Program-made: the position numbers and the translations under genes
Assembly (NCBI GenBank): GCA_948466335.1
Contig: CAOKAE010000002.1
Coordinates: 92,029-156,028, forward strand
From: an uncultured Coriobacteriia bacterium
GTDB lineage: Bacteria; Actinomycetota; Coriobacteriia; Coriobacteriales; QAMH01
DNA length: 64,000 nucleotides
Direction of reading: 5' to 3'
In this document: positions 1 through 64,000 of the stretch, piece after piece
Position numbering within the stretch: the stretch's first letter is position 1
Layout: the number at the start of each line of letters is the position of its first letter
The notes under the pieces: model-generated
Database searches by the model: none
Told to the model about the DNA's origin: nothing
The model's input: only the letters and a program-made list of their open reading frames with translations

Positions 1-579
1 CCCGCCAAGCACGAGATAGCGATGGTAGAGTTCTATAGCTCGGTCGTGATTGATATAGGGCTGTCCACTCGCCACGTGGGAACGAATGTCATTGGCCATA
101 GCCCTCTCGTCTAAGGCCCAAAGGTATTCCTCGAAATCGAGAGGATGCAGCTCCAGCTGCCTCACGTCAGAGGGAAATGGGAGGGAGCGGCGTTTGGTTG
201 TCACACCCAGGAGACTTCCCGTCGCCAAGACACGCCAAGGAGAATTCGCAAAAAAACGAAGGGAATTGAGCGCTTGCTCGCATAGCTGGACTTCATCGAG
301 AATAACGAGAGTTGTTTCCGGGATGATTGGCTGTCGCTTATATTCCGCAATGCGCTGAATAAGACCATTCACGTCATCTGTTGGCCAGTCGAAGATAGCG
401 CTGGTTCGAGCAAGATCGGTCTGAAAGTCGAGCTTCACGTAGCCGTCGGCGAAGAGCTCATTCCCTATGTGCTCGGCCAGCACGGTTTTTCCCACCCGAC
501 GAGCGCCCTGGATGAGAAGTGGCTGGCCATGGCTTGCCTCGGCCCACTCTCTTAATGGCTCCTCGAGCTTCCTCTGCAT
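1..579 (-). CDS. AAA-family ATPase (DUF4143/AAA_14-like), C-terminus outside window
   Basis: The minus-strand frame is open to the window edge, so it is absent from the ORF track. Hand translation: MQRKLEEPLREWAEASHGQPLLIQGARRVGKTVLAEH...TLVILDEVQLCEQAL, with a Walker A-like GARRVGKT and a Walker B-like VILDE. GGAG lies 3 nt before the ATG at 579, and TATAAT lies at 619..614. Confidence 0.7.
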   Translation of the reverse strand, partial: MQRKLEEPLREWAEASHGQPLLIQGARRVGKTVLAEHIGNELFADGYVKLDFQTDLARTSAIFDWPTDDVNGLIQRIAEYKRQPIIPETTLVILDEVQLCEQALNSLRFFANSPWRVLATGSLLGVTTKRRSLPFPSDVRQLELHPLDFEEYLWALDERAMANDIRSHVASGQPYINHDRAIELYHRYLVLGG

Positions 580-630
580 ATACTCCACGGCATCCTCGCT
601 TTCCTCATGGAAGATTATAGAGGAATTGCT

Positions 631-690
631 AATTTCGTGTACACGGTGTACACGAAATTTTGGGTTTTCGTGTACACCGTGTACACGAAA
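631..690. promoter_or_regulatory. Twin perfect palindromes (candidate operator pair) sharing the core TTTCGTGTACAC-N-GTGTACACGAAA
   Basis: 631-659 is a 29-bp perfect palindrome centred on G645. 666-690 is a 25-bp perfect palindrome centred on C678. The cores are exact reverse complements of each other. Copy 1 overlaps the likely -35 region of the TATAAT promoter of the AAA ATPase gene. Confidence 0.6.
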
Positions 691-798
691 TTGCCAGACG
701 CGCATTTTAAAACCGTATCTACATGTCCGAAAACAGCCACTTTGCAACAAAAGATGCTGGTAAGCTAGATGAGCACCGTCGGAATGTGAGGCATCTAT

Positions 799-2304
799 AT
801 GAATTCTTCGTCTCAGGACAAGCTCAACAATGAGAATCGCAAGCGAGCCCTCTATGCTGCGCTCAAAGCTCATGATGCTCGTTATGATGGGCAAATTTTC
901 GTTGGGGTCTCCTCGACGGGAATCTATTGCCGCCCCGTATGCCATGCGAAGGTGCCCAAATACGAAAACTGCACCTTCTTTGCTACTGCAGCAGAAGCCG
1001 AACAGGCTGGATATCGGCCATGCTTGTTATGCCGTCCAGAAACCGCACCGGGAACATCGATAGTAGACGCTTCTGCAAATCTAAGCAGGCGCGCTGCTGC
1101 TCTCATACGAGAAAACTGCACACGTCCCCAGGGGGTCGAGCAAATCGCCGCTCGTCTCGGCTATACAGACCGCCATCTAAGGCGTGTCTTTGAGGAAGAG
1201 TACGCGGTAAGTCCCGCCCAGTATCTCCAAACATGCCGATTGCACCTGGCTAAATCTCTTCTCACGGAATCGAACCTTTCCGTATCAACCGTGGCGTGTG
1301 CATCGGGTTTTGGAAGCACCCGTCGCTTTAATGACGTCTTCAAGCGTCACTACCGCATGACGCCCAGCGAGCTGCGCAAGCAAAAAGGCGCGCGCCGGTC
1401 CGTTGACGAAGGCATCGTCTTTCGTCTGGGCTATCGTCCGCCCTATCGCTTCGATGACCTGCTCGCGTTCTTTCGCATGCGCCAGATCGAGGGCGTGGAG
1501 CGGATTGACAATGCCTCCTACGAACGCGTCGTGCGGCTAGCAGACGAAGGCATCGAGCACGTCGGCTGGCTGCGTGTCGAGAACGACGAGAAGAAGAATG
1601 CGCTCATCGTCACCATGAGCGAGTCACTCCTTCCCATGACATCCCAGGTGCTCGAGCGCGTGCGCTCCATGTTCGATACCGACAGCGACCCAAGCGCGAT
1701 CCACGAGGCCATCGCCTCGCTCAACGAGGTGGTGCCCGGCGCCGCCAAGGAGGGTACGCGCGTACCCGGATGCTTCGACCCCTTCGAGACAGCCGTGCGC
1801 GCCATACTCGGCCAGCAGGTCACCGTCACCTTCGCCAACACGCTCGCCGCCCGCATCGCCCGCAGCTTCGGCACGCCCATCGAGCTCGGCAGAGATGGTC
1901 TCAGCTACGCCTTCCCCACGCATCACGACATCCTGGCCATTCCCTCCATCGAGGACGGCTTCGGCAAACTCGGCGTCATCAAGACCCGCTCGCGCGTCAT
2001 CGCCGAAATCGCCCGCGCCCTCGATGAGGGAGATATCGACTTCAGCCATGGCGCCATCGTAGCCGAACAGCGCGAGAAGCTGCTCGCCCTCAAGGGCATC
2101 GGGCCGTGGACCGCCGACTACATTTCCCTGCGCGTCTTCAACGACCCCGATGTCTTCCTGGAGGGTGACGCCGGCATCAAGCACGCGCTGCCGGACACGA
2201 CCCCGAAGGAGCGTCTGACGCTCGCCGAGCAGTGGCGCCCCTGGCGCAGCTACGCGAACCTGTGCCTGTGGAACTCACTAAGCCCATCGAAGGAAGAGGA
2301 CTAG
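799..2304 (+). CDS. alkA: Fused Ada regulatory domain / AraC HTH / DNA-3-methyladenine glycosylase II (AdaA-AlkA)
   Basis: The N-terminus has an Ada Zn-binding motif (GIYCRPVCHAKVP...YRPCLLCRPE). The middle has an AraC-type HTH (HLRRVFEEEYAVSPAQYLQ). The C-terminus has an HhH-GPD glycosylase region (LLALKGIGPWTADYISLR). The fusion next to ogt is the arrangement known in mycobacteria. Confidence 0.9.
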   Translation: MNSSSQDKLNNENRKRALYAALKAHDARYDGQIFVGVSSTGIYCRPVCHAKVPKYENCTFFATAAEAEQAGYRPCLLCRPETAPGTSIVDASANLSRRAAALIRENCTRPQGVEQIAARLGYTDRHLRRVFEEEYAVSPAQYLQTCRLHLAKSLLTESNLSVSTVACASGFGSTRRFNDVFKRHYRMTPSELRKQKGARRSVDEGIVFRLGYRPPYRFDDLLAFFRMRQIEGVERIDNASYERVVRLADEGIEHVGWLRVENDEKKNALIVTMSESLLPMTSQVLERVRSMFDTDSDPSAIHEAIASLNEVVPGAAKEGTRVPGCFDPFETAVRAILGQQVTVTFANTLAARIARSFGTPIELGRDGLSYAFPTHHDILAIPSIEDGFGKLGVIKTRSRVIAEIARALDEGDIDFSHGAIVAEQREKLLALKGIGPWTADYISLRVFNDPDVFLEGDAGIKHALPDTTPKERLTLAEQWRPWRSYANLCLWNSLSPSKEED

Positions 2305-2306
2305 CC

Positions 2307-2864
2307 ATGAAGAGCAACGACGCGATTTACTCCACCATCTACGAGAGCGAGGCCTTCGGGCCCATCACGCTCGCCAGCGACGGGAGAAACCTCGTGGGCT
2401 TGTGGCTCGAAGGGCAAAAGTACTACGCCGCCACCGTGGTTGGTGAAATGATTCCCAACGACGATGCGGCTCCTTTCGCGCAGACGCGTGAATGGCTCGA
2501 TCGCTACTTTGCCGGGCAGCGCCCCGACCCCGCCGAACTCCCGCTCGCGCCTCTGGGCAGCGCGTTTCGCCAGCGCGTCTGGGAAAAGCTCCTCGAAATT
2601 CCCTATGGCTTGACGTGCACCTACGGCGACATCGCCACGGCGCTCGCTCGCGAGGATGGCAAGGAGAAAATGTCGGCACAGGCCGTCGGAGGCGCCGTAG
2701 GCCACAACCCCATCTCCATCATCATCCCCTGCCACCGCGTTGTGGGAAGCAACGGAAGCCTCACCGGCTATGCCGGCGGCATCGACAAGAAAGTGCGCCT
2801 GCTCGAGCACGAGGGCGCACTTTCCGAAGACTTCTTCATCCCCACGAAGGGCACGGCACTCTAG
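2307..2864 (+). CDS. ogt: Methylated-DNA--protein-cysteine methyltransferase
   Basis: Active-site motif IPCHRVVGSNGSLTGYAGG. The start was moved to ATG 2307 (MKSNDAIY), 2 nt after the alkA stop. The ORF-track start at 2232 would overlap alkA. Confidence 0.92.
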   Translation: MKSNDAIYSTIYESEAFGPITLASDGRNLVGLWLEGQKYYAATVVGEMIPNDDAAPFAQTREWLDRYFAGQRPDPAELPLAPLGSAFRQRVWEKLLEIPYGLTCTYGDIATALAREDGKEKMSAQAVGGAVGHNPISIIIPCHRVVGSNGSLTGYAGGIDKKVRLLEHEGALSEDFFIPTKGTAL

Positions 2865-3823
2865 TCGTTTTCCTTGACTACGCTCTCGTAGGTCTTCGTG
2901 CCAGCGTAGATCTCGTCCTTCAGCGGGTTGAGCTTCAGCTTGCGCACGCGGTAGAACTGGTAGACAGCCAGCGCGACATTGGATGCCAGCGCGATGAAGC
3001 TAACCACGAAGAAGGCCGTGGGATTGTGCGTGGTGGGTATGGGCGCCAGCACATCGGCAAACTGGGGAATCGTCATGACGAACATAATCCAGAGAGCCAG
3101 CGTTTGCGCGCGATGCTGCAGCCACGCGCCCCGTTTGATGAAGAAGGTGGGGATGGTGCATGCCAGTAGGAGCGCCAAGCCGCAATAGGCCGAATGATCG
3201 GAAATGCAGTTATACGTGTACGCGAAGTTCCAGAAGTCGTAGGCGATAATCCATGCCCAAATCATATCGGGCCAAATCATGTCCTTCGTCTTGTCCTTCG
3301 AGATGAAGATGCCAAACCAACCGCAGATGGTGATGATGTTCAAGATGCCCGCGATACCGTTCATGATGTTCCATGGGCCCGAGATGGTCCAGAGGTTCTC
3401 GACGATTCCGCCATCCCATAGGCCAAAGCTGAACACCTGGAAGTCGCGGATGGCCGCCTCAGCGATATTGATGGCAAGAATCAGAGGCGGAAAGCACAGC
3501 GCCCATTTCTTCTCGTATAGATAATGGACTCTGCCGTCCTTGCCGTTCCACTTCACGTAGCGCAAGGCCATGAAGCCCACGCACCCTGCAAGCGCTGAGT
3601 ACGTCTTCACCCAGTTGAACCACGTGCCGGTTCCGTATTCGTTTCCAGGAGCCGCCGTTTCGGGCCATACGAAAATCGTAAGCGCGATTGGAACGACGAT
3701 GAAGAGGGCGATGCCGCCCCACGGCTTCACACGTCCGAGCTCGTTGAACGCCATGAGGGCGAAGAGCACGAACAGCCAAATAGCCCAATAGATAGGGTCT
3801 GCCGCCTGATACAAGATTCCCAT
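2861..3823 (-). CDS. Polytopic integral membrane protein, function unknown
   Basis: 320 aa with about 9-10 hydrophobic segments rich in W/F/Y. I recognise no catalytic motif. It is divergent from the TetR gene. Confidence 0.7.
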   Translation of the reverse strand: MGILYQAADPIYWAIWLFVLFALMAFNELGRVKPWGGIALFIVVPIALTIFVWPETAAPGNEYGTGTWFNWVKTYSALAGCVGFMALRYVKWNGKDGRVHYLYEKKWALCFPPLILAINIAEAAIRDFQVFSFGLWDGGIVENLWTISGPWNIMNGIAGILNIITICGWFGIFISKDKTKDMIWPDMIWAWIIAYDFWNFAYTYNCISDHSAYCGLALLLACTIPTFFIKRGAWLQHRAQTLALWIMFVMTIPQFADVLAPIPTTHNPTAFFVVSFIALASNVALAVYQFYRVRKLKLNPLKDEIYAGTKTYESVVKEND

Positions 3824-3882
3824 GACAGCTCCTTTCCCTCAGTGACGTGTGGAATTCATCCTGGATGTCAACAGCCGCAGTC

Positions 3883-3902
3883 TATCATCGGCAAGGATGA
3901 TA
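3883..3902. promoter_or_regulatory. Candidate TetR operator (inverted repeat TATCATC-N6-GATGATA)
   Basis: A 7-bp perfect inverted repeat in the divergent promoter region between the membrane protein and the TetR gene. A second palindrome, TGCATGCA, lies about 15 bp downstream. Confidence 0.3.
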
Positions 3903-3970
3903 AGATTTAACAAACTGCATGCATTTGTGAAAGACAATCGCGTGCGCCTTGCTCTCGAAAGGAGATCTGC

Positions 3971-4666
3971 ATGGCTTCCATTCAACGCTATGGCGAGCGC
4001 ACTCCTCACGAGGCGGCAGCCCATGTGTGCCCCCGACGAACCAGCCTCGCGGAATCGCGCCGGCTTACGGGTACCCCCGGCGTAATAGCAAGCGCCGCCC
4101 GCAAGCTCTTCGAACGCGACGGCGTACGTGCCACCACGGTCATCGCCATCGCGCGCGAGGCAAACGTGACGCGTGAGCTGGTGTACTACCACTTCGGAAA
4201 CAAGAACGGCGTCATCGAAGCCGTTCTCGATGACTACGTTGAGGACCTCGTGGAAAGCGTCATCGCCTGGAACGAGGCGCGCGTATTCGGAGATATGGCG
4301 GGATCATTGAAGAGGTGCATAGCCGTCTTCCGCTATGCGCTCTACGATGCAGAGGGCAAGCCGCGTCCTATCATTCGCGTACTGGAAGAGCTCGGCGTGC
4401 GCGACGCATTCGATGTGCGCGCCACGCGCGAAACGGCCGATTGCTTGAACGACCACATCGCTTCCGAATATGCCGCCTACCACCAAATCGAAATCGAGCT
4501 CGTCCACGAGATGTTCTGCGTGATCATCTTCGGGTTGGTGGGGCTGGTGAAGATGAAGCCGACTATCAGCGACGAGGACCTCATGAAGATCGTCGAGCAA
4601 ACGCTGCGACTCGACATGACGCGCCCCGTCGCGTCCGTTGAGGACACTGCGCCTGCTGGGGACTAG
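3971..4666 (+). CDS. TetR/AcrR family transcriptional regulator
   Basis: HTH region AARKLFERDGVRATTVIAIAREANVTRELVYYHFGNKNG. The SD AAAGGAG lies 6 nt upstream of ATG 3971. Confidence 0.88.
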   Translation: MASIQRYGERTPHEAAAHVCPRRTSLAESRRLTGTPGVIASAARKLFERDGVRATTVIAIAREANVTRELVYYHFGNKNGVIEAVLDDYVEDLVESVIAWNEARVFGDMAGSLKRCIAVFRYALYDAEGKPRPIIRVLEELGVRDAFDVRATRETADCLNDHIASEYAAYHQIEIELVHEMFCVIIFGLVGLVKMKPTISDEDLMKIVEQTLRLDMTRPVASVEDTAPAGD

Positions 4667-4677
4667 GCGAAGAAAAC

Positions 4678-4706
4678 GGGACAAACGTCTCCGGGACGCT
4701 TGTCTC
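4678..4706. repeat. GAGACA/TGTCTC hairpin repeat, copy A
   Basis: GGGACAAACGTC-TCCGG-GACGCTTGTCTC, a 12-position stem with one A.C mismatch. It shares an exact 16-mer, ACGTCTCCGGGACGCT, with 62414-62429. It begins 12 nt after the TetR stop. Confidence 0.6.
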
Positions 4707-4751
4707 ATAAGGTGCGGGTGCCGGGTGAAGGTGTATGGACGAAACAGGTGC

Positions 4752-4793
4752 CAAAAAACGCAAAGGGGGCCGCGGCGACAAGCCACGGCCCCC
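4752..4793 (-). terminator. Rho-independent terminator of the esterase gene
   Basis: On the minus strand, GGGGGCCG-N13-CGGCCCCC is followed by TTTGCGTTTTTTGG. It lies 30 nt after the stop at 4824. Confidence 0.75.
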
Positions 4794-4823
4794 TCGCTTG
4801 GGGAGGAAGACGGCAACTGGCGC

Positions 4824-7439
4824 TTACTTGTTCGCTGCCACGATACCGTCCATGAACTCGTCGATGATCTTGTTCACGCGATCGGTGTTGAACTGCCAAC
4901 CGCCATGGGCAGCGCCCTCGATCGAGTAACGCTCGGAAGCCGCGCCCAGTTCCTTGGAGCGCTTGTACAGCTCCATGGTGGAGACGGGCGACACGGACAT
5001 GTCCGCGGTGCCATGGAAGCACAGGAACGCCGGGTCATCCTCGTCCAGGTAGGTGAAGGGGCTGAACTTGGCCGGCTTGTCCAGGTTGCTGTAGACCGAG
5101 CCGCCCGGGTTCTGGCCAAAGGCCGTGCCGTTGATCAGGAGAGCCTCGGTGTTGGACTCCGAATCATGCACGCCATAGTTGGACAGGCCCGCACCGATGA
5201 TGGTGAGGTCGGAAACGCCGAAGAGGTCGATGACGCCCTGGACCGCGGAGCTCTGGTCGAGGTTGTCGCCCACGTCGAACTTGATGTTGTCATCGAACTG
5301 GGTGGTGTTGCCCAGAACGCCCATCATGACCGCCATGTAACCGCCCGCAGAGGAACCGCTCGCGATGATGCAGTTGGGGTCGATGTTGAAGGTGCCCGCA
5401 TGGGCGCGCAGCCACCTCACGCCGGCCTTGGCATCCTGCAGAGGTCCGGGGTTGGTCGTGTTGGGAATGACGCGAATCTCGGCAACCACCACGACATAGC
5501 CACGCTCAGCATAGCGCAGGTACGACATGGCATCCGGATTGGACTTGTTGAAGCCACCGCAGGCAGCGACGTAGAGCACCGGACGCGGACCATCATCCCT
5601 GCCCTTGGAGGGCGTGATGATGTTCATCTTCAGGGTCTTGTTGGTACCCTTCTCGTTAATCGTCTTGTAGGAGATGTCGCGCGTCTGGCTCAGGGTCCAG
5701 TGGTTGGGATCGGTGGCAACCTGCTCGGCTCCGGCCGTGGCCTCAGCGAGCGTGGGCAGGTCCTCGGCCGCATAGGCCTTCGTGCCCTTGCTCAGGTCGA
5801 CGGTGGGCGCAACGTCGGAAACCGGCGTATTCGCGTAGGTGTTCAGGAACTTGAGGGCGCGCTCCATGGAAACGCCCTGCTCGAACTGCTTGCCGCCATG
5901 GCCGGCGCCCTCGATGACGTAGCGCTCGGTGTGTACGCCAGCGGCATCCAGGCGCTTCTGGAGCATCTTGGACGCGACGGGAGACACGAGCGTGTCGGCC
6001 GTGCCGTGGAACATGAGGAACGGCACCGTGTTGCCGTCGATGTAGCTCAGCGGGCTTGCCGCGGAGACCTTGGCGATCATGGAATCATCGAACACGCCGA
6101 CGCCCTTCTGGGCGGCAGCGGCGCCGTTGAGCAGGAGCGCCTCGGTGGTGGCAGCCGACTTGTGGCTGTCCTGAAGCTCCTGGGACAGACCCGCGCCGAT
6201 GATGGTGAGGTCAGAAACGCCGTAGAAGTCGATAACCGCGTTGACGGCAGAGGACTGGTCGAGATTCGCTCCCACGTCGAGCTTGGTCGGAACGACGTCG
6301 CCTTGCATGTTGGGATAGGAGATCTCTTTCACGTTGCTCGTGACACCAATCATGGTCGCGTAATAGCCACCAGAGGAGTTACCGGCAGCGGCGACCTTGT
6401 TCGGGTCAAACTTGTACTTGGTCGCCTCGTTCTTCGCGCCGGCCTTGAGGAAGCGGATGGCCGCCTTGATGTCCTGGAGCGGGGCCGGGAAGTTCGACAC
6501 CGCGCTCGTGCGATGCTGCACGGAGGCAACGACATAACCGCCCTTGGCCAGCGCAAGGCGCGTCTCGAGGTTGCTGGCGGCATCGGAGTTGGTGAATCCG
6601 CCTCCGTTAATCCAGACGACGAGCGGCGTCTCGCCGTTCTTCGCCGTGGACGGCGTCAGCAGCTCGATCTGCAGGTCGACGGGCTTGCCGTAGTCGCTGG
6701 TGTGGAGATACGGGATGGTCTCCTGGCTCACGGTGACGGCGGTCGACTTGTCGGCATCGGTGAGATTGATCACGTTATAGGCAGTCGCCTCGTCGAGTGT
6801 GGCGAGACCCGGCGTGTCCTGACCGATGCACGCCTTGCTCACATCGACCGTACCCGTGTTGAACGGGTCGACCGGCACGGGGACGTCGCTGGCGCCACGT
6901 ACGGCATACCAACCGATGCCCTCGTCGTTCCAACCGATGCTCACGAGCCTGCTATGCTCGTCGAGGCTGGTGGTGTAGTTGTGGGAACCGGCGTTGTTCG
7001 TTGCCGCATTGGGGTCCACGTTGGGGTTGAACTGCCTGTAGAGGGGCACACGCTCCTGGTCGTCGGAATAGAAGCTGATGCCCTCGTCGGTCCAGCCGGC
7101 CTGCACGAGGCTGTCGCGCTCGAACTCGGACATCGTGTAGTGATGGTCCGTGCCCGAATACACGCGATACACGGGCGTCTCGGACGTGGTCGGGGCATGC
7201 CAGCCGATGCCCTCGTAGTTCCAGCCGGCGGCGACGGTGGCATCCTTCTCGACGTCGCTTGCCGTGTAGAAGTGCTCACCGGAATTGGGATTGTACAGAC
7301 GATGCATCGCCTGCGTCTCCTCTGCGGCGTTATCAGCAAACGCCAGTCCCGACGGCACCATGAACACCGCGCACAAAGACGTTGCCATGAAGCAGGCCAA
7401 TGCCTTTCGCGCATACTCAAGTGCTTTAGGTTTACCCAT
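4824..7439 (-). CDS. Secreted protein: signal peptide, 3 YRLYNPNSGEHFYT-type repeats, and two tandem alpha/beta-hydrolase (esterase/lipase) domains
   Basis: Starts MGKPKALEY...GLAFA/DN (Sec-type signal) with SD GGAGA upstream. Three repeats resemble DUF5648-type repeats. Two GxSxG nucleophile motifs are present: GNSSGGYYA (about 6361-6390) and GSSAGGYMA (about 5331-5360). Both halves share NLDQSSAV..VID.(F/Y)GVSDLTIIGAGLS and FHGTAD..VSPV. Confidence 0.85.
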   Translation of the reverse strand: MGKPKALEYARKALACFMATSLCAVFMVPSGLAFADNAAEETQAMHRLYNPNSGEHFYTASDVEKDATVAAGWNYEGIGWHAPTTSETPVYRVYSGTDHHYTMSEFERDSLVQAGWTDEGISFYSDDQERVPLYRQFNPNVDPNAATNNAGSHNYTTSLDEHSRLVSIGWNDEGIGWYAVRGASDVPVPVDPFNTGTVDVSKACIGQDTPGLATLDEATAYNVINLTDADKSTAVTVSQETIPYLHTSDYGKPVDLQIELLTPSTAKNGETPLVVWINGGGFTNSDAASNLETRLALAKGGYVVASVQHRTSAVSNFPAPLQDIKAAIRFLKAGAKNEATKYKFDPNKVAAAGNSSGGYYATMIGVTSNVKEISYPNMQGDVVPTKLDVGANLDQSSAVNAVIDFYGVSDLTIIGAGLSQELQDSHKSAATTEALLLNGAAAAQKGVGVFDDSMIAKVSAASPLSYIDGNTVPFLMFHGTADTLVSPVASKMLQKRLDAAGVHTERYVIEGAGHGGKQFEQGVSMERALKFLNTYANTPVSDVAPTVDLSKGTKAYAAEDLPTLAEATAGAEQVATDPNHWTLSQTRDISYKTINEKGTNKTLKMNIITPSKGRDDGPRPVLYVAACGGFNKSNPDAMSYLRYAERGYVVVVAEIRVIPNTTNPGPLQDAKAGVRWLRAHAGTFNIDPNCIIASGSSAGGYMAVMMGVLGNTTQFDDNIKFDVGDNLDQSSAVQGVIDLFGVSDLTIIGAGLSNYGVHDSESNTEALLINGTAFGQNPGGSVYSNLDKPAKFSPFTYLDEDDPAFLCFHGTADMSVSPVSTMELYKRSKELGAASERYSIEGAAHGGWQFNTDRVNKIIDEFMDGIVAANK

Positions 7440-7645
7440 TAGGTCTCCCTTCCTTGTAACGATTTGCCTTACGCACCGTCTTCTCCCTCCCCCGGGTTTG
7501 ATACGCAGGGCCCGTGCCGCGACGTCGCGAATATGCGCCCAGTCGCATTCGTGGCGCGCGTGGCTTTCATGCACGGTATGAGGTGGACAGATGATTGTCT
7601 CCCCACGAAAGGTGGGTAATGCGGCAAAAGGGCCGGACAGACGGC

Positions 7646-9156
7646 TTATATCAGCTTTTTCGCCTCGTTGACCATGGCGATCAGCTCGTCCTTGCGATGA
7701 ATGCCCATCTTGCGGTAGATGCTCTTGCCGTAGCCCTTGACGGTGCTCTCGGCCACGACCAGTTCCTCGGCCACGCGCTTGACCGTGTAGCCCCGCGCCA
7801 TGAGCGAGGCGGTCTCCTGTTCGCGCTCGGTCAGGTCATATCGTTCGGCCAGCATGTCCATGGCAAGGTCGTGTCGCTCGGCTAGAGAAGGTACCTGTTT
7901 CAAGTCGTCGGGCTTTCTCTCGGCCCCTGTTCCAATTTGCCCAGAAACGCCCGCCGGTGAACGATAACCATGATGAAGAGCACGGCGCACATGCCCAAGG
8001 AGACGGCGATACCCGCGGCGATGCTCACGGGAAACAGAAAGTCAGCGGGAGTCAAATTGAGGTGGGCGAGCACGGCCGGGATAATCGAGGACGTGATGCC
8101 GGACGCAAGACCGTACACCACAAGGAAGAACGCCGAACACGAGAGCGGGGAGTGCCCGTTATCCAGACCCCATAAGCTTATCAACGCCATCGCATAGACG
8201 AGCAGGGCAGAGTACAGGCCCGTCACGAACGGCGAGAGCACGACGGGGGACACGAAGGCGAACAGCACCGTCGAGACCATGAAGCCGACAAGGCCGATAC
8301 TCCCTATGGCCAAGGTACATTCCGCCGTTGACTTTGAGCGTAGGGCAATCAGTAGGAAGAGCACTCCGATTCCGACGGAGACCAGGTAGGCATAGATCGT
8401 CCTGGGATGGGGGACGTAGTTGACCCCGCCATGGGCCCATCTGCTGCGCAGGAAGGCACCGCAGAAGATCTCGGCAAACACCAATGCCATGGCGCATATC
8501 TGCACTTTGCGAAGATAGGAATCCTGAAGGAACGGCTCCAGCTCGCGCGTTGCGGAGATGACCTGATCCTTGCGAAGCAGACAAAGCGCGAGGAGCGCGA
8601 GAAGCGGATAGAGTGCACTGAGCGTCGACGCCCATTCGCGAGGCAGGGCATCGAGCAGCCCGAAGACGTGACTTGCCACGAAGGCACCCATTACCACCGT
8701 CGCGATCTTGTCGCGGGCGATTGCGGCGAGCACGCGAAACCATCCGGTGACAAGAACAGCAAAACCCATGCAAAGGACAACAATGCTCACGACATAGAAG
8801 GCATCGGTCGTCACGCCAAGGGTTCTTCCCGCGCTATTGGCAAGCACGCCTGCCATGGCAAGGATGCCTCCAGCGACGTACGGGACAAGCCGCCCTTCTG
8901 TCTCCAAGACCCTACGGGGTTTTCTGCCGCGGCATAGCGAGATGACCGCCATCACGCACCCGAGGAGGATGAGGGCGGCATCGTATACGACGCGCAACTC
9001 GGAAAAGCTCGACGTGATCCCGACGGTGAGAGACCCGAAAAACGGCGCCCGGAACATGGCGCAAAGCGCCCCCAGGCCCACAAGGCACAGAATCGCTTTC
9101 TTGTTTCCCCCCGACACGCCGACGACCCCCTCCTGGCCGGTCGTGCATAAAGACAA
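7646..9156 (-). pseudogene. LuxR-family regulator (N-terminal ~10-TM domain plus C-terminal GerE/LuxR HTH) split by a frameshift
   Basis: The 418-aa polytopic ORF (7900..9156) and the 114-aa ORF carrying the HTH LTEREQETASLMARGYTVKRVAEELVVAESTVKGYGKSIYRKMG (7646..7990) overlap by 91 nt in different frames. Adding one nucleotide would fuse them into a protein of about 495 aa. The likely true start is GTG 9117, which has GGAGGGGG upstream. Confidence 0.6.
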
Positions 9157-9195
9157 AAGGCCACCGCCAAATGACAGCGGCCTTCGCTTTTTTGT

Positions 9196-9271
9196 TGGTG
9201 GAGATGAAGGGATTCGAACCCTCGGCCCCCACGTTGCGAACGTGATGCTCTCCCAGCTGAGCTACATCCCC
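9196..9271 (-). tRNA. tRNA-Ala (anticodon CGC)
   Basis: 76 nt, GGGGATGTAGCTCAGCTGGGAGAGCATCACGTTCGCAACGTGGGGGCCGAGGGTTCGAATCCCTTCATCTCCACCA. The acceptor stem has the G3:U70 alanine identity pair. The anticodon loop is TTCGCAA and the T-loop is TTCGAAT. CCA is encoded. Confidence 0.95.
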
Positions 9272-9339
9272 ACAAAACGCGGCGCGCCATGACGCGCGGG
9301 TTAGGATTATAGCGCATTTCCCGCGAGCGGGAAGGGGTA

Positions 9340-10305
9340 TTGCCCTGCCTTTATGCGATAATAGCCCCCATGCAAACGAGCAATAACATATTCCGCATAC
9401 TCATCATCGCCTGCGTCGTTCTCTTCATCGGAGCAATCGCCCAGCAGTTCTACATCTCGCATGTCGAGTCGAGCTATGCCAAATCGGGCGACGAGCTCAA
9501 GCAGGCCGAAGCCGACGTTGCCGCGGCAACCGAGCAAAACGAATCGCTCGAGCAACAGCGGACCGACACCTACATTGCCTGGCGAAACGCGCAGGGCCGC
9601 CTTTCGCTCTTTGGCGATAAGGGTGGCAAGGTGGCCTACCTCACCTTCGACGACGGCCCCTGCGACGCGCTCACGCCCAAGAACCTCGAAATCCTCAAGC
9701 AGAAGGGCGCCGTGGCGACGTGGTTCTGCCTGGCAAACGACGAGCTCTACACCTATCTCAACCTCGACCTCTGCAAGGACATCGAAAAGCAGGGTTCGGT
9801 CGTCGGCATTCATGACTGGGACCAGGACGACTCGTACAGCTACTACAAGGGCGGCGTCGACAACTACTTCACGAGCGACTTCGATAAGGCCAAGGAGAAG
9901 CTCGAAGCCGTCGTTGGCCATGAGATCAAGATCACGCGCTTTGCGGGCGGAAGCCTCACGATCGGCTACTACGACCCTGCCATTGGCAAGGCGCTACCCC
10001 GTGCCATGCTCGAGCGCGGCTACCAGTACTTCGACTGGAACGTGCTTGCCGGCGACAGCGAGCCCTCGCAGTTCGTGAACGGGTCGACCCCCAAGGACCG
10101 CATCGTGAGCAACGTGCTGAGCGAGGCGGAGTTCTTCGCGAAGACGGATTCTCCCATCTGCGTGCTCATGCACGACAACCCCGGTAAGAACACGACGACC
10201 GAGGCGCTTCCCGAAATCATCGACGGCCTGCGCGCCCTGGGATACGAGTTCAAGACGCTCGATTTCGATTCCCCTGGTTTCTATCAGGTGGTGATCACCG
10301 AATGA
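9340..10305 (+). CDS. Membrane-anchored polysaccharide deacetylase (NodB homology) with coiled-coil linker
   Basis: N-terminal TM (IFRILIIACVVLFIGAIA), then a coiled segment, then NodB motifs (VAYLTFDDGP, VLMHDNP). The start is uncertain: TTG 9340 or ATG 9370. Confidence 0.8.
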   Translation: MPCLYAIIAPMQTSNNIFRILIIACVVLFIGAIAQQFYISHVESSYAKSGDELKQAEADVAAATEQNESLEQQRTDTYIAWRNAQGRLSLFGDKGGKVAYLTFDDGPCDALTPKNLEILKQKGAVATWFCLANDELYTYLNLDLCKDIEKQGSVVGIHDWDQDDSYSYYKGGVDNYFTSDFDKAKEKLEAVVGHEIKITRFAGGSLTIGYYDPAIGKALPRAMLERGYQYFDWNVLAGDSEPSQFVNGSTPKDRIVSNVLSEAEFFAKTDSPICVLMHDNPGKNTTTEALPEIIDGLRALGYEFKTLDFDSPGFYQVVITE

Positions 10306-11150
10306 CATACGAGCGCGGACAATATGACGATGGATTCGAGCGCGAGAGGCGCCCCCGTCGCGATGTTCCCGAACGGAGCGAACGCCGTACTGGCAGCGGA
10401 TCGAATCGTTACTCCCGTTCGTCGGAACGCTACGCCCGTCACGCCTCGGCGCAACGCGACGAAAGGCGTCCCGGCAGGTCAGAAGGCCGCCCGAATCGTC
10501 AACGCCGCGACGACGCGCCCCGCGCGCGCCAACGCGACGAGCAGGGCTCTCGTCATGATTCCCCACGCCCCAGCCAACGTCCGAGTTCACGCACCCGACA
10601 GCGTGATGACATGCGCAACGAGAGGCGCGATCATGACACCATGCGCCCGCGTGACACGCGCTCGAGCCGACGGGGCTACGATGACGCACGAGATGAACAT
10701 CGCCGCGACAGGCACCCAAATCGGCAACGCGAGGGACGCGCCGAGCAGCAACGCGACTCCCGCAATGGGCAACATGCCATCGCACGGGCCGGCCAACGCA
10801 ACATCGCCCAGGCAAATCAGTACAGCAGGGACCGCTACGTAAGCCAGCCCGACCAGCAGTTTGGCGCATCCGCGAACCGGCAGGGCTACGACAAGGGCCG
10901 ACGCGTCAAGCCCGTCGACCCGCGCATGATCCTCGGGCTCGGCGTCGTTGCCGTCATCCTGCTTGCCGTCATCATCATCCGCTTCGTCGCCTTTGGTGGC
11001 ATCGCAAGCGAATACGGTGCCGCCAAGGCCGCCATCGACCAGCAACAAGCACAGCTCACCGAGCTTCAGACCTCAAACGGCGAGCTTCAGGCCGAGATGG
11101 ACTCCATGCAGGGCCTCATCGAGCGCTACAACAACTCGGGCAAGAAGTGA
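10302..11150 (+). CDS. Hypothetical bitopic protein: ~190-aa Arg/Asp/Glu/Gln-rich disordered N-terminus, one TM, short C-terminal coiled coil (DivIC/FtsB-like architecture)
   Basis: An ATGA overlap with the upstream deacetylase gene suggests translational coupling. TM segment ILGLGVVAVILLAVIIIRFVAF. C-terminal heptad-like segment AAIDQQQAQLTELQTSNGELQAEMDSMQGLI. Confidence 0.65.
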   Translation: MTYERGQYDDGFERERRPRRDVPERSERRTGSGSNRYSRSSERYARHASAQRDERRPGRSEGRPNRQRRDDAPRARQRDEQGSRHDSPRPSQRPSSRTRQRDDMRNERRDHDTMRPRDTRSSRRGYDDARDEHRRDRHPNRQREGRAEQQRDSRNGQHAIARAGQRNIAQANQYSRDRYVSQPDQQFGASANRQGYDKGRRVKPVDPRMILGLGVVAVILLAVIIIRFVAFGGIASEYGAAKAAIDQQQAQLTELQTSNGELQAEMDSMQGLIERYNNSGKK

Positions 11151-11154
11151 CTCG

Positions 11155-11312
11155 CATATGCCCGATTGCGGGCTGGCTCTCACACCCGGTTCACCACGGA
11201 CGCAATGCCGCGAAAGAACTCGCGTGCACAGATCGCACGCTCAAACACCTTTCGTCAAACCCGCATTGCGCCCATGGCAAACCTGTTCGAGATGCCCGCA
11301 ATCGGGCATATG
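11155..11312 (+). repeat. Imperfect-palindrome intergenic element, family copy 1 (MITE/ERIC-like or structured RNA)
   Basis: 19/19-bp arms CATATGCCCGATTGCGGGC / GCCCGCAATCGGGCATATG. Flanking direct repeat ACTCG at 11150-54 and 11313-17. The interior is colinear with 51666-51784 and with rc(57317-57433). Confidence 0.75.
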
Positions 11313-11369
11313 ACTCGTTGGGGAATTAATAAGAGTAACGGGATAAAACTCGCCCGGCAACTTGTTGTC

Positions 11370-11807
11370 TCATTTATGGTAGGGCTCGCCGCGCATGATC
11401 TTGAAGGCGCGGTATATCTGCTCAAGCAAGACGACGCGGGCAAGATTGTGCGGCAACGTAATCTTGCCGAATGAGAGCGTCTCGTCGGCACGGTCGTAGA
11501 CCGCCTGCGTCACGCCATCCGAGCCGCCAATGCAAAACGCGATGTCGCTCGTGCCGTGGGTCATGAGCTCGTCGAGACGCTGCGCGATCCCCTCGCTCGA
11601 TCGCTGCTCTCCCTTGATGGCGAGCAAGATAAGATGCGCGTCTCCGGCCACGCGGATGATCTCATCGCTCTCGAAATCGATGCCCTTGTCGGGAATTTCC
11701 ACGATACGCAGCTTGGTATAACCGCCAAGACGCTTGGCGTACTCCGCCGCCGCATCCTTCCAGAAGCGTTCCTTGAGCTTGCCCACGGCTATGACCGTTA
11801 TTCCCAT
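11370..11807 (-). CDS. rlmH: 23S rRNA (pseudouridine1915-N3)-methyltransferase
   Basis: 145 aa, SPOUT family. Begins MGITVIAVGKLKERFWKDAAAEYAKRL and ends LPHNLARVVLLEQIYRAFKIMRGEPYHK. Confidence 0.92.
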   Translation of the reverse strand: MGITVIAVGKLKERFWKDAAAEYAKRLGGYTKLRIVEIPDKGIDFESDEIIRVAGDAHLILLAIKGEQRSSEGIAQRLDELMTHGTSDIAFCIGGSDGVTQAVYDRADETLSFGKITLPHNLARVVLLEQIYRAFKIMRGEPYHK

Positions 11808-11885
11808 CTGTGCTCCTACTCTCGCCTAGTTCAATACAGTATAATCATGGGCTGTTACACATTTCGACATCACAGAGGATGCATC

Positions 11886-12662
11886 ATGGCAAACCAGCAC
11901 TATACCCTGACTTCATACGAACCCGTCTACGTCATCGCGGAGGAAATCAAGATTCCCGAGGAAGCCGTGCGCAAGACGGCGCTGCGCTGGCTCGAGCTCA
12001 ATGTTTGCAAGGAGGGCGAGACGCCCAAGCTCAACGACCAGTGGGTTGCCAAGCACGTTGAAGACATCAACAACGTCGAGGAACTCCTCATCTTCATCCG
12101 TTACAACATGTACAAGGACAACGTCGAGGTACAGCAGCTCGCCGACCAAAACGTCATCTGCCGCGAGCTCGCCACGCGTCTTGTCGAGGACCTGCCGCAG
12201 GACCTCGTCGAGGAAGCCCTGTACGCATCGTCCTATCGCCTCGAAGAAATGCTGCGCATGAACGGCCTGCAGAAGAAGGACTACTGCGAGCAGCGCGGCA
12301 TCTCCGAAGAGCAGCTTGACGCCGAGGTGCGCGAGAACACCATCGAAAGCCTCAAGGAGGACTCGGCACTCGCCGCCTGGGCAGACCACGCCGGCTACAC
12401 GCTGGAGGCGGAGGACTTCTACGAGATCATTCCGGGCGATTCCGTCCAGGACAAGGCCTACAAGCGTCGCCAGATCGAGCTCGAGGGCAGGATGCCCCAG
12501 ATGGAGGAGTACGCGCTCAAGGCAAAGGCCCTGCGCGACGTCATGGAAAACGCCATGATCAAGCGTACCGAAAAGGACGAGGAGTGGATGCGCTACGGCG
12601 ACACCAGCAAGGACGTCCTCGACGCCAACAAGCAGTTCCCCGACAACTTCATCTCGCTGTAA
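11886..12662 (+). CDS. Acidic hypothetical protein resembling a stand-alone trigger-factor C-terminal domain
   Basis: Starts at ATG 11886 (MANQHYTL); the ORF-track start at 11556 overlaps rlmH. The segment LRMNGLQKKDYCEQRGISEEQLDAEVRENTIESLKEDSALAAWADHAGYTLEAEDF follows the pattern of trigger-factor C-domains. This assignment is by eye only. Confidence 0.6.
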   Translation: MANQHYTLTSYEPVYVIAEEIKIPEEAVRKTALRWLELNVCKEGETPKLNDQWVAKHVEDINNVEELLIFIRYNMYKDNVEVQQLADQNVICRELATRLVEDLPQDLVEEALYASSYRLEEMLRMNGLQKKDYCEQRGISEEQLDAEVRENTIESLKEDSALAAWADHAGYTLEAEDFYEIIPGDSVQDKAYKRRQIELEGRMPQMEEYALKAKALRDVMENAMIKRTEKDEEWMRYGDTSKDVLDANKQFPDNFISL

Positions 12663-12684
12663 CGTCTTGCATTCAAGTACGAAA

Positions 12685-12712
12685 GAGGCCCGCGCAAGCG
12701 GGCCTCTTCTTT
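12685..12712. terminator. Bidirectional rho-independent terminator between convergent genes
   Basis: GAGGCCCGC-GCAA-GCGGGCCTC, flanked by an A-run on the left and TTCTTT on the right. It lies between the 12662 stop and the tig stop at 12736. Confidence 0.8.
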
Positions 12713-12735
12713 AGAACGCAGTTTGTGCGAAACGC

Positions 12736-14037
12736 TTACTCGACAACCGTGATGTCCGCCGTCTTGGCAAGCCAGCGCGCGGCCATAGACTGGCGGCACA
12801 TCTTGCGCAGGTCCGCCATGCGGTGCGCTTCGGTGAGCTCGGCGATCTGGGCCTCGGCGTCCTCGACACCGGAGAGCTCGCGGGCGATGTCCTCGTCCGT
12901 GACCTCCCAGCCCTTCTCCTTGAAGAGAGCCTCGAGCGCCATGTCGCGCTTGGCGCGGTCGATGGACTCCTGATTGACCTCTTCTTGCATTCTCTCGGCC
13001 TCGACGTTGTTCTTGAGCATCCAGTCCTGCAGGCCCGTGCCCTCCTTCTGGAGGCGCTGCATGAGTTCGCGGCTCACGTTGTCGCGCATGAACTCGACGT
13101 AATACTCCGGGACCTCGCCCTCGAAACGCTCGATGAGCGCATCGACGACCTTCTGCTCGAGCAGCTTGGGAAGCTCCCGGTCCTTCTGCATGTTGATGGT
13201 CATCTTCATCTGGTCATGCAGGTCATCGAGACTCGTGGCGCCAATCTTGGCAAGGAACTCCTCGTCGAGTTCCGGCAAGACGCGCTTGCGAATCTCCATG
13301 ATCTCGACGTTGGCATGAAGCTTGCCATCGCCGAGCTCCGGACGGTCTTCCTGGCCCTGCGCATCAAAGTCGAAGTCGAGCGTGTAGCCCTTCTTGGTGC
13401 CGATGATGTGCTCGTCGAAGCTCTCGGGCATGGAACCGCCGCCGATGCTGAGCATGCGCTCCACGTCATTGAGGCCCGGGATGACGGAGCCGTCATTCAT
13501 GATGGTCATCCTGACGGTGACGAAATCCCCGTCTTCGACCTCGTAGTCCGGGTCATCGATGGTGTCGTAGTTATAGTAGACGCTCAGCAGCTCCTCGATC
13601 TGCGTCTCGATCTCTGCCTCGGTTGCCTCGTTGGGAGGCATCTCGATCGAGACCTCGTCGTAGCTCGAGAGCGTACCCTCGGGAGGCACCGGGCCCGACA
13701 CGGTAAACGTGAACGGCTGGTCCTTGGCGGGAATCTTCTCGAGGTTGAATTGCGGGTCACCGATGAACAGGACATCGGCATCGTCGAGCAGAGCCGGTGC
13801 CTCGCCGTTCACGATGGCCTCGGCGATGCGGGCAAACACGAGATCGTGTCCACCTGCCTCGCGCTCGATGACCTCGCGCGGGGCCTTGCCCTTGCGAAAG
13901 CCCGGAATCTCGTTCTTGGCGAGTTCTTTGAATTGCTCCTCGATATAGGCGTTGACCTCGTCCGCGCTTGCGGTCATGGTCACGACCATTTCCTGCACGG
14001 CGTCATCGGACTCGCGTGTGATGTCTGTGATTTCCAA
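12736..14037 (-). CDS. tig: Trigger factor
   Basis: 433 aa. N-terminal ribosome-binding signature IPGFRKGKAPREVIE, a central PPIase-like region, and a C-terminal arm domain. Confidence 0.92.
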   Translation of the reverse strand: MEITDITRESDDAVQEMVVTMTASADEVNAYIEEQFKELAKNEIPGFRKGKAPREVIEREAGGHDLVFARIAEAIVNGEAPALLDDADVLFIGDPQFNLEKIPAKDQPFTFTVSGPVPPEGTLSSYDEVSIEMPPNEATEAEIETQIEELLSVYYNYDTIDDPDYEVEDGDFVTVRMTIMNDGSVIPGLNDVERMLSIGGGSMPESFDEHIIGTKKGYTLDFDFDAQGQEDRPELGDGKLHANVEIMEIRKRVLPELDEEFLAKIGATSLDDLHDQMKMTINMQKDRELPKLLEQKVVDALIERFEGEVPEYYVEFMRDNVSRELMQRLQKEGTGLQDWMLKNNVEAERMQEEVNQESIDRAKRDMALEALFKEKGWEVTDEDIARELSGVEDAEAQIAELTEAHRMADLRKMCRQSMAARWLAKTADITVVE

Positions 14038-14071
14038 CTTGTCTCCCCAAACGTATCTGGAATAGCGCGGA

Positions 14072-14407
14072 CTAGTCGCGGTAGTTGCCCGCGGGATCGA
14101 CCTTCCTGCGCAGGGAAAGCTCGTCGGAGTGGAGAATGACGTAGCGCATGCCCTTGAGCGTGACGATGAGGTTCACGACCTCGTGCGAGCCGGCGCCGCC
14201 ATGGTTGTACAGCTGATACGTGAGAACCTCACGGTCGATCATGGGCTGATAGATGGGAGAGCCATCCACCTTCTCGCGCAGCAGAATGGTTGGCTGTCGG
14301 CCGAGCTCTTCCTGGCGCAGCGCGATGTTGTACAGGATGTCCTCCTGCTCCTCGGTCAGACGACCCATTTCCTCGATCTCAGCGATGATCTCTGCTTCAG
14401 TTGACAT
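14072..14407 (-). CDS. Hypothetical protein (111 aa)
   Basis: Starts at ATG 14407 (MSTEAEII) with SD AGGAGG 5 nt upstream, and TATACT upstream of that. No motif recognised. Confidence 0.6.
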   Translation of the reverse strand: MSTEAEIIAEIEEMGRLTEEQEDILYNIALRQEELGRQPTILLREKVDGSPIYQPMIDREVLTYQLYNHGGAGSHEVVNLIVTLKGMRYVILHSDELSLRRKVDPAGNYRD

Positions 14408-14470
14408 GTATGTCCTCCTAGAATTGGCGCAATGTCCGTAGTATAGCGTGACAGCGCCCATGAATACTGA

Positions 14471-14502
14471 AAGGGCCCGATACCGTTACATATCGGGCCC
14501 TT
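14471..14502 (-). terminator. Perfect 12-bp hairpin after the 91-aa gene (terminator-like, weak U tract)
   Basis: AAGGGCCCGATA-N8-TATCGGGCCCTT, 20 nt downstream of the stop at 14522. Confidence 0.5.
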
Positions 14503-14521
14503 ACAGGTTTGTGGCGAAATG

Positions 14522-14797
14522 TTAGATGCCAGCGTAGCCCTTGGAAGGATCGCTGCCACCGACGCCTTCGATGCTGTCGCCAGCCTCGTTGCCGGTGCGC
14601 TTCGTGGAGGTGTAGCCACCCCAAGCGCGGGCGATGAACTTGTCCTTAACCCAGAAGATCTGAGCCTTCATGAGATCAGCCTGCGTCACGCCCTCTTCGG
14701 CCATGGCCTCGTCCTTGCTCTTGCCGTCGGCAACGAGCTTGTTGAGGATCTCAGCGGCCTCGGGAGCATCGAGAGCCAAAAACTCTTCAGGTGTCAT
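14522..14797 (-). CDS. Hypothetical protein (91 aa)
   Basis: SD AGGAGG 8 nt upstream of ATG 14797. Acidic and helical at the N-terminus, Gly/Ser-rich tail. No motif recognised. Confidence 0.6.
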   Translation of the reverse strand: MTPEEFLALDAPEAAEILNKLVADGKSKDEAMAEEGVTQADLMKAQIFWVKDKFIARAWGGYTSTKRTGNEAGDSIEGVGGSDPSKGYAGI

Positions 14798-14827
14798 ATG
14801 GGTTTCCTCCTAATCGTCTGCATGGTA

Positions 14828-14855
14828 GGCCTGACCGACCGTGGCCGGTCAGGCC
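14828..14855 (-). terminator. Perfect 10-bp GC-rich hairpin after the 119-aa gene (no U tract)
   Basis: GGCCTGACCG-N8-CGGTCAGGCC, between the stop at 14880 and the next SD. Confidence 0.4.
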
Positions 14856-14879
14856 CATTCTAGCTTATCCAGGCTCTAC

Positions 14880-15239
14880 TTAGAGCTGGAACAGACACAT
14901 CGGGCGGTCAAACTCCTTCATCTTGGCAATCATCTCATCGAGAGTGCCGTAATACATGGAGTGCGACTCCTCGACCTGGACTGCCAGGGGACGCTGGCCG
15001 GCCTTGTCGCCGCCGGTGCCCCAATGCTGGGAGAAGATGCAGGTCGGGATGGGGAGATAGATCCACTCCCAATCGTCGCCGTCATTGCCCTCGCCGACCT
15101 TGAAGGGGCCGACTTCGACTTCCTTGATCGCAAACTGATCGAGGGGAAGTCCGAGCTCTTCCTTGCAGGCGATCTCTGCGGCATGGTTGCCAGAGAAGAA
15201 GGTGTAGTCAACCAGCAGTGCGTACTTCTGATCTGCCAT
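14880..15239 (-). CDS. Hypothetical protein (119 aa), immediately downstream of the molybdoenzyme
   Basis: Only a 20-nt gap after the oxidoreductase stop, which suggests co-transcription. No motif recognised. Confidence 0.65.
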   Translation of the reverse strand: MADQKYALLVDYTFFSGNHAAEIACKEELGLPLDQFAIKEVEVGPFKVGEGNDGDDWEWIYLPIPTCIFSQHWGTGGDKAGQRPLAVQVEESHSMYYGTLDEMIAKMKEFDRPMCLFQL

Positions 15240-15259
15240 TTAAGTAACTTCCTTTCTTA

Positions 15260-17644
15260 TTAGTCCTGGTTCAGGCCGCGGACACGCCTCATGTTGCACA
15301 TGACGCCCTTGTAGGGAGCACCGAAGCCGAGCTTACCGATGTTCATGTGCGGAACGAGGCTGTTGAAGTTGGACTTCCAGACGCCGAACAGGTTGGGCTC
15401 CTCGCCGTCCTGCTCGGGGAACCACCAGCCATGAGCGCAGTTGATGATACCGGGCTTCATGCAGAAGGTGATCTCAGCCTTGAAGCGAGCAGAACCGAAC
15501 ATGTTGTAGACCTCGACCCAGTCGCCCTTGGTGATGCCGTACTCGGCAGCAGTCTCGGGGTTGATCTGGACCCACGGCCACGGATCGATCTGGCGCAGGG
15601 ACGGAACCTGACGATGCTCCGAATGGAAGGAGCTGTAACGACGCGAACCGGAGGTGGTGATCAGCGGATACTGACCAGCGAACTCGGGCTTGCTGAACTG
15701 CGAGTAGTTGGGCTCCTCGTAGTACGGCAGCGGATCCTCGCCCCAGGACTCGTACAGAATCGAGTAGGCCTCGATCTGACCGGTGATGGTGTTGAAGCCA
15801 GGCTCGCCGTCGAAGCGGAGCATGCCCTTCGCGTACTTCTCGTACTCGAAGCCATGAGCGCCCGGCTGGTAGATGCCCTCCTCGCGGAACTGGTCGAAGG
15901 TCATGCCGAGCTCCTTCAGCTGATCGCTGTAGAACTGGACGACTGCCTTCTCCAGAGCGTCGCGGTCGAGCAGGCCACGATCCTTGCCGAGCAGCATGGG
16001 AGCGTACTCGCTGTGCTCGAGCGTGGAGACGTCGAGCGTGTCGCCGGCCGGCTTGTACCACGGCCACCACGTCGGGTTGAGGCGCTGACCGAAGACGAGG
16101 CAGATCTCGACGTCGGACATGCACTCGCCAACCTGCAGGGCCTTGTTCATCGGGCCCATGAAGACGGTGTTGCGGCCATAGTGCGTGAGGCAGATACCAT
16201 CATGCTCAGCCCAGGTGGACATCGGCAGGAAGTAATCGCCCACGGCCATGGCGGTCGGGGTCAGGAAGAGGTCCTGGATGACGCAGAACTCGATGCTCTC
16301 GCACAGAGCGTCATGCCAACGCTTGGGCTGAGCCGAGCAGGTGGGCGCCAGGAAGTTGGAGCTGTTGAACCAAGCCATGCGGAGCTGGTACGGCTTGTGC
16401 GACTCCATGGTGTTCAGGGTCTCGTCCGGCTGGGTGGTAGCCATACCAGTGGACAGGCCAGGCCACTCAGCAGCACCGATACGAAGCGACCAGACCTCGT
16501 CGGTCATAGCGCCACGCTGCTCCATACGCCACTTGCCGAGGAGAGCGGACGGGGGACCGAGGGTCAGACCACCCGGGGTATCGATGGAACCGGTCATGGC
16601 GGCGAGGAGAATCATCGCCTGGGACAGCTGAACGCCGTTCTTGTTCTGGTCGAATGCCAGACCCCAAGCCCAACCGATGGGACGCTCGGTGCCGAGGATG
16701 TGAGCAACGCGCTCAATCGTGGCAACGTCGACCGTCGTGATCTCGGCGACCTTCTCGACGGGATACTCGGCGGCGCGAGCCTTGAGCTCGTCGAGGCCGT
16801 AGATCCACTGCTCCACGAACTCATGATCATACTCGTCGTTCTGGAACATGAGGTTCATGATGCCGAGAGCCATGCAGGTGTCCGTCTGCGGACGGAGCTG
16901 AACGTTGATGTTTCCATTGCGCGAACCCGGCCAGGTGATGCGGGGGTCAATGGAAATCAGGTGCGTGCCAAGCTTCATCATGTCAACGAGAACATGACCG
17001 AAGAAACCGTCACCATTGGAGGGCAGCGGCTCCTTACCCCAAACGACAACCCACTTGGAGAGCTTGTACGCGGGATCCTCGAAACGACCAGGCAGGTGAC
17101 CTGCGTAGTCGAGCTCGGGATAGCCAGCGCCGAGGACGTAGTCAGCAATCGAGCAACGCGGGCCATAGCAGGACCAGCCAGATTGCGTGTAGCAGCAGTT
17201 CGGGGACTGCAGCACGGAGAACGTCAGGGCATAGTAGAAGATGCAAGCCTCACGGCCGGTGCCACCGAAGCAGACGATGGACTCGGGGCCGTACGTGGTC
17301 TGATAGTAACGAACCTTCTCGCAGATCGTGTCGAGAGCCTCGTCCCACGTGGTGCGCTCCCACTTCATCTTGCCGCGGTCCTCGTAGGCACGCTTCATGG
17401 GATAGATGACGCGGTCGGGGCTGTAGGTGTACTCACGAAGAGCAAGGTTCATGGCGTTGACGCGACCCTGCGTAATGGGGTTGTCGTCGTCACCCTCGAT
17501 GCGGATGAGGCGACCACCGTCGGTGATAACCTTAACGCCATATCCAACGGGATGGGATCCCGGGGGAGACCAGGTGTTGCTGCGGGTAGCTACTGTGCCA
17601 TCCTCGCGTGTAACTCGCCACTCTTTGCTGTAAGTTCCAGCCAT
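15260..17644 (-). CDS. Molybdopterin (bis-MGD) oxidoreductase, DMSO-reductase superfamily, acetylene-hydratase-like; no Tat signal, no N-terminal Fe-S motif
   Basis: 794 aa from ATG 17644 (MAGTYSKEW), with SD AAAGGAG 7 nt upstream. Family-typical segments: RVIYPMKR, WERTTWDEALD, ISIDPR, and the C-terminal EDPLPYYEEP...YPLITTSGSR...INPETAAEYGITKGDWV. The first 85 residues contain no Cys and no RR motif. A candidate Cys ligand is present in GWSCYGPRC. Confidence 0.85.
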   Translation of the reverse strand: MAGTYSKEWRVTREDGTVATRSNTWSPPGSHPVGYGVKVITDGGRLIRIEGDDDNPITQGRVNAMNLALREYTYSPDRVIYPMKRAYEDRGKMKWERTTWDEALDTICEKVRYYQTTYGPESIVCFGGTGREACIFYYALTFSVLQSPNCCYTQSGWSCYGPRCSIADYVLGAGYPELDYAGHLPGRFEDPAYKLSKWVVVWGKEPLPSNGDGFFGHVLVDMMKLGTHLISIDPRITWPGSRNGNINVQLRPQTDTCMALGIMNLMFQNDEYDHEFVEQWIYGLDELKARAAEYPVEKVAEITTVDVATIERVAHILGTERPIGWAWGLAFDQNKNGVQLSQAMILLAAMTGSIDTPGGLTLGPPSALLGKWRMEQRGAMTDEVWSLRIGAAEWPGLSTGMATTQPDETLNTMESHKPYQLRMAWFNSSNFLAPTCSAQPKRWHDALCESIEFCVIQDLFLTPTAMAVGDYFLPMSTWAEHDGICLTHYGRNTVFMGPMNKALQVGECMSDVEICLVFGQRLNPTWWPWYKPAGDTLDVSTLEHSEYAPMLLGKDRGLLDRDALEKAVVQFYSDQLKELGMTFDQFREEGIYQPGAHGFEYEKYAKGMLRFDGEPGFNTITGQIEAYSILYESWGEDPLPYYEEPNYSQFSKPEFAGQYPLITTSGSRRYSSFHSEHRQVPSLRQIDPWPWVQINPETAAEYGITKGDWVEVYNMFGSARFKAEITFCMKPGIINCAHGWWFPEQDGEEPNLFGVWKSNFNSLVPHMNIGKLGFGAPYKGVMCNMRRVRGLNQD

Positions 17645-18112
17645 AGTGTTACTCCTTTTCCTCAATTACCTTTTGGGAAAACTTGAAGCCCTCTTATGTA
17701 CCTAAAGCCAGATTTAAACTCTCGATACATATATGTGATGTGATTTGCGAAGAATCCCACTTCACATTCACTCCGCATAACCAACAACGACAAGGCAACT
17801 ACTTGTCACCAAGAACACGGAGAGCCTAAAAGGCTCAAGCGAACCTTGGGTTGGATTTCAGAGGGTAATGCCTCTAGTCAACCCTCCCTTCACGAATGTG
17901 ATTGGGTAATGTGCGTTAGGGCGCTTTTGTTCTCGATGGTGTCTGGGGCATCGGAAACGCGGGTGACCTAACGTCCCAAAATAATACCAGCAATCGTATA
18001 AAAAGCCTGAACGATTCCAGAGAATCTGTATCCTATTTAGAGAATAATAATGACTATGGTACGAGGCCATACCAAAAGCATGATTTTTGCACGGTACCAG
18101 CGGTTTTTCCCG

Positions 18113-18769
18113 TTATTTCAGACCGGGACGTGTAGGACACAGGTCGACGCAGGGACACTCCTCGCAGCGTGGTCTTCGTGCGATGCAATACTCCCTGCCG
18201 AAGCGTATCCACTGGCTGTTGACGTCCTCCCAGAGCTCCCTTGGCAGAAGCGCGAGAAGGTCCTTCTCGACCTCGCCGGGCGTCTTCTTGTTCGAGAACT
18301 TGAGCTGATGCGCGATGCGGAACACGTGCGTGTCGACGGCAATCCCCTCGACCTCGCCGAAGCATTCGTTCATGACGATGTTGGCGGTCTTGCGACCCAC
18401 GCCGGGAAGCTTTTGCAAATCGTCCATGCTCTGCGGGACCTCGCCATCGAAATCCGCCATGATCATGCGAGCGCAGTTGACACAGTTGCGTGCCTTGTTG
18501 TGGTGAAACCCGATGGTCCAGATGACCTTCTCGAGCTCGTCGACGTCGGCCTGCGCCATCGCCGCCGGCGTCGGCCAGCGCTCGAAGAGCTCGGGCGTGA
18601 CCTTGTTGACGTTGGCATCGGTCGTCTGGGCCGAGAGCGCGACCGCAATCACGCACTGGAAGGGGTTGACGAAGTTGAGCGCCGGCGTGGGCTGGGGATA
18701 CAGCTCGTCCATGCGCGCGCAGAACTCGATGGCGCGTTCGCGCTTCCTTGCCTTGGACTCACGTGGCAT
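18113..18769 (-). CDS. nth: Endonuclease III
   Basis: HhH motif LQKLPGVGRKTANIV and a C-terminal 4Fe-4S cluster loop, CIARRPRCEECPCVDLC. Confidence 0.93.
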   Translation of the reverse strand: MPRESKARKRERAIEFCARMDELYPQPTPALNFVNPFQCVIAVALSAQTTDANVNKVTPELFERWPTPAAMAQADVDELEKVIWTIGFHHNKARNCVNCARMIMADFDGEVPQSMDDLQKLPGVGRKTANIVMNECFGEVEGIAVDTHVFRIAHQLKFSNKKTPGEVEKDLLALLPRELWEDVNSQWIRFGREYCIARRPRCEECPCVDLCPTRPGLK

Positions 18770-18778
18770 TCGGGCCTC

Positions 18779-19645
18779 CTAGTCGAGCGTTATGCCGGGC
18801 GGAAGCGTCGTGGGGTCGATGGGCTCGGCGTCCTTCTTGGCAAAGGCGTCCGTGGCCGGCATGAAGATGAACTTGTAGAGCGACGGACGTTGGTAAAAGC
18901 GTTCGAAGAGCGCAAGGTCACGGTAGAGCCGCAGATAGGGCAAATAGGTGTTCCACTTCATCTTGACGATGCCCACCGGGTTGAGCCCCTGGTGCACGAG
19001 GCTGCCGGCATTGTCCACGTAGTAGTAGAGGGCACGGTCGAGCAGGGAGACCCGGTCGACGAGGCGCACGTAGTCAAGGATGAAGACGTGGTCCTCGCCA
19101 AATTGCATGCGCGTGTCAAAGCGCATGGCGTGCTCCTCGATGATGCTACGCTTGAAGACCTTGTTCCACAGCGAGGTGTAGTAGAAGTTAGACGGACGAT
19201 GCGCCATGAAGGTGGCGTACTTCTCGCGCGAGACGAGGCCGACCGCCGGGCCGTGCTTGTACGACATGGCGTTGCCCTGCACGCGGTAGAAGTCGCATAC
19301 GACCAGGTCGCACGAAGGGCTCGTCGCAGCCTGCATGAACGCCTCGATCGCATCGGGCTCGATCCAGTCATCGGCATCAACGAAGTACACCCAATCGCCC
19401 GTGGCCACATCCAGGCCGATGTTGCGCGAGTCCGAGACGCCGGTGTTGAGCTTGCAGATGAGGTGGATGCGCGAGTCGACGGCGACGTGCTCCTCGGCAA
19501 TGGCCGCACCGCAGTCGGTGCTGCCGTCGTCGATGAGAATGACCTCGATGTTGCCATAGGTCTGCTCGAGAATGCCGCGAATGGAGCGCTCGAGCGTGGC
19601 CTGCGCATTGTAGAAGGACAGTATGACGCTGACCTTTGGGTTCAC
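18779..19645 (-). CDS. Glycosyltransferase family 2
   Basis: VSVILSFYNAQATLERSI...VILIDDGSTD...FVDADD. The start was set to GTG 19645, which forms a GTGA overlap with the tadA stop. Confidence 0.85.
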   Translation of the reverse strand: MNPKVSVILSFYNAQATLERSIRGILEQTYGNIEVILIDDGSTDCGAAIAEEHVAVDSRIHLICKLNTGVSDSRNIGLDVATGDWVYFVDADDWIEPDAIEAFMQAATSPSCDLVVCDFYRVQGNAMSYKHGPAVGLVSREKYATFMAHRPSNFYYTSLWNKVFKRSIIEEHAMRFDTRMQFGEDHVFILDYVRLVDRVSLLDRALYYYVDNAGSLVHQGLNPVGIVKMKWNTYLPYLRLYRDLALFERFYQRPSLYKFIFMPATDAFAKKDAEPIDPTTLPPGITLD

Positions 19646-20109
19646 TTCTTCTCCCTCAGCCGCGCGAAGAAATCGCTGAGCAGCGCGGCACATTCGTTTT
19701 CGAGGACGCCTGATACTACCGCGAAGCGATGGTTCAGACGAGTATCGTCATGTATTTGATACAAAGTCCCCAGAGCGCCCCCCTTTGAATCATGCGCACC
19801 ATACACGCAGCGGTCGATGCGAGACTGCTGCATGAGGCCACCGCACATGAGGCAGGGCTCGAGCGTCACGTACACCGTGCAGCCGGAAAGCCGCCAGCGA
19901 CCAAGCTCGCGCGCCGCCTGTTTGAGGGCGAGGAACTCCGCGTGTCCCGCCGGGTCGTGGTCGATTTCGCGTCGATTGTGCGCCCGGGCGACGAGCTCGC
20001 CTTCGCATGTGACGACGGCCCCGATGGGGACCTCGCCAAGCGCTTCGGCTTCGCGCGCCTGCTCGAGGGCAAGGCGCATGAAGCGGATATCGTCTTCCTG
20101 CGTCGTCAT
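19642..20109 (-). CDS. tadA: tRNA adenosine(34) deaminase
   Basis: CDA motifs HAEFLAL and PCLMCGGLM. Starts at ATG 20109 (MTTQEDD), 5 nt after the glf stop. Confidence 0.9.
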   Translation of the reverse strand: MTTQEDDIRFMRLALEQAREAEALGEVPIGAVVTCEGELVARAHNRREIDHDPAGHAEFLALKQAARELGRWRLSGCTVYVTLEPCLMCGGLMQQSRIDRCVYGAHDSKGGALGTLYQIHDDTRLNHRFAVVSGVLENECAALLSDFFARLREKK

Positions 20110-20114
20110 GGGCG

Positions 20115-21239
20115 CTAGCCGAGCTCGGCCTCGCACAAGTCGAGCGCGGCGGCGATGCAGGGCGCCATGTCGTAGTACTTGTAGGCGCCCAGACGCCCCG
20201 CGAAGACCACGCGGTCCTCCTTGCGGGCGAGCTGCGCGTACTGCTCGTACAGGGCGTTGTTCTTCTCGTCGTTCATCGGGTAGTACGGCTCGTCGCCCGG
20301 CTTCCAGTCGGCCGGATACTCGCGCGTGATCACGGTGTCGGGCAAGACGTTGCCATCGGCATCCTTCATGAACTCGAAGTGCTTGTGCTCGATGATGCGC
20401 GTGAAGGGCTCGTCATGGCTCGTGTAGTTGACCACGGCGTTGCCCTGCCAGTTCTCCTCGCCCTCGAGCAGCTCGCTCTCGAAGCGCAGGCTGCGGTACT
20501 CGAGCGTGCCGAGCTCGTAATCGTAGAACTCGTCGATGGGACCGCAGTAGATGACGCGGCTGGCGATGTCGGGCTCGGCCGCGATGAGATCCTTGTAGTC
20601 GCAGCCCAGGCGCACGTCGGTACCCTCGAGCATGGACTCGACCATGGCGGTGTAGCCACCGATGGGAATGCCCTGGTAGCGGTCGTTGAAGTAGTTGTTG
20701 TCGAACACGAGGCGCACGGGCAGGCGCTTGATGATGAAGGCGGGCAGGTCCTTACAGTCACGCCCCCATTGCTTCTCGGTGTATTCCTTCACGAGCTTCT
20801 CGAAGATGTCGCGGCCCACGAGCGAGAGGGCCTGCTCCTCGAGGTTGGAGGGGTCGGTGATGGATTCGGCGGCGACCTGCTCGTCGATCTTGGCGCGCGC
20901 CTCGGCCGGCGTGGTCACGCCCCACATCTTCGAGAAGGTGTTCATGTTGAAGGGCAGGTTGTAAAGCTCACCGTGGTAGTTGGCGACGGGAGCGTTGACG
21001 TAGTTGTTGAACTCGGCGAACTGGTTGACGTAGTCCCAGACGCGCTTGTCGGAGGTATGGAAGATGTGCGCGCCGTACTCGTGGACATTGATGCCGTTGA
21101 CCTTGCGCGTGTACACGTTTCCGGCGATGTGGTCGCGCTTGTCGATGACCAGACAGCTCTTGCCGGCCTTCTTCGCCTCGTGCGCGAACACCGCGCCCGT
21201 GAGACCGGCACCGACAACCAGATAGTCGTAATGAGACAT
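20115..21239 (-). CDS. glf: UDP-galactopyranose mutase
   Basis: Starts at ATG 21239 (MSHYDYLVVGAGLTGAVFA, an FAD fold). Also has YEYRSLRFE and YYPMNDEKN. 374 aa. Confidence 0.92.
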   Translation of the reverse strand: MSHYDYLVVGAGLTGAVFAHEAKKAGKSCLVIDKRDHIAGNVYTRKVNGINVHEYGAHIFHTSDKRVWDYVNQFAEFNNYVNAPVANYHGELYNLPFNMNTFSKMWGVTTPAEARAKIDEQVAAESITDPSNLEEQALSLVGRDIFEKLVKEYTEKQWGRDCKDLPAFIIKRLPVRLVFDNNYFNDRYQGIPIGGYTAMVESMLEGTDVRLGCDYKDLIAAEPDIASRVIYCGPIDEFYDYELGTLEYRSLRFESELLEGEENWQGNAVVNYTSHDEPFTRIIEHKHFEFMKDADGNVLPDTVITREYPADWKPGDEPYYPMNDEKNNALYEQYAQLARKEDRVVFAGRLGAYKYYDMAPCIAAALDLCEAELG

Positions 21240-21285
21240 GATCAATCCCTTTCGTGAGAATGTTCGTGCACAAGCATAGCGTAGA

Positions 21286-21699
21286 TTATCCGCGGTGCGG
21301 ACTTCGATCCTCGAGGAATACCTTGCGCGTGACGAAGTTGAAGAGCATGACAAGCACCGTGGCGACGAGCTTGCCAACCCAGGCGAGAAGCGCGAGCAAG
21401 TCGACGCATGCCCAGAGTATGAGCTGGTTGAGCCCCAGCCCCACGAGGCTCAGCACGAAGAAGATGACGAACTGCTGCATGCGCGTCTGCCCCTCCTTGC
21501 CCGCAAAGACATAGCGCATGCTCGCCACGAAGTTGAAGATGGTCGCGATGGTGAACGAGATGGCCGAGGCGACGAGGTAATTCACCCCGAAGACGTAATC
21601 CATGAGCAGGAACAGGCCGTAGTCGATGAAAAAGGCGATGACGCCGACGACGCCGAACTTGGCGAATTGAACGGTGAGCTCTCTCAGATAGGTATTCAT
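21286..21699 (-). CDS. GtrA family membrane protein
   Basis: 137 aa with 4 TM segments. Contains FAKFGVVGVIAFFIDYGLF... Confidence 0.8.
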   Translation of the reverse strand: MNTYLRELTVQFAKFGVVGVIAFFIDYGLFLLMDYVFGVNYLVASAISFTIATIFNFVASMRYVFAGKEGQTRMQQFVIFFVLSLVGLGLNQLILWACVDLLALLAWVGKLVATVLVMLFNFVTRKVFLEDRSPHRG

Positions 21700-21785
21700 G
21701 GATATATATTGTATCCAGTTTCAACAAAAGGACAGGCTGGAATAGAATAGGCCTACCAACGAGCGGCGAGCATAGGAGAGGTGCC

Positions 21786-22940
21786 GTGGCTTCATCCGAC
21801 AAGCATATCCACGAGGTGCGCGAGCTTAACGGCCACACCTGCGACGTGTACTACCAGGACTTCGACGCGAGCCTATCGTTCGTGGTGCCCATCTACAACG
21901 CCGCCTACACCCTGGAGTGGGCACTCGGCTCGCTCTTCGCGCAAAGCTGCGATGGTGGCGTCGAGATCGTCTGCGTGGATGACGCATCGACCGATGACAG
22001 CCGCGAAATCATCGAGCGCTTCGCCCGTGACCCCCGCGTCACGATCGTCTCGCACCGCGAAAACGCCGGATACGGCGCGGCCATGAACGATGGCATCGCC
22101 GTCGCCCGCGGCACGTGGATCGGCATCCTCGAACCTGACGACTACATTTTGCCCGGCATGGCCGCCAAGCTCATGGACGCGGCGGAAAACCACGCGTGCG
22201 ATATCGTGAAGACGCCCTACGTCCGCGAGGTACGCGAGCACGGTACGCTGCGCGGCGACGCCCCCAAGGAGCACCTGCAGTGCAGCTATCGCTACCGCAT
22301 TCACCCCAGGACCGAGGTGTTCACGATCACCGATCCCGGCGTCGTGCACATCCTGCGTCATCACCCCTCCATCTGGTCGGCCATCTACCGCAAGGGCTTT
22401 CTCGAGGACAACGGCATCAGGTTCCACGAGTATCCCGGCGCGGGCTGGGCGGACAACGAGTTCTTCTACGACACGCTGCTGCGCGGGCGCATCGTCTACG
22501 TCGACGAACCCTTCTACGTGTACCGCGAGGAGACGCGCCAGGAAGCGGCCGCCTTCGAACGCAAGAACAAGACGCTGCCCTTCGACCGCTGGCAGTCGAT
22601 GGCCGATATCATCGAGCTTCTGGGCATCACCGACGAGGGCGTGCTGAAGAGCCATATCAGCAAGGGCTTCACCTACTTCAACGGCCAATACGAATCCAAC
22701 GGCGACGACCCCGAGGTCATCGAGGCGGCAAATGCCATGTTCGATCGCATGGACCCCGCCCTCGTGGCAAGTGAGGTCAAGCTCAATCCCGCAATCAAGG
22801 AGCGCTTCGCCGAGCGTCGCGGCGTGAAGGTGAAGAACTCGCGCCTGCGTTTTGGGCTGAGCCTCGCGAGCGAGTTTGTCTACCGCGCCCGCGCCAATGG
22901 CCTCGATTACGCCGTTCGCTGCACCAAGGAATACCTGTAG
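21786..22940 (+). CDS. Glycosyltransferase family 2
   Basis: GTG start with SD AGGAGAGG upstream. Contains LSFVVPIYNAAYTLEWAL...VCVDDASTDDS...LEPDD. Confidence 0.85.
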   Translation: MASSDKHIHEVRELNGHTCDVYYQDFDASLSFVVPIYNAAYTLEWALGSLFAQSCDGGVEIVCVDDASTDDSREIIERFARDPRVTIVSHRENAGYGAAMNDGIAVARGTWIGILEPDDYILPGMAAKLMDAAENHACDIVKTPYVREVREHGTLRGDAPKEHLQCSYRYRIHPRTEVFTITDPGVVHILRHHPSIWSAIYRKGFLEDNGIRFHEYPGAGWADNEFFYDTLLRGRIVYVDEPFYVYREETRQEAAAFERKNKTLPFDRWQSMADIIELLGITDEGVLKSHISKGFTYFNGQYESNGDDPEVIEAANAMFDRMDPALVASEVKLNPAIKERFAERRGVKVKNSRLRFGLSLASEFVYRARANGLDYAVRCTKEYL

Positions 22941-22957
22941 ACCGCAAGGAGACACGA

Positions 22958-24190
22958 GTGAGCAATGCAAAGATCGCCGTCGTCACGCAGGCCGTGAAGC
23001 TTGCCGACGAAACCGCCGGCCTCAACCGCACCTCCTACATCGCCGAGCTTCTTGCCAGGGAAGGCTACGAAGTCGACCTGCTGACCTCGACCTTCCAGCA
23101 CTGGGAGAAGAAGCGTCGCGACATCGCCGACCCCAAGTATCACGAGCTGCCCTACGAGGTCATCTTCATCGAGGAGCCCGGCTACGGCTCCAACATCAAT
23201 CCCAAGCGCATATACAGCCAAAGCGTCTTCAGCAAGAACCTGCGCCGTTACCTCGAGCGCTACGGCGCGGACTACGACCTCGTCTGGTGCCAGATTCCGC
23301 CCAACAACATCGCGGCCGACGCCGGTACCTTCGCCCATGAGCGCAACATTCCCTTCGTCGTCGACATCAACGACCTGTGGCCCGAGGCCATGAAGATGGT
23401 TGCGGACGTGCCCGTGTTGAGTGACTTCGCCCTGAGCGACTTCGAACGCAACGCGGCCATTGCCTACGCGTGCGCATCGGCGGCCGTCGGGACCTCCCAC
23501 GAGTACGCCCATCGCTGCCTGCAGGACATTCCGCACCTCACCGTGTACGTCGGCGGCGACATCGCCTATTTCGACGAGGGCGTGAAGCGCTACGCCCCAT
23601 CCATCGCCAAGAACGACGACGAGCTCTGGATCGCCTATGCCGGGTCGCTGGCGCGCAGCTACGACGTGGCGACGCTCGTGCACGCCTGCCAGCTCGCGGC
23701 ACCCATCATCGCCGAGGAGCTTGGCAAGCGGCTCAGCCTCTACATCATGGGCGATGGTCCCAACCGTCCGGGCCTCGAGAGACTCGCCGACGAAATCGAC
23801 GCCCCCGTCGTGTTCACCGGCTATGTGGACTACCAGATCATGGCCGCGTACCTCGTCGCGAGCGACATACTCGTCAACTCGCTCATCAAAGGAGCGCCCC
23901 AGTCGATCGTCTCCAAAATTGCCGACTACCTCTGCGCGGGACGACCCATCATCAACACCGGCGAGAGCCAGGAGTTCAAGGACAAGTGCACGAACGATGG
24001 CTTTGGCGTGAACGTGGAGCCGGAAGACGTCGCCGAGCTCGTGGGCGCCATCGTCGCCCTCGCCCATGACGAGGAGGCACGCGATCGCATGGGCAAACGC
24101 GGACGGGCCATTGCCGAGGAGCAGTTTGACCGACCTGTGGCCTATCGCGAAATCGTGGATTTGGTTGGCAGGCTGCTCGAGGACTCCTAG
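22958..24190 (+). CDS. Glycosyltransferase family 4 (GT-B fold)
   Basis: GTG start with SD AAGGAG 6 nt upstream. The C-terminal half shows the GT1/GT4 pattern (FTGYVDY...ASDILVNSL...PQSIVSKIADYLCAGRPII). Confidence 0.8.
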   Translation: MSNAKIAVVTQAVKLADETAGLNRTSYIAELLAREGYEVDLLTSTFQHWEKKRRDIADPKYHELPYEVIFIEEPGYGSNINPKRIYSQSVFSKNLRRYLERYGADYDLVWCQIPPNNIAADAGTFAHERNIPFVVDINDLWPEAMKMVADVPVLSDFALSDFERNAAIAYACASAAVGTSHEYAHRCLQDIPHLTVYVGGDIAYFDEGVKRYAPSIAKNDDELWIAYAGSLARSYDVATLVHACQLAAPIIAEELGKRLSLYIMGDGPNRPGLERLADEIDAPVVFTGYVDYQIMAAYLVASDILVNSLIKGAPQSIVSKIADYLCAGRPIINTGESQEFKDKCTNDGFGVNVEPEDVAELVGAIVALAHDEEARDRMGKRGRAIAEEQFDRPVAYREIVDLVGRLLEDS

Positions 24191-24214
24191 CGGCGCGGGA
24201 CGACAGCCTAGCCG

Positions 24215-25006
24215 CTAGATGCCCTGACGATAGGCTTCGCAAACCTCGAGAACGGGCCCCTGCATGCGGGCCACGCCCTTCTCGATCCACAGGGCGCGTT
24301 CGCACACGCGCTCGACCTGCTCGATGGAGTGCGACACGAAGAGCAGCGTCGTACCATGGGCGACGAGCTCCTTGATGCGGTTCTCGCACTTTTCCTGGAA
24401 GCGGAAGTCACCCACCGAAAGCGCCTCGTCGACGACGAGGATATCGGGCGTGGTGACCGTGGCAATGGCGAACGCGATGCGCGCGACCATGCCCGAGGAG
24501 TAGTTCTTGATGGGCATGTCCTGGAAATCGCGAATTTCGGCAAAGTCGATGATGCGCTCGTAGTTCTCGTTGATGAACTGCTTGCTGTAGCCGAGTAGGG
24601 CGCCGTTGAGATAGACGTTCTCGCGGGCCGTGAGCTCGAAGTCAAAGCCGGCACCGAGCTCGATGATGGGGGCGATGGTACCATTCACCGTGACTGACCC
24701 GTTCGAGGGCTCGAGCACGCCGGCGACGAGCTTGAGCAGCGTGGACTTGCCCGAACCGTTGCTGCCCACGACACCGTAGACTTCGCCGCGGTGGATGGTG
24801 AACGATACGTCCTTGAGCGCCTTGAACTCCTCGAAGAAGAGCTCGCGTCGTACGAGCTTGATGAAATACTCCTTGAGGTTGTTGAGCTGTTCGCTCGCGA
24901 TGTTGAAGATCATGTCGACATGGTCGAAGACGATGACCGCCTCGTCGCTCGTGGCGCCTGGGTCCTTCTCGACCCATGTCTCGCTTTTCTGCAAATCCTC
25001 GGCCAT
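24215..25006 (-). CDS. ABC transporter ATP-binding protein (polysaccharide/teichoic-acid exporter type)
   Basis: Walker A GSNGSGKST, signature YSSGM, Walker B ILVVDEAL. Starts at ATG 25006; the ORF-track extension to 25549 overlaps the permease gene. Confidence 0.9.
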   Translation of the reverse strand: MAEDLQKSETWVEKDPGATSDEAVIVFDHVDMIFNIASEQLNNLKEYFIKLVRRELFFEEFKALKDVSFTIHRGEVYGVVGSNGSGKSTLLKLVAGVLEPSNGSVTVNGTIAPIIELGAGFDFELTARENVYLNGALLGYSKQFINENYERIIDFAEIRDFQDMPIKNYSSGMVARIAFAIATVTTPDILVVDEALSVGDFRFQEKCENRIKELVAHGTTLLFVSHSIEQVERVCERALWIEKGVARMQGPVLEVCEAYRQGI

Positions 25007-25014
25007 GGACTCCC

Positions 25015-25809
25015 CTATACGTACAGGATGAACTTCTTCTCGGTCTTGCGGAAGACGAGAAGGCCGACGAGGAAGGTGACGACCGCCATGCCCAGGCAGA
25101 TGAGATGTTCCATGCCGCTGGGAAGAACGCCGTACATCATGATGTCGCGGAAGTACGCGACGTAATGGTACATGGGGTTGAACTGCATGATCTGCTGCAT
25201 CCAGGGCTCGAGCAGGTCCATGGGATAGAAAAGCGGCGTGGCGTAGGTCCATGCCGTGATAAGGACCTCCCAGAGGTGGAAGACGTCGCGGAAGAACACG
25301 CCAAGCGCGGATATGAGCAGGCCGAGCCCCATGCTGAAGAGCGTGACGAAGAGCACCAAGACCGGCAGGAGGAGCACCTGCCAGGAGGGAAACACCTGGA
25401 GGTAGATCATGACACACACGGCGGCGATGAGCGAGAAGCCAAAGTTGAGCAAAGCGAAGATGACCTTTTCGACGGGAAAGATCGCCTTCTCGATGCGAAT
25501 CTTCTTGATGAGGGACGAGGAATCGACGATGGAGGTCATCGCCGTGCACGTCGCCGTGCTCATGAAGCCGAAGAGGATGTTGCCGAGAATCACGTAGAGC
25601 GGGAAGTGCTCGATGTTGAACTTGAACATGTACGAGAACACCGCGCTCATGATGATCATCATGAGCAGCGGGTTGAGGATGGACCAGACGATGCCGAGGA
25701 CGCTACGACGGTACTTGCGCTTGAAGTCCTTGGAGACAAGGGCAGAGAGCACGCCCCAGTTCTTCTTGAACTCGCTGCGTGTCATGTCCCCTTGTGCGCT
25801 CGTCGTCAT
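25015..25809 (-). CDS. ABC-2 type transporter permease (Wzm/TagG-like)
   Basis: 264 aa with 6 TM segments. Contains FKRKYRRSVLGIVWSILNPLLMM, typical of ABC-2 exporters. Confidence 0.88.
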   Translation of the reverse strand: MTTSAQGDMTRSEFKKNWGVLSALVSKDFKRKYRRSVLGIVWSILNPLLMMIIMSAVFSYMFKFNIEHFPLYVILGNILFGFMSTATCTAMTSIVDSSSLIKKIRIEKAIFPVEKVIFALLNFGFSLIAAVCVMIYLQVFPSWQVLLLPVLVLFVTLFSMGLGLLISALGVFFRDVFHLWEVLITAWTYATPLFYPMDLLEPWMQQIMQFNPMYHYVAYFRDIMMYGVLPSGMEHLICLGMAVVTFLVGLLVFRKTEKKFILYV

Positions 25810-25839
25810 ATCCGGAAAGCCTCTGCCCAGACCCGCGTC

Positions 25840-26118
25840 CTAGACGTTGTACATGAACTCGAACACGTCCTCGCGCTGGATGACGACCTGCAAGTTGAGG
25901 GCCTTGCCGTCGCGCGCGAGCAGTTCCTGAACCTCGTTGAACGTGGCGACGTCTTCGTCGAGCGTCACGAGCATGGTCATCGAGAAGATGTCGTTGAGAA
26001 CGTTTTGCTGGATATCGTCAATGTTGGCGCCGCAATCGGCCAGCGTCGTGGCGATGGTCGCGACGATGCGGCTGCGGTCCTTGCCCAAGACGGTTACGAC
26101 GGTTCTCGTTGGAGTCAT
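25840..26118 (-). CDS. ACT domain protein (UPF0237-like)
   Basis: 92 aa. Contains VVTVLGKDRSRIVATIATTLADCGANIDDIQQ. Confidence 0.8.
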   Translation of the reverse strand: MTPTRTVVTVLGKDRSRIVATIATTLADCGANIDDIQQNVLNDIFSMTMLVTLDEDVATFNEVQELLARDGKALNLQVVIQREDVFEFMYNV

Positions 26119-26216
26119 TTTGTTCCCTTCAGATTTTCGTAGGGTCCATGGTACCGCAAATGCTCCCCTGCGCCACCCATGCGTTCGCGTATGGAAGGGG
26201 TTCTGCTGCGGGGCGT

Positions 26217-27125
26217 CTATTCGTCAATGTCGAGAATCGGCTCCTCGAGCGATTCGCTCAAATGCGCGCAAGGTGCGATGTCCTTCCAGTTCTCGGGTGG
26301 CAAGCTGGGAATGGCGACGATGAAGACCGCGCCGTGACCGGGGAGGTTTGCCGCCTGCACGGTGCCCCCCATGGATTCGGCGAGCGCCTTGACGATGGCG
26401 AGCCCCAGACCGCTGTTGCCGCTTCCCTTGAACCGCGCGCGGCTCTGGTCGGCCCGGTAGAAACGGTCGAAGAGGTGCTCGGGCGACTCGTCGCCAAAGC
26501 CCGGCCCGTCGTCCTTGACCGCGATGACCGAATGGCCCTCGTTGCAGGTGATCTCGACACGGACATGGCCGCCCTCGCCCGCGAACCGGCTCGCGTTCTC
26601 GATGAGGTTCACGAGTATTTGATTGAGCGCGTCCGCGTTACCTTTGACATCCGGTGCCTCGCCCACCACCGTGAGGTTCACGCCGCGTTCCTCCACCAGG
26701 CCCTGCATGAGCAAGGCGCAGTTATCCGCGATGGCGCGCAGGTTGATGCGCGTGAGCTCCATGCTCTCGCCCTCGGCACGCTGCAAGGTGAGCAAGTCGT
26801 TTGCCAGACGCGTCAGGCGATCGCACTCCTTCACGATCTGCTCGAGGAAACGCTGCTGCATTGCCTCCGGCACGTCGCCCTCGAGCAGGGTCTCGGCCGC
26901 ACCCCGGATGGCGGTCAACGGCGTGCGAATCTCATGACTGACGTCACTCACGAACTGGGCCTGGCGAGCCTCCTCGGTTCGCATCTCGTTGATGGTCTCG
27001 CGCATGAACTCGCGGACCTCGCGCGGCGGATCGGCTTGTTCGAAGAAGCGCACGACATCGGCCGGAACCTCGTCACCGAAGATGTCCTGGGAATCGGGCC
27101 CGTTGGTGGCATTCTCTGCAGACAC
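26217..27125 (-). CDS. Sensor histidine kinase lacking TM/sensor domain
   Basis: H-box FVSDVSHEIRTPL. The N, G1 and G2 boxes include DDGPGF and GSGNSGLGLAIVK. Only about 60 soluble residues precede the HisKA domain. Confidence 0.88.
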   Translation of the reverse strand: MSAENATNGPDSQDIFGDEVPADVVRFFEQADPPREVREFMRETINEMRTEEARQAQFVSDVSHEIRTPLTAIRGAAETLLEGDVPEAMQQRFLEQIVKECDRLTRLANDLLTLQRAEGESMELTRINLRAIADNCALLMQGLVEERGVNLTVVGEAPDVKGNADALNQILVNLIENASRFAGEGGHVRVEITCNEGHSVIAVKDDGPGFGDESPEHLFDRFYRADQSRARFKGSGNSGLGLAIVKALAESMGGTVQAANLPGHGAVFIVAIPSLPPENWKDIAPCAHLSESLEEPILDIDE

Positions 27126-27142
27126 GGCGGTCCTCCTCGCCC

Positions 27143-27907
27143 CTAGCGGTTCTTCTCGTAGACGAGCCGCAACCCATGGAGGGTCAGGCGCGGCTCGCGA
27201 CGCGTGATGGTCTGGGACAGCTCGGTAATCACGCCGGAAAAGCCACCCGTCGCAATCACGGGCGCCTCGTAGCCGAGCTCATCGAAGATGTCGCGTACGA
27301 GGCCATCGATGCGCGCGACCTCGCCGAGGACGATACCTGCGCGCATGGCATCGACGGTGTTGGTACCGATGGCATGAGCGGGTTCTACGATATCGACCTG
27401 GGGCAGACGGGCGGCGTGGGTGAACATGGCCTCCGCACCCGTACCCATACCAGGCGCGATGATGCCGCCCATGAAGCGGCCCTTCTCGTCGATGACCTCG
27501 ATGTTGGTGGTGGTGCCCAGATCCACGACCACGACGGGTGCGCCCTCGAGCTGGATGGCGGCGATGGCGTCGGCAACGCGGTCGGCACCTATCTCGGCCG
27601 GATTGTCATAGCGCATCGCGAGCCCCGTCTTGATGCCGGGACCCACGATAATGGGTTCGCGCCCCGTAAGACGCCGCGCGACGCTGGCCCAGCACTCGGT
27701 GAGCGCCGGCACGACCGAGGCGATGACGACGTCATGGCACGCCGAAGCGTCTATGTCGTTGAGGTCGAACTGCCCGATGAGCGAGAGCTGGACCTCGTCG
27801 GCGGTATCCTGCACGCGCGTGGTGAAGACCCAGTGGGCCACGAGATCGTCATCCTCGAAGAGGCCCATGGCAGTTTGCGTGTTTCCGATGTCCACGGTCA
27901 GAAGCAT
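27143..27907 (-). CDS. coaX: Type III pantothenate kinase
   Basis: Starts at ATG 27907 (MLLTVDIGNTQTAMGLF). Also has VVVDLGTTTN and ATGGFSG. Confidence 0.9.
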   Translation of the reverse strand: MLLTVDIGNTQTAMGLFEDDDLVAHWVFTTRVQDTADEVQLSLIGQFDLNDIDASACHDVVIASVVPALTECWASVARRLTGREPIIVGPGIKTGLAMRYDNPAEIGADRVADAIAAIQLEGAPVVVVDLGTTTNIEVIDEKGRFMGGIIAPGMGTGAEAMFTHAARLPQVDIVEPAHAIGTNTVDAMRAGIVLGEVARIDGLVRDIFDELGYEAPVIATGGFSGVITELSQTITRREPRLTLHGLRLVYEKNR

Positions 27908-28013
27908 GCATTCTCTCTTTCTCAAAACAATTTCATTACGGCGTAGCGCGAACTCTTCTGCAGCGCATACAATAGAAGCAATCGTAACAGGTAATGGTCG
28001 AGTGGAGCTTGCC

Positions 28014-28739
28014 ATGGAAGAAAAAAGCGAACAGAGAATCCTCGTCGTCGACGACGAGCAGGCAATAACCGACTTCGTCAGCTTCAACCTCTCGAAGGAG
28101 GGCTATAAGGTCGATGTCGCGCACAATGGCAACGAGGCCGTCGAGATGGCCAATGCCAACGACTACGATCTCGTGATCCTCGACGTCATGCTTCCCGGTA
28201 TCGACGGCTACGAGGTATGCCGCCGCATTCGCGCCAAGAGCAACGTGCCCGTGCTGTTTCTCTCCGCCCGCGACACGGAGCTCGACAAGGTCGTCGGGCT
28301 CGAGCTGGGCGGTGACGACTATCTGGCCAAGCCCTTCGGCATTCGCGAACTGCTCGCCCGCGTGCACGCGTTGCTGCGCCGTGCGCCGCAGGAGGCAGAC
28401 ACGGGAGCCGATGGCGTGCGTGTCCTCGACATCAGTGGCATCCATCTGGACGAGGCGGGCCATCACGCCACCTTCGAGGGCAAGGACATCGAGCTCACGC
28501 CGCGCGAGTTCGAGCTCCTCGTCACGCTCATGAGCCATGCCGGCACCGTACTTGGCCGCGAGCAGCTGCTCCGCGAGGCATGGGATTGGCAGTACGTCGT
28601 CGAGACCAAGACCGTCGACACGCACATCAAGCGCCTGCGCGACAAGCTCGCCAGCGTTGGCCTCGATCCCAACGTCATCGAGACCGTGCGTGGCTACGGC
28701 TATCGTTTCGTCAAGGACTTCGACAACAAGAAGGGCTAG
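28014..28739 (+). CDS. OmpR/PhoB-family response regulator
   Basis: Starts at ATG 28014 (MEEKSEQRILVVDDE). Receiver domain with D..DLVILDVMLPG, and a winged-helix C-terminus (TVDTHIKRLRDKL...VRGYGYRF). Confidence 0.92.
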   Translation: MEEKSEQRILVVDDEQAITDFVSFNLSKEGYKVDVAHNGNEAVEMANANDYDLVILDVMLPGIDGYEVCRRIRAKSNVPVLFLSARDTELDKVVGLELGGDDYLAKPFGIRELLARVHALLRRAPQEADTGADGVRVLDISGIHLDEAGHHATFEGKDIELTPREFELLVTLMSHAGTVLGREQLLREAWDWQYVVETKTVDTHIKRLRDKLASVGLDPNVIETVRGYGYRFVKDFDNKKG

Positions 28740-28831
28740 GGCAGGCCGTCTCACCTCGATGGTCGCTCCCCGACGGGCCACTTCGTGGTCCTTACGGCTC
28801 GCTCCCTTAACCTCGGCTCGACGGCCTGCCC
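28739..28831. repeat. 93-bp hairpin element with 12-bp perfect arms, bracketed by GCTAGG direct repeats
   Basis: GGGCAGGCCGTC (28739-50) pairs with GACGGCCTGCCC (28820-31). GCTAGG occurs at 28735-40 (containing the response-regulator TAG stop) and again at 28835-40. Confidence 0.5.
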
Positions 28832-28892
28832 GACGCTAGGTAATGTGACAGGAGCGGTCAGACCGCGGGTGTCACATTTGCAGAGAAAGAGA

Positions 28893-28925
28893 GGGGGCCG
28901 GCTCAGATGAGCCGGCCCCCTTTTG
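28893..28925. terminator. Bidirectional rho-independent terminator (response regulator / htrA)
   Basis: GGGGGCCGGCTC-AGAT-GAGCCGGCCCCC followed by TTTTG on the plus strand. The minus strand has a T/C-rich tract after the stem. Confidence 0.85.
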
Positions 28926-28951
28926 CTGAGCGTTCGTAATGGAGGCTTTGC

Positions 28952-30280
28952 CTAGCGGCCAAAGGGGTTGAAACCGAATCCGCCCGAGTTGCCACCGTTG
29001 CCATTGCCGCCGCCATTGTTCTGGGCCGGGGCACCGTTTTCGGCGTACTCCTGGACGTTCTGCTCATCGCTGCCCAACGTGACCGCCGCCGTGTGTTCGC
29101 TACCACCGCGCATGTAGGTGATCTCGATCGTGTCGCCGACGTTCTGCGAGCTGACGGCAATGCTCACGTCGCTGGGAGAACTCATGGTCTTGCCATCGAT
29201 CTTGGTGATGACGTCACCCGTCTGCAGGCCGGCCTTGGCGGCGCCCGTGTCCTTGTAGACCGAGGTGATCGCCACGCCGGACGGATCGGACGAGGCAGTC
29301 ATCGTGATGCCGAGGAAGGCGTGGGTGACCGTCTTGCCGGCGATGATCTGCTCGGCGACGCGCTGCACCGTGCTCGACGGGATGGCGAAGCCCAGGCCCG
29401 CGCTCGACTGCGAGGTCGAGGAGATGTAGGTGTTGATGCCAATGAGCTCGCCCTTGTCGTTGACGAGCGCACCGCCCGAGTTGCCCGGGTTGATGGCCGC
29501 GTCCGTCTGGATCATGTCGGTGTAGACGGAGCTCGAACCCGTGGCATCCTGCACGACGTCGGAGCGGTACATGGCCGAGATGATACCCGTCGTGACCGTC
29601 TGCTCGTAGCCATAGGGAGAGCCGATAGCCATGACCCACTCGCCTACCGTGAGGTCGGCCGAATCGCCCCACTCCATGGGAGTGTAGCCCGTGGCCTTGA
29701 TGCTGACGACGGCGAGGTCGGTCTTCTCGTCCTGGCCGACGATCTGCGCCTCGTAGCTGTTTTCGCCGATGGTCACCGTCGCCCTCGAGGCGCCGTTGAC
29801 GACATGGCTGTTGGTGACGATATAGCAGGTGCCGCCATCGTTGGCGATGATGACGCCGCTACCGAGCGAGGACGGCGTGTTGGAGGAGCCGCCCGAACCG
29901 AAGAAGGGATTGGACGAGGTGTTGCCCGAGTAGACGTATATCGTCGCGACGGAGCCGAGGCACTTGGCCGCGACCGCCTCCGCGAGCGTGACGTCCTCGT
30001 CGGAAGGGTTGATGACGACGTTACCGTTGGTCGACGTCACCGTGGCGCCCTTGAACGCATCGAGCACCGGGGTGAAGTTGCCCAGGCACAGGACGAGGGC
30101 GACGGAGACGATACCGCCGAGCAGGCCGTAGAGGAAGGACTTGACGCCACCACCGGACTGCTTTGGCGCAGCCGGCTTCTGGGCTTTGGGAGCACTTTGG
30201 TTGGTGACAGGCGGCGTGACGGGAGGCGCGCTCTGCGCTCCCTCGGGGGGTACGGGCCTGTCGGAACTGGCTTGATTCAT
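28952..30280 (-). CDS. htrA: HtrA/DegP-family serine protease with PDZ domain
   Basis: N-terminal TM, a trypsin-like domain with GNSGGALV, and a C-terminal PDZ (GDVITKIDGKTM). Confidence 0.9.
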   Translation of the reverse strand: MNQASSDRPVPPEGAQSAPPVTPPVTNQSAPKAQKPAAPKQSGGGVKSFLYGLLGGIVSVALVLCLGNFTPVLDAFKGATVTSTNGNVVINPSDEDVTLAEAVAAKCLGSVATIYVYSGNTSSNPFFGSGGSSNTPSSLGSGVIIANDGGTCYIVTNSHVVNGASRATVTIGENSYEAQIVGQDEKTDLAVVSIKATGYTPMEWGDSADLTVGEWVMAIGSPYGYEQTVTTGIISAMYRSDVVQDATGSSSVYTDMIQTDAAINPGNSGGALVNDKGELIGINTYISSTSQSSAGLGFAIPSSTVQRVAEQIIAGKTVTHAFLGITMTASSDPSGVAITSVYKDTGAAKAGLQTGDVITKIDGKTMSSPSDVSIAVSSQNVGDTIEITYMRGGSEHTAAVTLGSDEQNVQEYAENGAPAQNNGGGNGNGGNSGGFGFNPFGR

Positions 30281-30384
30281 GTGAAAGCCCTCACTTTCGA
30301 GCAGACGAACTTGTGTGCTGTCATATTAGCCTTTACGGAGGAGAAGCGCTCGTAAAGGGCGCGTATTAACATAAAACCGTAATA

Positions 30385-30404
30385 AAGATTGAACGAAGAT
30401 TGAA
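30385..30404 (-). promoter_or_regulatory. Direct repeat TTCAATCTT-N2-TTCAATCTT (11-bp period) in the htrA upstream region
   Basis: The plus strand has AAGATTGAA at 30385-93 and 30396-404. A 6-N5-6 direct-repeat layout is typical of OmpR-family binding sites. Confidence 0.35.
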
Positions 30405-30449
30405 ACGCGATGTGTCAGGGGGTCAGGCACCGTGGCACATCGCGGCCAT

Positions 30450-31112
30450 TTAGGAGTCGAATTCCTCGCGCTCGGCAATCTTGCCCGTGAGGATGCGCTC
30501 CTGCGCATCGGCGAGCTCTTCGGGGGTGTTGACGTTGATGAAGCAGCCGCCACGGGGCTCTGCCTGGGCTACGCGCTGACCGTCAAACTCCGCGACCTCG
30601 ATCTTGTCGAACCAGCCGTTGGCCCTGGACTCGCCCGCCTCCGTGGCCTCGTGGATGAGGGGAAGGCAACTCGAGCGCCTGTATACGGCATGAAAGGGCT
30701 CGTAGCCATGGGTCGTCTTGGGGACGGCAGCATCGGCGCCCTCCTCGATGAGGGCTTCGAGTTCGGCGCTAATGAGGTTGCGGGAGGGGAAGATCATGTC
30801 GCATGCGACCAGCGCGACGTACTCGTTCGATGCGGCGTTCATGGCCGTGTACACGCCACGCAGCGCACCGCGCTGCTCGTACTCGTCGGTGACAAGGCGA
30901 ATCTTGCCGAGCTCGACCAAATCGTCGAGGAAGTCGAGGTTCTCGGGCTCGTTGGTCGTGATGATGAACTCGTCTGCCAACGGGAGCAGGCGATTGATGC
31001 CGCGCCAGATGAGCGGCTCGCCCAAAAAGGGCACGGTCGCCTTGCTGCGACCCATGCGCCGAGATTCGCCGCCTGCCTGCAGGACGATGGTCAGGTTACC
31101 GCTTTTGCTCAT
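30450..31112 (-). CDS. mobA: Molybdenum cofactor guanylyltransferase
   Basis: LTIVLQAGGESRRMG..K. Starts at ATG 31112, preceded by GGAGGG. Confidence 0.85.
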   Translation of the reverse strand: MSKSGNLTIVLQAGGESRRMGRSKATVPFLGEPLIWRGINRLLPLADEFIITTNEPENLDFLDDLVELGKIRLVTDEYEQRGALRGVYTAMNAASNEYVALVACDMIFPSRNLISAELEALIEEGADAAVPKTTHGYEPFHAVYRRSSCLPLIHEATEAGESRANGWFDKIEVAEFDGQRVAQAEPRGGCFINVNTPEELADAQERILTGKIAEREEFDS

Positions 31113-31174
31113 GAGCCCTCCGCTCACCTAGCCACTCTTTAGGCCACCTCGAGACGTGTTTGCATAATGTAACA

Positions 31175-32158
31175 CTAACGCCCACTCGAAAGAAGCCGTC
31201 GATAGGCCTCGAGACGTTCGGGCGCGATGGCGTCCCTCACTCCACAGCCCGGCTCGTCACCGTGCGTGCAATCGCGGAAGCGACAGCCGAGGGCCGCCTG
31301 GGCGATGTCCTCGAAGGCAAGCTTGAGACTCGCCTCCATGTCGAGAATCTGCAAGGTGCGCAGACCGGGAGCGTCAATGACGAGGCCGCCGCCCGGAAGC
31401 TCGATCATGCGCCGCGCGACCGTCGTATGCCGCCCCTTGTCGTCGGATGCTCGCACGTCACCGGTCGCCAGGGCCTGCTCGCCCAGGAGCGCGTTGACGA
31501 GCGACGACTTGCCGACGCCGCTTTCGCCCAGCAGCAATCCCGTCGTGAACGGCGAGAACACTCCGCGCAGCCTGTCGATGGACGCGCTGTCATCGACCGA
31601 GACGACGAAGAGGGGGACGTCAGGCGCGATGCGTCCGATGCGCTCGCACGTCGCTTCGATGACCGCGTCATCGACCATATCGCCCTTCGTGAGCACGAAG
31701 ACCGGCGCGGCCTTGCATCCCGCGACGGCGACCATCTGCCGCACGAGCAGCCCCTCGTCGATTCCGTCACCCGTGAGCGACTGGCAGATGAGCACGATGT
31801 CGACGTTGGCGGCCAGCACCTGCCGGCGCGGCTGACGTTCGCGCCCGATGCGCTTGACGCGCATGATTTCGTTGCGACGCGGCAAGACACACTCGATGAC
31901 GGCCTTCTCGTGATGGCGCGGCTGATGCAGCGCCACCCAGTCGCCCACGGCCACGATGCTGTCATCGCTCTTCTTGATGGATGTCGCAAGCTCGGCGCGC
32001 TCGGTGGCACGAGGCGTACACACGAGCGGATAGCCGCGGTCGAGCGATATGACGCAGCCCGGGTCGCAGGGCTTTCCCTGACGCTCCAACTTGGCGTTGG
32101 CCTTCTCGAACGCCTCACGGGTCGACGTGCGGTAGGCAAGGTGGTCGAAAGACGTCAA
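31175..32158 (-). CDS. rsgA: Ribosome small-subunit-dependent GTPase A
   Basis: G-motifs VFVLTKGD and LLGESGVGKSSLVNAL. Zn knuckle CRFRDCTHGDEPGC. The proposed TTG start at 32158 forms a TTGA overlap with the upstream stop; the start is uncertain. Confidence 0.85.
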   Translation of the reverse strand: MTSFDHLAYRTSTREAFEKANAKLERQGKPCDPGCVISLDRGYPLVCTPRATERAELATSIKKSDDSIVAVGDWVALHQPRHHEKAVIECVLPRRNEIMRVKRIGRERQPRRQVLAANVDIVLICQSLTGDGIDEGLLVRQMVAVAGCKAAPVFVLTKGDMVDDAVIEATCERIGRIAPDVPLFVVSVDDSASIDRLRGVFSPFTTGLLLGESGVGKSSLVNALLGEQALATGDVRASDDKGRHTTVARRMIELPGGGLVIDAPGLRTLQILDMEASLKLAFEDIAQAALGCRFRDCTHGDEPGCGVRDAIAPERLEAYRRLLSSGR

Positions 32159-32793
32159 GACTGTGCCCTTCTCTGGAGATAGCGCCTGGCCAGCAGGTAT
32201 AGCGTGAGCAGCAGCCCCGCCACAACGCAGAGCGCGAACGCGGCCTCGAGGCGTCCGGGGACGACCATGTGGGTCACGGGACCGCCGTTGTCGGTGACCT
32301 CGGCGGCAGACGCGTGCACGTCGAGCTCTCCCTCGTGTTCCGGGCAGGCGATGTGATAGGTGCCGGTTATCTTGAGCGACGTGCCCGTCTCGTGATAGTC
32401 GCCCACGTGCTGAATGAGCTTGGCGAGGTCGTCGGGCATGTACACGCTGATGACCGCATTCGAGGTGCCGCTGATGTTGGCCCACTTGTAGCCCTCGCCC
32501 GCGTTCACGATGTCTCCCACCGCCTCGCCCGTGAAGCTCACCTCGCTGCCGTTGAGCGCGCGGTTCGTGGACACCAGGACGCCCACGCGCGTCTCGATGA
32601 CGACGTTTTCCTCGTCGGTCAGGGAATTGCCGAGCTTGTCGAGGGATTCGAAGCGATCGGAAAGGGAGCCGATCTCGAGCTTGGCGCCATTGGCGTTCGA
32701 GACGTCCGATGGCGCGGCAAAGGCGGCCGACACCCCGCATGCAAGCGAGATGACCAGGGCGAAAAGGAAGCCGAATGTCACCCGTCTGCTCAT
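32155..32793 (-). CDS. Extracytoplasmic protein with signal peptide and C-terminal TM anchor; homologous to the C-terminal extension of the 731-aa TrkH paralog
   Basis: ATG 32793 forms an ATGA overlap with the trkH stop. Signal peptide FLFALVISLACGVSAAFA. Shares FTGEAVG, VYM and TG.YH.AC..H.GEL.VHA..(A/V)EV with residues ~560-690 of the 34528..36723 product. C-terminal TM FALCVVAGLLLTLYLL. Confidence 0.75.
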   Translation of the reverse strand: MSRRVTFGFLFALVISLACGVSAAFAAPSDVSNANGAKLEIGSLSDRFESLDKLGNSLTDEENVVIETRVGVLVSTNRALNGSEVSFTGEAVGDIVNAGEGYKWANISGTSNAVISVYMPDDLAKLIQHVGDYHETGTSLKITGTYHIACPEHEGELDVHASAAEVTDNGGPVTHMVVPGRLEAAFALCVVAGLLLTLYLLARRYLQRRAQS

Positions 32794-34322
32794 TTCTTCC
32801 TGCGCATCCACTTCGAACGATGACGCGGGACGAGGAAGGCGAGCATCTCGACGACCATCGCCAGGATCGCGATGAACTCGAGACGGCCGAGCCACATCCC
32901 GAAGATGTAGATGATCTCAAGGCCGTTGGGCATGCCGGGCGCGGCGACGCCCAGCGAAAGCCCCGTGTTGGACGCGGCCGAGACGGAATCGAATATGGCA
33001 GGCAGCGCCTCGTAGCCGTAGGCGATGCCGGCGATGGCCCCGACGGCGTACGTGACCATGTAGAGCAGGAAGATGATCATCGCCGAGGAGACGAGCTCCG
33101 GGGTGAGCCGGTGCCGGCCCTTCTGGAAGTAGAAGGTGCGCGGACGGGCGCGATCGGGCGCAAGCGCCTCGCGCACGGCCTGCACCACGGAGCGTGCGAT
33201 GATCCCGATGCGCAGGGCCTTGATGCCACCGGATGCCGAGGAGGAAGACCCGCATATGGTCATGGAGAGAATGATGACGAAGAGCGCGCCCGAACCCATG
33301 GCGAAGAGGATCTGCCCGCCTTGGAGCGTCGAGAAGCCGAGGTTGAAGGCGCCAGAGAGCACCTCGAACAACCCGCGTCGCACAACTGCACCGGTCGTGG
33401 TGAAGTACGAGCCCGCCAGGGCGAAGGCCATGAGCGCCGCGAGCGCAGTGACCCAGACGAAGATCGTCCGGATCTCGATGTCCTTGAAGAAGTTGCGGAA
33501 CACGCCCTTCCAGATGTCGCCGTAGAGCACGAAGTTAATGCAGCCAAAGGCAGCGAGGACGAGCGCGAACACCTCGAGAGGCCAGCTATGAAACGCGATG
33601 ATTCCCGACGTGGTGCTCGTCATGCCGCCCGTCGAGAACGAGGCCGCCGTCACGAGGAAACCGTTGATCGCCGCGCGCAGGGGCTCGATGCCGGCGACGA
33701 GGAGTGGAATAACGCAGACGACCGTGCCCACGACAACGATGACCGCGGCGAGCTTGAGGATGAACTGCGAGGTCTGCTTGATGCCGGGCATGACCTGGCC
33801 CATGCGCGCCTCGGCATGGTAGAGCGACGCCGCGGCCGACCCCGTGCCAAAGACGCCAAGCGCGAGCGCGATGACGACGACACCGACGCCGCCGATGAGA
33901 TGCATGACGCAGCGCCAGATGGAAAGCGAGAGCGCCATGTGGTCAACATCGACGCAAAGGGACATGCCCGTCGTGGTGAACGCCGACACCGACTCGAAGA
34001 ACGCGTCGAGATATCCGTCGTAATGACCGGACATCCAAAGCGGCAACGCACCGAAGACGGACAGAACCACCCAGCACAGACCGGTAATGACGAGAGACTG
34101 GCGCCAATCGAGCGTGGCGAATTCCACCTTCGAGAAGAGCAGGACGCTTCCCACGATGCCCGTGATGCCGATGGAGAGCATGAAGTCGACCGACGTGGAA
34201 TATTCGGCAAGGCAAAGCGACGTGATGAAGGGAGGGATCATGGCAACCGCGACGAGCAGGATGAGCACGCCGAGGTAGTGGCCGATGATACGCCAGTCCT
34301 CCAGATGCAGCCGAGTAATCAA
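32790..34322 (-). CDS. trkH: TrkH/KtrB-family cation (K+) transporter
   Basis: 510 aa, polytopic. Family segments SAFTTTG, SFSTGG and SGGIKALRIGI. Confidence 0.88.
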   Translation of the reverse strand: MITRLHLEDWRIIGHYLGVLILLVAVAMIPPFITSLCLAEYSTSVDFMLSIGITGIVGSVLLFSKVEFATLDWRQSLVITGLCWVVLSVFGALPLWMSGHYDGYLDAFFESVSAFTTTGMSLCVDVDHMALSLSIWRCVMHLIGGVGVVVIALALGVFGTGSAAASLYHAEARMGQVMPGIKQTSQFILKLAAVIVVVGTVVCVIPLLVAGIEPLRAAINGFLVTAASFSTGGMTSTTSGIIAFHSWPLEVFALVLAAFGCINFVLYGDIWKGVFRNFFKDIEIRTIFVWVTALAALMAFALAGSYFTTTGAVVRRGLFEVLSGAFNLGFSTLQGGQILFAMGSGALFVIILSMTICGSSSSASGGIKALRIGIIARSVVQAVREALAPDRARPRTFYFQKGRHRLTPELVSSAMIIFLLYMVTYAVGAIAGIAYGYEALPAIFDSVSAASNTGLSLGVAAPGMPNGLEIIYIFGMWLGRLEFIAILAMVVEMLAFLVPRHRSKWMRRKK

Positions 34323-34331
34323 GACGCCCGC

Positions 34332-34469
34332 CTACATCACGATGAAGTGCACGACGACCGTGACGAGCGCGAGGAAGGCGAGGAAGACGCAAATCGACGC
34401 GAGCACGACGAGCATGCCGACAACCGGGCTCCCCTTCTTCTGCGCGCGTCTCTGAAATACCGCTTTCAT
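34332..34469 (-). CDS. Small single-TM protein (45 aa)
   Basis: ATG 34469 with a strong SD, GAGGAGGAGAGG. Sequence MKAVFQRRAQKKGSPVVGMLVVLASICVFLAFLALVTVVVHFIVM. It lies between the two trkH paralogs. Confidence 0.55.
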   Translation of the reverse strand: MKAVFQRRAQKKGSPVVGMLVVLASICVFLAFLALVTVVVHFIVM

Positions 34470-34527
34470 GCCTCTCCTCCTCGTCGTGCCTATTATAGCC
34501 ATGAACGAATCGTCAAATCGACGCTCG

Positions 34528-36723
34528 TCAGCTTCTCTCCCACCTGAACAGGTTCCTGAGCCGGACGCGTCCATGGAGCGACTGGCGCGCGACCGTCATG
34601 GCGAGTCCGACAACGATGAGAACGATGCCGACGACGTACGCTGCCGGATTGACCGGATTGGTCCAGCTTTCGCCCTGGGCGTTGACCTCGACCTGCTCCG
34701 CATGCACCTCGAGCTCGCCGTTATGGTCGGCGCAGGCCAGGTGATAGACGCCTTGCACGGTGATCATGTCGCCCGTCTGCTCGTAGGTCGCGTAATGCGC
34801 GATCTGCCCGGCAAGCTCGGTGCTCATGTAGACGCCGACCATGGCGCCGGCGTTTTTCACGTTGACCCACACGTGACTCTCGTCGGCGATGATGGGCGAC
34901 CCGACCGCCTCTCCCGTGAAGACTACGTCGCTGCCATCCTGACGCTTGCCGGCGGAGAGCAGGGCGCGCACGTCCACAGAGCTGTAGGGCGAGGGATTGC
35001 TCAGCGCCTCGACATCCTGCGCGGGAACCTGAGCGCCGCCCGGGACGGCAACTGCCACGGGTGCGCCCGTGCCAAGGCAGCCGAGGGCGAGGACGAGAAA
35101 GCCCGTCACGACGAAGGTCCTTCCCCGTCGTCCGGACTCCTGGCGCTTGCGACGGCGCCAGGCCGTCCCGCCGAAGTTCTTGCGCTTGAGCGTCCTCAGG
35201 TCGCGCGACCTGTCGTTGCTGAAGAGGTTCTCGGGATGCAGCGAGATGAGGATGCCGACGATGGCGCCGATGAGCGCGATGAACTCGACGCGACCGGCCC
35301 ACATGAGCAACAGGGCCACGATCTTGAGGCCGAAGGGAAGGCCCGCCTGCGTGATCTCGGTCGTCATGCCGCAGTTGGTCACGTAGCTGATCGACTCGAA
35401 GACCGAGTTGAGGGCGTCGTTGCCAAATGCGATGAAGGCCATGGAACCCAGGGCGGCCGTGCCGAGGTACAGGATGAAGACCGTCATCGCGATCATCGCG
35501 TCCTCGGAGTTCAGCGTCTGCGAGCCAAAGTGCTCGTACTTGATGCGCACGCGCGCGTTATCGGGAGCCAGGCGCACGAGAATCGAGTACTTGATCCAGC
35601 GCAGGACCTGCAAGATGCGCACGAACTTGATACCGCCGCCCGAGGAGTAGGCGCACGCGCCGAAGAGTATCGCGACAATGACGAGAATGACCACGCCATC
35701 CGTTATGACGCCACCGATCTGCTCGGGATACACCGCCTGCATGCCGCAGGTCGTCGCGGCCGAGACGACGGTGGTCAATCCGTTTTGCATGAGGCCGCCC
35801 AGACTCGTGAAGAGCCCCTCGCGCGTCATGATCCAGGTGACGAAGGCGACGAGGGCCACGATCCACAGCGCGTACACGCGCAGCTCCGCGTTGCGCCTGA
35901 TGTGCCCGAAGCGATGGGCGCGCGCGTAGGCGTACACGGCAAAGCTGATTGCGCCGGCAATCATGAGGGCGCTGAGCACGAACTGTAGGGGAAGCGAGTG
36001 ATAGTAGATGAGGTCAGAGGTATGGGGCACGAAGCCGCCCGTGCCCACGGCGGTCAGGGCGAGCCAGAAACCGTTCATGACCGCATCGACGGGATGCAGC
36101 CCCAGAAACAGGCAGATAACCGTCGCGGCCACAGCACCGACAAGCGCGAAGCTCCCGTACACGCGCAAGACCGAGAGGCAGGTCTCGCTGATGCGCGCCC
36201 GCGTGCGCTCTCCGTCGCGACGCTCGCTCATCATGAAGACCCGGGAACCCTCGCCGAAGAACCCCGAGTACATGGCGATGACGACAACGGTCAGCGCCCC
36301 GGCAAACGACATGATCACACGCCAGGTGATCTGGGAATAGCTCAGAGAATCGACGTCGGGCACGAGCGTCACACCCGTCGTGGTGAGCGCCGAGACGGAA
36401 TCGAAGAGGGCATCGAACCACGAATCGAAGGAACCGGACAGAAGCAGCGGCACCGCGCACACGATGCCGATGGCGATCCAGCCAAAGCCCACGAGCAGCA
36501 GCGCGCGTCGCCGGTCCAATCCCCGCGCCTTGAAGAAGCGCAACGCCGACCCGATGGTCAGGCACACGCCTATCCCGGCAACGAACGCGCCGAGCTGGCG
36601 AAATTCCCCGAACACGAGCGCGATGACGGCGGGCACGCACATGGCCGCGCCCGTCATCAGAATGAGCACGCCAAGGTAATGACCGACGGTCGTGATATCG
36701 GACCAGTGAAAGCGGGGCAACAT
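34528..36723 (-). CDS. trkH: TrkH/KtrB-family transporter fused to a C-terminal extracytoplasmic domain plus extra TM
   Basis: 731 aa. The TrkH core covers about the first 490 aa (GGIKFVRILQ). It is followed by a basic linker, a TM, a ~150-aa domain homologous to the 32155..32793 product, and a final TM (AAYVVGIVLIVVGLAM). Confidence 0.85.
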   Translation of the reverse strand: MLPRFHWSDITTVGHYLGVLILMTGAAMCVPAVIALVFGEFRQLGAFVAGIGVCLTIGSALRFFKARGLDRRRALLLVGFGWIAIGIVCAVPLLLSGSFDSWFDALFDSVSALTTTGVTLVPDVDSLSYSQITWRVIMSFAGALTVVVIAMYSGFFGEGSRVFMMSERRDGERTRARISETCLSVLRVYGSFALVGAVAATVICLFLGLHPVDAVMNGFWLALTAVGTGGFVPHTSDLIYYHSLPLQFVLSALMIAGAISFAVYAYARAHRFGHIRRNAELRVYALWIVALVAFVTWIMTREGLFTSLGGLMQNGLTTVVSAATTCGMQAVYPEQIGGVITDGVVILVIVAILFGACAYSSGGGIKFVRILQVLRWIKYSILVRLAPDNARVRIKYEHFGSQTLNSEDAMIAMTVFILYLGTAALGSMAFIAFGNDALNSVFESISYVTNCGMTTEITQAGLPFGLKIVALLLMWAGRVEFIALIGAIVGILISLHPENLFSNDRSRDLRTLKRKNFGGTAWRRRKRQESGRRGRTFVVTGFLVLALGCLGTGAPVAVAVPGGAQVPAQDVEALSNPSPYSSVDVRALLSAGKRQDGSDVVFTGEAVGSPIIADESHVWVNVKNAGAMVGVYMSTELAGQIAHYATYEQTGDMITVQGVYHLACADHNGELEVHAEQVEVNAQGESWTNPVNPAAYVVGIVLIVVGLAMTVARQSLHGRVRLRNLFRWERS

Positions 36724-36774
36724 AATATGCGGATTATAGCCGTTTGCGCCGACGGCGATTCAGAAGATGACGCC

Positions 36775-39168
36775 CTACTCGCCTGCGAGGGAATCGAGAT
36801 AGGCGCGTTCGCGATTGAGCGCGATGTTGAAGAGCACGTTGAAGAGGACGGTGATGAACAAGGCAGCGACGAGGGCGAGGAGCATCATGTTGCCCGTCAG
36901 GGGCACAAGCATGAAGACGGGACCGAAGACGAAGATGCCGAGCACGAGGCCCGCGAGCACGACGACGAGTAGCGCCACGCGTATGTAGTTGAAGGGAATC
37001 GACAGGCGTATGACGAGATTGACGCCCGACACGCAGGTGAGGATGACGCAGAGCGTCGAGAACTGGTCTTGCGACAGGCCCGTGGCGAAGCTGAAGATGA
37101 CGGCGATGATGACCGAGGTCACGACGCAGATAGCACCGGGTATGGCACGCGTGATGACGTTGCGCAGAAACTCGCCGCGTATGAGGTCGCGGTTGGGCTC
37201 GAGCGCAAGGACGAAGGAGGGAATGCCCACGGTGAACGCATCGATGAGCGTGAGCTGGATGGTCACGAAGGGGTAGTTGTAGCTCACGATGAAGATGAAC
37301 ATGAGGGACATGACGACAGAGAATATCGTCTTGACCAGGAACAGCGAGCCAGAACGCTGCAGGTTGTTGATGGAGCGACGGCCCTCGGCGACCACGGGGG
37401 GCATCGAGGCGAAGTCGTCGTCGAGGAGCACGAGCTGGGCGACGCTTCGCGCGGCATCCGAACCGGTGCCCATGGCCACGGAGCAGTCGGCCGCATGCAA
37501 GGCGAGCACGTCGTTCACCCCGTCACCGGTCATGGCGACGGTATGGCCCTGGTCTTGCAGCGCCACGACGAGCTGCTTCTTCTGCGCGGGGCTCACGCGA
37601 CCGAAGACACGACAGGTGCGGGCCGCCTCGCGCAGCTCCTCCTCGGTGGTGACGGTACTCATGTCAATGCACTTGTCGGCATCGGGAACACCCACGGAGG
37701 CAGCGATGTTGGAGACCGTCTCGACCGCGTCACCGCTGATGATGTTGATGCGCACGCCCTGCTGCTTGAAGTAGTCGAGCGTCTGGGCCGCCGTGGGACG
37801 CACGCGGTCGCGAATGAAGATGAGCGCCAGTGGCTCGACCGGCCCGACGATGGCGTCTTCCTTGTCGAAGTCGGCGACCTTGGCGAGCACGAGCACGCGG
37901 CGTACGCCCGCAAGGCGCTCGATGGTGCTCAGGACCTCGGGAAGCTCGTCGCTTCCCTTCAAGACGAACTCGGCCGCGCCCATGGCGTAGTTGCCGGCCT
38001 CGCTTCCATAGCACACGCCCGAATACTTGCGCTCGGACGAGAATGGCACGTAGCGCGTCGTACCCTGGACGGCCTTGGGAGCATCGGGGCGCTCCTCGAG
38101 GCCGGTAAGGTATGCCTTGATGGCCTTGGCGGTCTCGTTATCGTCCTTCGAGAGCGAATCGAGCGCCACGAGCGCATGGAGGGCATCGTCGTAGGGCACC
38201 CCGTCGAAGGGAATGACCTCGTCGACATCCATCTCGCCTGTCGTGATGGTGCCCGTCTTGTCGAGGCACACGACGTCGACGCGGGCAAGCGTCTCGACGC
38301 AGTAAAGCTCCTGGACGAGCACCTTGTGTTGCGCCAGGCGGATGACGCTCACGGCAAGCACGGCCGACGTGAGCAAGATGAGCCCCTGCGGAATCATGCC
38401 GACGAGCGCGGCCGAGGTGTGCAGGATCGCCGAGTCTATGGTGCCGCCGCCGAGCCAGCACTCCTTGATGACGAGCGCGGCACCCAGAGGCACGATGAGC
38501 ACGGTGACGAACTTGATGATCTTGCGCAGCGACTCCATGATGTCGGAACGGACCTTGCGGTAGACCTTGGCCTCGTTGTTGATCTTGGTCGCGTAGTTGT
38601 CCGCGCCCACGGCGGTGACGCGGGCCATGCAGGAACCGGAGCTTATGAAGCTGCCCGAATACAGGTCGTCGCCGACCTTCTTGGGCACGAGGTCGGCCTC
38701 GCCGGTGAGCAGACTTTCGTTGGCACTGCACGACCCCTCGATGACCTGGCAGTCCGAGGGAACCTGATCGCCGCGCTCAAGCATGATGACGTCATCGAGC
38801 ACGATCTGGTCGAGCATGATGTTCGATCGCCTGCCATCGCGGATGACATGGGCCTTGGACGAGGTGATGACCGAAAGTCGGTCGATAGTGAGCTTGGAGC
38901 GCACCTCCTGGTAGATGCCGATAGCGATGTTGCAGATGATGATCGCCATGAACAGGAGGTTACGATAGGAGCCGGTCCAGAAGATGGCGATGGCGAGGAT
39001 GATGTTGACGAGGTTGAAGAGGGTGCAGATGTTGTCGCGCACGATGCGTGGGATGCTGCGCGTGTGCACGTCGGCGTTCTCGTTGACCTTGCCGGCGGCG
39101 ATGCGCTCGTTGACCTCTGCCGTGCTGAGCCCTTGTATGGGTTTCGTGTCCTGCTGCGTCTCTTCCAT
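36775..39168 (-). CDS. Cation-translocating P-type ATPase
   Basis: DKTGTIT phosphorylation motif, the MTGDGVNDVLAL hinge, and TGEADLV. Starts at ATG 39168 (MEETQQD...GLSTAEVNERI); upstream starts would run into the clpB terminator. Confidence 0.9.
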   Translation of the reverse strand: MEETQQDTKPIQGLSTAEVNERIAAGKVNENADVHTRSIPRIVRDNICTLFNLVNIILAIAIFWTGSYRNLLFMAIIICNIAIGIYQEVRSKLTIDRLSVITSSKAHVIRDGRRSNIMLDQIVLDDVIMLERGDQVPSDCQVIEGSCSANESLLTGEADLVPKKVGDDLYSGSFISSGSCMARVTAVGADNYATKINNEAKVYRKVRSDIMESLRKIIKFVTVLIVPLGAALVIKECWLGGGTIDSAILHTSAALVGMIPQGLILLTSAVLAVSVIRLAQHKVLVQELYCVETLARVDVVCLDKTGTITTGEMDVDEVIPFDGVPYDDALHALVALDSLSKDDNETAKAIKAYLTGLEERPDAPKAVQGTTRYVPFSSERKYSGVCYGSEAGNYAMGAAEFVLKGSDELPEVLSTIERLAGVRRVLVLAKVADFDKEDAIVGPVEPLALIFIRDRVRPTAAQTLDYFKQQGVRINIISGDAVETVSNIAASVGVPDADKCIDMSTVTTEEELREAARTCRVFGRVSPAQKKQLVVALQDQGHTVAMTGDGVNDVLALHAADCSVAMGTGSDAARSVAQLVLLDDDFASMPPVVAEGRRSINNLQRSGSLFLVKTIFSVVMSLMFIFIVSYNYPFVTIQLTLIDAFTVGIPSFVLALEPNRDLIRGEFLRNVITRAIPGAICVVTSVIIAVIFSFATGLSQDQFSTLCVILTCVSGVNLVIRLSIPFNYIRVALLVVVLAGLVLGIFVFGPVFMLVPLTGNMMLLALVAALFITVLFNVLFNIALNRERAYLDSLAGE

Positions 39169-39204
39169 GGGCTCGATAATAGCAATAAACACCACCACCC
39201 CATG

Positions 39205-39237
39205 CAAAAAGGGGACCAGTCATGAAAACTGGTCCCC
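39205..39237 (-). terminator. Rho-independent terminator of clpB
   Basis: On the minus strand, GGGGACCAGT-N7-ACTGGTCCCC is followed by TTTTTGC. Confidence 0.85.
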
Positions 39238-39270
39238 TTCTACATAGTTTGCGCACATCTTGCGCCGGTG

Positions 39271-41862
<2,592 letters not shown>

Positions 41863-41964
41863 TTCAATTCCTCCAATATTCAGTTATATGTGCATGTCGT
41901 GACGGTCCTCGGGAAGGGCCGCACGACGGTGGTTTTCGCTTTTGCGTGACACGAGCCCGTCGCG

Positions 41965-42363
41965 TCAGATGCCATCGAAGCCTTCGCTGAGCAGCCTCGA
42001 GTGATCCGGCTTGCTCATGAGCGTCCTGATGGTCTGGCGCATCTCGAGCTCGTGCATCGACTCGTGCAGGCGCTCGATTTCCTCGCGAAGCCTGTCGGCC
42101 TCGGCCTGGATCTCGCGCATGCGCTCCCTCTGGTCGAGAATGCGCATGACGCCCGCGAGGTTGATGCCCTCGTCCGTGAGCCGGCCGATGAGCTCCAGGC
42201 GGTCGACGTCGGCCTGCGAGTACATGCGCGTGTTGCCGCTCGTACGCTGGGGTGACACGAGGCCCTTTGCCTCGTAGATGCGCAGCGTCTGCGGATGAAG
42301 CCCGGCAAGATCGGCGGCAACGCTAATCATGTAGAGCGGTTTGTTCCTGTCTGTCTGTGCCAT
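41965..42363 (-). CDS. hspR: MerR-family heat-shock repressor HspR
   Basis: YMISVAADLAGLHPQTLRIYEAKGLVSPQRTSGNTRMYS. It occupies the position after dnaJ, as in actinobacterial dnaK operons. Confidence 0.9.
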   Translation of the reverse strand: MAQTDRNKPLYMISVAADLAGLHPQTLRIYEAKGLVSPQRTSGNTRMYSQADVDRLELIGRLTDEGINLAGVMRILDQRERMREIQAEADRLREEIERLHESMHELEMRQTIRTLMSKPDHSRLLSEGFDGI

Positions 42364-42378
42364 GACGCGCTCCTGTTC

Positions 42379-43356
42379 CTATGCCTTGACGGCCTTCATC
42401 TGCTCGTTCATCGCGCTGCGCAGCGTATCCGGCGAGGGAGACGCCGCACGAAAGTCCTCGATGGCCTTCTTCTGCTCGGCGTTGAGGTTCTTGGGCATCT
42501 CGACGACCACCTTGATGCGCAGGTCGCCCGTGCCCTTCTTGCCCTTCACGTCCTTGGCTCCCTTGCCCTTGACGCGCAGGACCTTGCCGTCTTGCGTGCC
42601 CGCGGGGACGCGCAGCTTGACGCGCGTGCCGTCCGGGGCGGGAACGACGATGCTCGCGCCGAGAATCGCCTCGTCGATGCTGACCGGAAGGTCCATCACG
42701 ACGTCGGCCTTCTCGCGCCGATAGACGGGGTGCTCGGCGATCTTCGTGACGATGAGCAGGTCGCCCCGCTCGCCACCGTTGGTGCCGAACTCGCCCTTGC
42801 CGCGGAAACGCAGCCGGCCGCCATCGACGGCGCCCTCGGGTACCTTGACCGTGACCGTCTCGGTGTCACCCGTGCTGGGGATCCTGATCGAGACCTTCTT
42901 CGTCGTGCCCTTGAAGGCCTCGTCGAAGGTGAGCTCGATGGAGGTCTGGAGGTCCTGGCCCTTGTGCGCCCGGTTGACGTTGAAGTCCCAGTCGCTGCCA
43001 AACGCCCCGTCACCGCCACGGATGTTGCTGAAGATGTCGGCCCAGTCGAACCCCGCACCGTCACCTCCCGAGGTGTAGGTGTAGGTACGACCGCCACCGC
43101 CGGGCCATCCCTGGCCCGCACCACCCCAGGCTCCCGCCTGGTCGGCGAAGTTGCCCACGGTGCCGTAGGTGTCGTACTGCTCCTTCTTCTCGGGATCGGA
43201 GAGGACCTCGTAGGCCTCGTTTATCTCCTTGAAGGTCTCCTCGTCGCCACCCGCATCGGGATGATGCTTCTGGGCGAGCTTGCGAAACGCCTTCTTTATC
43301 TCATCGGCGGAAGCGGACTTCTTCACGCCGAGTATGTCGTAATAGTTCTTTGACAT
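42379..43356 (-). CDS. dnaJ: DnaJ-class co-chaperone without zinc-finger domain (CbpA/type II-like)
   Basis: J-domain YYDILGV...HHPD, followed by a G-rich linker. No CxxCxGxG repeats. Confidence 0.9.
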
Positions 43357-43415
43357 GTGTCTTCCACCTTCCTTTCTACAAGAAGAAACGCGCCCTTGCG
43401 AACGCGTTTCCCCGA

Positions 43416-44048
43416 CTATTGCTCGTTAGCTCCGTCTGGCTCCCGTGCGGGACCTCCGGTGCTCGTCACGACCATCGCAGGACGTATGACGCGCTCGCCC
43501 ATCCTGTAGCCCTGCTGGAATACCTTGACGACCGTCTCCTCGGGAACGCTTGCGTCCTCCTCGGTGCCGACCGCCTGATGCTGCATCGCATCGAAGGGCT
43601 CTCCCAGCGCGGCAATCTGCGTGACCTTGTGCTTCTCCAGAATCTGCAGGAACTTGCTCTGGATCGCGTCGACGCCATCGGTCAGGCTGCCGCCCTCGCC
43701 CGTCTCCCTCGCGTGCTTGATGGCACGCTCGAGGTCGTCGAGCAGGGGAAGCAGGTCCATGACGAGGCTCTCCGAAGCGCGCACGCGCTCGGACTCGCGC
43801 TCTGCCTGCGTGCGCTTGCGGTAGTTGTCCCACTCCGCCTGCAGCCTCGCATAGCGATCGCGCAACTCGGTCACCTCGGCCGTGATGGCCTCGAAGAGGT
43901 TGGGCGTGTCCTCCTGGACCTCGCCTTGCTCCTCGACGACCTCGGCCTCGATGGCCTCGTCGACTTTCTCGTCTACGGGCTCAGCGCCCTCGGGGCTGCC
44001 AGCGGCAGCCCCTTCGAGCGTATCGTCCCTGTGCTCTGCGGCGGTCAT
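43416..44048 (-). CDS. grpE: Nucleotide exchange factor GrpE
   Basis: 210 aa. Contains [16 protein letters not shown]...[14 protein letters not shown]. Confidence 0.93.
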
Positions 44049-44050
44049 GA

Positions 44051-46006
<1,956 letters not shown>

Positions 46007-46017
46007 TTACGCTCCGT

Positions 46018-46047
46018 ATTATGAAATCTAAGTGTCTCATTGTCAAG
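46018..46047 (-). promoter_or_regulatory. Candidate dnaK promoter (-35 TTGACA, 17-nt spacer, -10 CATAAT) overlapped by a degenerate HAIR-like inverted repeat
   Basis: The minus strand reads CTTGACA-ATGAGAC-ACTTAGA (46047..46027), versus the HspR consensus CTTGAGT-N7-ACTCAAG (9/14 matches). -35 at 46046..46041, -10 at 46023..46018. Confidence 0.45.
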
Positions 46048-46211
46048 TTTTATAAGCTGTTTCTGGTACCTGTTACCAATACGTCATACTTAGATATTCT
46101 GAGTTAAGAAGAGGGGCGCCCTGCGCGAAATAAGGCGAAAAAGCCTATTGCCATATGGGGGTGTTACCGTTATTTTGCATACGTGATATTACCGAGACGA
46201 AAGGCCTGCAC

Positions 46212-46397
46212 ATGCCCCAGCCAACGATAGACATCGACGAATGCTCCGGATGCGGTATCTGCGTTGACACCTGCCCCAATGGCGTGCTCGACATTGTCGG
46301 AAGCGTTGCCTCGGTCGTGAACGAGGACAGCTGCAACGGATGCGGCGAGTGCATGGAAGAGTGCCCGCTTGGCGCCATCGAGGTTGACGAGGACTAG
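46212..46397 (+). CDS. 2x[4Fe-4S] ferredoxin
   Basis: 61 aa from ATG 46212. Contains CSGCGICVDTCP and CNGCGECMEECP. Confidence 0.88.
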   Translation: MPQPTIDIDECSGCGICVDTCPNGVLDIVGSVASVVNEDSCNGCGECMEECPLGAIEVDED

Positions 46398-46915
46398 GAA
46401 ACGTCCTCGAGCGTGTACTCCATCAGGTAGTCGTTCATCTCAAAGCCACCGCCAACGTCGTTGTTGACGCAGGCAATTCTCTTGAACCCCATATGATCGT
46501 AGCGGTCAAGGCTCGCGATGTTGTCGCGCGCGCACGTGAGCCTGATGCGTCCCAGGCCATGGTCTTGCGCACGCTGCTTCACGAACTCGAACTCGGCCCG
46601 TCCAAAGCCCCTGCCGCGCGCCTCCTTGACGAGGTAGAGCTTGCTCAGGTAAAGGAAACCGTCATCGGGCCTGAAGCCGACGAAACCTAGGTGCTCGCCG
46701 GAATTGGGATCGTCGACGAAGTAGTATTCGTAGCCCTCGTCCGCGATGGCGCTGGTAAGCGTCTCGAGCGACAGCGTGTGATTGACCAGGTAATCGACCT
46801 TCTCGGGCTCGTGCAGCGTCGAGAAGTACTCCCTGAAGATGCCCTCCGCAAATATCGCGAGCTCGGCAATGCGCTCCGGATCCTTGTCGACCCGGACGAA
46901 ATCCAATTGAGACAC
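46394..46915 (-). CDS. GNAT family N-acetyltransferase
   Basis: Acetyl-CoA motif VKEARGRGFGRAEF. GTG start with SD GGAGAGGG. Confidence 0.85.
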   Translation of the reverse strand: MSQLDFVRVDKDPERIAELAIFAEGIFREYFSTLHEPEKVDYLVNHTLSLETLTSAIADEGYEYYFVDDPNSGEHLGFVGFRPDDGFLYLSKLYLVKEARGRGFGRAEFEFVKQRAQDHGLGRIRLTCARDNIASLDRYDHMGFKRIACVNNDVGGGFEMNDYLMEYTLEDVS

Positions 46916-47027
46916 GGGTCCCGCCCTCTCCTATCAGGCACGCCCAGGCGCGCCCCATTCACGGGAAAACGATACCGTAAGAATGGGGTGAGAATGGGCG
47001 ATTCACAAAAACTCGAAGAAAAAGCAA

Positions 47028-47184
47028 GGGGACGCTCGGCGCCCCCCCTTAGATGGCGAGATTTCTCGACTCCGGCGCTTCGCACCTGCGCTTAAAATGA
47101 CAGAGGGGAGGCATATGCCTCCCCTCTCTTTAATGGTGAGATTTCTCCACTTCGCGGCCTTCGGCCGCTCCGGTCGAAATGACA
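47028..47184 (-). repeat. Tandem duplication (2 units of ~75-82 bp) of a two-hairpin terminator module downstream of rplT
   Basis: Minus-strand unit: TGTCATTT, a GC hairpin, GAGAAATCTC(A/G)CCAT(T/C)TAA, then a GC-rich hairpin (GAGGGGAGGCATATGCCTCCCCTC in unit 1, GGGGGGGCGCCGAGCGTCCCC followed by TTGCTTTTTC in unit 2). Confidence 0.7.
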
Positions 47185-47191
47185 ATTGTTA

Positions 47192-47548
47192 TTATGCAGC
47201 GGCCTTCTGGGCGATCTTGCACAGCTCGGCAAAGCCCTGCGGGTCATTGACGGCCATGTCGGCAAGCACCTTGCGGTCGAGCTCGATGCCGGCGGTCTTG
47301 AGACCGTGCATGAAGACCGAATAGGACAGACCGTTGATGCGAGCAGCCGCGTTGATGCGGGTGATCCACAGGCGGCGAATCTCGCGCTTCTTGTTGCGAC
47401 GGTCGCGATAGGCGTACTGCAGCGAATGCTGGACCTGCTCTTTGGCGGCGCGATACTGACGGGACTTAGCACCGTAATAACCCTTTGCGCGTTTGAATAC
47501 GGTACGACGCTTCTTCTTGGCGTTAACTGCGCGCTTAACACGTGCCAT
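47192..47548 (-). CDS. rplT: 50S ribosomal protein L20
   Basis: [15 protein letters not shown]...[16 protein letters not shown]. Confidence 0.98.
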
Positions 47549-47596
47549 TTATATCAACTCCTACTAACTACCGATACGGATACGGGCTTGCGCGCT

Positions 47597-47794
47597 TTAC
47601 GCCTTGCCCAGATTCTTCTTGATGACCTTCACGTCGGCCTCGGCGACCACCGTCTCGTGACGGAAGTTGCGCTTACGCTTCTGGGACTTCTTGGTCATGA
47701 TGTGGCTCTTGAACGCCTTGCCACGCATGATCTTGCCCGACCCGGTGGTGCGGAAGCGCTTGGCGGTGCCCTTGTGGGTCTTCATCTTAGGCAT
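47597..47794 (-). CDS. rpmI: 50S ribosomal protein L35
   Basis: [24 protein letters not shown]. Confidence 0.97.
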
Positions 47795-47799
47795 GGTGC

Positions 47800-48354
47800 T
47801 TACTCCTTGTCTTCGCTTTCCTTGCTGGTGCTCTTGCGTGCGTCCTTGGGAAGCGGCGCCACCATCATGTGCATGTTGCGCCCTTCCATCTTTGGCTGCT
47901 GTTCTACGACGGCGAGGTCTTTGAGGTCGTCGGCGAGCCTCTCGAGAATGGTCAGGCCCTGCTCGGGGTGAGCCATCTCGCGACCGCGGAACATGATGGT
48001 GATCTTGACCTTGTTGCCCTTGCCGAGAAAACGAAGCACGTGACCCTTCTTGGTCTCGTAATCGCCCGTATCGATCTTGGGGCGGAACTTCATCTCCTTG
48101 ACCTCGATCTTGGTCTGGTTCTTGCGCGCCTTCTTGGCCTTGACCGCCTGCTCGTACTTGTACTTGCCGTAATCCATGACGCGGCAGACGGGCGGCTCGG
48201 CGTTGGGAGCGACCTCAACCAGATCGAGACCCTGGTCTTCGGCAAAGCGCTGTGCCGCATCGTTGGCCATCTCGTACTTGGTGCCATCGACACCGATGAC
48301 GAGAAGCTGCGGCGCATGAATCTCACCGTTGATCCGTGTGTCTTGAGCTGCTAT
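47800..48354 (-). CDS. infC: Translation initiation factor IF-3, probable non-canonical ATA start
   Basis: RINGEI...VIGVDG...[23 protein letters not shown]. The SD GGAGG (48367..48363) abuts the ORF-track GTG at 48363. The in-frame ATA at 48354 lies 8 nt after the SD. Confidence 0.9.
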
Positions 48355-48368
48355 GACAAACACCTCCT

Positions 48369-48404
48369 AATAAAAAACCTGTCGAGCTGCATTCAGCCGA
48401 CAGG
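48369..48404 (-). terminator. Leader terminator/attenuator hairpin immediately upstream of the infC SD
   Basis: On the minus strand, CCTGTCG-N13-CGACAGG is followed by TTTTTTATT and then AGGAGG. Confidence 0.6.
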
Positions 48405-48514
48405 CACACACAAAGACCCCGAAGGGCGAATTGTAGGTGACCAGACAACTGAGCGCGTGCTCGTCGTAAGGTGGAAGGAGCTTGCGCACCTTCACTTCGT
48501 AGATACGGACGAAT

Positions 48515-48543
48515 AGTTTACACGTGCCCGCGGATGCATGCAA
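48515..48543 (-). promoter_or_regulatory. Candidate infC operon promoter (-35 TTGCAT, 17-nt spacer, -10 TAAACT)
   Basis: Hexamers read on the minus strand at 48543..48538 and 48520..48515. This would give a leader of about 150 nt. Confidence 0.4.
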
Positions 48544-48590
48544 GAAGTGATTGCCGATGAGACAAGTACCCTGTGCATTTATCTCATCGG

Positions 48591-49718
48591 CTAGCGCAGG
48601 TCGACGCTGAGGGTGCGAATCACGCTGTTGTCGCCCAGGGTGACGCCCGTCGTGTGATCGTAGGTCTCGGTCACCTTCCACGTGGAGGGGATGCCCTCGA
48701 TGTTGGTGAGGCCGGTAAACTCGGCGACCTCTTGCGCGGATGTGTCGCGCGAAAGCACCGCCTGGGGATTCTCGATGATGCTGAGCTGTGCGGATTCGAC
48801 GGCGGCGGCATCAAGCCCGATGCCTGCGAGAATCGACGATGCGACCACCTTCGAGGCGGCGAGCTCGTCGAACTTGGCATCGGCGACACCAAAGGCGTCG
48901 AGGTCGAAGGCCGTGAAGATGTAGTCGATGTTGCCCTCGGCGTTGAGACCGAAGGTGATGCTCGCGAGCGTCTCGCCATTGGAGCCGACGAGCCAGCCGT
49001 TGCGCGTCCTCACGACGGTGGGAAGCGTCGCGTCCGAGGCGGCTACGGCCTCGGCATCGAGCGTGATCGTGTTGCCGCTCGCCTCGACGGCGGCCTCGGG
49101 GGTCATGCCGAAGTACGTGATGAGGTCGGGAATGCGCTCGGCCTCGATTGCCTGGAACTGCGTGGCGTTCGTGCCGGCCGAGGACGTCTGCAGGACGTCG
49201 GAATCCGGCTGCTTGACGTCGGGCGGCGTCGAGTTGCGCCAGATGAACAGGCCGATGATGGCAACGAGGATCAGCAGGATGATGATGAAGAAAACGAGCA
49301 AGTTGCGCAGGCGACGCCTGCTGCGCATCGCGCGCTCGGTGGAGAACTCGTCATCTTCGTCATCGACGTACTCGATGGCCTCCTGCTCGGTGATGTTGAT
49401 GGATTCGGACAGCTCGTCGAGGTCGGCGCTCTCGGTGAGACGGTCGCCCTCGTTGCGCACCACGACATCGTCCACGTTGACGACCTCGTCTGCGGAAACC
49501 TCGCCCGGCTCGAAGTCGGCCGCGGCGGCAGCCGCGCGCATCCTGTAGGAGCTATCGGACTTGATGATGTCGTCGAGCATGGACTCGGCCGCCTCGCCAA
49601 AGTCGACCGTGATCTCCTCCTTGGGAGCATCCTGGGCGGATTGGCCGTCGTTGAAGTCCTCTTCGGCGAAGAGATGGACCTCGACCTCGTTTTGCTCGTC
49701 GTTCTCGCGCTTATCCAT
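48591..49718 (-). CDS. Hypothetical bitopic membrane protein (acidic N-terminus, one TM, ~220-aa external domain)
   Basis: 375 aa. TM segment LLVFFIIILLILVAIIGLFIW. No motif recognised. It follows the GT2 synthase and the 98-aa gene with 8- and 28-nt gaps. Confidence 0.7.
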   Translation of the reverse strand: MDKRENDEQNEVEVHLFAEEDFNDGQSAQDAPKEEITVDFGEAAESMLDDIIKSDSSYRMRAAAAAADFEPGEVSADEVVNVDDVVVRNEGDRLTESADLDELSESINITEQEAIEYVDDEDDEFSTERAMRSRRRLRNLLVFFIIILLILVAIIGLFIWRNSTPPDVKQPDSDVLQTSSAGTNATQFQAIEAERIPDLITYFGMTPEAAVEASGNTITLDAEAVAASDATLPTVVRTRNGWLVGSNGETLASITFGLNAEGNIDYIFTAFDLDAFGVADAKFDELAASKVVASSILAGIGLDAAAVESAQLSIIENPQAVLSRDTSAQEVAEFTGLTNIEGIPSTWKVTETYDHTTGVTLGDNSVIRTLSVDLR

Positions 49719-49726
49719 ATGTGCCC

Positions 49727-50023
49727 CTATATGAAGTGAATCCAGCTGTTGACAATATACAGTATTGCGACAATGACGACGACGACCGCGATGACAATCA
49801 GCGCCTTGTGGCCAGCGCCCATGGGCTGGGTCGTGTCGAGACCGTGAAACTCCTCTTCCTGCTCGGCGGTCATGTCGCCCTGGTCGGATGCGGGCGCGGG
49901 CTGAGCCGTCGCGGGTGCCTGGCCTTCGGGGGAGACGGATTCTCGTTCGGCGTCTTGCGCAGCGCGCTCCTGTTCCTGCTGTGCGCGGCGTTCCACGTCT
50001 TCGATGGAGCTAAGCTTGCTCAT
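49727..50023 (-). CDS. Hypothetical tail-anchored protein (98 aa)
   Basis: Acidic, low-complexity N-terminus and a C-terminal TM, ALIVIAVVVVIVAILYIV. Confidence 0.6.
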   Translation of the reverse strand: MSKLSSIEDVERRAQQEQERAAQDAERESVSPEGQAPATAQPAPASDQGDMTAEQEEEFHGLDTTQPMGAGHKALIVIAVVVVIVAILYIVNSWIHFI

Positions 50024-50051
50024 ATCGCCTCCTCGTTTTGCAAAGGCCCGA

Positions 50052-51527
50052 TCATCCCTTGCTCACGACGTCGGCGACCGACCGCACGACGTTGTGCGTG
50101 ATCGGCTTCCACTCGACCTTCTTGAACACGGCGATGAGCGCGATGGGGACATAGGTGAGCATGAAGATGGGGAAGGTGAAGAGGTACTTGATCTTGTCGG
50201 AGTTCTTCGCGTGGATGTGGTTCCATTCGGTGATGGTCGTGAGCGTGCCGAACACGAGCATGACGACCGCGAAGCTCAAGAAGCAACCGGCCAGCGAGAG
50301 CACCGAAGTGACGATGGTCGCACGCGCCTCAGCATAGGCGAGCACGGTCGAGACCTGGCTCAAGTTGAAGGAGCTCAACGGATCGCCCTCGAACACGGAG
50401 CCGCTCATCATGCCGGTGGCCATCGAGAACCAGTTGGGGTCGCTTGCCGCAAGTCCAGCGGCTCCCGAGGTGCTGGCGGCGACCGTCTGCACCGAGGCGG
50501 CGATGCCGGCCATCTGCACGATGCCCGTGAGGCAGAAGACGAGGTTGACGGCGACACCGGCCAAGGTGAGCAGCATGGCCGGCGCGATGGTCATGAACAT
50601 GTCATAGCAGGCGAAACGGCCCTGCTTGCCACGGAAGATGCCGTTGAAGAGGAACGAACCGTACTTGAGGAGCACCTGGTAGAAGCCCTTGGCCCAGCGC
50701 ATGCGCTGACGCCAGGAGTCCTTCATGGTAGTGGGCTGCTCGTCGTAGACGTAGGCATCGGCGCAGTAGCCGATACGGATGCCGTGCGCGATGCAATCCG
50801 TCGAGAACTCGATGTCCTCGGTGAGCAGATGGTGAATCCATCCGCCGTTAGACTCGAGGATGTCGGCGCTGATCATGAAGCCCGTGCCGCTGATGGCGCA
50901 CGAGCTACCCATCATGTAGCGGGCGTTGGAGAGGAACTTGGCCTCGCGCAAAAACCACAGGGCGCTGCCGGCCGAGATCCAGTTGGAGTCGTAGTTCTTG
51001 GAATTGCGGTAGCAGGTGAGCACCTGGTAGCCACGGTTCACGCCGCGGTTCATGGCCGCGACGAAGCCGGGATCGAGCACGTTGTCGGCGTCGAAGACGA
51101 AGTAGGCGTCGTAATCGGTGCGACCGGAGCAATCGCCGTACAGGACACGGATGCGGTTGAGCGCGAAGTCAAGCGCATGGCTCTTGCCGACGACCAGGCG
51201 GTCGTTGCGCACGAGCACCTCGGCACCGGCTTCCTCGGCGACCTGCGCCGTGTTGTCGGTGCAGTTGTCGGCGATGACGAAGATGTCGATGAGCTCTTCG
51301 GGGTAATCCTGGTTCTTGATGCTGCGCACGAGCTCGCCGATGACGGCCTCCTCGTTGCGCCCGGCAATCATCACGGCGAACTTGTGCAGCGGCTCGTCCT
51401 GCACATGCGTGACCTTGCGTCGATGGTCCTTCACCAAGACGATGACGGCATAGACGGCCTGATACATGTAGCAGAGGCTGAATACGAAGAACAGAAACAG
51501 GTTAAAGGTGTTGACGAATGTCGCCAT
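50052..51527 (-). CDS. Processive family-2 glycosyltransferase (membrane-embedded synthase type)
   Basis: N-terminal TM, a GT-A core (VMIAGRNEE..., FDADN), the Q(R/Q)xRW-type motif WRQRMRWAKG, and 4-5 C-terminal TM segments. Confidence 0.85.
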   Translation of the reverse strand: MATFVNTFNLFLFFVFSLCYMYQAVYAVIVLVKDHRRKVTHVQDEPLHKFAVMIAGRNEEAVIGELVRSIKNQDYPEELIDIFVIADNCTDNTAQVAEEAGAEVLVRNDRLVVGKSHALDFALNRIRVLYGDCSGRTDYDAYFVFDADNVLDPGFVAAMNRGVNRGYQVLTCYRNSKNYDSNWISAGSALWFLREAKFLSNARYMMGSSCAISGTGFMISADILESNGGWIHHLLTEDIEFSTDCIAHGIRIGYCADAYVYDEQPTTMKDSWRQRMRWAKGFYQVLLKYGSFLFNGIFRGKQGRFACYDMFMTIAPAMLLTLAGVAVNLVFCLTGIVQMAGIAASVQTVAASTSGAAGLAASDPNWFSMATGMMSGSVFEGDPLSSFNLSQVSTVLAYAEARATIVTSVLSLAGCFLSFAVVMLVFGTLTTITEWNHIHAKNSDKIKYLFTFPIFMLTYVPIALIAVFKKVEWKPITHNVVRSVADVVSKG

Positions 51528-51647
51528 ATTCCCGCTGCGTTACCCCTCCAGGTATTGTCTGCAGATTCGTTGTTGCATTGTAATGCAAGCTGATAGCGAG
51601 CGCCAATCGCTTCACAACATGTGCACGGAGAGTTAAGAGGGCGTTCA

Positions 51648-51802
51648 GATGAGCGAATTGCAGACTTGCTCTTGCACCCGAGTTACGCTTCGCTCGATGC
51701 CGCTGCGGAACTCGCGCGCAAAAAACGCGCGCTCAGACAGTCCTCGCAAGGTCGCATCGAGCTCAGCGCAACTCTGCGCGAGATGTCTGCAATTTGCTCA
51801 TC
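51648..51802 (+). repeat. Imperfect-palindrome intergenic element, family copy 3
   Basis: Arms GATGAGCGAATTGCAGAC / GTCTGCAATTTGCTCATC (17 Watson-Crick pairs plus 1 G-T). The interior is colinear with copy 1 (TTGCTCTTGCACCCG, GATGCCGC, GGAACTCGCG, GCTCAGACA, CGAGAT). It begins 11 nt after the rsmA stop. Confidence 0.7.
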
Positions 51803-51812
51803 CTCCCTTCTG

Positions 51813-52697
51813 TTAATGAAGATCTAGAAGTGCGCGAGCCATTTGGAGGTAGGTTTCGGGTGCGAGGGTTTCGCCGCGCGTGGTGGGGGCGATGTCGCAG
51901 GCGGCGAGCAGCTGATCGACGATATCCTTGGGATATTTGCTGCTCATGGAGTTGCGAATGGTCTTGCGTCGCTGGGCGAAGGCCGCGTCGGCCAGCTTGC
52001 AGGCGACCTCGACGAGCTCGGGGTCGAGCGCGTCGGCGTTGCGCTCGATGCGGATGACGGCGCTCTCCACGTGAGGCGCGGGCATGAAGCAGCCCGGCGG
52101 CACCTGGAAGCGATCGACCACGTGGGCGTACAGGCGCAGCTTGACCGTGTATGCGCCGTAGTTCTTCGTGCCCACCTGGGCGTCCATGCGATCGGCAACC
52201 TCGCTTTGCACCATGACCGTCATGGCATCGAGAAACTCGAAGCGCGTCAGCCAGTCGAGCACGACCGTCGCGGCGATGCCATAGGGTAGGTTCGAGACGA
52301 GTTGACGGGGCATCGGCGCATCGAGCGTGGCAGCGGCCTGCTCGACCTCGTCACGCGTCAGCTTGAGGGCGTCCTTCTGGATGAGGGCGAAACGATGCGA
52401 GAGGTCCATGGTCGTCTGCGCGAGCACGTCGACGAGATCGGCGTCACGCTCGATGGCGATGACCTTGGCACGTTCGAGCAACGCGATGGTGAGCGTGCCG
52501 ATGCCCGGCCCGATCTCGAACAGGCAGGGCAGCGCCCCGTCCGGTTGCGGGTCATCTAGCTGCGCGAGGCGCAGGATGTTGCCAATGACGTTATCGTCCA
52601 CGAGAAAGTTCTGGCCCAGGGCGTGCTTGGCGCTCAGGCCGAACTCCTGCAAGACGCCCCTGGTCGCACGGGGATTTGCCAGCGCGGAATACGCCAT
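51813..52697 (-). CDS. rsmA: 16S rRNA (adenine1518/1519-N6)-dimethyltransferase
   Basis: LGQNFLVDDNVI and EIGPGIGTLT. Starts at ATG 52697, or at GTG 52703 overlapping the upstream stop. Confidence 0.93.
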   Translation of the reverse strand: MAYSALANPRATRGVLQEFGLSAKHALGQNFLVDDNVIGNILRLAQLDDPQPDGALPCLFEIGPGIGTLTIALLERAKVIAIERDADLVDVLAQTTMDLSHRFALIQKDALKLTRDEVEQAAATLDAPMPRQLVSNLPYGIAATVVLDWLTRFEFLDAMTVMVQSEVADRMDAQVGTKNYGAYTVKLRLYAHVVDRFQVPPGCFMPAPHVESAVIRIERNADALDPELVEVACKLADAAFAQRRKTIRNSMSSKYPKDIVDQLLAACDIAPTTRGETLAPETYLQMARALLDLH

Positions 52698-52699
52698 CG

Positions 52700-53731
52700 T
52701 CACGCCCGCCCGATGCTCGCCATAACCTGGCCGGCCAAGGTGATGGCCCGGCTCAGGTCAAACTGGTCGCCGATCATGCGCGTGATGCGGCTGGAATCGA
52801 TGCGCAGGTTCGCGCAGTTGAGCGCAGAGGTGCAGATGGTCTCGAGCGGCTCCGTGCCAAACGGGTCTCCCCCATCGCCGATGACGACGAGATGCGCCGG
52901 GCGCTTGCGGGGGACCCACTCCCCGAGCACGTACTTGCGCGCCCAGTACATCTGGCAGCGGTCGAGCGCGGCCTTGAGCCAGCCGGAAGGGCCGGCAAAG
53001 TAGACGGGCGCGATCACGACGAGCGCCGCGCAGGATTCCATGTGGCGGGAAAGCACGTTCCAGGCATCGCCCTTGATGCAGCACGTGCCCGTCACCCGGC
53101 AGGCATCACAGCCCGTGCAGGCCGCAACCGGATACTTGGCAATCTCGAAGAGCGTGACGGCCGCACCTGACAGGCGCAGGTACTCGGAGAGCTTGCGCCC
53201 GAAGAGGGCTGATTTGCCGTCCGTATGCGGGGAGCCGACGAGAATGAGGACCTCGGGTGGTTTGGGAGGCTCATCGGAAGCAGGCTCTTCTTCGGGAAGC
53301 TCCTCTTCCTCCTCGACGGTCACGGCATCGCCCTGGTCAACGTGGAAGTCCTCGGTGGAGCTGGGGGCGGGCTCGTTCCTGGGCTCGAAGACGGGTTCAG
53401 CGAGCGTGTCCCCAAGGGGCCTCGCGCTCACCTGCCGCAGGAAATCCTGGGGGCTCTCCCCGAAAAGCTCCGCGAAGCTATCCTCGTCCAAGACGATGTC
53501 ATCGGAACCCGCGTCTGAATCGTCGACGTTTCCGACACCCGTGACGTCGCCTGCCAGCGAGACCGATATGCCGCCGTCGATGCTGTAGGTGGGCTGGGAC
53601 CGGCCCTCTTGCACCGCGTCGGGAGCCTGCTCCTCCTGCGCGGGGACTTCCGGCTCCTCTTGCTTGGGGTTATTCAGCTTCTCGAAGTCCTTCTCGGAGG
53701 GAAGCTTCTGCCTCCTCGATTTCTTCGCCAT
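52700..53731 (-). CDS. Iron-sulfur flavoprotein-like (flavodoxin fold) with ~160-aa acidic disordered N-terminal extension
   Basis: The C-terminal half has VLILVGSPHTDGKS, the compact Cys motif CTGCDACRVTGTCC (CX2CX2CX5C), and VIAPVYFAGPSG. SD GAGGAG lies 7 nt before ATG 53731. There is no internal Met in the extension. Confidence 0.75.
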   Translation of the reverse strand: MAKKSRRQKLPSEKDFEKLNNPKQEEPEVPAQEEQAPDAVQEGRSQPTYSIDGGISVSLAGDVTGVGNVDDSDAGSDDIVLDEDSFAELFGESPQDFLRQVSARPLGDTLAEPVFEPRNEPAPSSTEDFHVDQGDAVTVEEEEELPEEEPASDEPPKPPEVLILVGSPHTDGKSALFGRKLSEYLRLSGAAVTLFEIAKYPVAACTGCDACRVTGTCCIKGDAWNVLSRHMESCAALVVIAPVYFAGPSGWLKAALDRCQMYWARKYVLGEWVPRKRPAHLVVIGDGGDPFGTEPLETICTSALNCANLRIDSSRITRMIGDQFDLSRAITLAGQVMASIGRA

Positions 53732-53743
53732 GCAAAGCTCCTC

Positions 53744-54811
53744 TCAGGCGCGTCGCGCGTCGAGCAAATCGAGGGTGTTCTGGAAGACGCGTTCGGCGAA
53801 CTGGCCCTCATCCAATCCCCGTTGCAAGGCCGGATAGTCGGGTATGTCCGTGACCGGCATCGCGGAGCCGTTCTCGATATCGCTTTGCCGCGGAGAGATG
53901 AGCTCGATGACGCGCTGTTCGCCCGCATAACCGAAGCAATCGAGCAGCGTGCGCAGGGTGAAGACGGTCTGGCTGGGAGCGCAGACCGTGCCGCGCAGGG
54001 GCTCGGGGGCCATGTAGGGCCCATCGGTTTCCGTGAGCAGGCGGTCAACGGGGACGTCGAGTGCCGCCAGGCGCGTGTCCCAGCTCTTCTTGAAGGTGAG
54101 CGGGCCACCAAAGGCGATGTAGCAGCCGAGCTCGAGGAAGGGGGCGAGCGTGGCGGCATCGAGGTTGAAACAATGCAAGATGCAGCCGGCGTCGGGCACG
54201 CCCACCTCGCGCAGGATGCCGAGCGCTTCGTCATGAGCCTCGCGCAAGTGCAGGCTCACGGGGATGTTGCGCGCCTGTGCCATGGACAGCTGGGTGGCGA
54301 AGACCTCGCGCTGCGCCTCGCGCGGGCTGAAGTCATAGTGGTAGTCGAGGCCAATCTCGCCCAAGCAGCAAGTCTCGGGACGCTCGATGAGCTCGACGAG
54401 CTCGTCTCTTGCCTGCTCGAAGTACTTGGCGTTATGGGGATGCACGCCGCAGGCAAAGCGCACGCGCGGCATGATGGCCTGGGCCATGCCCCAGCGTTCG
54501 AGTTCCATGGCGGCATCATCGAACCAGCCGTCAAGGCCATCGTAGGTCTGTCGCGCCGAGCGTCGCGTCACGTCCCCGTCGTCACCATCGAGCTCGGGCT
54601 TCGTCGGGTCGGTCATGCAGCAGATGAAGTCGACGCCGTATGCCGCAGCCTGCGCCAGCACGAGGCCCGGATCCGGAAACATGCCCAGATGGCAATGGGT
54701 ATCCGCGACGAGCGTGCCCCGCGGTAACTCGGGAGCAGGCCTCAGCTTGCCCTTCGAGTTGCGGAAGAGGGCGTCACGCTCGTCGAAATGTTTGAAGTCG
54801 GCGTAGCCCAT
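53744..54811 (-). CDS. tatD: TatD-family metal-dependent hydrolase
   Basis: ADTHCHL..., EIGLDYHY and SLHLREAH. ATG 54811 shares its A with the metG TAA stop (TAATG). Confidence 0.82.
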   Translation of the reverse strand: MGYADFKHFDERDALFRNSKGKLRPAPELPRGTLVADTHCHLGMFPDPGLVLAQAAAYGVDFICCMTDPTKPELDGDDGDVTRRSARQTYDGLDGWFDDAAMELERWGMAQAIMPRVRFACGVHPHNAKYFEQARDELVELIERPETCCLGEIGLDYHYDFSPREAQREVFATQLSMAQARNIPVSLHLREAHDEALGILREVGVPDAGCILHCFNLDAATLAPFLELGCYIAFGGPLTFKKSWDTRLAALDVPVDRLLTETDGPYMAPEPLRGTVCAPSQTVFTLRTLLDCFGYAGEQRVIELISPRQSDIENGSAMPVTDIPDYPALQRGLDEGQFAERVFQNTLDLLDARRA

Positions 54812-56355
54812 TACTTCTCGAGGCGCGGGAAGAGCGCATCGCCCTTGGTGACGACGTTGCCCGCGGGCAGTCCGCCCCACAAGGCGAGCTCCGCGGCGTT
54901 ATCGACCGCGCATGGGTCGCCAAGGTCGAGACGCTTCCAGAGCTCGGTCGAGGTCGCCGGCATGAAGGGCGCCAGGAGCAAGGCGGCGATGCGGCAGGTC
55001 TCGAGGGCGTTGTAGAGCACGAAGGCGAGTTGGCCCTGGGTCTCCTCGCTCTTGGCGAGGTTCCACGGTGCGCTGTCCTCGACGTAGAGATTGGCGCGGT
55101 GCAGAAGCTCCATGACATGGGCGGCGGCACCGCCGAAATCGATGTCGTTCATGCAGGCGGCATAGCGCTCGTAGAGGCCCTCGGCAAGCTCGGAGAGCGG
55201 GTTGTCCTCGAGGCCGAACTCGGCGGGCACCTCGGGCACCTGCCCGTCGAAATACTTGATCACCATGTTGCTCACGCGGCTGAACAGGTTGCCGTAGGTG
55301 TTGGCCAGATCGGCGTTGTAGACCTGCGTGATGCGGTCATAGCCGATGTTGGCATCGGAGCCGAAGGTCACGTCGGCGAGGAAATAATAGCGATAGGCAT
55401 CCACGCCATAGCGCTCGATGAGCTCGCGCGGATAGAGCGCGTTGCCCTTGGACTTGCTCATCTTGGAGCCGTCGGCGGCCATGAGGAAGCCATGGGCGAA
55501 GACATGGCGCGGACACTCCATGCCGGCGGCCATGAGCATGGCCGGCCAGATCACGCAGTGGAAGCGGATGATGTCCTTGCCCACGAAGTGGAAGTTCGCC
55601 GGCCAGAACTTGTCGAGCAGCGTGGTGTCGTCGCTGCCGTAGCCAAGCGCGGTGAGGTAGTTGATGAGTGCGTCGACCCACACGTAGGTGACGTGCTCGG
55701 GGTCGAAGGGCAGGGGGATGCCCCAGTCAAAGGCGGTACGGCTCACGGAAAGGTCATGCATGCCGCTTTCGATGAAGGAGCGCACCTCGTTCTCGCGAAT
55801 CTGCGGACGGATGAAGTTGGGATGCTCGTCATAGTACGCGAGCAGCTTGTCGCCGAATTCGGAGAGCTTGAAGAACCAGTTCTCCTCGTGCACGACGTTC
55901 ACCTCGCGACCGCAGTCCGGGCACTTGCCGTCGACGAGGTCGCCCTCGGTGAACTGCGTCTCGCAGGGCGTGCAGTAGTAACCGTCGTAGGTGCCCTTGT
56001 AGAGATAGCCGTTATCGTGGAGCTTCTGCATGAAGTCCTGGACGCCCTTCACGTGACGCGGCTGGGTCGTGCGGATGAAGTCGTCGTTGGTGATGTCGAG
56101 ATCGCGCCACAGGTCGGTGAACTGCGTAACCTGGCTGTCGCACCACTCCTGGGGCGTCATGCCGTGGGCGGCGGCTGCCTCGGCGACCTTCTCGCCGTGC
56201 TCGTCCATGCCAGTGAGGAAGAAGACGTCGCGGCCGTCCATGCGACCGAAGCGCGCGGTGGCATCGACCGCGATGGTGGTGTATGCGGTACCGATGTGCG
56301 GCTCGCCGTTGACGTAGTAGATGGGCGTGGTGACGTAGAAACTGTCTTTGGTCAT
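54811..56355 (-). CDS. metG: Methionine--tRNA ligase (short form)
   Basis: Starts at ATG 56355 (MTKDSFYVTTPIYYVNGEPHIGTAYT, a HIGH-type motif). KMSKS is present, as is the Zn knuckle CTPCE...CPDCG. Confidence 0.95.
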   Translation of the reverse strand: MTKDSFYVTTPIYYVNGEPHIGTAYTTIAVDATARFGRMDGRDVFFLTGMDEHGEKVAEAAAAHGMTPQEWCDSQVTQFTDLWRDLDITNDDFIRTTQPRHVKGVQDFMQKLHDNGYLYKGTYDGYYCTPCETQFTEGDLVDGKCPDCGREVNVVHEENWFFKLSEFGDKLLAYYDEHPNFIRPQIRENEVRSFIESGMHDLSVSRTAFDWGIPLPFDPEHVTYVWVDALINYLTALGYGSDDTTLLDKFWPANFHFVGKDIIRFHCVIWPAMLMAAGMECPRHVFAHGFLMAADGSKMSKSKGNALYPRELIERYGVDAYRYYFLADVTFGSDANIGYDRITQVYNADLANTYGNLFSRVSNMVIKYFDGQVPEVPAEFGLEDNPLSELAEGLYERYAACMNDIDFGGAAAHVMELLHRANLYVEDSAPWNLAKSEETQGQLAFVLYNALETCRIAALLLAPFMPATSTELWKRLDLGDPCAVDNAAELALWGGLPAGNVVTKGDALFPRLEK

Positions 56356-56404
56356 GGGTGTTGGATCCTTGCTCGCGGGTGTGTGATGGGAGAGATTATA
56401 GCGG

Positions 56405-57241
56405 CTACATGCCAAGGATGAGGTCGTAAAGCCTGTTCTTCGGGAGGCCGAGTTCGCGGGAGAGCTTCTTGGCAAGCGCCGACTTGGACGCGCCGGCGGC
56501 AAGCTCGGCTTGGATGCGCTCGTGCAAGGCCGGGTCATCGAGACTTGCGGCTTGCTGCGCACGAGCATCCGGCAGAGCGATGACGAGCACGATCTCGCCC
56601 TTAATCGCATCACGCGCAGCGAGGTTATCCGCAAGCTCGTTGGCGGGCAGACGCAGTACCTCTTCGTGCAGCTTCGTGAGCTCGCGACACAGCGCGACTG
56701 GTCGCTCGCCATAGGCCTGCGCGATGCTCTCGACCGCAGCAACGACGCGATGCGGTGACTCGTAGAAGATGAGCGCAGCATCGAGCGCGGCCAGCGATTC
56801 CAAAAGCTTGATGCGCTCGACCTCCTTGCGCGGCAAGAAGCCGCCGAAGTAGAAGGCGTTATGCTTAAAGCCGGAAGTAACGAGCGCAGTGGTCACGGCG
56901 CAGGGGCCGGGCAGCACGTTGACAGTCACACCGGCATCGCGGGCCGCATCGACAAGCACGATACCGGGATCGCTGATGCCGGGCATGCCGGCATCGGAGC
57001 AGAAGGCGATGGACTTGCCATCGCGCATGCGAGCAACAAGAGCGGCGCTCTTGGATGCAATGACGTTCTCGTCACAACGCTCGAGACGGGCCTGGATGCC
57101 GAAGTGCGCGAGCAGCTTGCCGGTGACACGCGTGTCCTCGGCGCAAACGACGTCGGCCTGCTCGAGCGCGTCGAGCGCACGGGCGGTCATGTCGCCGAGA
57201 TTACCGATGGGCGTCGGCACTATGGTCAGCTTGCCAGTCAT
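56405..57241 (-). CDS. rsmI: 16S rRNA (cytidine1402-2'-O)-methyltransferase
   Basis: MTGKLTIVPTPIGNLGDMTARALDAL..AEDTR. Starts at ATG 57241; GTG 57250 is an alternative. Confidence 0.92.
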   Translation of the reverse strand: MTGKLTIVPTPIGNLGDMTARALDALEQADVVCAEDTRVTGKLLAHFGIQARLERCDENVIASKSAALVARMRDGKSIAFCSDAGMPGISDPGIVLVDAARDAGVTVNVLPGPCAVTTALVTSGFKHNAFYFGGFLPRKEVERIKLLESLAALDAALIFYESPHRVVAAVESIAQAYGERPVALCRELTKLHEEVLRLPANELADNLAARDAIKGEIVLVIALPDARAQQAASLDDPALHERIQAELAAGASKSALAKKLSRELGLPKNRLYDLILGM

Positions 57242-57296
57242 TGCATCCACCCTACCGGAGCAAATGTGAAGTCACTTCATTCCCGTTCACCTGCTA

Positions 57297-57453
57297 TGCA
57301 ATAAGCAGTTTTGGGCATCTTGAGCAGGCTCGTCATTTTCGCAATACGGGTTTGCGAAAGGTGTCTGAGCGAGCCAAAGGCGAGCGAGTTCTTTCGCGGT
57401 ATTGAGAAAATGGCGAGCCGGGTGCGAAAGCCAGCCCGAAAATGCTTATTGCA
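57297..57453 (-). repeat. Imperfect-palindrome intergenic element, family copy 2
   Basis: Arms 57297-57316 / 57434-57453 pair at 18/20 positions (TGCAATAAGCAGTTTTGGGC / GCCCGAAAATGCTTATTGCA). The reverse-complemented interior is colinear with copy 1 (TGGCTTTCGCACCCGG, CCGCGAAAGAACTCGC, ACACCTTTCGCAAACCCG.ATTGCG, CAAGAT). The right arm contains the gap TAA stop. Confidence 0.75.
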
Positions 57454-58450
57454 TCAAAAACTTCGCCAGGTCGATGCAACGAGCGGAGTAGCCCATCTCG
57501 TTGTCGTACCAGGAGATGCACTTCACGAAGTTGCCCTCGCCGTCGAGCACCTTGGTGAGCTTGCTGTCGAAGATCGAGGAATGCGTGTCGCCGATGACAT
57601 CGCAGCTCACGATGGGGTCGACGCAGTACTCGAGGATGCCCTTCATCGGGCCCTCGGCGGCGGCCTTCATAGCGGCGTTGATCTCGTCGGCAGTGACGTT
57701 CTTCTCGAGCTCGACCGTGAGGTCGACCATCGAGCCCGTCGGCGTGGGAACGCGGGTCGCGAAGCCGTCAAGCTTGCCGTTGAGCTCGGGGAGCACGAGG
57801 CCGACGGCCTTGGCCGCGCCCGTGGAGGTGGGAATCATGGAAAGGGCCGCGGCACGCGAGCGACGGAAGTCCTTGTGGTGCACGTCGAGGATCTTCTGGT
57901 CGTTGGTGTAGGCATGGATGGTGTTCATGAGGCCGCGCTTGATGCCGAAGTTGTCGTTGAGGACCTTGGCGAACGGCGCGAGGCAGTTGGTCGTGCACGA
58001 GGCGTTGGAGACGATGTTCATCGTGGCCGGGTCGTAGATATCCTGGTTGACGCCCATGACGATAGTGGCGTCCACGTCGGTGCCCGGAGCGGAGATGACG
58101 ACCTTCTTGGCGCCGTTGTCGAGATGCACCTGGCAGGCCTCGCCGGTCTTGAGGCGACCCGTGGACTCGATGACGACCTCCGCGCCGACGGAAGCCCAGT
58201 CGAGCTCCTTGGGCTCGCGCGTCTGGAACGCCTTGACCTCGTGGCCCTCGACGACGAGCGCGCCTTCCTTGGCGTAGCACTCCTCGAAGACACGGCCCTG
58301 GCTGGAATCGTACTTGGTAAGGTACGCCGCGCACTCGAGATCACTCGGATTGTTGATGGCGACGACCTCTACATCGGGATCGAGCTCTGCGAGACGAAAG
58401 ACCAGACGGCCGATGCGACCAAAACCATTGATGCCGATTTTGAGAGACAT
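57446..58450 (-). CDS. gap: Type I glyceraldehyde-3-phosphate dehydrogenase
   Basis: Starts at ATG 58450 (MSLKIGINGFGRIGR). Active-site SNASCTTNCLAP. Confidence 0.97.
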   Translation of the reverse strand: MSLKIGINGFGRIGRLVFRLAELDPDVEVVAINNPSDLECAAYLTKYDSSQGRVFEECYAKEGALVVEGHEVKAFQTREPKELDWASVGAEVVIESTGRLKTGEACQVHLDNGAKKVVISAPGTDVDATIVMGVNQDIYDPATMNIVSNASCTTNCLAPFAKVLNDNFGIKRGLMNTIHAYTNDQKILDVHHKDFRRSRAAALSMIPTSTGAAKAVGLVLPELNGKLDGFATRVPTPTGSMVDLTVELEKNVTADEINAAMKAAAEGPMKGILEYCVDPIVSCDVIGDTHSSIFDSKLTKVLDGEGNFVKCISWYDNEMGYSARCIDLAKFLMQ

Positions 58451-58562
58451 TCCAGATTCACCTTCCCCTAAAAGGAACATTGACGGCACAAGTATACCGG
58501 AGGGGCACCCCGTCGAGCGCAAGTGTTCGACAGACGGGATAATGAAAGCGTGTCATTTCGAG

Positions 58563-59633
58563 CTAGAAGATGACGAGCTCGTCGCGGTTGATGAACTCGC
58601 GCTCACCGTGCTTGCCGAGCAGCTCGGAGAGCTCGTCGGCGGCATATCCGGCAAGCCCACGGCCGATGATGCGGCCCTGCAGGTCGACGACGTCGACCGG
58701 ATCGCCCGCCGCAAACGCGCCCTCGAATGACGCGATGCCCACGGGCAAGAGCGAGCCACCACGGTTGAGCAGCGCGTTGCAGGCGCCCTCGTCGCAGGCC
58801 ACACGGCCCTTGACCTTGCCTCCAAGCGCAATCCACGACTTGCGCGCCGCAAGCCCGTTGGAGCTCTCGTCGAAGAAGGTCGTGCCCACCTGGCGCCCGT
58901 GTACCGCGTCGGTAATGGCACCGCGGCGATGACCCTCGCAGATGACCATGGGAATGCCCGCCGCCATGAGCACGCGTGCCGCCGCGATCTTGGTGAGCAT
59001 GCCACCCGAACCGCTGCGGCTACCCACGCCCCCGGCGCCATTCTCGATTTCCTCACTCATCTTGCTCACGGTGTTGAGCAGTTCGGCGTCCTCGTTCTTG
59101 CGTGGATCGGCCGTGTAGAGGCCGTCGATGTCGCTCAACAGGACCACGAGGTCGGCATGGATAGAAGTCGCGACCATGGCCGCGAGCGTGTCGTTGTCAC
59201 CGAAGCGGATCTCCTCGACGGCGACGGTGTCGTTCTCGTTGATGATGGGCACCACGCCAAGCTCGAGCAGGCGCTCGATGGTGTCGCGGGCATGCAGATA
59301 GGACTCGCGCTGGCCCGTGGTCGCGCGCGTCATGAGAATCTGGCCCACCGTCACGCCGAAGCAGGCGAAGGTGTCGGTGTACTGGCGGATGAGCCCGACC
59401 TGGCCAATGGAGGCCGCGGCCTGCAACGTGGGCATGTCGTCGGGACGCTCACCGTGAATGCCGAGCACTTCGAGGCCCAGCGCGATGGAACCCGAGGACA
59501 CGATGATGGGCTGGATGCCCTCGTCGTGCATGAGGTTGGCGCACTCCGAGGCAAGATGTCCCACGAAGACGGCGTCGACCTTGCCATCCTTCACGAGGGT
59601 GGACGAGCCGATCTTGATAACCACGCGCTTCAT
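58563..59633 (-). CDS. proB: Glutamate 5-kinase (with PUA domain)
   Basis: VVIKIGSSTL and SSGSIALG. A C-terminal PUA-like segment is present. Confidence 0.93.
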   Translation of the reverse strand: MKRVVIKIGSSTLVKDGKVDAVFVGHLASECANLMHDEGIQPIIVSSGSIALGLEVLGIHGERPDDMPTLQAAASIGQVGLIRQYTDTFACFGVTVGQILMTRATTGQRESYLHARDTIERLLELGVVPIINENDTVAVEEIRFGDNDTLAAMVATSIHADLVVLLSDIDGLYTADPRKNEDAELLNTVSKMSEEIENGAGGVGSRSGSGGMLTKIAAARVLMAAGIPMVICEGHRRGAITDAVHGRQVGTTFFDESSNGLAARKSWIALGGKVKGRVACDEGACNALLNRGGSLLPVGIASFEGAFAAGDPVDVVDLQGRIIGRGLAGYAADELSELLGKHGEREFINRDELVIF

Positions 59634-59636
59634 CGT

Positions 59637-61046
59637 CTAGCCCTCTCGGTCGATGATGTTGTCGAACTCCTCGTCGCCCCAGCCCGCAGGCTCGAACTCG
59701 AAGGCGATGTCCATGATGCGCACCTCGTCGCCAGCACGGGCACCCGCCGCGGTAAGCGCACGCTCGACACCGGCGCGCTCCATGCGACGCTGGAGGAAGG
59801 CGACGGCCTCGTCGTTGTCCCATTCGGTCTGGACGACCATGCGCTCGATGCCCGTGCCGTGCACGCGCCATGCATGGGCCTCCTCCTGCTCGACCTCGAT
59901 GGCCCGGTCGCGCTCGAGGCGCTTGTGCTCCCAAATCTGGTCGTATTCGGGCACCGGGTCTTCGGCCGCCTGCTCGCGCAGACGATGGACCTCGGTAGCC
60001 GTCGCCGCGATGAGCGAGTCGATGCCCGTCTGCGTCACGGCGCTCACCGCGAAGAACGGGATGGGGTTGGCGATGTCAATGCCATCGTCGAGCAGGCGCT
60101 CGGAAAGCTCCTCGCTCTCGGCCTTCACGTGGGCGCGCAGACGTTCGAGGTTTTCCTCGGTCCCGGGTACGTCGACCTTGTTGCCCACGACGATGACGGG
60201 GCGATCGGCAAGCTCGGGGGCGTACAGCTCGAGCTCGCGCTTGATGATCTCGTAGTCCTCGACGGGATCGCGCCCCTCGAGGCCGCCCGTCAAATCGACG
60301 ACGTGCAAGATGAGGGCCGTGCGCTCGACGTGACGCAGGAACTCGTGGCCCAGGCCCTTGCCCTCGGCCGCGCCCTCGATGAGACCGGGAACGTCGGCCA
60401 CCGTGAAGCTCAGGTCGCCGTAGCGCACCATGCCGAGGTTGGGCGTGAGCGTGGTGAACGGATAGTCGGCTATCTTGGGACGCGCCGCCGACATGCAGGC
60501 GATGAGCGAGCTCTTGCCCACCGAAGGCATGCCCACGAGCGCGGCATCGGCCATGAGCTTCATCTCGAGCTCGATCCAGAACGGCTCTGTGGGCTCGCCC
60601 AGCTCGGAGAAGGACGGCGCGCGTCTGGTGGGCGTGACGAAATGCGTGTTGCCGCGGCCACCGCGACCGCCCTTGGCGACGATCACGCGCTCGCCGTTAT
60701 GGGTGAGGTCGGCAATCTCTTCGCAGGGGTTCAGGTCCTCGTCGAGCAGGCGCACGACCGTGCCCACGGGCACCTTGAGGATAAGGTCCTCGCCGTTGGC
60801 GCCATGCATGCGCTTGCCCTGGCCATGGGTGCCCTTGGCCGCCTTGAAGTGATGCTTGTAGCGATAGTCGATGAGCGTGGATACCGTGGCATCCGCGACG
60901 ATGATGATGTCGCCGCCACGTCCGCCATCGCCGCCGTCCGGCCCGCCCTTGGGAACGTGGGCCTCGCGGCGAAACGAGGTGCACCCCGCCCCGCCGTTGC
61001 CGGACTTGACCTGGATGCGTACCTGGTCGGTGAAAGTCCCCGCCAT
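59637..61046 (-). CDS. obg: GTPase Obg/CgtA
   Basis: Starts at ATG 61046 (MAGTFTDQVRIQVKSGNGGAGCTSFRRE...GGDGGRGGDII). G1 motif GMPSVGKSS. Confidence 0.95.
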   Translation of the reverse strand: MAGTFTDQVRIQVKSGNGGAGCTSFRREAHVPKGGPDGGDGGRGGDIIIVADATVSTLIDYRYKHHFKAAKGTHGQGKRMHGANGEDLILKVPVGTVVRLLDEDLNPCEEIADLTHNGERVIVAKGGRGGRGNTHFVTPTRRAPSFSELGEPTEPFWIELEMKLMADAALVGMPSVGKSSLIACMSAARPKIADYPFTTLTPNLGMVRYGDLSFTVADVPGLIEGAAEGKGLGHEFLRHVERTALILHVVDLTGGLEGRDPVEDYEIIKRELELYAPELADRPVIVVGNKVDVPGTEENLERLRAHVKAESEELSERLLDDGIDIANPIPFFAVSAVTQTGIDSLIAATATEVHRLREQAAEDPVPEYDQIWEHKRLERDRAIEVEQEEAHAWRVHGTGIERMVVQTEWDNDEAVAFLQRRMERAGVERALTAAGARAGDEVRIMDIAFEFEPAGWGDEEFDNIIDREG

Positions 61047-61048
61047 GC

Positions 61049-62284
61049 TTACAGCCCCTTGAAGTCCATGAGCGCCTCGAGGTAATCCTCCTCGACGCCC
61101 AGGCCATCGGGCGCGATCTGGAAGAGCAGGGAAATCCATCCCTCGAGCGTGCGGCCGTAGAGATTGGCGTCGAGCTCGTCGGTGATGACGGCATCGATGG
61201 CATCCTCGACGCTTCGCTCGGTATAGGGCCAGACGCCGTCTTCGCCCACGCCCAGGGCGTGCTCGATGATGTCGAGGTTGGTGTCGCTATAGAAGAGTCC
61301 CTTGATGAGCGCGGCATATCCGAGCGCGACGTCGAAGGGCACCGAATCGCCCTGGCGAATCTCGACGTAGCGCTTGAGGCGCACGTCGGGCCACACCATG
61401 CTGAAGAGATGCTCGATATCGGCCTTGGTCATGGGCGCGTCGGCATAGGCCTCGGCGGCGGTCATGCTGCCGGTCGAGTGCACGTCGGGACGGGTGATGA
61501 AGATGGGCGGCACGGAGAGCAGCCAATCCGCATAGGCGGCAAAGCCGAAGCCCTCGTCGAAGAGACCGGGGATGGCACCGCAGCGCACGGGGTCGACCTC
61601 GCGCCAGACCTTCATGCGGCGAAGCGGCGCGGAGTTGGGCTCGCCTTCGAAGACGGGGACGTTGTCGAGCAGGTACGAGAAGACGGGACCGAGTAAGGTG
61701 GCGATGCGCAGCTTGCGCACGGCATCGGCCTCGGTGGCGAAGTCGATGGAGACCTGCATGGAGGTGGTCGCGCGCATCATGCGCTCGGCGTGCATGCCGG
61801 GAAGCCTCGAGAAGTACTCGTCCATGAAGTGATAGCGCGGCTTGGGGATGATGGGCAGGTCGGCCGCGCGGTTCTTCGGGTCGTAGCCGAGCGGCACGAG
61901 CGTGTAGTCGTAGGGCTTCATGATCTGCTTCATGCGCAGCGCGAAGTTGTCGTACTCGTGTTCGACGTCGGCAAGGGAGAGCATGGGCGAGATGGAGAGC
62001 TCGAGCTGGGCGGCGGGCTCGATGGTGACGTTGGAGTCGAGGCGGAACAGCGACAGGATGTCACCTTCCTCGTTGCGCACGACCTCGGAGTAGTACGGAC
62101 TCAGCTGCTCGAGGATATCGCGCACGCCCAGGCGACCGTGCTTCTCGATGTAGGGCACGCGGTCGCCGTCCTCGTCGAGCACGAACTGCTCGATCTCAAC
62201 GCCGATGTAGCCCATGTCGCCGCCCTTGCACCCCGATTCGAGGTATTCGACGATTAGCTCGCGGTTATCGAATTGCTCGGTCAT
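61049..62284 (-). CDS. Glutamate--cysteine ligase family protein
   Basis: 411 aa. YIGVEIEQFVLD, TIEPAAQLELS and MRATTSMQVSIDF resemble gamma-glutamylcysteine synthetase families. Assignment by eye only. Confidence 0.6.
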   Translation of the reverse strand: MTEQFDNRELIVEYLESGCKGGDMGYIGVEIEQFVLDEDGDRVPYIEKHGRLGVRDILEQLSPYYSEVVRNEEGDILSLFRLDSNVTIEPAAQLELSISPMLSLADVEHEYDNFALRMKQIMKPYDYTLVPLGYDPKNRAADLPIIPKPRYHFMDEYFSRLPGMHAERMMRATTSMQVSIDFATEADAVRKLRIATLLGPVFSYLLDNVPVFEGEPNSAPLRRMKVWREVDPVRCGAIPGLFDEGFGFAAYADWLLSVPPIFITRPDVHSTGSMTAAEAYADAPMTKADIEHLFSMVWPDVRLKRYVEIRQGDSVPFDVALGYAALIKGLFYSDTNLDIIEHALGVGEDGVWPYTERSVEDAIDAVITDELDANLYGRTLEGWISLLFQIAPDGLGVEEDYLEALMDFKGL

Positions 62285-62342
62285 GACTGCCTCATTCGCC
62301 GGTGTTCTTGGTTAACCCGATATGGTACCGCAACCCGCGAAA

Positions 62343-62434
62343 TGAGACAGCGTCTCAGGCATCTTGTCTCAAAAAATGGCCAAAACTGACGAAATGCCGA
62401 TGTTTTGAGACAACGTCTCCGGGACGCTGTCTCA
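62343..62434. repeat. GAGACA/TGTCTC hairpin repeats, copies B and C, with possible alternative long-range pairing
   Basis: B: TGAGACA-N15-TGTCTCA (62343-71). C: GAGACAACGTC-TCCGG-GACGCTGTCTC (62407-33), which overlaps the LysR stop. 62343-54 is also complementary to 62423-34 (12 bp). Confidence 0.6.
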
Positions 62435-63358
62435 CTCTCCCAGGTAGCGCGCGACGAGCGGATTGCTCTTGATGACGGCGCGCAGGTTGTCGATGTAGGC
62501 CGCGAGCAAGCCGTCGAGCACGCGGTCCCTATGGATGAGGTAGCCCACGGTCATGGTGATGTCGGTGTCGAGCGGGATGGTGACGATGCCGTCTTGCATC
62601 TCGGGTGTGAGGATGCCCGTCGAAAGCGTGTAGCCATCGAAATCGGTGAGCAGGCTCGTGAGCGTGGCGCGGTCCGATATGCGGATCTTGCGCTTGTGCG
62701 GCACCTCGGAAAGCGGTTCCTCCGAGAAGAAGAACGAGTTGGCCACGCCTTGCTCGAATGAGTAGCGCGGGTAATCCTCGAGCTCGTCGAGGGTGAGCAT
62801 TTCACGTTTCGCGAGCGGATGCTGCTCTCCCACGAAGACGTTAACGGGCGCCTCGAACAGCGGGGTGAACGTGAGCTGCGCGTCCTCGAACGCGCTTCTG
62901 AGCACGCGGGCGTTGTGCCGGTCGATGTAGAGAATGCCTATATCGGAACGATGGGTGCGCACATCCTCGATGATCTCACCCGTCGCCGCCTCGCGCATGA
63001 TGAAATCGTATTCCTCGTCATCGCACCTATCCACGGTGTCGATGAAGGCGCGCACGCAGAACGCGTAGTGCTGCGTCGAGACCGAGAAGCGTGCCTCGTG
63101 ACTCTTGCGCGCGTAATGTTCCTCGAGCATGTTGGCCTGCTCAACGATCTGGCGCGCGTAGGCCAGCAGCTCGTTGCCCTCGTTGGTGAGTGCGACACCG
63201 CGGTTCGTGCGCGTGAAGATGCGAATGCCAAACTCGCTTTCGAGCTCCTTGACGGCAATGGAGAGATTCGACTGCGATGCGTACATGCGCTTTGCCGCCG
63301 CGCTCATGGAACCCGTCTCGGCGATGGCGATGAGATAGCGGAGCTGTTGCAGTGTCAT
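62432..63358 (-). CDS. LysR family transcriptional regulator
   Basis: MTLQQLRYLIAIAETGSMSAAAKRMYASQSNLSIAVKELE, plus a substrate-binding domain. Confidence 0.92.
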   Translation of the reverse strand: MTLQQLRYLIAIAETGSMSAAAKRMYASQSNLSIAVKELESEFGIRIFTRTNRGVALTNEGNELLAYARQIVEQANMLEEHYARKSHEARFSVSTQHYAFCVRAFIDTVDRCDDEEYDFIMREAATGEIIEDVRTHRSDIGILYIDRHNARVLRSAFEDAQLTFTPLFEAPVNVFVGEQHPLAKREMLTLDELEDYPRYSFEQGVANSFFFSEEPLSEVPHKRKIRISDRATLTSLLTDFDGYTLSTGILTPEMQDGIVTIPLDTDITMTVGYLIHRDRVLDGLLAAYIDNLRAVIKSNPLVARYLGE

Positions 63359-63372
63359 GGGCCTCCCTTTGA

Positions 63373-63431
63373 TTGCATATATCGCATGGCAACCTATTTT
63401 ATCAATAGCAAGATATGCAAACTACGCATGG
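63373..63431. promoter_or_regulatory. Two candidate LysR boxes in the divergent promoter
   Basis: TTGCATATATCGCATGG (63373-89; TGC-N7-GCA) and TATGCAAACTACGCATGG (63414-31; ATGC-N7-GCAT). Both end in CGCATGG. Confidence 0.4.
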
Positions 63432-63522
63432 TCAAAGTTCTATGCAAGCGGTCGAAAGAGTGGTGAAATAGCGGACGTCTATTTGAGAGCAGGCTTTGAG
63501 AACACGCGAAAGGAGTCTCAGC

Positions 63523-64000
63523 ATGGCAAAGAAGAACGTTCCCTATGACCAAGAGTACTACGACAAAGAGATCGAGACCATGCCGCGTGAGCAGCTTGAA
63601 GAGCTGCAGCTCGGCTACCTCAAGGACGAGCTGAAGTTCGCCTACGACAATTGCCCGTATTACAAGCGCGCTTGGGACGAGGCCGGCGTCTCGCCCGAAA
63701 TCGAAAGCCTTGCCGACCTGCAGAAGTTCCCCTTCATCAACAAGCAGACTGAGCGCGACACCCAGGGCGTCGGCAGCTTCTTCGGCGAGCTGTGCGGCGT
63801 GCCCGAAGATGACGTCGTCTACATGGCCACTTCGTCGGGCTCAACCGGCGTGCCCACCATGAGCCCGTTCACCCAGGGTGACTTCGAGGACTTCATGAAG
63901 GCCGAGAGTCGCCTGTTCTGGCAGGCGGGCATGCGCCCCAACGACCGCTACCTGCACGGCATGAACTTCGCGCTCTACGTCGGCGGTCCCTGCGTCATCG
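63523..64000 (+). CDS. Phenylacetate-CoA ligase family protein (PaaK/F390 synthetase-like), C-terminus outside window
   Basis: SD AAAGGAG 7 nt before ATG 63523. Contains YYKRAWDEAGV...LADLQKFPFINK...MATSSGSTGVPT. Confidence 0.85.
   Translation, partial: MAKKNVPYDQEYYDKEIETMPREQLEELQLGYLKDELKFAYDNCPYYKRAWDEAGVSPEIESLADLQKFPFINKQTERDTQGVGSFFGELCGVPEDDVVYMATSSGSTGVPTMSPFTQGDFEDFMKAESRLFWQAGMRPNDRYLHGMNFALYVGGPCVI

Follow-up and report, generated by a model that had tools for sequence, protein, structure and literature searches.

An undescribed family of elements of about 165 nt occurs in uncultured gut Coriobacteriales, and three of its copies lie in the window (the whole 64,000-nt stretch of DNA that was analysed). 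We put the probability at roughly 0.5 that the element is a structured RNA of mobile origin, which is gained and lost, is selected for its structure, and acts as a transcript-end hairpin. It is probably a new ERIC/Correia-like element that has structure-defined ends, is selected as RNA, and serves as a 3′-end hairpin.

Copy 1 occupies the 3′ untranslated space of rlmH in the sense orientation, and is the sole strong structure between rlmH and its convergent neighbour. Its minus strand scores 172 and 154 bits with the first and second covariance models, respectively, as compared to merely 28–36 bits for the reverse strand. The parts of copy 1 and its neighbouring genes are arranged as follows.

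11148..11317, minus strand (the folded “sense” strand, same as rlmH): copy 1 of the element, from covariance-model matches
11294..11312, minus strand: outer stem, 5′ arm (sense orientation), exact 19/19 complement of 11155–11173
11155..11173, minus strand: outer stem, 3′ arm; inverted-repeat pair I1, helix 1 of the alignment
11148..11154, plus strand: left TGACTCG heptamer, holding the TGA stop of CDS 10302..11150
11311..11317, plus strand: right TGACTCG heptamer, the first two bases of which are part of the stem
11284..11293, minus strand: conserved 5′ internal-loop block AUCUCGAACA, consensus AU-CUC-GA-GCA, with nearly invariant columns in the 37-sequence alignment
11174..11187, minus strand: conserved 3′ block GGG-UGU-GA-GAG-CCA, with invariant GGGUG..A..G columns; the GGG bulge and the partner strand of the tandem G-A loop
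11263..11283, minus strand: helix 4 (long, variable), 5′ strand; inverted-repeat pair I2
11188..11208, minus strand: helix 4, 3′ strand; inverted-repeat pair I2, with double changes
11209..11254, minus strand: apical module, comprising a short helix, a UGUUU bulge, a tandem G-A and a GC-rich hairpin (11222–11240)
11318..11369, minus strand: spacer from the rlmH stop to the element, retaining AUGAGACAACAAGUUGCC with the 3′ half missing; fold z +0.24
11370..11807, minus strand: rlmH (23S rRNA pseudouridine-1915 methyltransferase), ORF; PF02590 and source names
10302..11150, plus strand: convergent gene for an arginine-rich membrane/coiled-coil protein with a DivIC-like C-terminus, ORF; its TGA stop (11148–11150) abuts copy 1

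The arm at 11155–11173 reads CATATGCCCGATTGCGGGC, 120 nt separate the two arms, and a shorter flank repeat, ACTCG, lies at 11150–11154 and 11313–11317. The sequence-only reading had described these exact 19-bp arms, the ACTCG or TGACTCG brackets with the stop codon in the left one, and a degenerate palindrome between the arms, and all three descriptions hold. The interior is paired, and the 170 nt fold into a single continuous rod of −81.4 kcal/mol on the plus strand and −101 kcal/mol on the minus strand (z about −8 to −9), a stability reached by none of 200 shuffles.

The two other copies that had been pointed out are both real, but they are longer than the interiors first described, as the covariance model shows.

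51645..51808, minus strand: copy 2, 158 bits
51632..51636, minus strand: distal TTAAC direct repeat, 10 nt beyond the copy 2 hairpin
51812..51816, minus strand: proximal TTAAC direct repeat, holding the TAA stop of rsmA
57292..57456, plus strand: copy 3, 144–167 bits

Copy 2 begins 4–6 nt past the rsmA/ksgA stop in the sense orientation, upstream of a glycosyltransferase promoter (promoter-like site at 51606–51577). Copy 3 lies between gap and rsmI, antisense to both; its arms span 57296–57316 (5′) and 57434–57454 (3′), and the TAA stop of gap (57446–57448) falls within the 3′ arm. The pattern GAACTCGC..GCTCARACA matches exactly three places in the window, namely the three copies, versus 0 expected. 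The match lengths are 32, 32 and 30, so the 2-nt shortening between these blocks exists, but in copy 3 and not in copy 2, to which it had been assigned. The outer inverted repeat of each copy has its own sequence, differing from those of the other two.

A covariance-model search of metagenomes found about 18 distinct loci. Because of these loci, their pairing and their double changes, the element is a family and not a chance palindrome. The metagenome members were retrieved by a pattern requiring the intact apical motif, which biases the set towards intact copies. A looser pattern, GAACTCGC N10-24 GCTCARA, gave 120 loci over genome contigs, mostly by chance and with no true Coriobacteriales copy among them, and a search of viral contigs and plasmids for the element gave zero matches. 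In Rfam 15, the whole window yields only a tRNA at the gathering threshold, and the region 11100–11370 is silent even at E ≤ 10. Literature searches for the motif sequence and for Coriobacteriia repeats returned nothing relevant. The element is short (<300 bp), non-coding and dispersed at low density, with three copies in the 64-kb window and one in about 130 kb of relatives. A coding role was rejected: the ORFs crossing the element are not common to the copies, most members lack the start codons of copies 1 and 2, and the alignment indels are not multiples of three.

The sequence-only reading had not recognised the family, in agreement with the Rfam result, and had offered an ERIC/MITE-like repeat or a structured RNA. 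Both suggestions are partly supported. The former gains from the further copies and the insertion polymorphism, but the inverted arms do not qualify as terminal repeats of the transposon type, since the outer stem has no conserved sequence and the invariant positions lie in the internal loops; the latter gains from strong covariation. The search for additional copies, polymorphic sites and a score beyond that of shuffles, the lack of which would have counted against the element, found all three.

What is conserved in the family? From the outside inward, a free-sequence outer stem of 13–21 bp is followed by a GGC/GCC clamp, inside which lies an invariant tandem G-A loop (CUC-GA-GCA opposite UGC-GA-GAG) with a GGG bulge. 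Beyond this loop, a variable helix of about 21 bp leads to the invariant apical module, which consists, in order, of a helix, the UGUYU bulge, a second tandem G-A and a GC-rich hairpin. The invariant bases are confined to the internal loops, that is, the two tandem G-A motifs, the GGG bulge and the UGUYU bulge; the apical module is invariant at UGUYUGAGCG and CGAGUUC. The stems vary. The columns of helix 1, the outer stem, vary freely while 93% of cells are still paired, and its columns 10–22 and 158–170 contain no conserved residue while 13 of 13 pairs covary. Double changes occur in 19 of the 21 helix 4 pairs across the family, and compensatory changes are already visible at 22 of 60 pairs among the three window copies. 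Across 30 distinct sequences, 88.7% of cells are paired, versus 25–49% in slid registers, and 44 of 60 pairs show double changes; none of 500 shuffles reaches any of these measures.

Selection on the fold is strand-specific, and one strand is the folded one. The sense strand is more stable by 11–20 kcal/mol in all three window copies. At the variable pairs, G-U/U-G combinations outnumber A-C/C-A combinations by 91 to 20, and one-sided changes between sequence pairs at least 91% identical are of the G-U type in 13 cases and of the A-C type in 2.

Purifying selection acts on the fold of resident copies. Copy 1 has an ortholog in a relative with a 96% identical RlmH (L136), which was located through rlmH and not by the motif, so this pair is free of the retrieval bias described above. 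The two copies are 78% identical, about the synonymous rate (77% at four-fold sites of rlmH). Sixteen of the 60 pairs have changed, eight by double changes and eight via G-U, and the 24 substitutions at paired positions broke none. The fold energies remain at −99.4 and −98.3 kcal/mol.

Copies are nevertheless gained and lost between close relatives. Copy 1 is missing from a 78% relative (L130) that retains the same synteny with a spacer of merely 15 nt. Copies 2 and 3 are missing in L217/L218, which come from the relative that has the copy 1 ortholog; copy 3 is missing in all three relatives examined. Remnants of copy 2 persist in L219/L220, and its decay in L220 indicates that the element is dispensable there. 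In addition, L148 and L151 have flanks that are colinear at 82% identity, with the element, 91% identical, inverted between them. The empty site predicted for copy 1 was not found in exact form; the 92% relatives carry a TetR/GmrSD island there.

The brackets of copy 1 had been read as a target-site duplication. This reading does not appear to extend to the family: most copies in the census have no flanking repeats, and target-site duplications seem not to be general. The repeats measure 7 nt at copy 1, 5 nt at copy 2 and an imperfect 5–6 nt at copy 3, and repeats of at least 5 nt occur at 6 of 16 loci. In control pairs with mismatched flanks, repeats of at least 5 nt occur in about 20%, and of at least 7 nt in about 1%. 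The copy 1 repeat (CGAGTCA in the sense orientation) is the longest in the census, and at the right heptamer L136 has ACTTG, a 6/7 match; this repeat is unusual, but by itself not decisive. The empty site of copy 2 in L217 contains a single TTAAC; the TTAAC pair may simply mark a deletion in that relative, because remnants remain in others.

Is the element purely selfish? A non-autonomous element of the MITE/REPIN type without a host role would move as a single strand, through either ssDNA (by an IS200/IS605-type or RAYT enzyme) or an RNA intermediate, and its fold and invariant loops would be kept solely for the mobilising enzyme. We regard this as possible, although on the unlikely side. The presence and absence among close relatives, the direct repeats flanking copy 1 (7 nt), copy 2 (5 nt) and a few others, the inversion between L148 and L151, and the apical module in unrelated, probably proteobacterial contigs all fit it. 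So does the mixed orientation to genes (seven copies sense, five antisense and two between convergent genes): a role only in host mRNA leaves the selection of a single strand unexplained, while selection on a single-stranded intermediate would produce a strand bias blind to host transcription. However, the termini have no conserved sequence, flank repeats are variable in length and missing in most copies, and the copy number is low (three in 64 kb, one in about 130 kb of relatives). The locus gene tables list no transposase, no reverse transcriptase and no RAYT gene, and PF01797 (Y1 transposase) is found in none of the related-genome pieces of about 20 kb. Moreover, a functionless resident should decay, yet the 24 paired-site substitutions between copy 1 and L136 include none that breaks a pair.

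A role at gene ends is suggested by the position of the copies. About 10 of 17 distinct loci lie 0–22 nt from a stop codon, and stop-codon adjacency is a trait of the family, not special to copy 1. In element-free relatives with 92% RlmH identity, rlmH is followed by an intact hairpin (−14.7 kcal/mol, z −2.8); where relatives lack the element after gap, this gene is followed by hairpins (z −4.2 and −7.7) with U-tracts. In contrast, the window spacers after rlmH and gap have no significant fold (z +0.2 and −0.2). The rlmH spacer at 11318..11369 resembles what is left of a decayed rlmH terminator hairpin, and, judged from the sequences of these two loci only, ordinary terminator hairpins appear to have decayed where the element is present. 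Inspection of the flanks of members and window copies found no U-tract behind the whole rod; a U-rich tail is limited to the apical hairpin of copy-1-type members, and only in copy 1 was the apical hairpin with its GAGUUCUUUC tail flagged as terminator-like.

We propose the following course of events. The element would spread by rare insertion, its ends being set by structure with no conserved terminal sequence. It would then be transcribed within the 3′ ends of neighbouring genes, where the rod could serve as a transcript-end hairpin—a terminator, a barrier to 3′-exonucleases or a processing site—and the invariant loops may be the handle for a putative protein. Copy 1 would place this hairpin in the 3′ region of rlmH.

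The same position can be read differently. The family may represent a new class of non-autonomous mobile element with structure-defined ends, which inserts in a stop-codon context (T-R-A-C-T) and is recruited by the host as a terminator. The kink-turn-like apical module, UGUYUGAGCG-hairpin-CGAGUUC, which is shared across phyla, would be the site recognised by a putative mobilising enzyme. We consider this reading unlikely.

The strand-specific structural selection whatever the orientation of the neighbours, the loops fit for protein binding, and the rod of about 165 nt would also suit independently transcribed small-RNA genes, trans-acting or protein-sequestering like the 6S and Y RNAs, for which the gene-end position is incidental. 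This seems improbable. The flanks of about 24 members contain no conserved promoter or terminator motif, no promoter-like site lies near copies 1 and 3, conservation ends exactly at the stem base, and a promoter would have no space at several copies, which overlap or directly adjoin stop codons.

Regulation of the adjacent genes in cis, by the element as an RNA, was considered as well, since an rRNA methyltransferase gene (rlmH, rsmA or rsmI) adjoins each of the three window copies, and the neighbours of other members include a class I methyltransferase, prmC and a U32-family gene. Such regulation is very improbable: the approximately 18 loci are otherwise diverse (CorA, an MFS transporter, aconitase, NadE, Vsr, L21, an FAD protein and a molybdopterin enzyme), the element, in either orientation, follows these genes and does not precede them, and the same genes occur without it in relatives. 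A riboswitch or leader was rejected for the same downstream position, diverse neighbours and mixed orientation. Finally, a palindrome without selected function could be kept passively in the DNA by arm-to-arm gene conversion or hairpin-templated repair, and arm-to-arm conversion would give compensated changes with no need for selection. This is hardly credible here, since conversion should erase the asymmetric internal loops, which are invariant, and gives no cause for the 91:20 ratio on one strand.

Which known systems does the element resemble? ERIC/IRU sequences of Enterobacteria and Vibrio are imperfect palindromes of about 127 bp. Like the present element, they are non-coding, intergenic imperfect palindromes in the 100–200-bp range, lie in transcribed regions near gene ends in both orientations, form long RNA hairpins in which G-U pairs make the orientations differ in stability, and are present or absent at orthologous sites. 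In ERIC, the consensus sequence is kept along the whole element including the termini, while here the stems, termini included, are free to vary and invariance is confined to the loops. The likeness is one of description, with no similarity detected between the sequences. Correia elements (NEMIS/CREE) of Neisseria end in conserved 26-bp terminal inverted repeats, are flanked by a fixed TA duplication and number in the hundreds; their transcripts form hairpins that influence the processing and termination of mRNA. They share with the present family the character of miniature palindromic insertions (about 100–160 bp) beside genes and the polymorphism between strains, and differ from its variable termini, inconsistent flank repeats and low copy number.

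REP sequences are conserved palindromes of 20–40 nt that mostly occur as inverted pairs and are associated with a RAYT gene; roles in mRNA 3′-end stability have been proposed for them. Both REP/REPIN and the present elements are long-lived, vertically inherited, palindromic and intergenic, preserve their hairpins, and lie after stop codons and between convergent genes. The present element differs in forming one uninterrupted 165-nt rod, in which the stems vary and the asymmetric loops are conserved, not a set of short conserved palindromes; the locus tables contain no RAYT. In integron attC sites, likewise, the structure and not the sequence is conserved, one specific strand folds, and the site directly follows or overlaps the stop codon of the upstream gene. 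However, attC sites are bounded by conserved R″/R′ core sites (RYYYAAC / GTTRRRY) and occur in cassette arrays beside an integrase. The present element, with variable ends (the window copies read CATATG.., GATGAGC.. and ATGCAAT.., and GTTRRRY is absent), a conserved centre and the housekeeping neighbours rlmH, rsmA, gap and rsmI, has no cassette context and was rejected as attC.

REP, ERIC and Correia repeats have been known for decades, and it is still debated whether such repeats are junk or functional RNA. The present family provides an unusually clean test, in which the stems drift neutrally while the base pairs are kept and one strand is protected. The conserved bases all lie in loops, which hints at a specific partner molecule. 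The host group, gut Coriobacteriales, is poorly studied, and distant phyla have a related core. At two loci, the element seems to have taken the place of ordinary terminators. Should the gene-end role or the targeting of stop codons prove true, the family would show how a mobile hairpin is absorbed into normal gene architecture, and biochemistry would gain a new structured RNA motif.

A conserved tail past the hairpin was considered and rejected: the 12 nt that copy 1 and L167 share in their flanks, GAGTCACTTCTT, are not general. The AAGAAG part is discounted because the host gene supplies it; the L127 ortholog of 10302..11150 ends in ...SGKK* with a TAG stop, and the KK codons hence derive from the host gene. 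A likeness of the apical block to group II intron domain 5 or the hammerhead was also rejected, as the helix lengths and core bases misfit and Rfam is silent. A kink-turn consists of a canonical stem, a 3-nt bulge, tandem sheared G-A pairs and a non-canonical stem; the apical module has an invariant GA opposite GA beside a hairpin, with a bulge of 5 nt (UGUYU), not 3, and the alignment allows a GGAC/GUUC stem in most members. Rfam assigned only tRNAs to 12 related loci of proteobacterial type; the proteobacterial elements bearing this module are composites of roughly 600 bp. Beyond Coriobacteriales, the apical module also tips long hairpins in unrelated, probably proteobacterial contigs (Thioalkalivibrio, Salinisphaera and others).

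How is the element downstream of rlmH built? The sequence-only reading had described a pair of 19-bp arms around a palindromic interior, and both features hold: 11155-11173 and 11294-11312 are exact reverse complements at all 19 positions, and across the 120 nt between the arms the pairing carries on inward without an open loop, the 170 nt forming one rod. Its folding energy is -81.4 kcal/mol on the plus strand and -101 kcal/mol on the minus strand (z about -8 to -9), a stability matched by none of 200 shuffles. The pattern GAACTCGC..GCTCARACA matches exactly three sites in the window, where none is expected. Copies 2 and 3 had been correctly located, but they are longer than was noted, since both also carry an outer inverted repeat whose sequence is unrelated to those of the other copies. 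In addition, the apical segment shorter by 2 nt, previously assigned to copy 2, belongs to copy 3.

Copies of the element in the window, on the strand that folds best
11148-11317, minus strand: copy 1, 3' of rlmH
51645-51808, minus strand: copy 2, 3' of rsmA
57292-57456, plus strand: copy 3, between gap and rsmI

A covariance model built from these copies detected no fourth one in the window, even when filters were switched off and the model was improved; the consensus of the three alone has 60 pairs, 22 of them with a compensatory change. Scanning metagenome contigs with a stricter sequence pattern gave 76 loci, and about 34 of these are full-length, representing roughly 18 distinct loci. Among 30 distinct sequences, standard pairing occurs in 88.7% of cells, as compared to 25-49% after shifting the 3' partners by 1-3 columns, and two-sided changes occur at 44/60 pairs. 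None of 500 shuffled alignments reached any of five pairing measures. The family is real and statistically solid. It also appears to be new: Rfam 15, run over the whole window at gathering thresholds, reported a single tRNA and left the element unmatched, its models gave zero matches at E<=10 over 11100-11370, and our literature search turned up no description of the family.

In the family alignment, essentially no sequence is conserved in the outer stem (at least 13 pairs) or the long middle helix (21 pairs), and the invariant bases are confined to the stem interruptions. The outer loop, 5' GGC-AU-CUC-GA-GCA opposite 3' GGG-UGC-GA-GAG-CAA-GCC, comprises a tandem G-A loop and a GGG bulge. The apical module, UGUYUGAGCG-hairpin-CGCGAGUUC followed by GCGGCAU, contains a second tandem G-A beside a 5-nt bulge. 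Members fall into two subtypes by the sequence of one short helix, which can pair in both: CGAAAGG...UUCUUUCG in copies 1 and 3, and CGAGGAC...UUCCGCAG in copy 2 and most other members. One metagenome copy (L210, 4092-4255) joins the 5' half of an L168-group member to the 3' half of an L183-group member, its arms unpaired; it is a recombinant or else a chimera produced by assembly across the shared core.

The strongest single result comes from the orthologous copy of copy 1. The nearest named RlmH homologs of the source organism, an uncultured member of the Coriobacteriales, are in Eggerthellaceae/Adlercreutzia and are only ~65% identical; a closer relative (L136, GCA_948811325.1; RlmH 96% identical), reached via the RlmH protein and not the motif, has the element in the corresponding position, and its outer arms are recognisably the same. 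The two copies are ~78% identical, and the four-fold degenerate sites of rlmH are 77% identical. Sixteen of the 60 pairs have changed, eight by double substitution and eight via G-U, and none is broken; the folding energies are -99.4 and -98.3 kcal/mol. Copy 1 has drifted at the neutral rate in both lineages, restricted to pair-preserving paths.

Which strand is maintained? The family strand is more stable than its complement by 11-20 kcal/mol in all three window copies, and the covariance model scores it at ~150 bits, versus ~30 for the reverse. At variable pairs, G-U/U-G cells outnumber A-C/C-A cells by 91 to 20, and one-sided changes between nearest neighbours at least 91% identical are of the G-U type in 13 cases and of the A-C type in 2. 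This bias would not arise in a palindrome that acts as duplex DNA alone or on both strands alike; therefore, selection acts on one strand, with a defined polarity. The simplest reading is RNA, and single-stranded DNA is possible.

The element is polymorphic at orthologous sites. In L130 (RlmH 78%), the same convergent gene pair has 15 nt between its stops and lacks copy 1, and relatives at 87-92% RlmH identity have a TetR/GmrSD island in its place. This defence-like island (L127 10480-13293, L139, L140, L221-L225) is small and consists of one TetR-like gene and two of GmrSD type (DUF262 family); it separates rlmH from the deacetylase/DivIC-like genes, the very position of copy 1. The gene abutting copy 1 in the window (10302-11150) codes for a protein whose N-terminal half is extremely rich in arginine; a membrane span and a coiled coil (DivIC-like) come after it. 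In relatives, gene callers report this gene as two ORFs, and its real start is uncertain.

The 96% relative, which has the copy 1 ortholog, lacks copies 2 and 3: its rsmA-glycosyltransferase spacer is 105 nt versus 285 in the window, and its gap-rsmI spacer 67 versus 195. None of the three relatives examined has copy 3, which is therefore best read as a recent gain. The gap protein ends in ..FLMQ* only with copy 3 (57446-57460) and in ..FLVA* in the three relatives (L217 5380-5400), and the new stop sits within the hairpin arm; the insertion appears to have remodelled the end of this essential gene and supplied its stop codon. Copy 2 is old. In an 86% relative (L220 10882-11200), a decayed remnant persists, comprising the 3' half, the two outer arms and the same right junction; in an 88% relative, the two junctions survive with a short filler between. 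The closest relative, with its clean empty site, has therefore probably lost the copy by deletion. TTAAC flanks copy 2 on both sides and is single in the empty site; it may be the microhomology used by the deletion, which would account for its location 8-10 nt outside the hairpin. In L220, the 5' half is replaced by a second, unrelated hairpin (GCGCACCGGCAAGCTGC...GCAGCTTGCCGGTGTGAGC).

TGACTCG does occur twice at copy 1 (11148-11154, including the TGA that ends ORF 10302..11150, and 11311-11317), and a 7-mer flank repeat of this kind arises in ~1% of mismatched-flank controls. Flank repeats of at least 5 nt are found at 6/16 independent loci, versus 20% for mismatched flanks. The proposed target-site duplication is thus suggestive at copies 1 and 3, but across these 16 loci it is neither general nor fixed in length. 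Two related contigs (L148 5769-5934, L151 14038-14203) have colinear flanks (82% identity over 1.3 kb), but the element, located between genes for a tRNA and an MFS protein, is inverted and, at 91% identity, more similar than the flanks; either it flipped in place or the same site was reused.

The stop codon of a real gene lies 0-22 nt away at about 10 of 17 distinct loci, several overlapping the element. CT directly follows the stop in four independent cases, against an expectation of 1/16 per site; seen post hoc, it is a lead towards a possible target context.

Stop-codon contexts
Copy 1: TGACTCG
CorA locus, two species: TGACTCT and TGACTTC
Empty site for copy 2: TAACTTC
Empty site for copy 3: TAACTGC

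The neighbouring genes are diverse (CorA, MFS transporter, aconitase, NadE, Vsr, L21, prfA/prmC, U32 peptidase, an FAD protein and others), in mixed orientation (7 sense, 5 antisense, 2 between convergent genes), and the compared flanks share no promoter or U-tract motif. Each window copy is next to an rRNA methyltransferase gene (rlmH 11370-11807, rsmA/ksgA 51813-52703, rsmI 56405-57250), and the neighbours of other members include a class I methyltransferase, prmC and a U32-family (RNA hydroxylation-type) gene; either chance or a bias towards translation-related operons may account for this.

At two loci, rlmH and gap, old hairpins have decayed where the element is present, which points to a role at gene ends.

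Structures at the 3' ends of rlmH and gap
rlmH, relatives without the element: hairpin directly 3' of the gene, -14.7 kcal/mol, z -2.8
rlmH, window with the element: spacer with only the 5' half of that hairpin, no significant fold, z +0.2
gap, relatives without the element: classical terminators with U-tracts, -28.4 and -33.8 kcal/mol, z -4.2 and -7.7
gap, window with the element: leftover spacer, no significant fold, z -0.2

The copy 1 rod is the sole strong structure between its two convergent genes, and copy 2 has the rsmA stop on one side and a promoter-like site of the next gene on the other. We propose that the element spreads rarely, by a mechanism that would not need conserved termini, and either inserts into or persists in the stretch just past stop codons. 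Presumably transcribed along with neighbouring genes, the rod would replace the transcript-end hairpin in termination, 3'-exonuclease protection or processing, and the invariant loops might bind some factor, probably a protein. Of this account, the fold, its upkeep on one strand, the gains and losses, the closeness to stop codons and the hairpin decay at two loci are shown, and transcription, the terminator or stabiliser role and the protein partner are inferred. The main tension is that an mRNA hairpin would serve in either orientation, and orientations are mixed, yet one strand is protected. The chief rival, a selfish element moved as a single strand, explains this one-strand selection better than a host-mRNA hairpin does, but does not account for a resident copy kept flawless through a divergence of ~0.25 substitutions per neutral site.

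Among known systems, ERIC/IRU, Correia and REP/REPIN are closest in behaviour. MITEs are defined by terminal repeats conserved in sequence, whereas this element lacks these, and its flank repeats vary in length. It resembles integron attC in its conserved structure, single folded strand and position on stop codons, but has neither attC core sites nor attC context. It is a dispersed intergenic palindromic element or structured 3'-region RNA belonging to none of these families, and its interest beyond an ordinary MITE lies in the structure-only conservation, the strand-specific selection and the apparent terminator takeover.

The apical block also occurs in unrelated organisms, in Thioalkalivibrio, Salinisphaera, marine-sediment and peat contigs, and one 78% G+C contig, where it tips long, otherwise unrelated hairpins, often as inverted pairs in ~600-bp composite palindromes or in tandem 560-bp units. 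The search pattern demanded the block, and not the enclosed hairpin or the surrounding long helices; these pattern-biased scans hint at a cross-phylum module. These loci had no Rfam match, and the composites no plasmid match.

Composite palindromes of ~600 bp
L013 4780-5410: Thioalkalivibrio sp. ALJ16
L060 900-2260: Salinisphaera sp., in tandem units of ~560 bp
L141 and L197: Ga0316201 contigs

Each composite has two inverted apical blocks (UGUCUGAGCG-hairpin-CGAGUUC) at the tips of long hairpins; the composites also carry terminator-like hairpins and ends of the form GGGUGCCCUUUCUUUUGG...

Elsewhere in the window, an AT-richer intergenic stretch (624-698) holds two tandem perfect palindromes of ~29 bp (AATTTCGTGTACACsGTGTACACGAAATT), 6 nt apart, which give only a weak generic hairpin match to the covariance model and look like paired operator sites.

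Follow-up and report, generated by a model that had tools for sequence, protein, structure and literature searches.

Hydrocaffeic acid (HCA) is a coffee and vegetable metabolite. Its dehydroxylating enzyme from Gordonibacter pamelaeae, Gp Hcdh or "Unk-9", was natively purified as a reductase composed of HcdhA and HcdhB (Bae et al. 2024, PMC11585353). In the parts of that report on which we draw, the enzyme contains 1 Mo per protein by ICP-MS, HCA dehydroxylation needs methyl viologen/dithionite (kcat 28 per min, Km 0.24 mM), an hcdh knockout loses both the activity and HCA-dependent ATP production, and G. pamelaeae and G. urolithinfaciens are the only species with demonstrated para-dehydroxylation of HCA (PMC11585353). 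In human gut metatranscriptomes, no other catechol dehydroxylase has been found to be transcribed as highly as the Hcdh enzyme. In the mechanism published for the catechol dehydroxylase family, a catechol oxygen passes to Mo(IV), giving Mo(VI)=O that needs two electrons back. The B subunit of the Gordonibacter-type dehydroxylases is regarded, in the literature that we searched, as an Fe-S-binding, electron-shuttling protein, a generic model.

Three further kinds of enzyme bear on the comparison. Acetylene hydratase (AH) is a monomeric, non-redox tungsten enzyme that keeps the FS0 site with an adjacent catalytic Asp13, pyrogallol transhydroxylase is a Mo enzyme working without net electron transfer, and the type III enzymes of the DMSO reductase family (DorA, TorA, BisC) have a Ser ligand and no known beta subunit.

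Here we analyse a locus in a 64-kb stretch of DNA (the window) whose host, unlike that of Gp Hcdh, is an uncultured species of Coriobacteriia; MAG MGYG-HGUT-02074 matches the window at near identity. We conclude with good confidence that the locus is an hcdhAB-type cassette for a cytoplasmic, Gordonibacter-type Mo bis-MGD catechol dehydroxylase that is predicted to lack Fe-S clusters. Hcdh is already characterised, and the window enzyme is a gut-bacterial version of it; what is added here is the apparent loss of Fe-S clusters from both Hcdh subunits, which was previously unremarked and is mechanistically awkward.

Results

The cassette and its catalytic subunit

The features of the locus, in the direction of transcription, are as follows.

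17645..18112, minus strand: leader/promoter region of 468 nt, AT-richer, between nth and hcdhA
15260..17644, minus strand: hcdhA-like catalytic subunit (alpha), 794 aa; cytoplasmic bis-MGD molybdoenzyme by Pfam, PDB and orthologue match
14880..15239, minus strand: hcdhB-like accessory subunit (B or beta), 119 aa; starts 20 nt past the alpha stop; its orthologue co-purifies
14826..14857, minus strand: stem-loop between hcdhB and the 91-aa gene; 14-bp perfect stem, no U-tract
14522..14797, minus strand: 91-aa acidic protein; own AGGAGG ribosome-binding site
14471..14502, minus strand: stem-loop behind the 91-aa gene; 13-bp stem followed by UUUCAGUAUUC
14072..14404, minus strand: 111-aa acidic protein, pI 4.8; compact alpha/beta fold predicted confidently

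The three small genes listed in the preliminary description, the first of them just downstream of alpha, are all present and, like alpha, lie on the minus strand. The ATG that opens the alpha ORF has AAGGAG upstream, and a TTG at 17665 is an alternative start. Pfam returned Molybdopterin (PF00384, 66.3 bits) and Molydop_binding (PF01568, 66.1 bits), both over the cut-off, with the Fe4S4 domain under threshold (14.1 bits vs 22.7), and the closest solved structure in the PDB sequence search was AH (2e7z, E 2e-70). By these matches alpha is a member of the DMSO reductase (bis-MGD) superfamily, in agreement with its earlier placement in the acetylene-hydratase/catechol-dehydroxylase branch. Also upheld were a Cys-free stretch of 85 N-terminal residues with the FS0 motif replaced (both TRSNTWSPPGSHPVGYG and GRVNAMNL are found in alpha, and its first Cys is residue 108) and the lack of a twin-arginine leader, a search of the first 60 to 80 residues having given no Tat or RR motif.

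In the alignment with 2e7z, Cys159 of alpha (GWSCYGPRC) pairs with the Cys in AMYMCIGN of AH, which we take to be the tungsten ligand Cys141 of AH. The position is invariant across 99 relatives, and Cys159 is likely the Mo ligand, as had been proposed for it. By analogy with the Mo content of the Gp Hcdh orthologue, bound Mo-bisMGD is predicted for the window alpha as well. AH from P. acetylenicus resembles alpha in that a Cys at the corresponding position is the metal ligand, and in being cytoplasmic, but the N-terminal 74 residues of alpha do not align with AH, alpha has no FS0 site and no Cys ahead of residue 108, and Hcdh has a conserved, co-purifying B subunit where AH is a monomer.

A homology search for a well-characterised orthologue, the existence of which the preliminary description had named as refuting its reading, found Gp Hcdh. 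Alpha is 81% identical by tblastn, and 84% in a global alignment, to the 770-aa G. pamelaeae orthologue (GpHcdhA, C1877_07565), and 81–86% identical to the confirmed Unk-9/Hcdh members; it passes the cut-off of at least 80% catalytic-subunit identity used by the group that described Gp Hcdh. A published proteomic peptide of purified GpHcdhA, SNTWSPPGSHPVGYGVK, carries the same Cys-less motif as the window alpha. The substrate, described earlier as unknown, can be predicted from the characterised orthologue, which acts on HCA: the window enzyme would most likely take the para-hydroxyl off HCA to give 3-(3-hydroxyphenyl)propionate.

The order of the four genes is common to essentially all of 80 Coriobacteriia loci, as far as their contigs extend, which is far above chance. 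The small genes are conserved partners of Hcdh-clade alphas; for the 119-aa gene, such a check of co-occurrence had been proposed in the preliminary description. The roughly 80 syntenic loci include those of G. pamelaeae, Raoultibacter massiliensis, Paraeggerthella and Ellagibacter. Gp Hcdh shares with the window the A-B gene pair, the Cys-less motifs of both subunits, the lack of a Tat signal, both downstream small genes and the hairpins.

Predicted loss of the Fe-S relay from both subunits

The wider Gordonibacter-type dehydroxylases (Dodh, Cldh, Eadh1/2, Gs Vadh) and their Firmicutes relatives (D. hafniense, Sporomusa) have a similar layout, with a cytoplasmic alpha of ~750–800 aa, a beta of ~110–125 aa, a third gene of ~70–90 aa and, often, MFS transporters nearby. 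The window alpha fits the Gordonibacter type, having no Tat signal and being small (794 aa) compared with E. lenta Hcdh (1193 aa). The alphas of Dodh, D. hafniense and Sporomusa have four FS0 cysteines at non-canonical spacing, whereas the Hcdh clade has none: the four positions read N, Y, N and N in 53/53 Hcdh-clade alphas and C, C, C and C in 46 relatives. A fifth position is Cys in Dodh, Ser in the Hcdh clade and Asp in the 46 Cys-bearing relatives, and HcdhA reads N/S/Y/N/N at the FS0 cysteine positions. The position of the coupling Arg is occupied by Met or Leu in the Hcdh clade, and we sought a new invariant set of four Cys in the Hcdh-clade alphas and found none. Two side clades, P0066 and P0109, have also lost the FS0 cysteines and still have a Cys-rich beta.

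The G. pamelaeae HcdhB (C1877_07560, 119 aa) is represented by the peptides YALLVDYTYFSGNHAAEIACK and AGQRPLAVQVEESASMYYGTLEEMQAK in the enzyme purified with HcdhA. The window B is ~86% identical to it (86–87% to the Gordonibacter copies) and matches an 8-Cys, 111-aa protein encoded downstream of the D. hafniense relative's alpha (BLASTP 9e-26). The equivalent Sporomusa protein matches Pfam Fer4_11 at 27.3 bits (cut-off 26.2) and, in two stretches corresponding to Cys groups I and IV, FdhB (2e-9), ArrB and PsrB. Fold ancestry is shared with the four-cluster CISM betas (FdhB, PsrB, ArrB, DmsB, NarH), whose motifs of group I (N-terminal) and group IV (C-terminal) match the Cys-bearing relative of HcdhB, but groups II and III, which make up the middle half, have been deleted throughout the Hcdh-related subfamily. 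The betas that we checked in Firmicutes and MAG relatives have 8–10 cysteines and the Hcdh-clade beta has one, which in the window B is Cys25; at the eight Cys positions, all 62 of 62 Hcdh-clade betas read F/Y, N, A, C, F, G/A, A and E/D, so that seven of the eight ligands have invariant replacements. Hcdh-clade B sequences are 63–92% identical with 47 invariant columns, which points to purifying selection, and B is roughly as conserved as alpha.

From these relationships we conclude that HcdhB is a cluster-less relic of a di-cluster mini-ferredoxin, i.e., of a CISM beta subunit reduced to Cys groups I and IV. The Fe-S-binding B of the generic model is not matched here, with 1/8 ligand Cys in the window and likewise in the type enzyme, Gp Hcdh. 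The earlier statement that no electron-transfer subunit gene is adjacent is wrong as to descent, in that the 119-aa protein is homologous to a 2x[4Fe-4S] subunit, but right in that seven of its eight cysteines are gone. The Hcdh enzyme as a whole is predicted to be without Fe-S clusters; the portion of the PMC11585353 text on which we draw gives no iron content for Gp Hcdh that we could find.

One explanation for such a loss is that the enzyme needs no external electrons at all, being a hydratase, an isomerase or a transhydroxylase-like protein. The nearest solved structure is that of the non-redox AH, the three clusters and the coupling Arg are all gone, and pyrogallol transhydroxylase offers a precedent. 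We regard this reading, which the preliminary description had suggested alongside that of an unusually coupled enzyme, as highly improbable, given that the purified orthologue with the same Cys-less motifs carries out a net two-electron reductive dehydroxylation, depends in vitro on reduced methyl viologen, and underpins HCA-dependent ATP production. Pyrogallol-phloroglucinol transhydroxylase, moreover, was absent from the 51 sequences among the PDB matches of alpha and is undetectable as a sequence relative at E <= 1e-3. The non-redox reading is largely refuted by the reductive activity of Gp Hcdh; the description of the enzyme as unusually coupled is a fair one and stands.

A proposed route of electron entry into a dehydroxylase predicted to be cluster-less

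The ancestral route for the two electrons would have run from two [4Fe-4S] clusters in the mini-ferredoxin beta to FS0 in alpha and then through the coupling Arg to the pterin. Residue by residue, this whole wire appears to have been dismantled in the Hcdh clade, although two electrons are still needed per turnover. In the window enzyme, the Mo(IV) that receives the catechol oxygen would be held by Cys159. HcdhB has nevertheless been kept, with a conservation close to that of alpha, and co-purifies with HcdhA; it would therefore act as a structural subunit. By exclusion, electrons would have to enter by way of a diffusible or protein reductant that touches the Mo/pterin centre directly, a route modelled on the FS0-less type III enzymes (DorA, TorA, BisC) and on the use of methyl viologen in the published assay. 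The type III enzymes appear comparable as cluster-free bis-MGD reductases in which an external partner has to deliver electrons straight to the Mo/pterin, and BisC is cytoplasmic, as is the window alpha, but they form a separate clade and are only distantly related to alpha (E ~1e-26).

The 91-aa and 111-aa proteins

The AF2 model of the 91-aa protein (pLDDT 70 overall, tail <50) has a winged-helix-like N-terminal domain (residues 1–56) and a conserved tail, ARAWGGYTSTKRTGNE, that is predicted to be disordered; a Foldseek search with the model gave no significant match. The gene follows hcdhB in 76/80 loci, and a member of the family follows alpha-beta in 5/6 of the relatives' loci that were checked, in both phyla. 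Homologues of 71–87 aa with the tail motif lie behind alpha-beta in D. hafniense and in three more Cys-bearing or FS0-less relatives, and the family has 41 representatives among 1.84 billion proteins. Judged by its gene neighbourhoods, the 91-aa protein accompanies the alpha-beta subfamily generally, across two phyla; it is most likely a maturation factor present in substoichiometric amounts, or else a factor that binds loosely.

The 111-aa ORF reaches 14461, and its homologues begin at its Met19. The gene is kept in ~70/80 loci and accompanies Hcdh-clade alphas of as little as 67% identity; it was absent when looked for in the loci of six relatives (L081–L086), and in the loci checked it was found only beside cluster-less Hcdh-clade enzymes. 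Pfam and PDB sequence searches gave no match. With the AF2 model (pLDDT 89.9), the top Foldseek hits were PadR-like, RTP and MarR-like proteins, all weak (E ~0.1, probability 0.8–0.9, TM 0.40–0.46), and hhalign against LmrR, for which an approximate sequence was used, gave a probability of 0.15%. The 111-aa protein may be a regulator or an adaptor specific to the cluster-less clade.

Strong hairpins had been reported to separate the small genes, and their stability was confirmed. The first, at 14826–14857, has an intergenic MFE of -32.7 kcal/mol (z -3.2); 95% of 59 loci have a stem of 9 bp or more there, with compensatory double changes at 12/12 pairs of the alignment while the sequence itself is unconserved. 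The second, at 14471–14502, has an MFE of -44 kcal/mol (z -4.8), and 96% of 55 loci have a stem of 9 bp or more. These conserved, terminator-like hairpins probably lower the expression of the 91-aa and 111-aa genes relative to hcdhAB.

A strong hairpin upstream of each gene would also suit two small regulators, or hitch-hikers beyond terminators, with no functional link to the enzyme. Both proteins have modelled folds that resemble winged helices, the 111-aa protein weakly so, and neither is among the proteins listed from proteomics for the purified, active Gp Hcdh fraction, an absence that their small size could explain. We nevertheless think it somewhat unlikely that the genes are unlinked: their order and orientation are held in ~70–76/80 loci despite wholly different flanks, the 91-aa family stands behind alpha-beta in Firmicutes too, the 111-aa gene tracks the Hcdh clade to 67% alpha identity, and both proteins are acidic (pI 4.5–4.8), which is unusual among DNA binders.

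If the small proteins do serve the dehydroxylase, one could imagine the 111-aa protein, possibly together with the 91-aa tail, as an adaptor through which a soluble reductant or a redox partner docks on the ex-FS0 face or at the pterin. The Gp Hcdh-type enzymes would then be the first Mo-bisMGD reductases of two subunits to have swapped the whole Fe-S relay for a new electron-entry route. We offer this as speculation and consider it quite improbable as formulated; if true, gut catechol respiration by Hcdh would use a coupling mechanism so far undescribed for the DMSO reductase family.

Genomic setting and substrate range

The window cassette differs from that of Gp Hcdh in having no LuxR-type regulator and no MFS transporter, as neither was found by tblastn across the 64-kb window, and in an alpha that is ~24 residues longer. 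The regulator is present in 33 and the transporter in 34 other loci; unlike the window cassette, most orthologous loci have such genes. Within the group of at least 80% identity, alpha forms the most divergent branch, being 83–86% identical to members that share 88–96% among themselves.

These differences might indicate a diverged catechol or phenolic acid dehydroxylase of the same family that acts on another substrate, e.g., a catechol with a valeric- or acetic-acid chain. Alpha lies outside the tight group of confirmed HCA-dehydroxylating strains, it is longer (794 vs 770 aa), and the window has neither the HCA-sensing regulator nor the transporter. In the catechol dehydroxylase family, moreover, substrate specificity can shift at about the divergence of the window alpha; the describing group chose its >80% cut-off because lower homology may mean different substrates, and its tree puts Gs Vadh near Gp Hcdh. 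We judge this unlikely, as the identity of alpha still exceeds 80%, the four cassette genes are all syntenic and orthologous, and the diagnostic Cys-less signatures of alpha and beta are identical. HCA remains the more probable substrate.

An Rfam search of the leader (17645..18112) gave no match. The window cassette lies between nth and tig, and the flanking genes are entirely different among the cassette loci.

Organization of the cassette and its catalytic subunit

The gene for the 794-aa catalytic subunit (alpha) is the first of a four-gene cassette, which is arranged with its flanking genes as follows.

18113-18769, minus strand: nth (endonuclease III), upstream flank of the cassette
15260-17644, minus strand: alpha (hcdhA-like), 794 aa, ATG start with AAGGAG in front
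14880-15239, minus strand: 119-aa ORF (hcdhB-like; beta), starting 20 nt past the alpha stop
14522-14797, minus strand: 91-aa ORF, after an 82-nt spacer
14072-14404, minus strand: 111-aa ORF, after a 117-nt spacer
12736-14037, minus strand: tig (trigger factor), downstream flank of the cassette

The open frame of the 111-aa gene extends to 14461, and homologs begin at its Met19. The preliminary description had placed three small genes behind alpha, the first only 20 nt downstream and the others separated by hairpins; this arrangement was borne out, and both intergenic hairpins are real. A consensus scan for sigma-70 promoters and terminators was uninformative and missed both hairpins because they lack U-tracts. 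An Rfam search of the 12-20 kb region detected no riboswitch, the Moco riboswitch included, and its sole match was a chance viral one.

Alpha contains the Pfam Molybdopterin and Molydop_binding domains, with the Fe4S4 domain scoring below threshold only, and its closest solved structure is acetylene hydratase (AH; PDB 2e7z, E 2e-70), in agreement with the DMSO-reductase-type, AH-like layout first proposed. The absence of cysteine from the first 85 residues and of a Tat leader, also noted from the sequence, was confirmed: the first Cys of alpha is residue 108, and no twin-arginine motif was found. The Cys of GWSCYGPRC, already suspected of being the metal ligand, pairs in the alignment with the AH tungsten ligand Cys141, the Cys of AMYMCIGN, and the Mo ligand of alpha is predicted to be a cysteine. 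Four Cys residues (134, 151, 159 and 164; about 17153-17245) lie within 31 residues around this predicted ligand (GREAC...NCC...GWSCYGPRC) and are invariant both in the cluster-less clade described below and in the relatives that bear the cysteines of the [4Fe-4S] site called FS0. Unlike alpha, AH does not have Cys at the two of these positions that fall inside the aligned stretch, Cys151 and Cys164.

The window enzyme is an ortholog of hydrocaffeic acid dehydroxylase

A scan of species-representative genomes with alpha found 126 loci, 80 of which were kept. They are mostly labelled Eggerthellaceae or Coriobacteriia and include Gordonibacter pamelaeae, G. faecis, Paraeggerthella, Raoultibacter, Ellagibacter, Adlercreutzia and Slackia; a human-gut MAG, MGYG-HGUT-02074, is near-identical to the window. 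The literature describes a well-characterised ortholog. This is "Unk-9", renamed Gp Hcdh, the top-transcribed catechol dehydroxylase in two human gut metatranscriptome cohorts, whose gene is present in G. pamelaeae, Paraeggerthella, Ellagibacter and Raoultibacter massiliensis (Bae et al. 2024, PMC11585353). The enzyme was obtained by activity-guided native purification and contains 1 Mo per protein; in an assay with methyl viologen and dithionite, its kcat is 28 per min and its Km 0.24 mM for the conversion of hydrocaffeic acid (HCA) to 3-(3-hydroxyphenyl)propionate (PMC11585353). It is induced more than 250-fold by HCA, and deletion of its gene in G. urolithinfaciens abolished both the activity and substrate-dependent ATP production (PMC11585353).

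The proteomics table of that study lists GpHcdhA (C1877_07565, 770 aa) and GpHcdhB (C1877_07560, 119 aa); the GpHcdhA peptide SNTWSPPGSHPVGYGVK is the exact Cys-less motif flagged in the window alpha, and the GpHcdhB peptides YALLVDYTYFSGNHAAEIACK, AGQRPLAVQVEESASMYYGTLEEMQAK and MAEFDRPMVLFQL belong to the ortholog of the window 119-aa protein (PMC11585353). Among the compared loci, the G. pamelaeae ortholog has 770 aa and is 84% identical to the window alpha, and the confirmed Unk-9-bearing genera show 88-96% identity among themselves and 83-86% to the window alpha. The peptides of the ortholog together with these identity values establish the first small protein as a genuine subunit that co-purifies with the enzyme. 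The window enzyme is thus an ortholog of a characterised, already known enzyme, and neither the "unknown substrate" nor the "non-redox" chemistry initially suggested can be maintained, as the enzyme type, established for Gp Hcdh, is a reductase with a known substrate. We also observed that HcdhA is 93-96% identical across Gordonibacter, Raoultibacter, Paraeggerthella, Adlercreutzia and Slackia (L053, L052, L055, L031, L045 and L070), and such identity between different genera suggests a recent horizontal spread of the cassette.

Loss of cluster ligands from both subunits

The Firmicutes relatives of alpha, found at about 54% identity in Desulfitobacterium hafniense, Sporomusa and Peptococcaceae, contain the Pfam Fe4S4 domain, and the next protein encoded downstream of them has 111 aa and 8-9 Cys. 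The window 119-aa protein matches the Cys-rich protein of D. hafniense with E 9e-26. Its Sporomusa equivalent scores above the Pfam Fer4_11 threshold and shares two separate stretches of similarity with the betas of formate dehydrogenase, arsenate reductase, polysulfide reductase and other enzymes, its N-terminus corresponding to the first Cys group and its C-terminal half to the last Cys group of these subunits. The two-stretch match implies that the Cys-bearing relative is a mini-beta from which the two middle groups were deleted, and it is predicted to hold two [4Fe-4S] clusters. In the clade of the window enzyme and Gp Hcdh (the Hcdh clade), 62 of 62 betas have F/Y, N, A, C, F, G/A, A and E/D at the eight Cys positions, so that the fourth Cys alone survives. 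Beta is nonetheless conserved about as strongly as alpha, with 47 invariant columns. The B subunit of the clade is, to judge from these alignments, a relic ferredoxin.

A corresponding change is seen in alpha. The four FS0 positions are Cys in 46 relatives and N, Y, N and N in all 53 clade alphas, the clade being defined for this count as the alphas at 66% identity or more. A fifth position is Cys in Dodh, another catechol dehydroxylase, and in some paralogs, Asp in the 46 relatives and Ser in the clade. The Arg within the C-V-R-C motif of the relatives, presumably the Lys/Arg position that couples FS0 to the pterin, is replaced by Met or Leu in the clade, and the clade alignment contains no new invariant set of four Cys. 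FS0 has been lost completely from these alphas, and by sequence none of the three ancestral clusters has ligands left in the enzyme. A review makes the general remark that Gordonibacter proteins lack the Fe-S motif of the Eggerthella-type catalytic subunit, and the literature searched contains no statement that HcdhB is cluster-less; the Gp Hcdh paper terms B an "accessory subunit" and does not mention iron (PMC11585353).

Two side branches, P0066 (L084) and P0109 (L085), have lost FS0 cysteines (C, H, D, T and C, W, N, G, respectively) and have a beta that keeps 9-10 Cys. Textbook geometry predicts that, once FS0 is gone, the distance from the clusters of beta to the pterin is too large, which makes these branches a puzzling intermediate state. 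P0060 (L087), with 69% identity, was considered as the closest FS0-bearing relative and was rejected as a chimera, its residues 251 to the end being 100% identical to Gp HcdhA and its N-terminus coming from a paralog; hcdhB is frameshifted on this metagenomic contig, which is most likely an assembly artefact. At an FS0-bearing locus in Coriobacteriales (L086), a 62-aa 2x[4Fe-4S] ferredoxin gene (3604-3792) lies just upstream of alpha, and the fourth gene (7456-7761) encodes, in place of the 111-aa protein, a protein of 101 aa whose N-terminal part contains 5 Cys and whose tail is proline-rich.

The 91-aa and 111-aa proteins and the conserved hairpins

The small genes are kept beside the enzyme elsewhere, the 91-aa gene following beta in 76 of the 80 loci. 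In D. hafniense and three other relatives, alpha-beta is followed by a homolog of 71-87 aa that carries the motif RGY-T---SGNE, whether the clusters are present or absent; the family is unannotated, with 41 representatives among 1.84 billion proteins. The 111-aa gene occurs with Hcdh-clade alphas as distant as 67% identity and is absent at the six relatives' loci. Both proteins are acidic, and both are absent from the Gp Hcdh purification proteomics table.

Pfam and NCBIfam gave nothing over noise for the three small proteins, and PDB profile searches with their Hcdh-clade alignments gave no meaningful match; the 91-aa profile did hit a "CAP REPEAT" entry (5e-07), which was set aside, as it has no scoring stretch and looks compositional. 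Structure models were built on database homologs from shallow alignments. In the AF2 model of the 91-aa protein (pLDDT 70), residues 1-56 form four short helices and a beta-hairpin. The strongest conservation lies within the GYTSTKRTGNE tail, which is predicted to be disordered, and Foldseek returned no match below E 0.88 and hence no significant one. The model of the 111-aa protein is confident (pLDDT 89.9) and bears a weak likeness in Foldseek to PadR-like, RTP and MarR-like winged-helix proteins (E about 0.1, TM 0.40-0.46). A PadR-type protein was considered on the basis of this weak likeness; the PDB profile search found nothing, and hhalign against LmrR was negative.

Of 59 loci, 95% have the hairpin after hcdhB, with all 12 consensus pairs showing compensatory changes and the primary sequence free to vary; of 55 loci, 96% have one after the 91-aa gene. 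The first hairpin of the window has no U-tract, and terminators of this kind are common in Actinobacteria. We infer that the hairpins would keep expression of the two small genes below that of hcdhAB, as would be expected of factors required in lower amounts than the enzyme rather than of stoichiometric subunits. The 91-aa protein is probably a maturation factor or a loosely bound factor of the whole subfamily, and the 111-aa protein may be a clade-specific regulator or adaptor.

Implications for electron transfer

The ortholog is an A-B heterodimer that carries out reductive para-dehydroxylation of HCA at a single Mo-bisMGD centre (PMC11585353). The sequences say that the working model, in which an Fe-S B subunit passes electrons to the catalytic subunit, cannot hold for this enzyme, because both subunits lack cluster ligands while the reaction consumes two electrons. 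B is probably now purely structural, and the Mo centre would be re-reduced through direct encounter with a reductant or partner protein, as in the FS0-less type III enzymes DorA, TorA and BisC and, in vitro, with viologen. Loss of the clusters thus sharpens the question of the electron donor in vivo, and hence of energy conservation by a soluble cytoplasmic reductase, for which the 91-aa and 111-aa proteins are two unstudied candidate partners. A natural comparison series is provided by FS0 with Cys-rich beta, no FS0 with Cys-rich beta, and no FS0 with Cys-less beta. The remaining interest lies more with the enzyme family than with the window: it is gut-prominent and energy-linked, has no apparent Fe-S relay, and combines a putative fossil ferredoxin subunit with two small proteins.

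Genomic context

At 33-34 other loci the cassette has a divergent LuxR-type regulator, an MFS transporter or both beside it; that of G. pamelaeae is directly preceded by an MFS gene and has a radical SAM gene downstream. No LuxR or MFS homolog was found anywhere within the 64-kb window, so the window copy must differ in regulation and substrate supply. We considered whether nth and tig mark a conserved housekeeping locus for the cassette and rejected this, since nth is directly upstream only in the window species group (L001-L007, L076), where tig is downstream on the contigs that extend to it. The differing flanks indicate that the four genes move as a unit.

The Firmicutes relatives' loci (L081/L082 and L083) contain a sigma-54 PAS-domain activator and MFS transporters, and D. 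hafniense carries another, paralogous alpha within a few kb; this arrangement suggests that small aromatic compounds are catabolised inducibly outside the gut Coriobacteriia as well. In the window, about 7 kb from the dehydroxylase, a 916-aa protein (4824-7574, minus strand) has two BD-FAE (feruloyl/acetyl-xylan esterase-like) alpha/beta-hydrolase domains and DUF5648, and an esterase of this type could release hydroxycinnamates, precursors of HCA, from dietary esters. A hydrophobic 418-aa ORF (7900-9156, minus strand), which has the look of a polytopic membrane protein and no Pfam match, adjoins a tRNA-Ala(CGC) gene (9196-9271, minus strand). The ORF at 11556-12662 (plus strand), which adjoins and converges on tig, has Trigger_C (E 3.7e-05) as its sole domain match and may be a second, truncated trigger-factor-like paralog; its listed GTG start is probably too far upstream.

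Follow-up and report, generated by a model that had tools for sequence, protein, structure and literature searches.

The window analysed here, a stretch of 64 kb from an uncultured Coriobacteriia bacterium, carries on its minus strand two genes for TrkH-type transporters (TrkH-L and TrkH-S), a gene for a small peptide between them, and a gene for a 212-aa protein that we call the OB protein. All these open reading frames were verified as earlier described. The features of the region, listed in the order in which the strand is read, are as follows:

36775..39207, minus strand: P-type ATPase gene, 810 aa, 51 nt upstream of TrkH-L (Pfam E1-E2_ATPase and Hydrolase)
34528..36723, minus strand: TrkH-L, 731 aa, ATG start
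35239..36723, minus strand: channel core of TrkH-L, residues 1-495 (Pfam PF02386, E 9e-22; four P-loop glycines; AlphaFold)
34993..35238, minus strand: basic cytoplasmic linker and connector helix TM11 of TrkH-L, residues 496-577 (helix 534-552; read from sequence)
34654..34992, minus strand: predicted OB-fold domain of TrkH-L, residues 578-690 (E605, W619, C664, H667, E670, H674)
34528..34653, minus strand: C-terminal anchor helix TM12 and basic tail of TrkH-L, residues 691-731 (helix 693-716)
34332..34469, minus strand: gene of the 45-aa single-pass peptide, MKAVFQRRAQKKGSPVVGMLVVLASICVFLAFLALVTVVVHFIVM, with a strong Shine-Dalgarno sequence
32790..34322, minus strand: TrkH-S, 510 aa, TTG start (Pfam PF02386, E 3e-31)
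32155..32793, minus strand: 212-aa protein (OB protein), its ATG overlapping the TGA of TrkH-S
32716..32793, minus strand: signal peptide or N-terminal anchor of the 212-aa protein, residues 1-26 (from sequence)
32284..32598, minus strand: predicted OB-fold domain of the 212-aa protein, residues ~66-170 (E90, W104, C150, H153, E156, D158, H160)
32188..32244, minus strand: C-terminal transmembrane anchor of the 212-aa protein, residues 184-202, then a basic tail (from sequence)
31175..32158, minus strand: RsgA GTPase gene, its TTG start overlapping the stop of the 212-aa gene (Pfam PF03193, E 1e-41)

From the P-type ATPase through TrkH-L, the peptide, TrkH-S, and the 212-aa protein to RsgA, the successive gaps are 51, 58, 9, -4, and -4 nt. 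The preliminary description had placed the 212-aa gene behind the 510-aa TrkH through an ATGA overlap, with which the ORF coordinates agree (aagaaATGAgc), and a single-TM gene with a very strong Shine-Dalgarno sequence between the two modules, which is recovered as an ORF with GAGGAGGAGAGGC preceding its start. The P-type ATPase reported upstream is likewise supported by the Pfam matches within the 810-aa ORF. Its best NCBIfam matches are to type IIIA, type IB, and generic models, of which only the generic one clears its cut-off. The gene is present in the Coriobacteriia loci L004-L006 and L035 and absent from L001, L025, L034, and all the non-Coriobacteriia loci; it is not an obligatory part of the cassette. 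RsgA lies 3' of the cassette in Coriobacteriia loci and not elsewhere, being found upstream instead in L032; it is a lineage-specific neighbour and serves as context only.

The TrkH paralogs and their external domain

Both paralogs match the Pfam TrkH family (PF02386; 77.7 bits for TrkH-L and 109 bits for TrkH-S, with a gathering cut-off of 27), and TrkH-S aligns end-to-end with the TrkH of Vibrio parahaemolyticus (4J9U, E 2e-27). Aligned to canonical TrkHs and 4J9U, both proteins keep the filter glycines of the four P-loops (TTTG, TGG, xxG, NxG) and the D3 SxxGGxK segment. Unlike the canonical Trk/Ktr systems (V. parahaemolyticus TrkH-TrkA, PDB 4J9U/3PJZ; KtrAB), however, the OB-linked TrkHs carry 4-residue insertions in the loops that follow the D2 and D3 filters, are only about 25% identical to canonical TrkH, and do not reach the TIGR00933 cut-off of 331 (139.7 and 183.3 bits for the two paralogs) or the equivalog NF008020 (about 100 bits vs 866). 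They score 150-670 bits among themselves vs 60-130 to canonical TrkH. Judged from these sequence comparisons, the OB-linked TrkHs, TrkH-S included, form a clade of their own.

The full-length AlphaFold model of TrkH-L has a pTM of 0.81, with a pLDDT mostly of 80-95 for the channel core, 85-94 for the OB domain, and 92-94 for TM12, while the linker and TM11 are low (36-55, about 50 for TM11). The C-terminal extension had been read as a basic linker, a TM, a soluble domain, and a final TM, and the model reproduces this order with a helix at 534-552, a beta domain at 599-682, and a helix at 693-716. That this tail and the 212-aa protein have one domain in common, as also proposed from the letters alone, is borne out by BLASTP, in which the 212-aa protein and the last 240 aa of TrkH-L are 42% identical over 110 aa (E 1e-26). 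The conserved strings given for the pair hold almost entirely: FTGEAVG and VYM are identical and G.YH(I/L)AC..H.GEL(D/E)VHA is kept, the only correction being minor, in that the T leading the last motif is Q in the fused copy. R594, W619, G651, C664, H667, and H674 are invariant in the long TrkHs (n=49).

The two forms differ in how the domain is introduced. The N-terminus of the 212-aa protein could well be a signal peptide, with RR, then a hydrophobic core, and AFA followed by AP, and in an alignment of homologues (n=22) this end is variable, hydrophobic, and terminated by AxA. The protein also contains a lipobox-like S-L-A-C string, not kept in distant homologues. In TrkH-L, the linker RSRDLRTLKRKNFGGTAWRRRKRQESGRRGR is followed by a hydrophobic stretch, and we infer that linker and TM11 stand where the split form has its signal peptide. 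TM12 corresponds to the C-terminal TM anchor of the 212-aa protein.

The domain of the 212-aa protein is modelled with high confidence (pLDDT 92.3, pTM 0.82) as a five-stranded barrel in which a helix connects strands 3 and 4, the order expected for an OB-fold. All of the 50 Foldseek matches listed against the PDB are OB-folds (probability 1.00, E 3e-5 and weaker), among them the N-terminal domains of AspRS, AsnRS, and LysRS, as well as RPA32, XseA, and CST. The external domain is an OB-fold according to the predicted structure. The domain had been called uncharacterised, which remains correct insofar as it belongs to no Pfam or NCBIfam family and no longer applies to its fold. In searches with the window proteins, neither Pfam nor NCBIfam nor the PDB yielded a sequence match to the domain, and 10 other family members gave no Pfam or NCBIfam match above cut-off, the best scores being 21.7 vs 35 bits for NF033674, 13.7 vs 31.6 for DUF4131, and 12.8 vs 27 for tRNA_anti_2 (best E 0.14, one member). 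The best structural matches listed (E 3e-5 to 1e-3, TM 0.5-0.6 on the query) are tRNA_anti-clan domains, namely the anticodon-binding OB of class IIb aminoacyl-tRNA synthetases, RPA32, and the XseA N-terminal domain. They share the barrel and its helix, but the identity is only 10-20%, and they are cytoplasmic nucleic-acid binders, whereas the domain described here is predicted to be extracytoplasmic and flanked by TM segments. A type-1 copper cupredoxin was also considered, for which a cupredoxin fold, an upstream His, and a C-x2-H-x4-M loop were required. It was rejected, the only match being plastocyanin (E 0.17, profile vs PDB) through the kWVN and G.Y..C..H.G strings, and the fold being OB instead.

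A profile search retrieved 1,116 cluster representatives of the OB family, 966 of them at E<=1e-10. Most have 160-250 aa and consist of a signal or anchor, the OB domain, and a C-terminal TM; one hydrophobic segment on each side of the domain was found in 98 of 132 short representatives. Over 140 representatives, six positions are nearly invariant: E32 (99%), W46 (99%), C92 (96%), H95 (95%), D100 (95%), and H102 (96%). Five representatives have D at position 92, and both histidines are gone in these as well. This joint loss suggests a putative metal or redox site, metal binding being inferred, although catalysis or contact with another protein is just as possible a role for the Cys/His cluster.

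Linkage across lineages, fusions, and the gating ring

The four-gene cassette is kept wherever the flank of a Coriobacteriia locus is long enough to judge it (19 genome loci were found). The OB-linked TrkH always precedes the OB-fold single-pass protein and usually follows the small peptide, a difference from the Trk/Ktr systems described in the papers searched. In every other lineage sampled (Coriobacteriales, Clostridia, Butyrivibrio, and Spirochaetales, 30-70% GC) the OB gene comes directly after the clade TrkH, and the stand-alone gene begins within or immediately after the 3' end of TrkH in L026, L027-29, L030-31, L032, L037, L039, and L041. The overlap of start and stop codons recurs over the same range of GC content. 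A census of 80 metagenome loci, which represent another subgroup, found none that lacks TrkH: in 68 the TrkH gene ends where the OB gene begins, six more have a same-strand TrkH, and six are uninformative, so that linkage holds in 74/74 informative loci.

The peptide gene lies 5-12 nt upstream of TrkH-S in every Coriobacteriia locus, and homologous genes for peptides of 30-66 aa, with a common G-[IL]-x-x-E motif, precede the OB-linked TrkH in 37 of 46 metagenome loci. No recognisable peptide is found in the remaining 9/46; therefore, this putative subunit is not universal. In several proteins it is fused to the end of TrkH-L (P0075, P0076, P0083-87, P0094). The fusions form a series from a fully split double module (L037, with a TrkH491-OB175 arrangement) through TrkH::OB, as in the window, and TrkH::OB::peptide to the fusion of both paralogs (L034); independent fusions involve both paralogs as well as the peptide. 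The survey of fused and split forms that had been proposed as a check thus yields split, partly fused, and fully fused proteins. The partnership between TrkH and the external domain, first argued from the single window, gains strong and broader support from this comparative linkage and the repeated fusions, the contact itself being inferred. What would have refuted it, a known unrelated family co-occurring with TrkH in one genome only, does not apply, as the domain has no Pfam/NCBIfam family and the linkage is general. On gene-context evidence, the OB partner and the peptide accompany a whole branch of TrkH in several bacterial phyla.

The absence of a trkA/ktrA gene from the window, already noted, was verified, with no TrkA_N or TrkA_C among about 45 window ORFs and nothing better than E 0.8 in a tblastn search of the window with a KtrA sequence. 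Seven loci (Coriobacteriia L001, L004, L006, L035, and also L026, L032, L037) likewise show no TrkA_N or TrkA_C gene in the 10 kb or so around the cassette. It could be imagined that the OB domain replaces the missing ring, so that in these organisms regulation would act from outside the cell instead of from the cytoplasm. However, trkA is often unlinked to trkH, as in Escherichia coli, and trkA/ktrA-like genes lie directly upstream of the peptide-TrkH-OB genes in 36/41 metagenome loci and in Clostridia, Butyrivibrio, and Spirochaetales loci. Such genes are thus found upstream in most lineages, a likeness to the known Trk/Ktr systems, and therefore the OB protein and the ring normally coexist. 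Replacement seems improbable to us, and the absence from the window must not be read in this way: as far as gene context can tell, the rest of the Coriobacteriia genomes lying outside the search, the OB domain does not stand in for the TrkA ring.

Possible roles of the OB protein and the peptide

The literature searched contained no description of an OB-type subunit or peptide for Trk/Ktr, and no publication on the OB-protein/TrkH system was found. Eukaryotic cation channels offer a functional analogy, since their pores are tuned by the single-pass auxiliary subunits KCNE, Nav beta, and BK beta. These have one TM helix packed on the pore protein, with or without an extracellular channel-tuning domain, but they are unrelated proteins, and the analogy is inferred here. 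A parallel in role and gene order is KdpFABC, in which KdpA, a member of the SKT superfamily, is accompanied by the tiny, upstream-encoded, lipid-like single spanner KdpF and by KdpC, a single-pass subunit with a periplasmic domain near the selectivity filter (PMC6255902). A P-type ATPase gene is also next door in part of the Coriobacteriia. In contrast to KdpC, which is anchored N-terminally, the OB protein is anchored C-terminally, and the neighbouring ATPase is neither KdpB-like nor conserved with the cassette. No Pfam match to KdpC (PF02669) or KdpF (PF09604) was found at E<=1, and the list of 50 Foldseek matches does not contain KdpC. The relation of the OB protein to KdpC and of the peptide to KdpF is one of analogy, not homology, and concerns role and gene order only.

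We consider it likely that the cluster is a variant Trk/Ktr-type K+ uptake system, in which the clade TrkH has two additional membrane subunits, the OB protein and the peptide. The first would be a single-pass subunit with its OB domain on the outer membrane face and a C-terminal helix as anchor, the second a single-pass peptide, and the module would have been duplicated in this Coriobacteriia lineage into a fused copy (TrkH-L) and a split copy (TrkH-S with its coupled 212-aa gene), with one peptide between them. The C-terminal helix may dock on TrkH and place the OB domain near the outer pore mouth, at the clade-specific insertions after the D2 and D3 filters. The contact with the pore mouth is an inference, and the pTM argument is indirect. 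There, the domain would act like a beta subunit, stabilising the complex and raising its K+ affinity, as proposed for KdpC/KdpF with the related KdpA; alternatively, it might modulate entry on a metal or redox signal read by the Cys-His-His cluster. A cytoplasmic TrkA/KtrA ring would still be used where encoded. TrkH-L and TrkH-S probably form a heterodimer, which rests only on their strict co-occurrence.

Other explanations must be weighed against this variant uptake system. The OB protein and the peptide might be mere biogenesis or stability factors for the insertion and folding of the TrkH clade, without any role in ion entry or signalling, and KdpF is often said to serve such functions. 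The tight translational coupling through the ATGA overlap, the high pLDDT of the fused anchor helix, and the lipid-like character of KdpF (PMC6255902) are compatible with this idea. Nevertheless, the near-invariant solvent-type E, W, C, H, D, and H residues and their co-loss exceed the demands on a scaffold, and permanent fusions speak for a stoichiometric subunit, so that a role restricted to biogenesis appears unlikely, if slightly less so than the replacement of the ring.

Far weaker is the case for neighbourhood without partnership, in which the OB protein would belong with the YgiW/YdeI-type envelope stress proteins and merely share the operon. These BOF proteins are secreted OB-folds, and one family member approaches their NF033674 model (stress_OB_fold) below threshold (E 1.7e-4). 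In contrast, they are soluble periplasmic proteins that lack a C-terminal TM anchor, the C..H..E.D.H motif, and any linkage to TrkH, and such chance association is very hard to reconcile with the linkage in all informative loci, the start/stop overlaps in genomes of such different GC content, and at least three kinds of in-frame fusion. Finally, a lost stop codon or a frameshift in assembly or annotation could have joined TrkH to the downstream OB gene. The split arrangement of L037 and the fragments or N runs in some database entries (P0034, P0037, L034) might recall such an artefact, but the ORF of TrkH-L is unbroken over 731 codons with a GC3 of 0.86, and the same fusion with its conserved basic linker recurs in about 65 orthologue clusters (700-927 aa, 37-97% identity) from many independent assemblies, which leaves this possibility practically no room.

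Beyond the variant uptake system, a bolder and much more tentative extension, which we do not favour, would be a four-part K+ uptake machine composed of the TrkA/KtrA ring, the TrkH-clade pore, the OB subunit, and the peptide. The OB domain would be a ligand-sensing lid whose Cys-His-His(-Glu/Asp) cluster binds a metal or reports the outer redox state and thereby opens or closes the outer pore mouth, and the TrkH-L/TrkH-S heterodimer would be obligate in Coriobacteriia. If this were true, the four-part machine would be widespread and undescribed, and the OB protein would be the first known extracellular sensing subunit of a bacterial Trk/Ktr transporter.

Organization of the TrkH cluster and its fused and split forms

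The genes located between positions 31175 and 39207 of the window are tightly packed and all lie on the minus strand. In reading order, they are:

36775-39207, minus strand: P-type ATPase, 810 aa; 51 nt to the next gene
34528-36723, minus strand: TrkH-L, 731 aa (Pfam TrkH), carrying the fused domain; 58 nt to the next gene
34332-34469, minus strand: hydrophobic peptide, 45 aa; 9 nt to the next gene
32790-34322, minus strand: TrkH-S, 510 aa (Pfam TrkH), TTG start; ATGA overlap with the next gene
32155-32793, minus strand: 212-aa protein, the split form of the domain; TTGA overlap with the next gene
31175-32158, minus strand: RsgA, 327 aa

The preliminary description of two TrkH paralogs, one with a C-terminal extension and the other followed by a coupled gene for a 212-aa protein, is confirmed. 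The homology that it proposed between the fused and split domains (called OB hereafter, after their predicted fold) is established by the alignment of the last 240 residues of TrkH-L with the 212-aa protein (42% identity over 110 residues, E = 1e-26), and the shared motifs are present as listed, except that the T said to precede G.YH in both domains is a Q in the fused copy. The window also lacks trkA/ktrA, as had been stated: no TrkA_N or TrkA_C protein was found among its ~45 ORFs, and a tblastn search of the window with a KtrA query gave no match. The Shine-Dalgarno of the peptide gene is GGAGGAG; promoter and terminator scans across the cluster were uninformative. Directly upstream of the ATPase lies a heat-shock cluster (39271-45967, minus strand: DnaK, GrpE, DnaJ, a MerR/HspR-like regulator and ClpB), a synteny also present in three of the homologous loci found by our searches (L004, L034 and L035). 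At E ≤ 0.001, Pfam matches none of the following five ORFs of the window, whose composition is coding-like:

7900-9156, minus strand: 418 aa
48591-49718, minus strand: 375 aa
10587-11048, minus strand: 153 aa
14072-14461, minus strand: 129 aa
49727-50023, minus strand: 98 aa

Among the homologous loci (L numbers) and proteins (P numbers), the arrangement ranges from a single module (peptide, TrkH, OB) to a fully split double module (TrkH491, OB175, peptide, TrkH520 and OB196 in L037), the window type, in which only the first pair is a fusion, forms in which the first pair and the peptide are fused via a low-complexity linker (P0075, P0076, P0083-87 and P0094) and, finally, forms with both pairs fused (L034, in which one ORF continues from the C-terminal end of TrkH-S into OB, and the fragment P0166). 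The topology is consistent across every fusion. Such a series is classic Rosetta-stone evidence that TrkH, OB protein and peptide form a stoichiometric complex; their physical contact is inferred.

A full-length search retrieved the fused form as ~65 clusters of long TrkH (700-927 aa, 37-97% identity), all carrying the OB domain and, where labelled, all from uncultured Coriobacteriales. Using the split protein as query against one genome per GTDB species, we recovered 19 loci, all from Coriobacteriia MAGs, and the complete cassette (TrkH-L::OB, peptide, TrkH-S, OB) is present in every Coriobacteriia locus with enough flank. Two of the 19 bear species names that are evidently incorrect. Coriobacteriia-type cassettes occur in bins labelled Akkermansia muciniphila (L020, CAVCDT010000002.1, contig GC 63%) and Agathobacter rectalis (L021, CAVAPV010000001.1, 59%), whose species labels are probably wrong or whose bins are probably contaminated. 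The domain extends well beyond these genomes: an exhaustive profile search yielded 1,116 representatives of 50%-identity clusters (966 at E ≤ 1e-10), most of them 160-250 aa in length; a hydrophobic segment both precedes and follows the domain in 98 of 132 short representatives. The named members, from Hathewaya massiliensis (Clostridia, WP_142414043.1), a Butyrivibrio MAG, a Spirochaetales MAG and Coriobacteriales, are all annotated as "hypothetical protein".

The OB gene overlaps or abuts the 3' end of a 490-520-aa TrkH gene in every lineage sampled (L026, L027-29, L030-31, L032, L037, L039 and L041; 30-71% GC). As an independent sample, one peptide pattern from another subgroup, searched against metagenome contigs, gave 463 confirmed relatives, for which 80 loci were fetched. 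A TrkH ORF ends at the OB start in 68 of these; in six, a same-strand TrkH is present and the adjacency rule is upset by ORF extension, six others have a short upstream sequence or a truncated OB ORF, and none has adequate upstream sequence without TrkH. The linkage of the TrkH and OB genes is general.

Predicted fold, topology and conserved site of the OB domain

The AlphaFold model built from an alignment of 71 domain segments of both split and fused proteins (A1) has a pLDDT of 92.3 and a pTM of 0.82, and displays five long strands, the third and fourth of which are separated by a short helix. All 50 Foldseek matches listed against the PDB are OB-folds (E from 3e-5, TM-score on the query 0.5-0.6, identity 10-20%), among them the N-terminal anticodon-binding domains of Asp-, Asn- and Lys-tRNA synthetases, RPA32, XseA and CST subunits. 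Judged by its predicted structure, the OB protein is an OB-fold; by sequence, it belongs to no described family. When the window proteins were scanned with Pfam and NCBIfam, neither the OB domain nor the peptide was assigned to a family, and the scans of ten other OB members gave only sub-threshold traces (stress_OB_fold/YgiW with 21.7 bits vs a cut-off of 35, DUF4131 and tRNA_anti_2).

Searching PDB sequences with the A1 profile returned nothing significant and no solved structure. The sole trace was a cyanobacterial plastocyanin (E = 0.17) at A1 positions 31-92 (~89-150 of the 212-aa protein), through kWVN and G.Y..C..H.G, the latter being the type-1 copper loop in plastocyanin. As this trace is not significant and the fold is different, it is recorded as a curiosity, albeit one compatible with the idea of a metal site.

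The C-terminus of TrkH is cytoplasmic (3PJZ/4J9U). From this and the positive-inside rule, it follows that TrkH-L is ordered as basic linker inside, TM11, OB domain outside, TM12 and basic tail inside, and the 212-aa protein as signal peptide (AFA|AP), OB domain outside, C-terminal TM and basic tail inside. A full-length TrkH-L model built on a 49-sequence alignment (pLDDT 79.9, pTM 0.81) reaches 85-94 in the OB domain and TM12, and 36-55 in the linker and TM11. We infer, without coordinates or PAE, that TM12, which is common to the split form, is the helix packing on TrkH, and that TM11 would be a mere connector in place of the signal peptide.

Conservation was evaluated over 140 further representatives (A1 numbering, with the residues of the 212-aa protein in brackets):

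E32 (E90): 99%
G35: 98%
W46 (W104): 99%
G79: 100%
C92 (C150): 96%
H95 (H153): 95%
D100 (D158): 95%
H102 (H160): 96%

All five representatives with Asp at position 92 (P0203, P0239, P0240, P0243 and P0254) also lack both histidines, and Cys92, His95 and His102 therefore behave as one unit. Their joint replacement in this small subgroup, e.g. DAEEAGELDVRAY, represents a natural "site-less" variant. The presence of a single invariant Cys, two His and acidic residues in an extracytoplasmic domain, in named lineages that are anaerobic, suggests a metal or redox-sensitive site, while a protein contact or a catalytic role of these residues is not excluded.

Other cysteines were also considered. Close relatives of the 212-aa protein retain [LF]-[AST]-C, a possible lipobox, in the signal peptide (Cys19, window 32737-32739), and a Cys in the C-terminal TM (C189) is invariant among them; neither is conserved across the wider family. 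Lipoprotein anchoring was discarded, as the S-L-A-C string is not kept beyond close relatives, and so was an inter-subunit disulfide between OB and TrkH, the TrkH-L core having no invariant Cys.

The TrkH clade, the small peptide and neighbouring genes

The OB-linked TrkHs form their own clade, scoring 150-670 bits among themselves vs 60-130 to canonical TrkHs. Their scores lie under the TIGR00933 cut-off. The D3 loop and each of the four filter glycines are retained, and 4-residue insertions occur in the outer loops that follow the D2 and D3 filters. Judged by Pfam and by its filter features, the pore subunit belongs to the TrkH family, although it falls outside the curated TrkH subfamily model.

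In every Coriobacteriia locus, as in L026, L027, L032, L037, L039 and L041, the OB-linked TrkH is preceded at a distance of 5-12 nt by a single-pass ORF of 30-66 aa. The peptide is also found in 37 of the 46 metagenome loci having a complete TrkH. The metagenome peptides have in common a G-[IL]-x-x-E-[ILV] motif at the helix start, and the L037 peptide is 42% identical to that of the window over 38 residues. The small peptide belongs to the module. The remaining nine (L051, L054, L074, L075, L076, L096, L058, L064 and L083) yielded no peptide ORF ahead of TrkH, and in six of them trkA abuts trkH with 3-6 nt between the two genes; in these lineages the peptide may have been lost, moved or fused. 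An additional 36-aa ORF follows the OB gene in L041.

One or two trkA/ktrA-like genes are located directly upstream on the same strand in 36 of the 41 metagenome loci with room for them (Pfam-annotated examples: L027, L039 and L041). Therefore, the OB subunit is an addition to the cytoplasmic ring and not a substitute for it. Coriobacteriia and a few other high-GC lineages have no linked trkA, an observation that concerns linkage only and not the rest of the genome.

Two neighbours of the cassette were considered as components. A P-type ATPase of 803-815 aa lies 20-53 nt upstream of TrkH-L in L004, L005, L035 and probably L006, and the TrkH-L proteins of Coriobacteriia with this ATPase are 45-97% identical. 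This arrangement is reminiscent of Kdp, but the best NCBIfam matches of the ATPase are not KdpB and its substrate is unknown. An obligatory, Kdp-like pump was rejected: the gene is absent in L001, L025, L034 and all non-Coriobacteriia loci, and is not KdpB-like. RsgA was likewise rejected as part of the system, being a downstream neighbour in Coriobacteriia only and located upstream in L032. In the window its TTG start overlaps the stop of the 212-aa OB gene; it follows the cassette throughout Coriobacteriia, and in L032 (2142-3248), from an unrelated high-GC lineage, it directly precedes peptide-TrkH-OB. The recurrent proximity of this ribosome-assembly GTPase to a K+ system is unexplained.

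In two unrelated lineages (L037:1-1890 and L039:6605-9400), a DUF4118-HisKA-HATPase_c kinase and an OmpR-type response regulator, with a KdpD/KdpE-like architecture, adjoin the TrkH-OB module, a hint of transcriptional control that responds to K+. Among the 80 metagenome loci, 13 ORFs resemble the L039 kinase, although by similarity only, as the presence of DUF4118 is not established.

Comparison with Kdp and proposed role

The nearest functional parallel is KdpFABC, which also has a channel-like subunit of the SKT superfamily with two membrane partners. There, KdpA is accompanied by KdpF, a tiny single spanner encoded just upstream, and by KdpC, a single-pass protein whose periplasmic domain adjoins the selectivity filter and which has been proposed to raise K+ affinity in a beta-subunit-like manner (PMC6255902). 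The OB protein is distinct from KdpC, as is the peptide from KdpF.

We propose that the system is a K+ uptake complex of the Trk/Ktr type that includes two additional membrane subunits. By analogy with Kdp, the OB protein would dock via its C-terminal helix and hold its domain at the outer mouth of the pore, a position that is inferred. Its role there is likewise inferred: the domain may either stabilize the complex and tune its affinity, or gate entry on an external signal that would be read by the Cys/His cluster. In Coriobacteriia, where the paralogs are strictly paired with one peptide gene between them, TrkH-L and TrkH-S probably form a heterodimer, also by inference. What the analysis has shown is the homology of the domains, their predicted fold, the gene linkage, the fusions and the residue conservation.

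Most bacteria take up K+ mainly through Trk/Ktr systems, which are viewed as a TrkH/KtrB pore whose only regulation comes from a nucleotide-binding ring on the inside. A full-text literature search found no OB-fold or single-pass partner of TrkH/KtrB, although its coverage was incomplete and a prior description is possible. We rate this system as a known transporter family with a new and widespread subunit composition. At least one member comes from a cultured organism (Hathewaya massiliensis), and experiments are therefore feasible. The results offer a name and a testable function for more than 1,000 clusters of "hypothetical protein" from gut, rumen, sediment and digester anaerobes. Two further conserved membrane subunits appear to accompany a large TrkH branch, and one of these faces the outside and bears a conserved Cys/His site; if true, an external control or affinity element would have been added to a textbook transporter, in parallel to the roles of KdpC and KdpF, which have yet to be explained.

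Follow-up and report, generated by a model that had tools for sequence, protein, structure and literature searches.

The gap gene of an uncultured Coriobacteriia bacterium ends within a long imperfect palindrome, and this locus raises the question of what the palindrome is, how it came to overlap the end of a gene, and what keeps its arms complementary. In the first-pass annotation of the 64,000-nt stretch of DNA that was analyzed as a whole (the window), it had been listed as the second copy of a palindrome family with unrelated but self-complementary outer arms, and it had been regarded as an RNA or DNA structure under selection instead of a mobile element.

The Hairpin between gap and rsmI

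An inverted-repeat search delimits copy 2 as a 159-nt imperfect palindrome at window positions 57296-57454, which is made up of two nested inverted repeats (Table 1). The palindrome, as annotated, is real. A single hairpin is predicted for the RNA of the - strand (-66 kcal/mol, z -5.5) and of the + strand (-82 kcal/mol, z -6.9), and with DNA parameters the sequence folds at -38 kcal/mol (z -6.3); in each of the three calculations, 0 of 200 shuffles were as good. Copy 2 is present in identical form in six further metagenome contigs of the same species. In a scan of the window against Rfam 15, the sole match at gathering score was a tRNA, with none at the copies, while scans in E-value mode gave only chance matches or matches to generic miRNA hairpins that score far below gathering. 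An origin as a small RNA gene transcribed on its own, or as a palindrome that arose by chance, would account for the stable fold, but a scan for promoter-like sites at copy 2 found none, the element extends over the 3' end of the gap ORF, and neither the shuffling result nor the existence of about 95 related copies (see below) agrees with such an origin, which is hardly credible.

Table 1: Features of the hairpin family and of the gap locus in the window
Feature	Position	Strand	Remarks
Family copy 1	11155..11312	+	Between convergent genes 10302-11150 (+) and rlmH 11370-11807 (-)
Family copy 3	51648..51802	+	After ksgA/rsmA (- strand); orientation versus transcription opposite to the others
rsmI (TP_methylase)	56405..57241	-	Downstream of gap; PF00590
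Displaced native last codon and stop, GCA TAG	57294..57299	-	Now 3' of the element, unused
Outer stem, rsmI-side arm	57296..57316		21 nt, 90% complementary to 57434-57454; 57296-57299 native, part of the displaced GCATAG
Inserted element, copy 2	57300..57451	-	152 nt, 5'-CAATAAGCA...CTGCTTATT-3' on the - strand
Internal-loop block CTGCTCAAGAT	57317..57327	-	3' side; CTGCTC conserved in alignments A2 and A3
Inner stem, arm	57327..57347		21 nt, 90% complementary to 57399-57419
Apical domain, CGCGAAAGAACTCGC-(short hairpin)-GCTCAGACACCTTTCGC	57354..57398	-	Most conserved part of the family (A2, A3)
Inner stem, partner arm	57399..57419		Pairs with 57327-57347
Internal-loop block GCACCCG	57419..57425	-	5' side; invariant in alignments A2 and A3
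Outer stem, gap-side arm	57434..57454		Holds the new CAA-TAA of gap; 57452-57454 is the native Met333 codon
Present gap stop TAA	57446..57448	-	Element-supplied; from translation
gap, type I GAPDH, 334 aa	57446..58450	-	PF00044, PF02800

A Family of Structure-Defined Repeats in Coriobacteriia

A scan for inverted repeats about 120 nt apart identified three family copies in the window, namely copy 2, the previously annotated copy 1 and, in addition to the annotated list, copy 3. Once copy 2 is reverse-complemented, they align end to end. The blocks CACCCG, GAACTCGC, and CGCTCARACA are invariant among them and the stems differ; the outer arms (CATATGCCCG, ATGCAATAAG, and GATGAGCGAA) are unrelated, each pairing with its own partner, which bears out the earlier description with a third case.

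A pattern based on the conserved blocks, including GCACCCG, retrieved 93 stretches from species-representative genomes. Nearly all of them lie in MAGs that carry the label Coriobacteriia, Coriobacteriales, Eggerthellaceae, or Atopobiaceae; a few come from evidently contaminated bins, and one of the latter (L027) encodes proteins 58-83% identical to those of the window. By nhmmer, about 95 distinct copies from about 15 uncultured Coriobacteriia MAGs were collected. A family HMM built from 37 copies of other genomes, with the window copies excluded, recovers the latter at E values of 1e-36, 3e-20 (copy 2), and 3e-19 and has no match in the window outside the three copies. The family was thus encountered only in uncultured Coriobacteriia of one clade, mostly from the gut, with three copies within the 64 kb of the window. 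No description of it emerged when the literature was searched by organism, keyword, and motif sequence; the family is undescribed, and no named family claims it. A repeat family is thereby added to a clade of uncultured gut bacteria that has been little studied.

Every copy forms a single hairpin of, in the median, about 169 nt (range 152-210 nt) and about 55 bp. Read on the + strand of copy 1 from the outside inward, an outer stem (18-48 bp) leads to an asymmetric internal loop whose 5' side carries GCACCCG and whose 3' side carries CTGCTC; an inner stem of about 20 bp follows, and the hairpin is capped by an apical domain of the form GAACTCGC...GCTCARACA, in which the variants (C)TGCGGAACTCGC or CGAAAGAACTCGC are followed by a short variable hairpin and by GCTCARACAGTCCTCGC or GCTCARACACCTTTCG. 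Conserved sequence amounts to about 60 nt of internal motifs, which are not inverted copies of one another, and the stems are free. The termini are unconserved and differ in essentially every copy, that is, in every non-orthologous one, so that the identical termini which would have marked the window copies as outliers were not encountered genome-wide. Because the stems differ between copies yet stay complementary, it is the shape together with a few internal motifs that defines the family. For the apical domain, a likeness to a K-turn, to domain 5 of group II introns, or to the hairpin ribozyme was weighed by visual inspection and discarded, since the geometries do not fit.

Insertion of Copy 2 into the End of gap

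The origin of copy 2 can be read from close relatives of the locus. Three GAPDH relatives (P0001, P0003, and P0010; 95%, 87%, and 85% identical, with 334 residues each) end in ...AKF(L/M)(M/V)(A/E), and the GAPDH of the window ends in ...AKFLMQ. The contigs of these relatives share the gene order obg, proB, gap, rsmI, metG; their gap-rsmI spacers measure 135, 73, and 69 nt, respectively, versus 205 nt in the window, and do not contain the element. Deletion of exactly the 152 inserted nucleotides restores ...TTG ATG GCA TAG CAGG..., in base-for-base agreement with the 3' end of gap and the beginning of the spacer in the relatives (L180-L186). Since the native GCA TAG end is restored in this way, the last codon and the stop of gap (CAA TAA) are supplied by the first six bases of the element. 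This shows that copy 2 entered gap by insertion, separating the final Ala codon from the Met333 codon before it. The palindrome had been annotated as starting inside the gap TAA; the stop does lie within one arm, but the element does more than start there, the last codon being its own as well. Nor does it fill the spacer, as had been stated, for 58 nt are left between the element and rsmI. At the base of the hairpin, the last three pairs (ATG/CAT) belong to the native flanks, which chance to be complementary. Through the insertion, gap, an essential glycolytic gene, received a new last codon and a new stop and would have had its terminator displaced.

At the reconstructed empty site, ATG|GCATAG, the target duplication is 0 bp, and family-wide, palindromic artefacts aside, flanking repeats are not above the null. 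The annotation had argued against a classical MITE, and rightly so. A MITE of IS origin that moves by cut and paste would also be small, non-coding, palindromic, and present in many copies (about 95) with presence/absence polymorphism, but neither the reconstructed site nor the family at large shows a target-site duplication, no shared terminal repeats occur, the termini differ in each non-orthologous copy and stay at background similarity even where the interiors are 100% identical, and no transposase-bearing parent was seen. Such an origin is very improbable. The other half of that argument did not stand: the pairing is indeed maintained (see below), but mobility is not thereby excluded, since the empty sites and the exact reconstruction demonstrate an insertion.

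Two routes by which a hairpin could have been assembled in place were rejected. Insertion of the core into the loop of a pre-existing terminator hairpin does not agree with the 12-nt spacer of L021 (see below) and with ATG|GCATAG, neither of which holds such a hairpin; the whole hairpin is the inserted unit. An outer stem formed by inverted duplication of the target flank is contradicted by the lack of either arm at the empty sites, only 3 bp being flank-derived.

When metagenomes were scanned with the GAPDH protein, only relatives of at most 62% identity were obtained, none of them informative on empty sites.

Position at Stop Codons and Candidate Role at mRNA 3' Ends

The genomic context of the copies was assigned with a simple, home-made GC-frame gene caller that had been checked on the window. 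In 34 of 49 distances the base of the hairpin lies from -9 to +23 nt relative to the stop codon, which is overlapped in 14 of the 49; between convergent genes, the element nearly fills the spacer. Divergent, that is, promoter-side, contexts make up 5 of 81. Orientation relative to the mRNA is split 18 versus 15, and 19 to 21 in tandem-gene contexts. Copy 2 had been noted to have the same sense to its upstream gene as copy 1; this does not hold as a rule of the family, given this split and the reversed copy 3.

The hairpins are not followed by a U-tract in either direction. The 12 nt downstream contain a mean of 3.1 T, equal to the opposite direction, and at least 6 T are found downstream in just 2 of 33 copies. 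Canonical intrinsic termination is, therefore, not expected; of the features of an intrinsic terminator, the copies have the stop-proximal position and lack the U-tract.

Candidate terminators are seen at the gap locus of relatives. The gap-rsmI spacer of L183 holds a terminator-like hairpin of 14 pairs with the T-rich tail CTTATTCTTG (3 sites versus 0.1 expected in the scan), and in that of L180 the arrangement GGGGAG-N7-CTCCCC-TTCTTGTTTT is recognizable by eye, for which the strict scan made no call. In the gap-rsmI spacer of the window, element included, the terminator scan found none. It is plausible, judging from these spacers, that copy 2 is a 3'-end hairpin which replaced the terminator of gap. 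Within the gap mRNA, the hairpin may form a 3'-end barrier, either in transcription termination or in protection from exonucleases; it would have taken over from the candidate-terminator hairpin of the relatives, whereupon the native gap terminator could have become dispensable.

Maintenance of Pairing in Variable Stems

The complementarity of the stems was assessed in several ways. RNAalifold, applied to 40 copies that MAFFT had aligned on sequence alone, predicts 49 pairs, 39 of which show at least one compensated double change. With a hand-specified structure of 58 pairs, standard pairing is found in 87.6% of the cells, compared with 65.7% when partners are shuffled and 28-48% when they are slid by 1-3 columns. 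Double changes occur in 46 of the 58 pairs, and in the inner stem (helix 3) in 19 of 20, with 507 doubly changed cells versus 162 expected, and 0 of 500 shuffles matched any covariation measure.

The same is seen between orthologues. In 20 orthologous pairs across genomes, 56 fully compensated double changes stand against 63 one-sided ones (36 to a wobble-type pair, 10 repairs, and 17 breaks), plus 5 double breaks. If the arms changed independently, about 7 double-changed pairs, about 2 of them still paired, would be expected by a rough estimate. Some orthologous pairs have 7-10 compensated and at most two one-sided changes; in L035/L071 there are nine and none. The claim that pairing itself is maintained is, thus, very strongly supported by covariation on the collected copies: overwhelmingly, the complementarity of the family's stems is kept and their sequence is free. 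The family provides a clean natural case of stems that evolve freely and remain complementary.

Is Pairing Maintained at the Level of RNA or DNA?

According to one view, each copy would be a cis-acting structured RNA, that is, a regulatory or terminator hairpin of a 3'-UTR whose pairing is selected on the RNA and whose module is reused. The very strong covariation, the position close behind stop codons, the loss of the native terminator at the gap locus, and the long retention of many sites across genera (see below) are in line with it, as is the finding that in 56 of 59 copies the strand complementary to the + strand of copy 1 has the more stable fold, by 5-25 kcal/mol (mean 11). This asymmetry is real, but it was traced wholly to the conserved apical domain (116 versus 19 mismatches by region) and was dropped as evidence for RNA.

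The variable stems give a different picture. By strand, G·T and A·C mismatches number 45 versus 35 in the outer and 7 versus 23 in the inner stem. G·U-type mismatches in mRNA sense and antisense number 30 versus 19 in the outer and 9 versus 8 in the inner stem. Wobble types constitute 48% of the outer-stem mismatches, about what transitions alone would give. The variable stems behave as strand-symmetric Watson-Crick complements, free of a G·U strand bias as judged from about 80 mismatches and with hairpin ends set by an RNA-energy fold, which favours the DNA level. An RNA that is structured on one strand and tolerates G·U would not be expected to show such symmetry. Because the asymmetric motifs occur in both orientations to transcription, a single RNA-level reading cannot hold at all sites. 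Together with the missing U-tract, the lack of any Rfam match, and the nature of copy 2 as an insertion, this makes selection of the copies as RNA unlikely, and the part of the earlier claim that referred specifically to RNA is not sustained.

Since the stems are strand-symmetric and the copies lie in either orientation, the upkeep of pairing can be mutational and does not require selection. Template switching within quasipalindromes is documented to create and to repair stems (PMC8794818). Within the palindrome, it would copy one arm onto the other and thereby keep the arms complementary; it accounts for compensated changes of several bases at once and for near-perfect arms, with no need of selection step by step, and it predicts the strand-symmetric complementarity that is observed. 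Being a mutational process and no class of element, however, it leaves the asymmetric loops and the spread of the copies unexplained. Correction of one arm by the other would erase conserved asymmetric unpaired motifs, so that these must be under purifying selection for some function; such selection would retain the conserved loops and the hairpin itself. On the whole, the data favour a complementarity that would be kept at the DNA level and/or by selection for the hairpin, but not as a strand-specific RNA. As the covariation is strand-symmetric and lies in a mobile DNA element, template-switch correction has to be taken as a serious alternative to selection on RNA. Stem covariation alone is no proof of a functional RNA, which is a warning for covariation-based discovery of noncoding RNAs in metagenomes.

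Retention, Polymorphism, and Probable Modular Exchange

Many sites are orthologous across MAGs, with flanks that are 80-99% identical and the element kept, and some are conserved across genera. Copy 3 has an orthologue in L096 (3284-3440), and copy 1 has one in L187, a genome whose RlmH is 96% identical. The outer stem of copy 1 is retained in this orthologue apart from three changes, each of them fully compensated (CATATG..GCGGGC to CATGTG..GAAGGC); in the inner stem about 7 of 15 pairs differ, all of them compensated, and by eye about 4 of 60 positions of the coding flank differ. Other sites are polymorphic. At one of them, L037 carries a copy and the convergent stop codons of L021 are separated by a spacer of 12 nt; in the reverse case, L021 carries a copy and L037 has unrelated sequence.

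Non-orthologous copies, often of the same genome, can have inner arms that are 100% identical and near-identical cores, with outer arms at background similarity; the cores of L038 and L026, for example, differ at 2 of 105 positions. Core pairs of at least 90% identity make up 6.6% within genomes (paralogs) versus 1.3% between genomes. From this pattern, the interior is probably exchanged between copies, with the conserved blocks on either side of it serving as anchors; the process could be gene conversion or a switch of template from copy to copy, and exchange anchored in this way would likewise keep the stems paired. Recent spread of copies with newly generated outer stems could also have produced the pattern. 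Within 64 kb of this genome, no donor copy sharing the outer stem of copy 2 was seen.

Two further possibilities were discarded. Outer arms copied from elsewhere are not indicated, as a BLAST search with 58 arms against all fetched DNA matched only partner arms and orthologues. The pair L010 and L033 had looked like in-place turnover of the outer stem and is better explained by allelic replacement that includes the first ~25 codons of the neighbour gene.

Mobilization of the Element

The element is mobile or formerly mobile DNA of an unusual, structure-defined type. As an explanation of the locus as a whole, we consider it reasonably probable that copy 2 is an insertion of a non-autonomous hairpin repeat whose pairing is kept at the DNA level, which serves as a 3'-end barrier, and which is moved by a putative enzyme recognizing its loops. 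The conserved loops would most likely be the recognition determinants for this putative enzyme, with the element being moved as folded DNA. Unconserved termini and the variable length of the outer stem make it hard to see how an enzyme would define the ends.

The genes beside the copies are ordinary housekeeping genes. A gene between two inverted copies in L018 was considered as a transposase, but it encodes an oxidoreductase. Using phmmer and tblastn with sequences of IS200 TnpA and E. coli RAYT as queries, no IS200- or RAYT-like gene was found in the window and in the 93 element-bearing tiles (640 kb).

Among described elements, REPINs come closest, which are REP doublets that form non-autonomous hairpin repeats and whose spacers carry compensatory changes (Bertels & Rainey 2011, PMC3116915). 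They resemble the present family in being extragenic one-hairpin repeats of about 100-170 nt with compensatory changes and without the terminal-repeat and target-duplication signature of DDE transposons. By analogy, a single-copy HUH transposase (RAYT or IS200-type) encoded elsewhere could move the single-stranded DNA hairpin by reading its conserved loops, and the stable fold as ssDNA, the extragenic location, the absence of target duplications and terminal repeats, and the compensatory changes that keep the hairpin, as for REPIN spacers, would suit such a mechanism. However, the REP 16-mers of REPINs are conserved at both ends and the middle is variable, which is the opposite of what is found here. 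REPINs are accompanied by RAYT, and RAYT genes are normally REP-flanked, but the window and the 93 tiles yielded no RAYT or IS200 homologue; their hosts are Proteobacteria or cyanobacteria, not Coriobacteriia; and with the direction of flanking genes serving as a rough proxy of the replication strand, the copies show no orientation bias. A REPIN-like mobilization is, therefore, doubtful.

Comparison with Other Hairpin Repeats

Repeats of the ERIC/IRU, Correia, and BOX/RUP type are imperfect palindromes of about 100-170 bp that lie in transcribed intergenic regions in either orientation and can be mRNA stabilizers, processing sites, or terminators. The Coriobacteriia family is similar to them in size, location, and likely effect on the mRNA, but those repeats are recognizable by sequence throughout, and Correia elements and MITEs have terminal inverted repeats and target duplications. 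Stop-proximal REP elements of E. coli and the high-GC "I-shaped" terminators of actinobacteria are short, of about 35 nt or with a simple stem. They share with the present copies a hairpin about 0-20 nt from the stop, the lack of a U-tract, and a plausible 3'-end role; here, in contrast, the hairpin is a composite of 150-200 nt with conserved loops and evidence of insertion.

For the recognition of an element that is defined by structure, the closest analogy is the attC site of integrons. This site is a folded recombination substrate in which unpaired or extrahelical bases are the determinants and the stem is otherwise free but complementary. Integron attC sites, 57-141 nt in length, are bounded by conserved R''/R' core sites and form cassette arrays beside an integrase, whereas the copies of the family are dispersed singly among housekeeping genes, with no arrays, no adjoining integrase, no GTT core, and unconserved termini. 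The Coriobacteriia repeat is filed under intergenic hairpin repeats or miniature mobile DNA, outside all named families.

It is conceivable, though only as a tentative possibility, that the family represents mobile DNA of a new, structure-defined class, the ends of which would not be specified by sequence, with a putative enzyme reading the unpaired loops in the manner of attC, a preference for insertion at ORF ends, where the element can provide the stop codon, and swapping of interior modules. Should the loops turn out to be recognized by an enzyme of transposition or recombination, the element would be new in kind, being defined by its shape and not by its ends.

A wider lead came from viral sequence collections. 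A relative of the element in the IMG/VR contig L193 had no match in plasmid, E. coli, and phage collections, and a spurious ORF in it, translated and used as a protein query, matched nothing. The apical motif CTGCGGAACTCGC...GCTCAGACAGTCCTCGC with flanking GCGCTGCTC blocks is present in L193 and in a second IMG/VR contig, L194, both of 61-62% GC. One of these motif sites adjoins a gene for a CI/LexA-like repressor and murB, on a contig that looks betaproteobacterial. With the apical motif occurring in betaproteobacterium-like viral contigs, the Coriobacteriia family could be one branch of a much wider, unrecognized superfamily.

Shared outer stems and a probable allelic replacement

Apart from one tandem duplicate, the sole case of outer stems common to two copies of the hairpin-shaped repeat is the pair on L018, one of the DNA stretches compared with the window, where the outer arms are 92% identical and a single gene, encoding an aldo/keto-reductase-like protein (4068-5108), is enclosed by the copies (see table). 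The two copies on a further such stretch, L041, have the same left flank; element and flank appear to have been duplicated locally as one tandem unit. In the compared stretches L010 (600-1110) and L033 (1930-2250), 96-99% identity is found in the flanks, while the spacer and the outer stem of the element are replaced, as are the initial ~25 codons of the membrane protein encoded downstream, with ~170 extra nt in L010. This difference looks like recombination leading to allelic replacement.

Coordinates of element copies, apical motifs and other features
Feature	Sequence	Position	Strand	Remark
Element copy	L018	3848-4057	+	near-identical to next, inverted
Element copy	L018	5172-5325	-
Element copy	L041	5171-5341		identical to next, tandem, 194 nt apart
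Element copy	L041	5365-5535
Apical motif	L193	9008-9108
Apical motif	L194	121-163
Apical motif	L194	268-310
Promoter-like site	window	51577-51606	-	TTGGCG-18-TACAAT
tRNA gene	window	9199-9271	-	Rfam gathering-score match

Flanks of copy 1

Copy 1 is bordered on either side by the direct repeat ACTCG (window 11150-11154 and 11313-11317). This repeat could be due to chance, since copy 2 lacks a duplication and the family-wide duplication test was negative. An empty site for copy 1 was not found among the relatives; the element is present in the closest of them, and in more distant ones the neighbouring gene is different.

Distribution of the element and its apical motif

The element also occurs on contigs L027, L030, L053, L075 and L094, from bins named Agathobacter rectalis or Acutalibacteraceae. 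The proteins of L027 are 58-83% identical to window proteins, and all five are probably mis-binned Coriobacteriia contigs.

The apical motif of the family, CTGCGGAACTCGC-hairpin-GCTCAGACAGTCCTCGC, is present in two IMG/VR contigs of 61-62% GC, L193 and L194; in one of these, which is betaproteobacterial in appearance, it adjoins a CI/LexA-like repressor and murB. In both, GCGCTGCTC blocks border the motif, whereas the Coriobacteriia family has GCACCCG at this place. The motif may thus point to a superfamily extending past Coriobacteriia.

Other features of the window

The promoter-like site lies upstream of a glycosyltransferase gene (start 51527) and directly follows copy 3 on the downstream side. 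The tRNA gene is the window's sole Rfam match at the gathering score. An inverted repeat with 40-nt arms, rich in GAGACAG/CTGTCTC, lies at 62343-62434, and a GAGACAG...CTGTCTC hairpin is found within the gap-rsmI spacer of a relative (L180, about 2565-2610); the two may be members of a second hairpin repeat family, unrelated to the element. A perfect palindrome, AATTTCGTGTACACGGTGTACACGAAA, with arms of 27 nt and a spacer of 8 nt, is located at 631-692.
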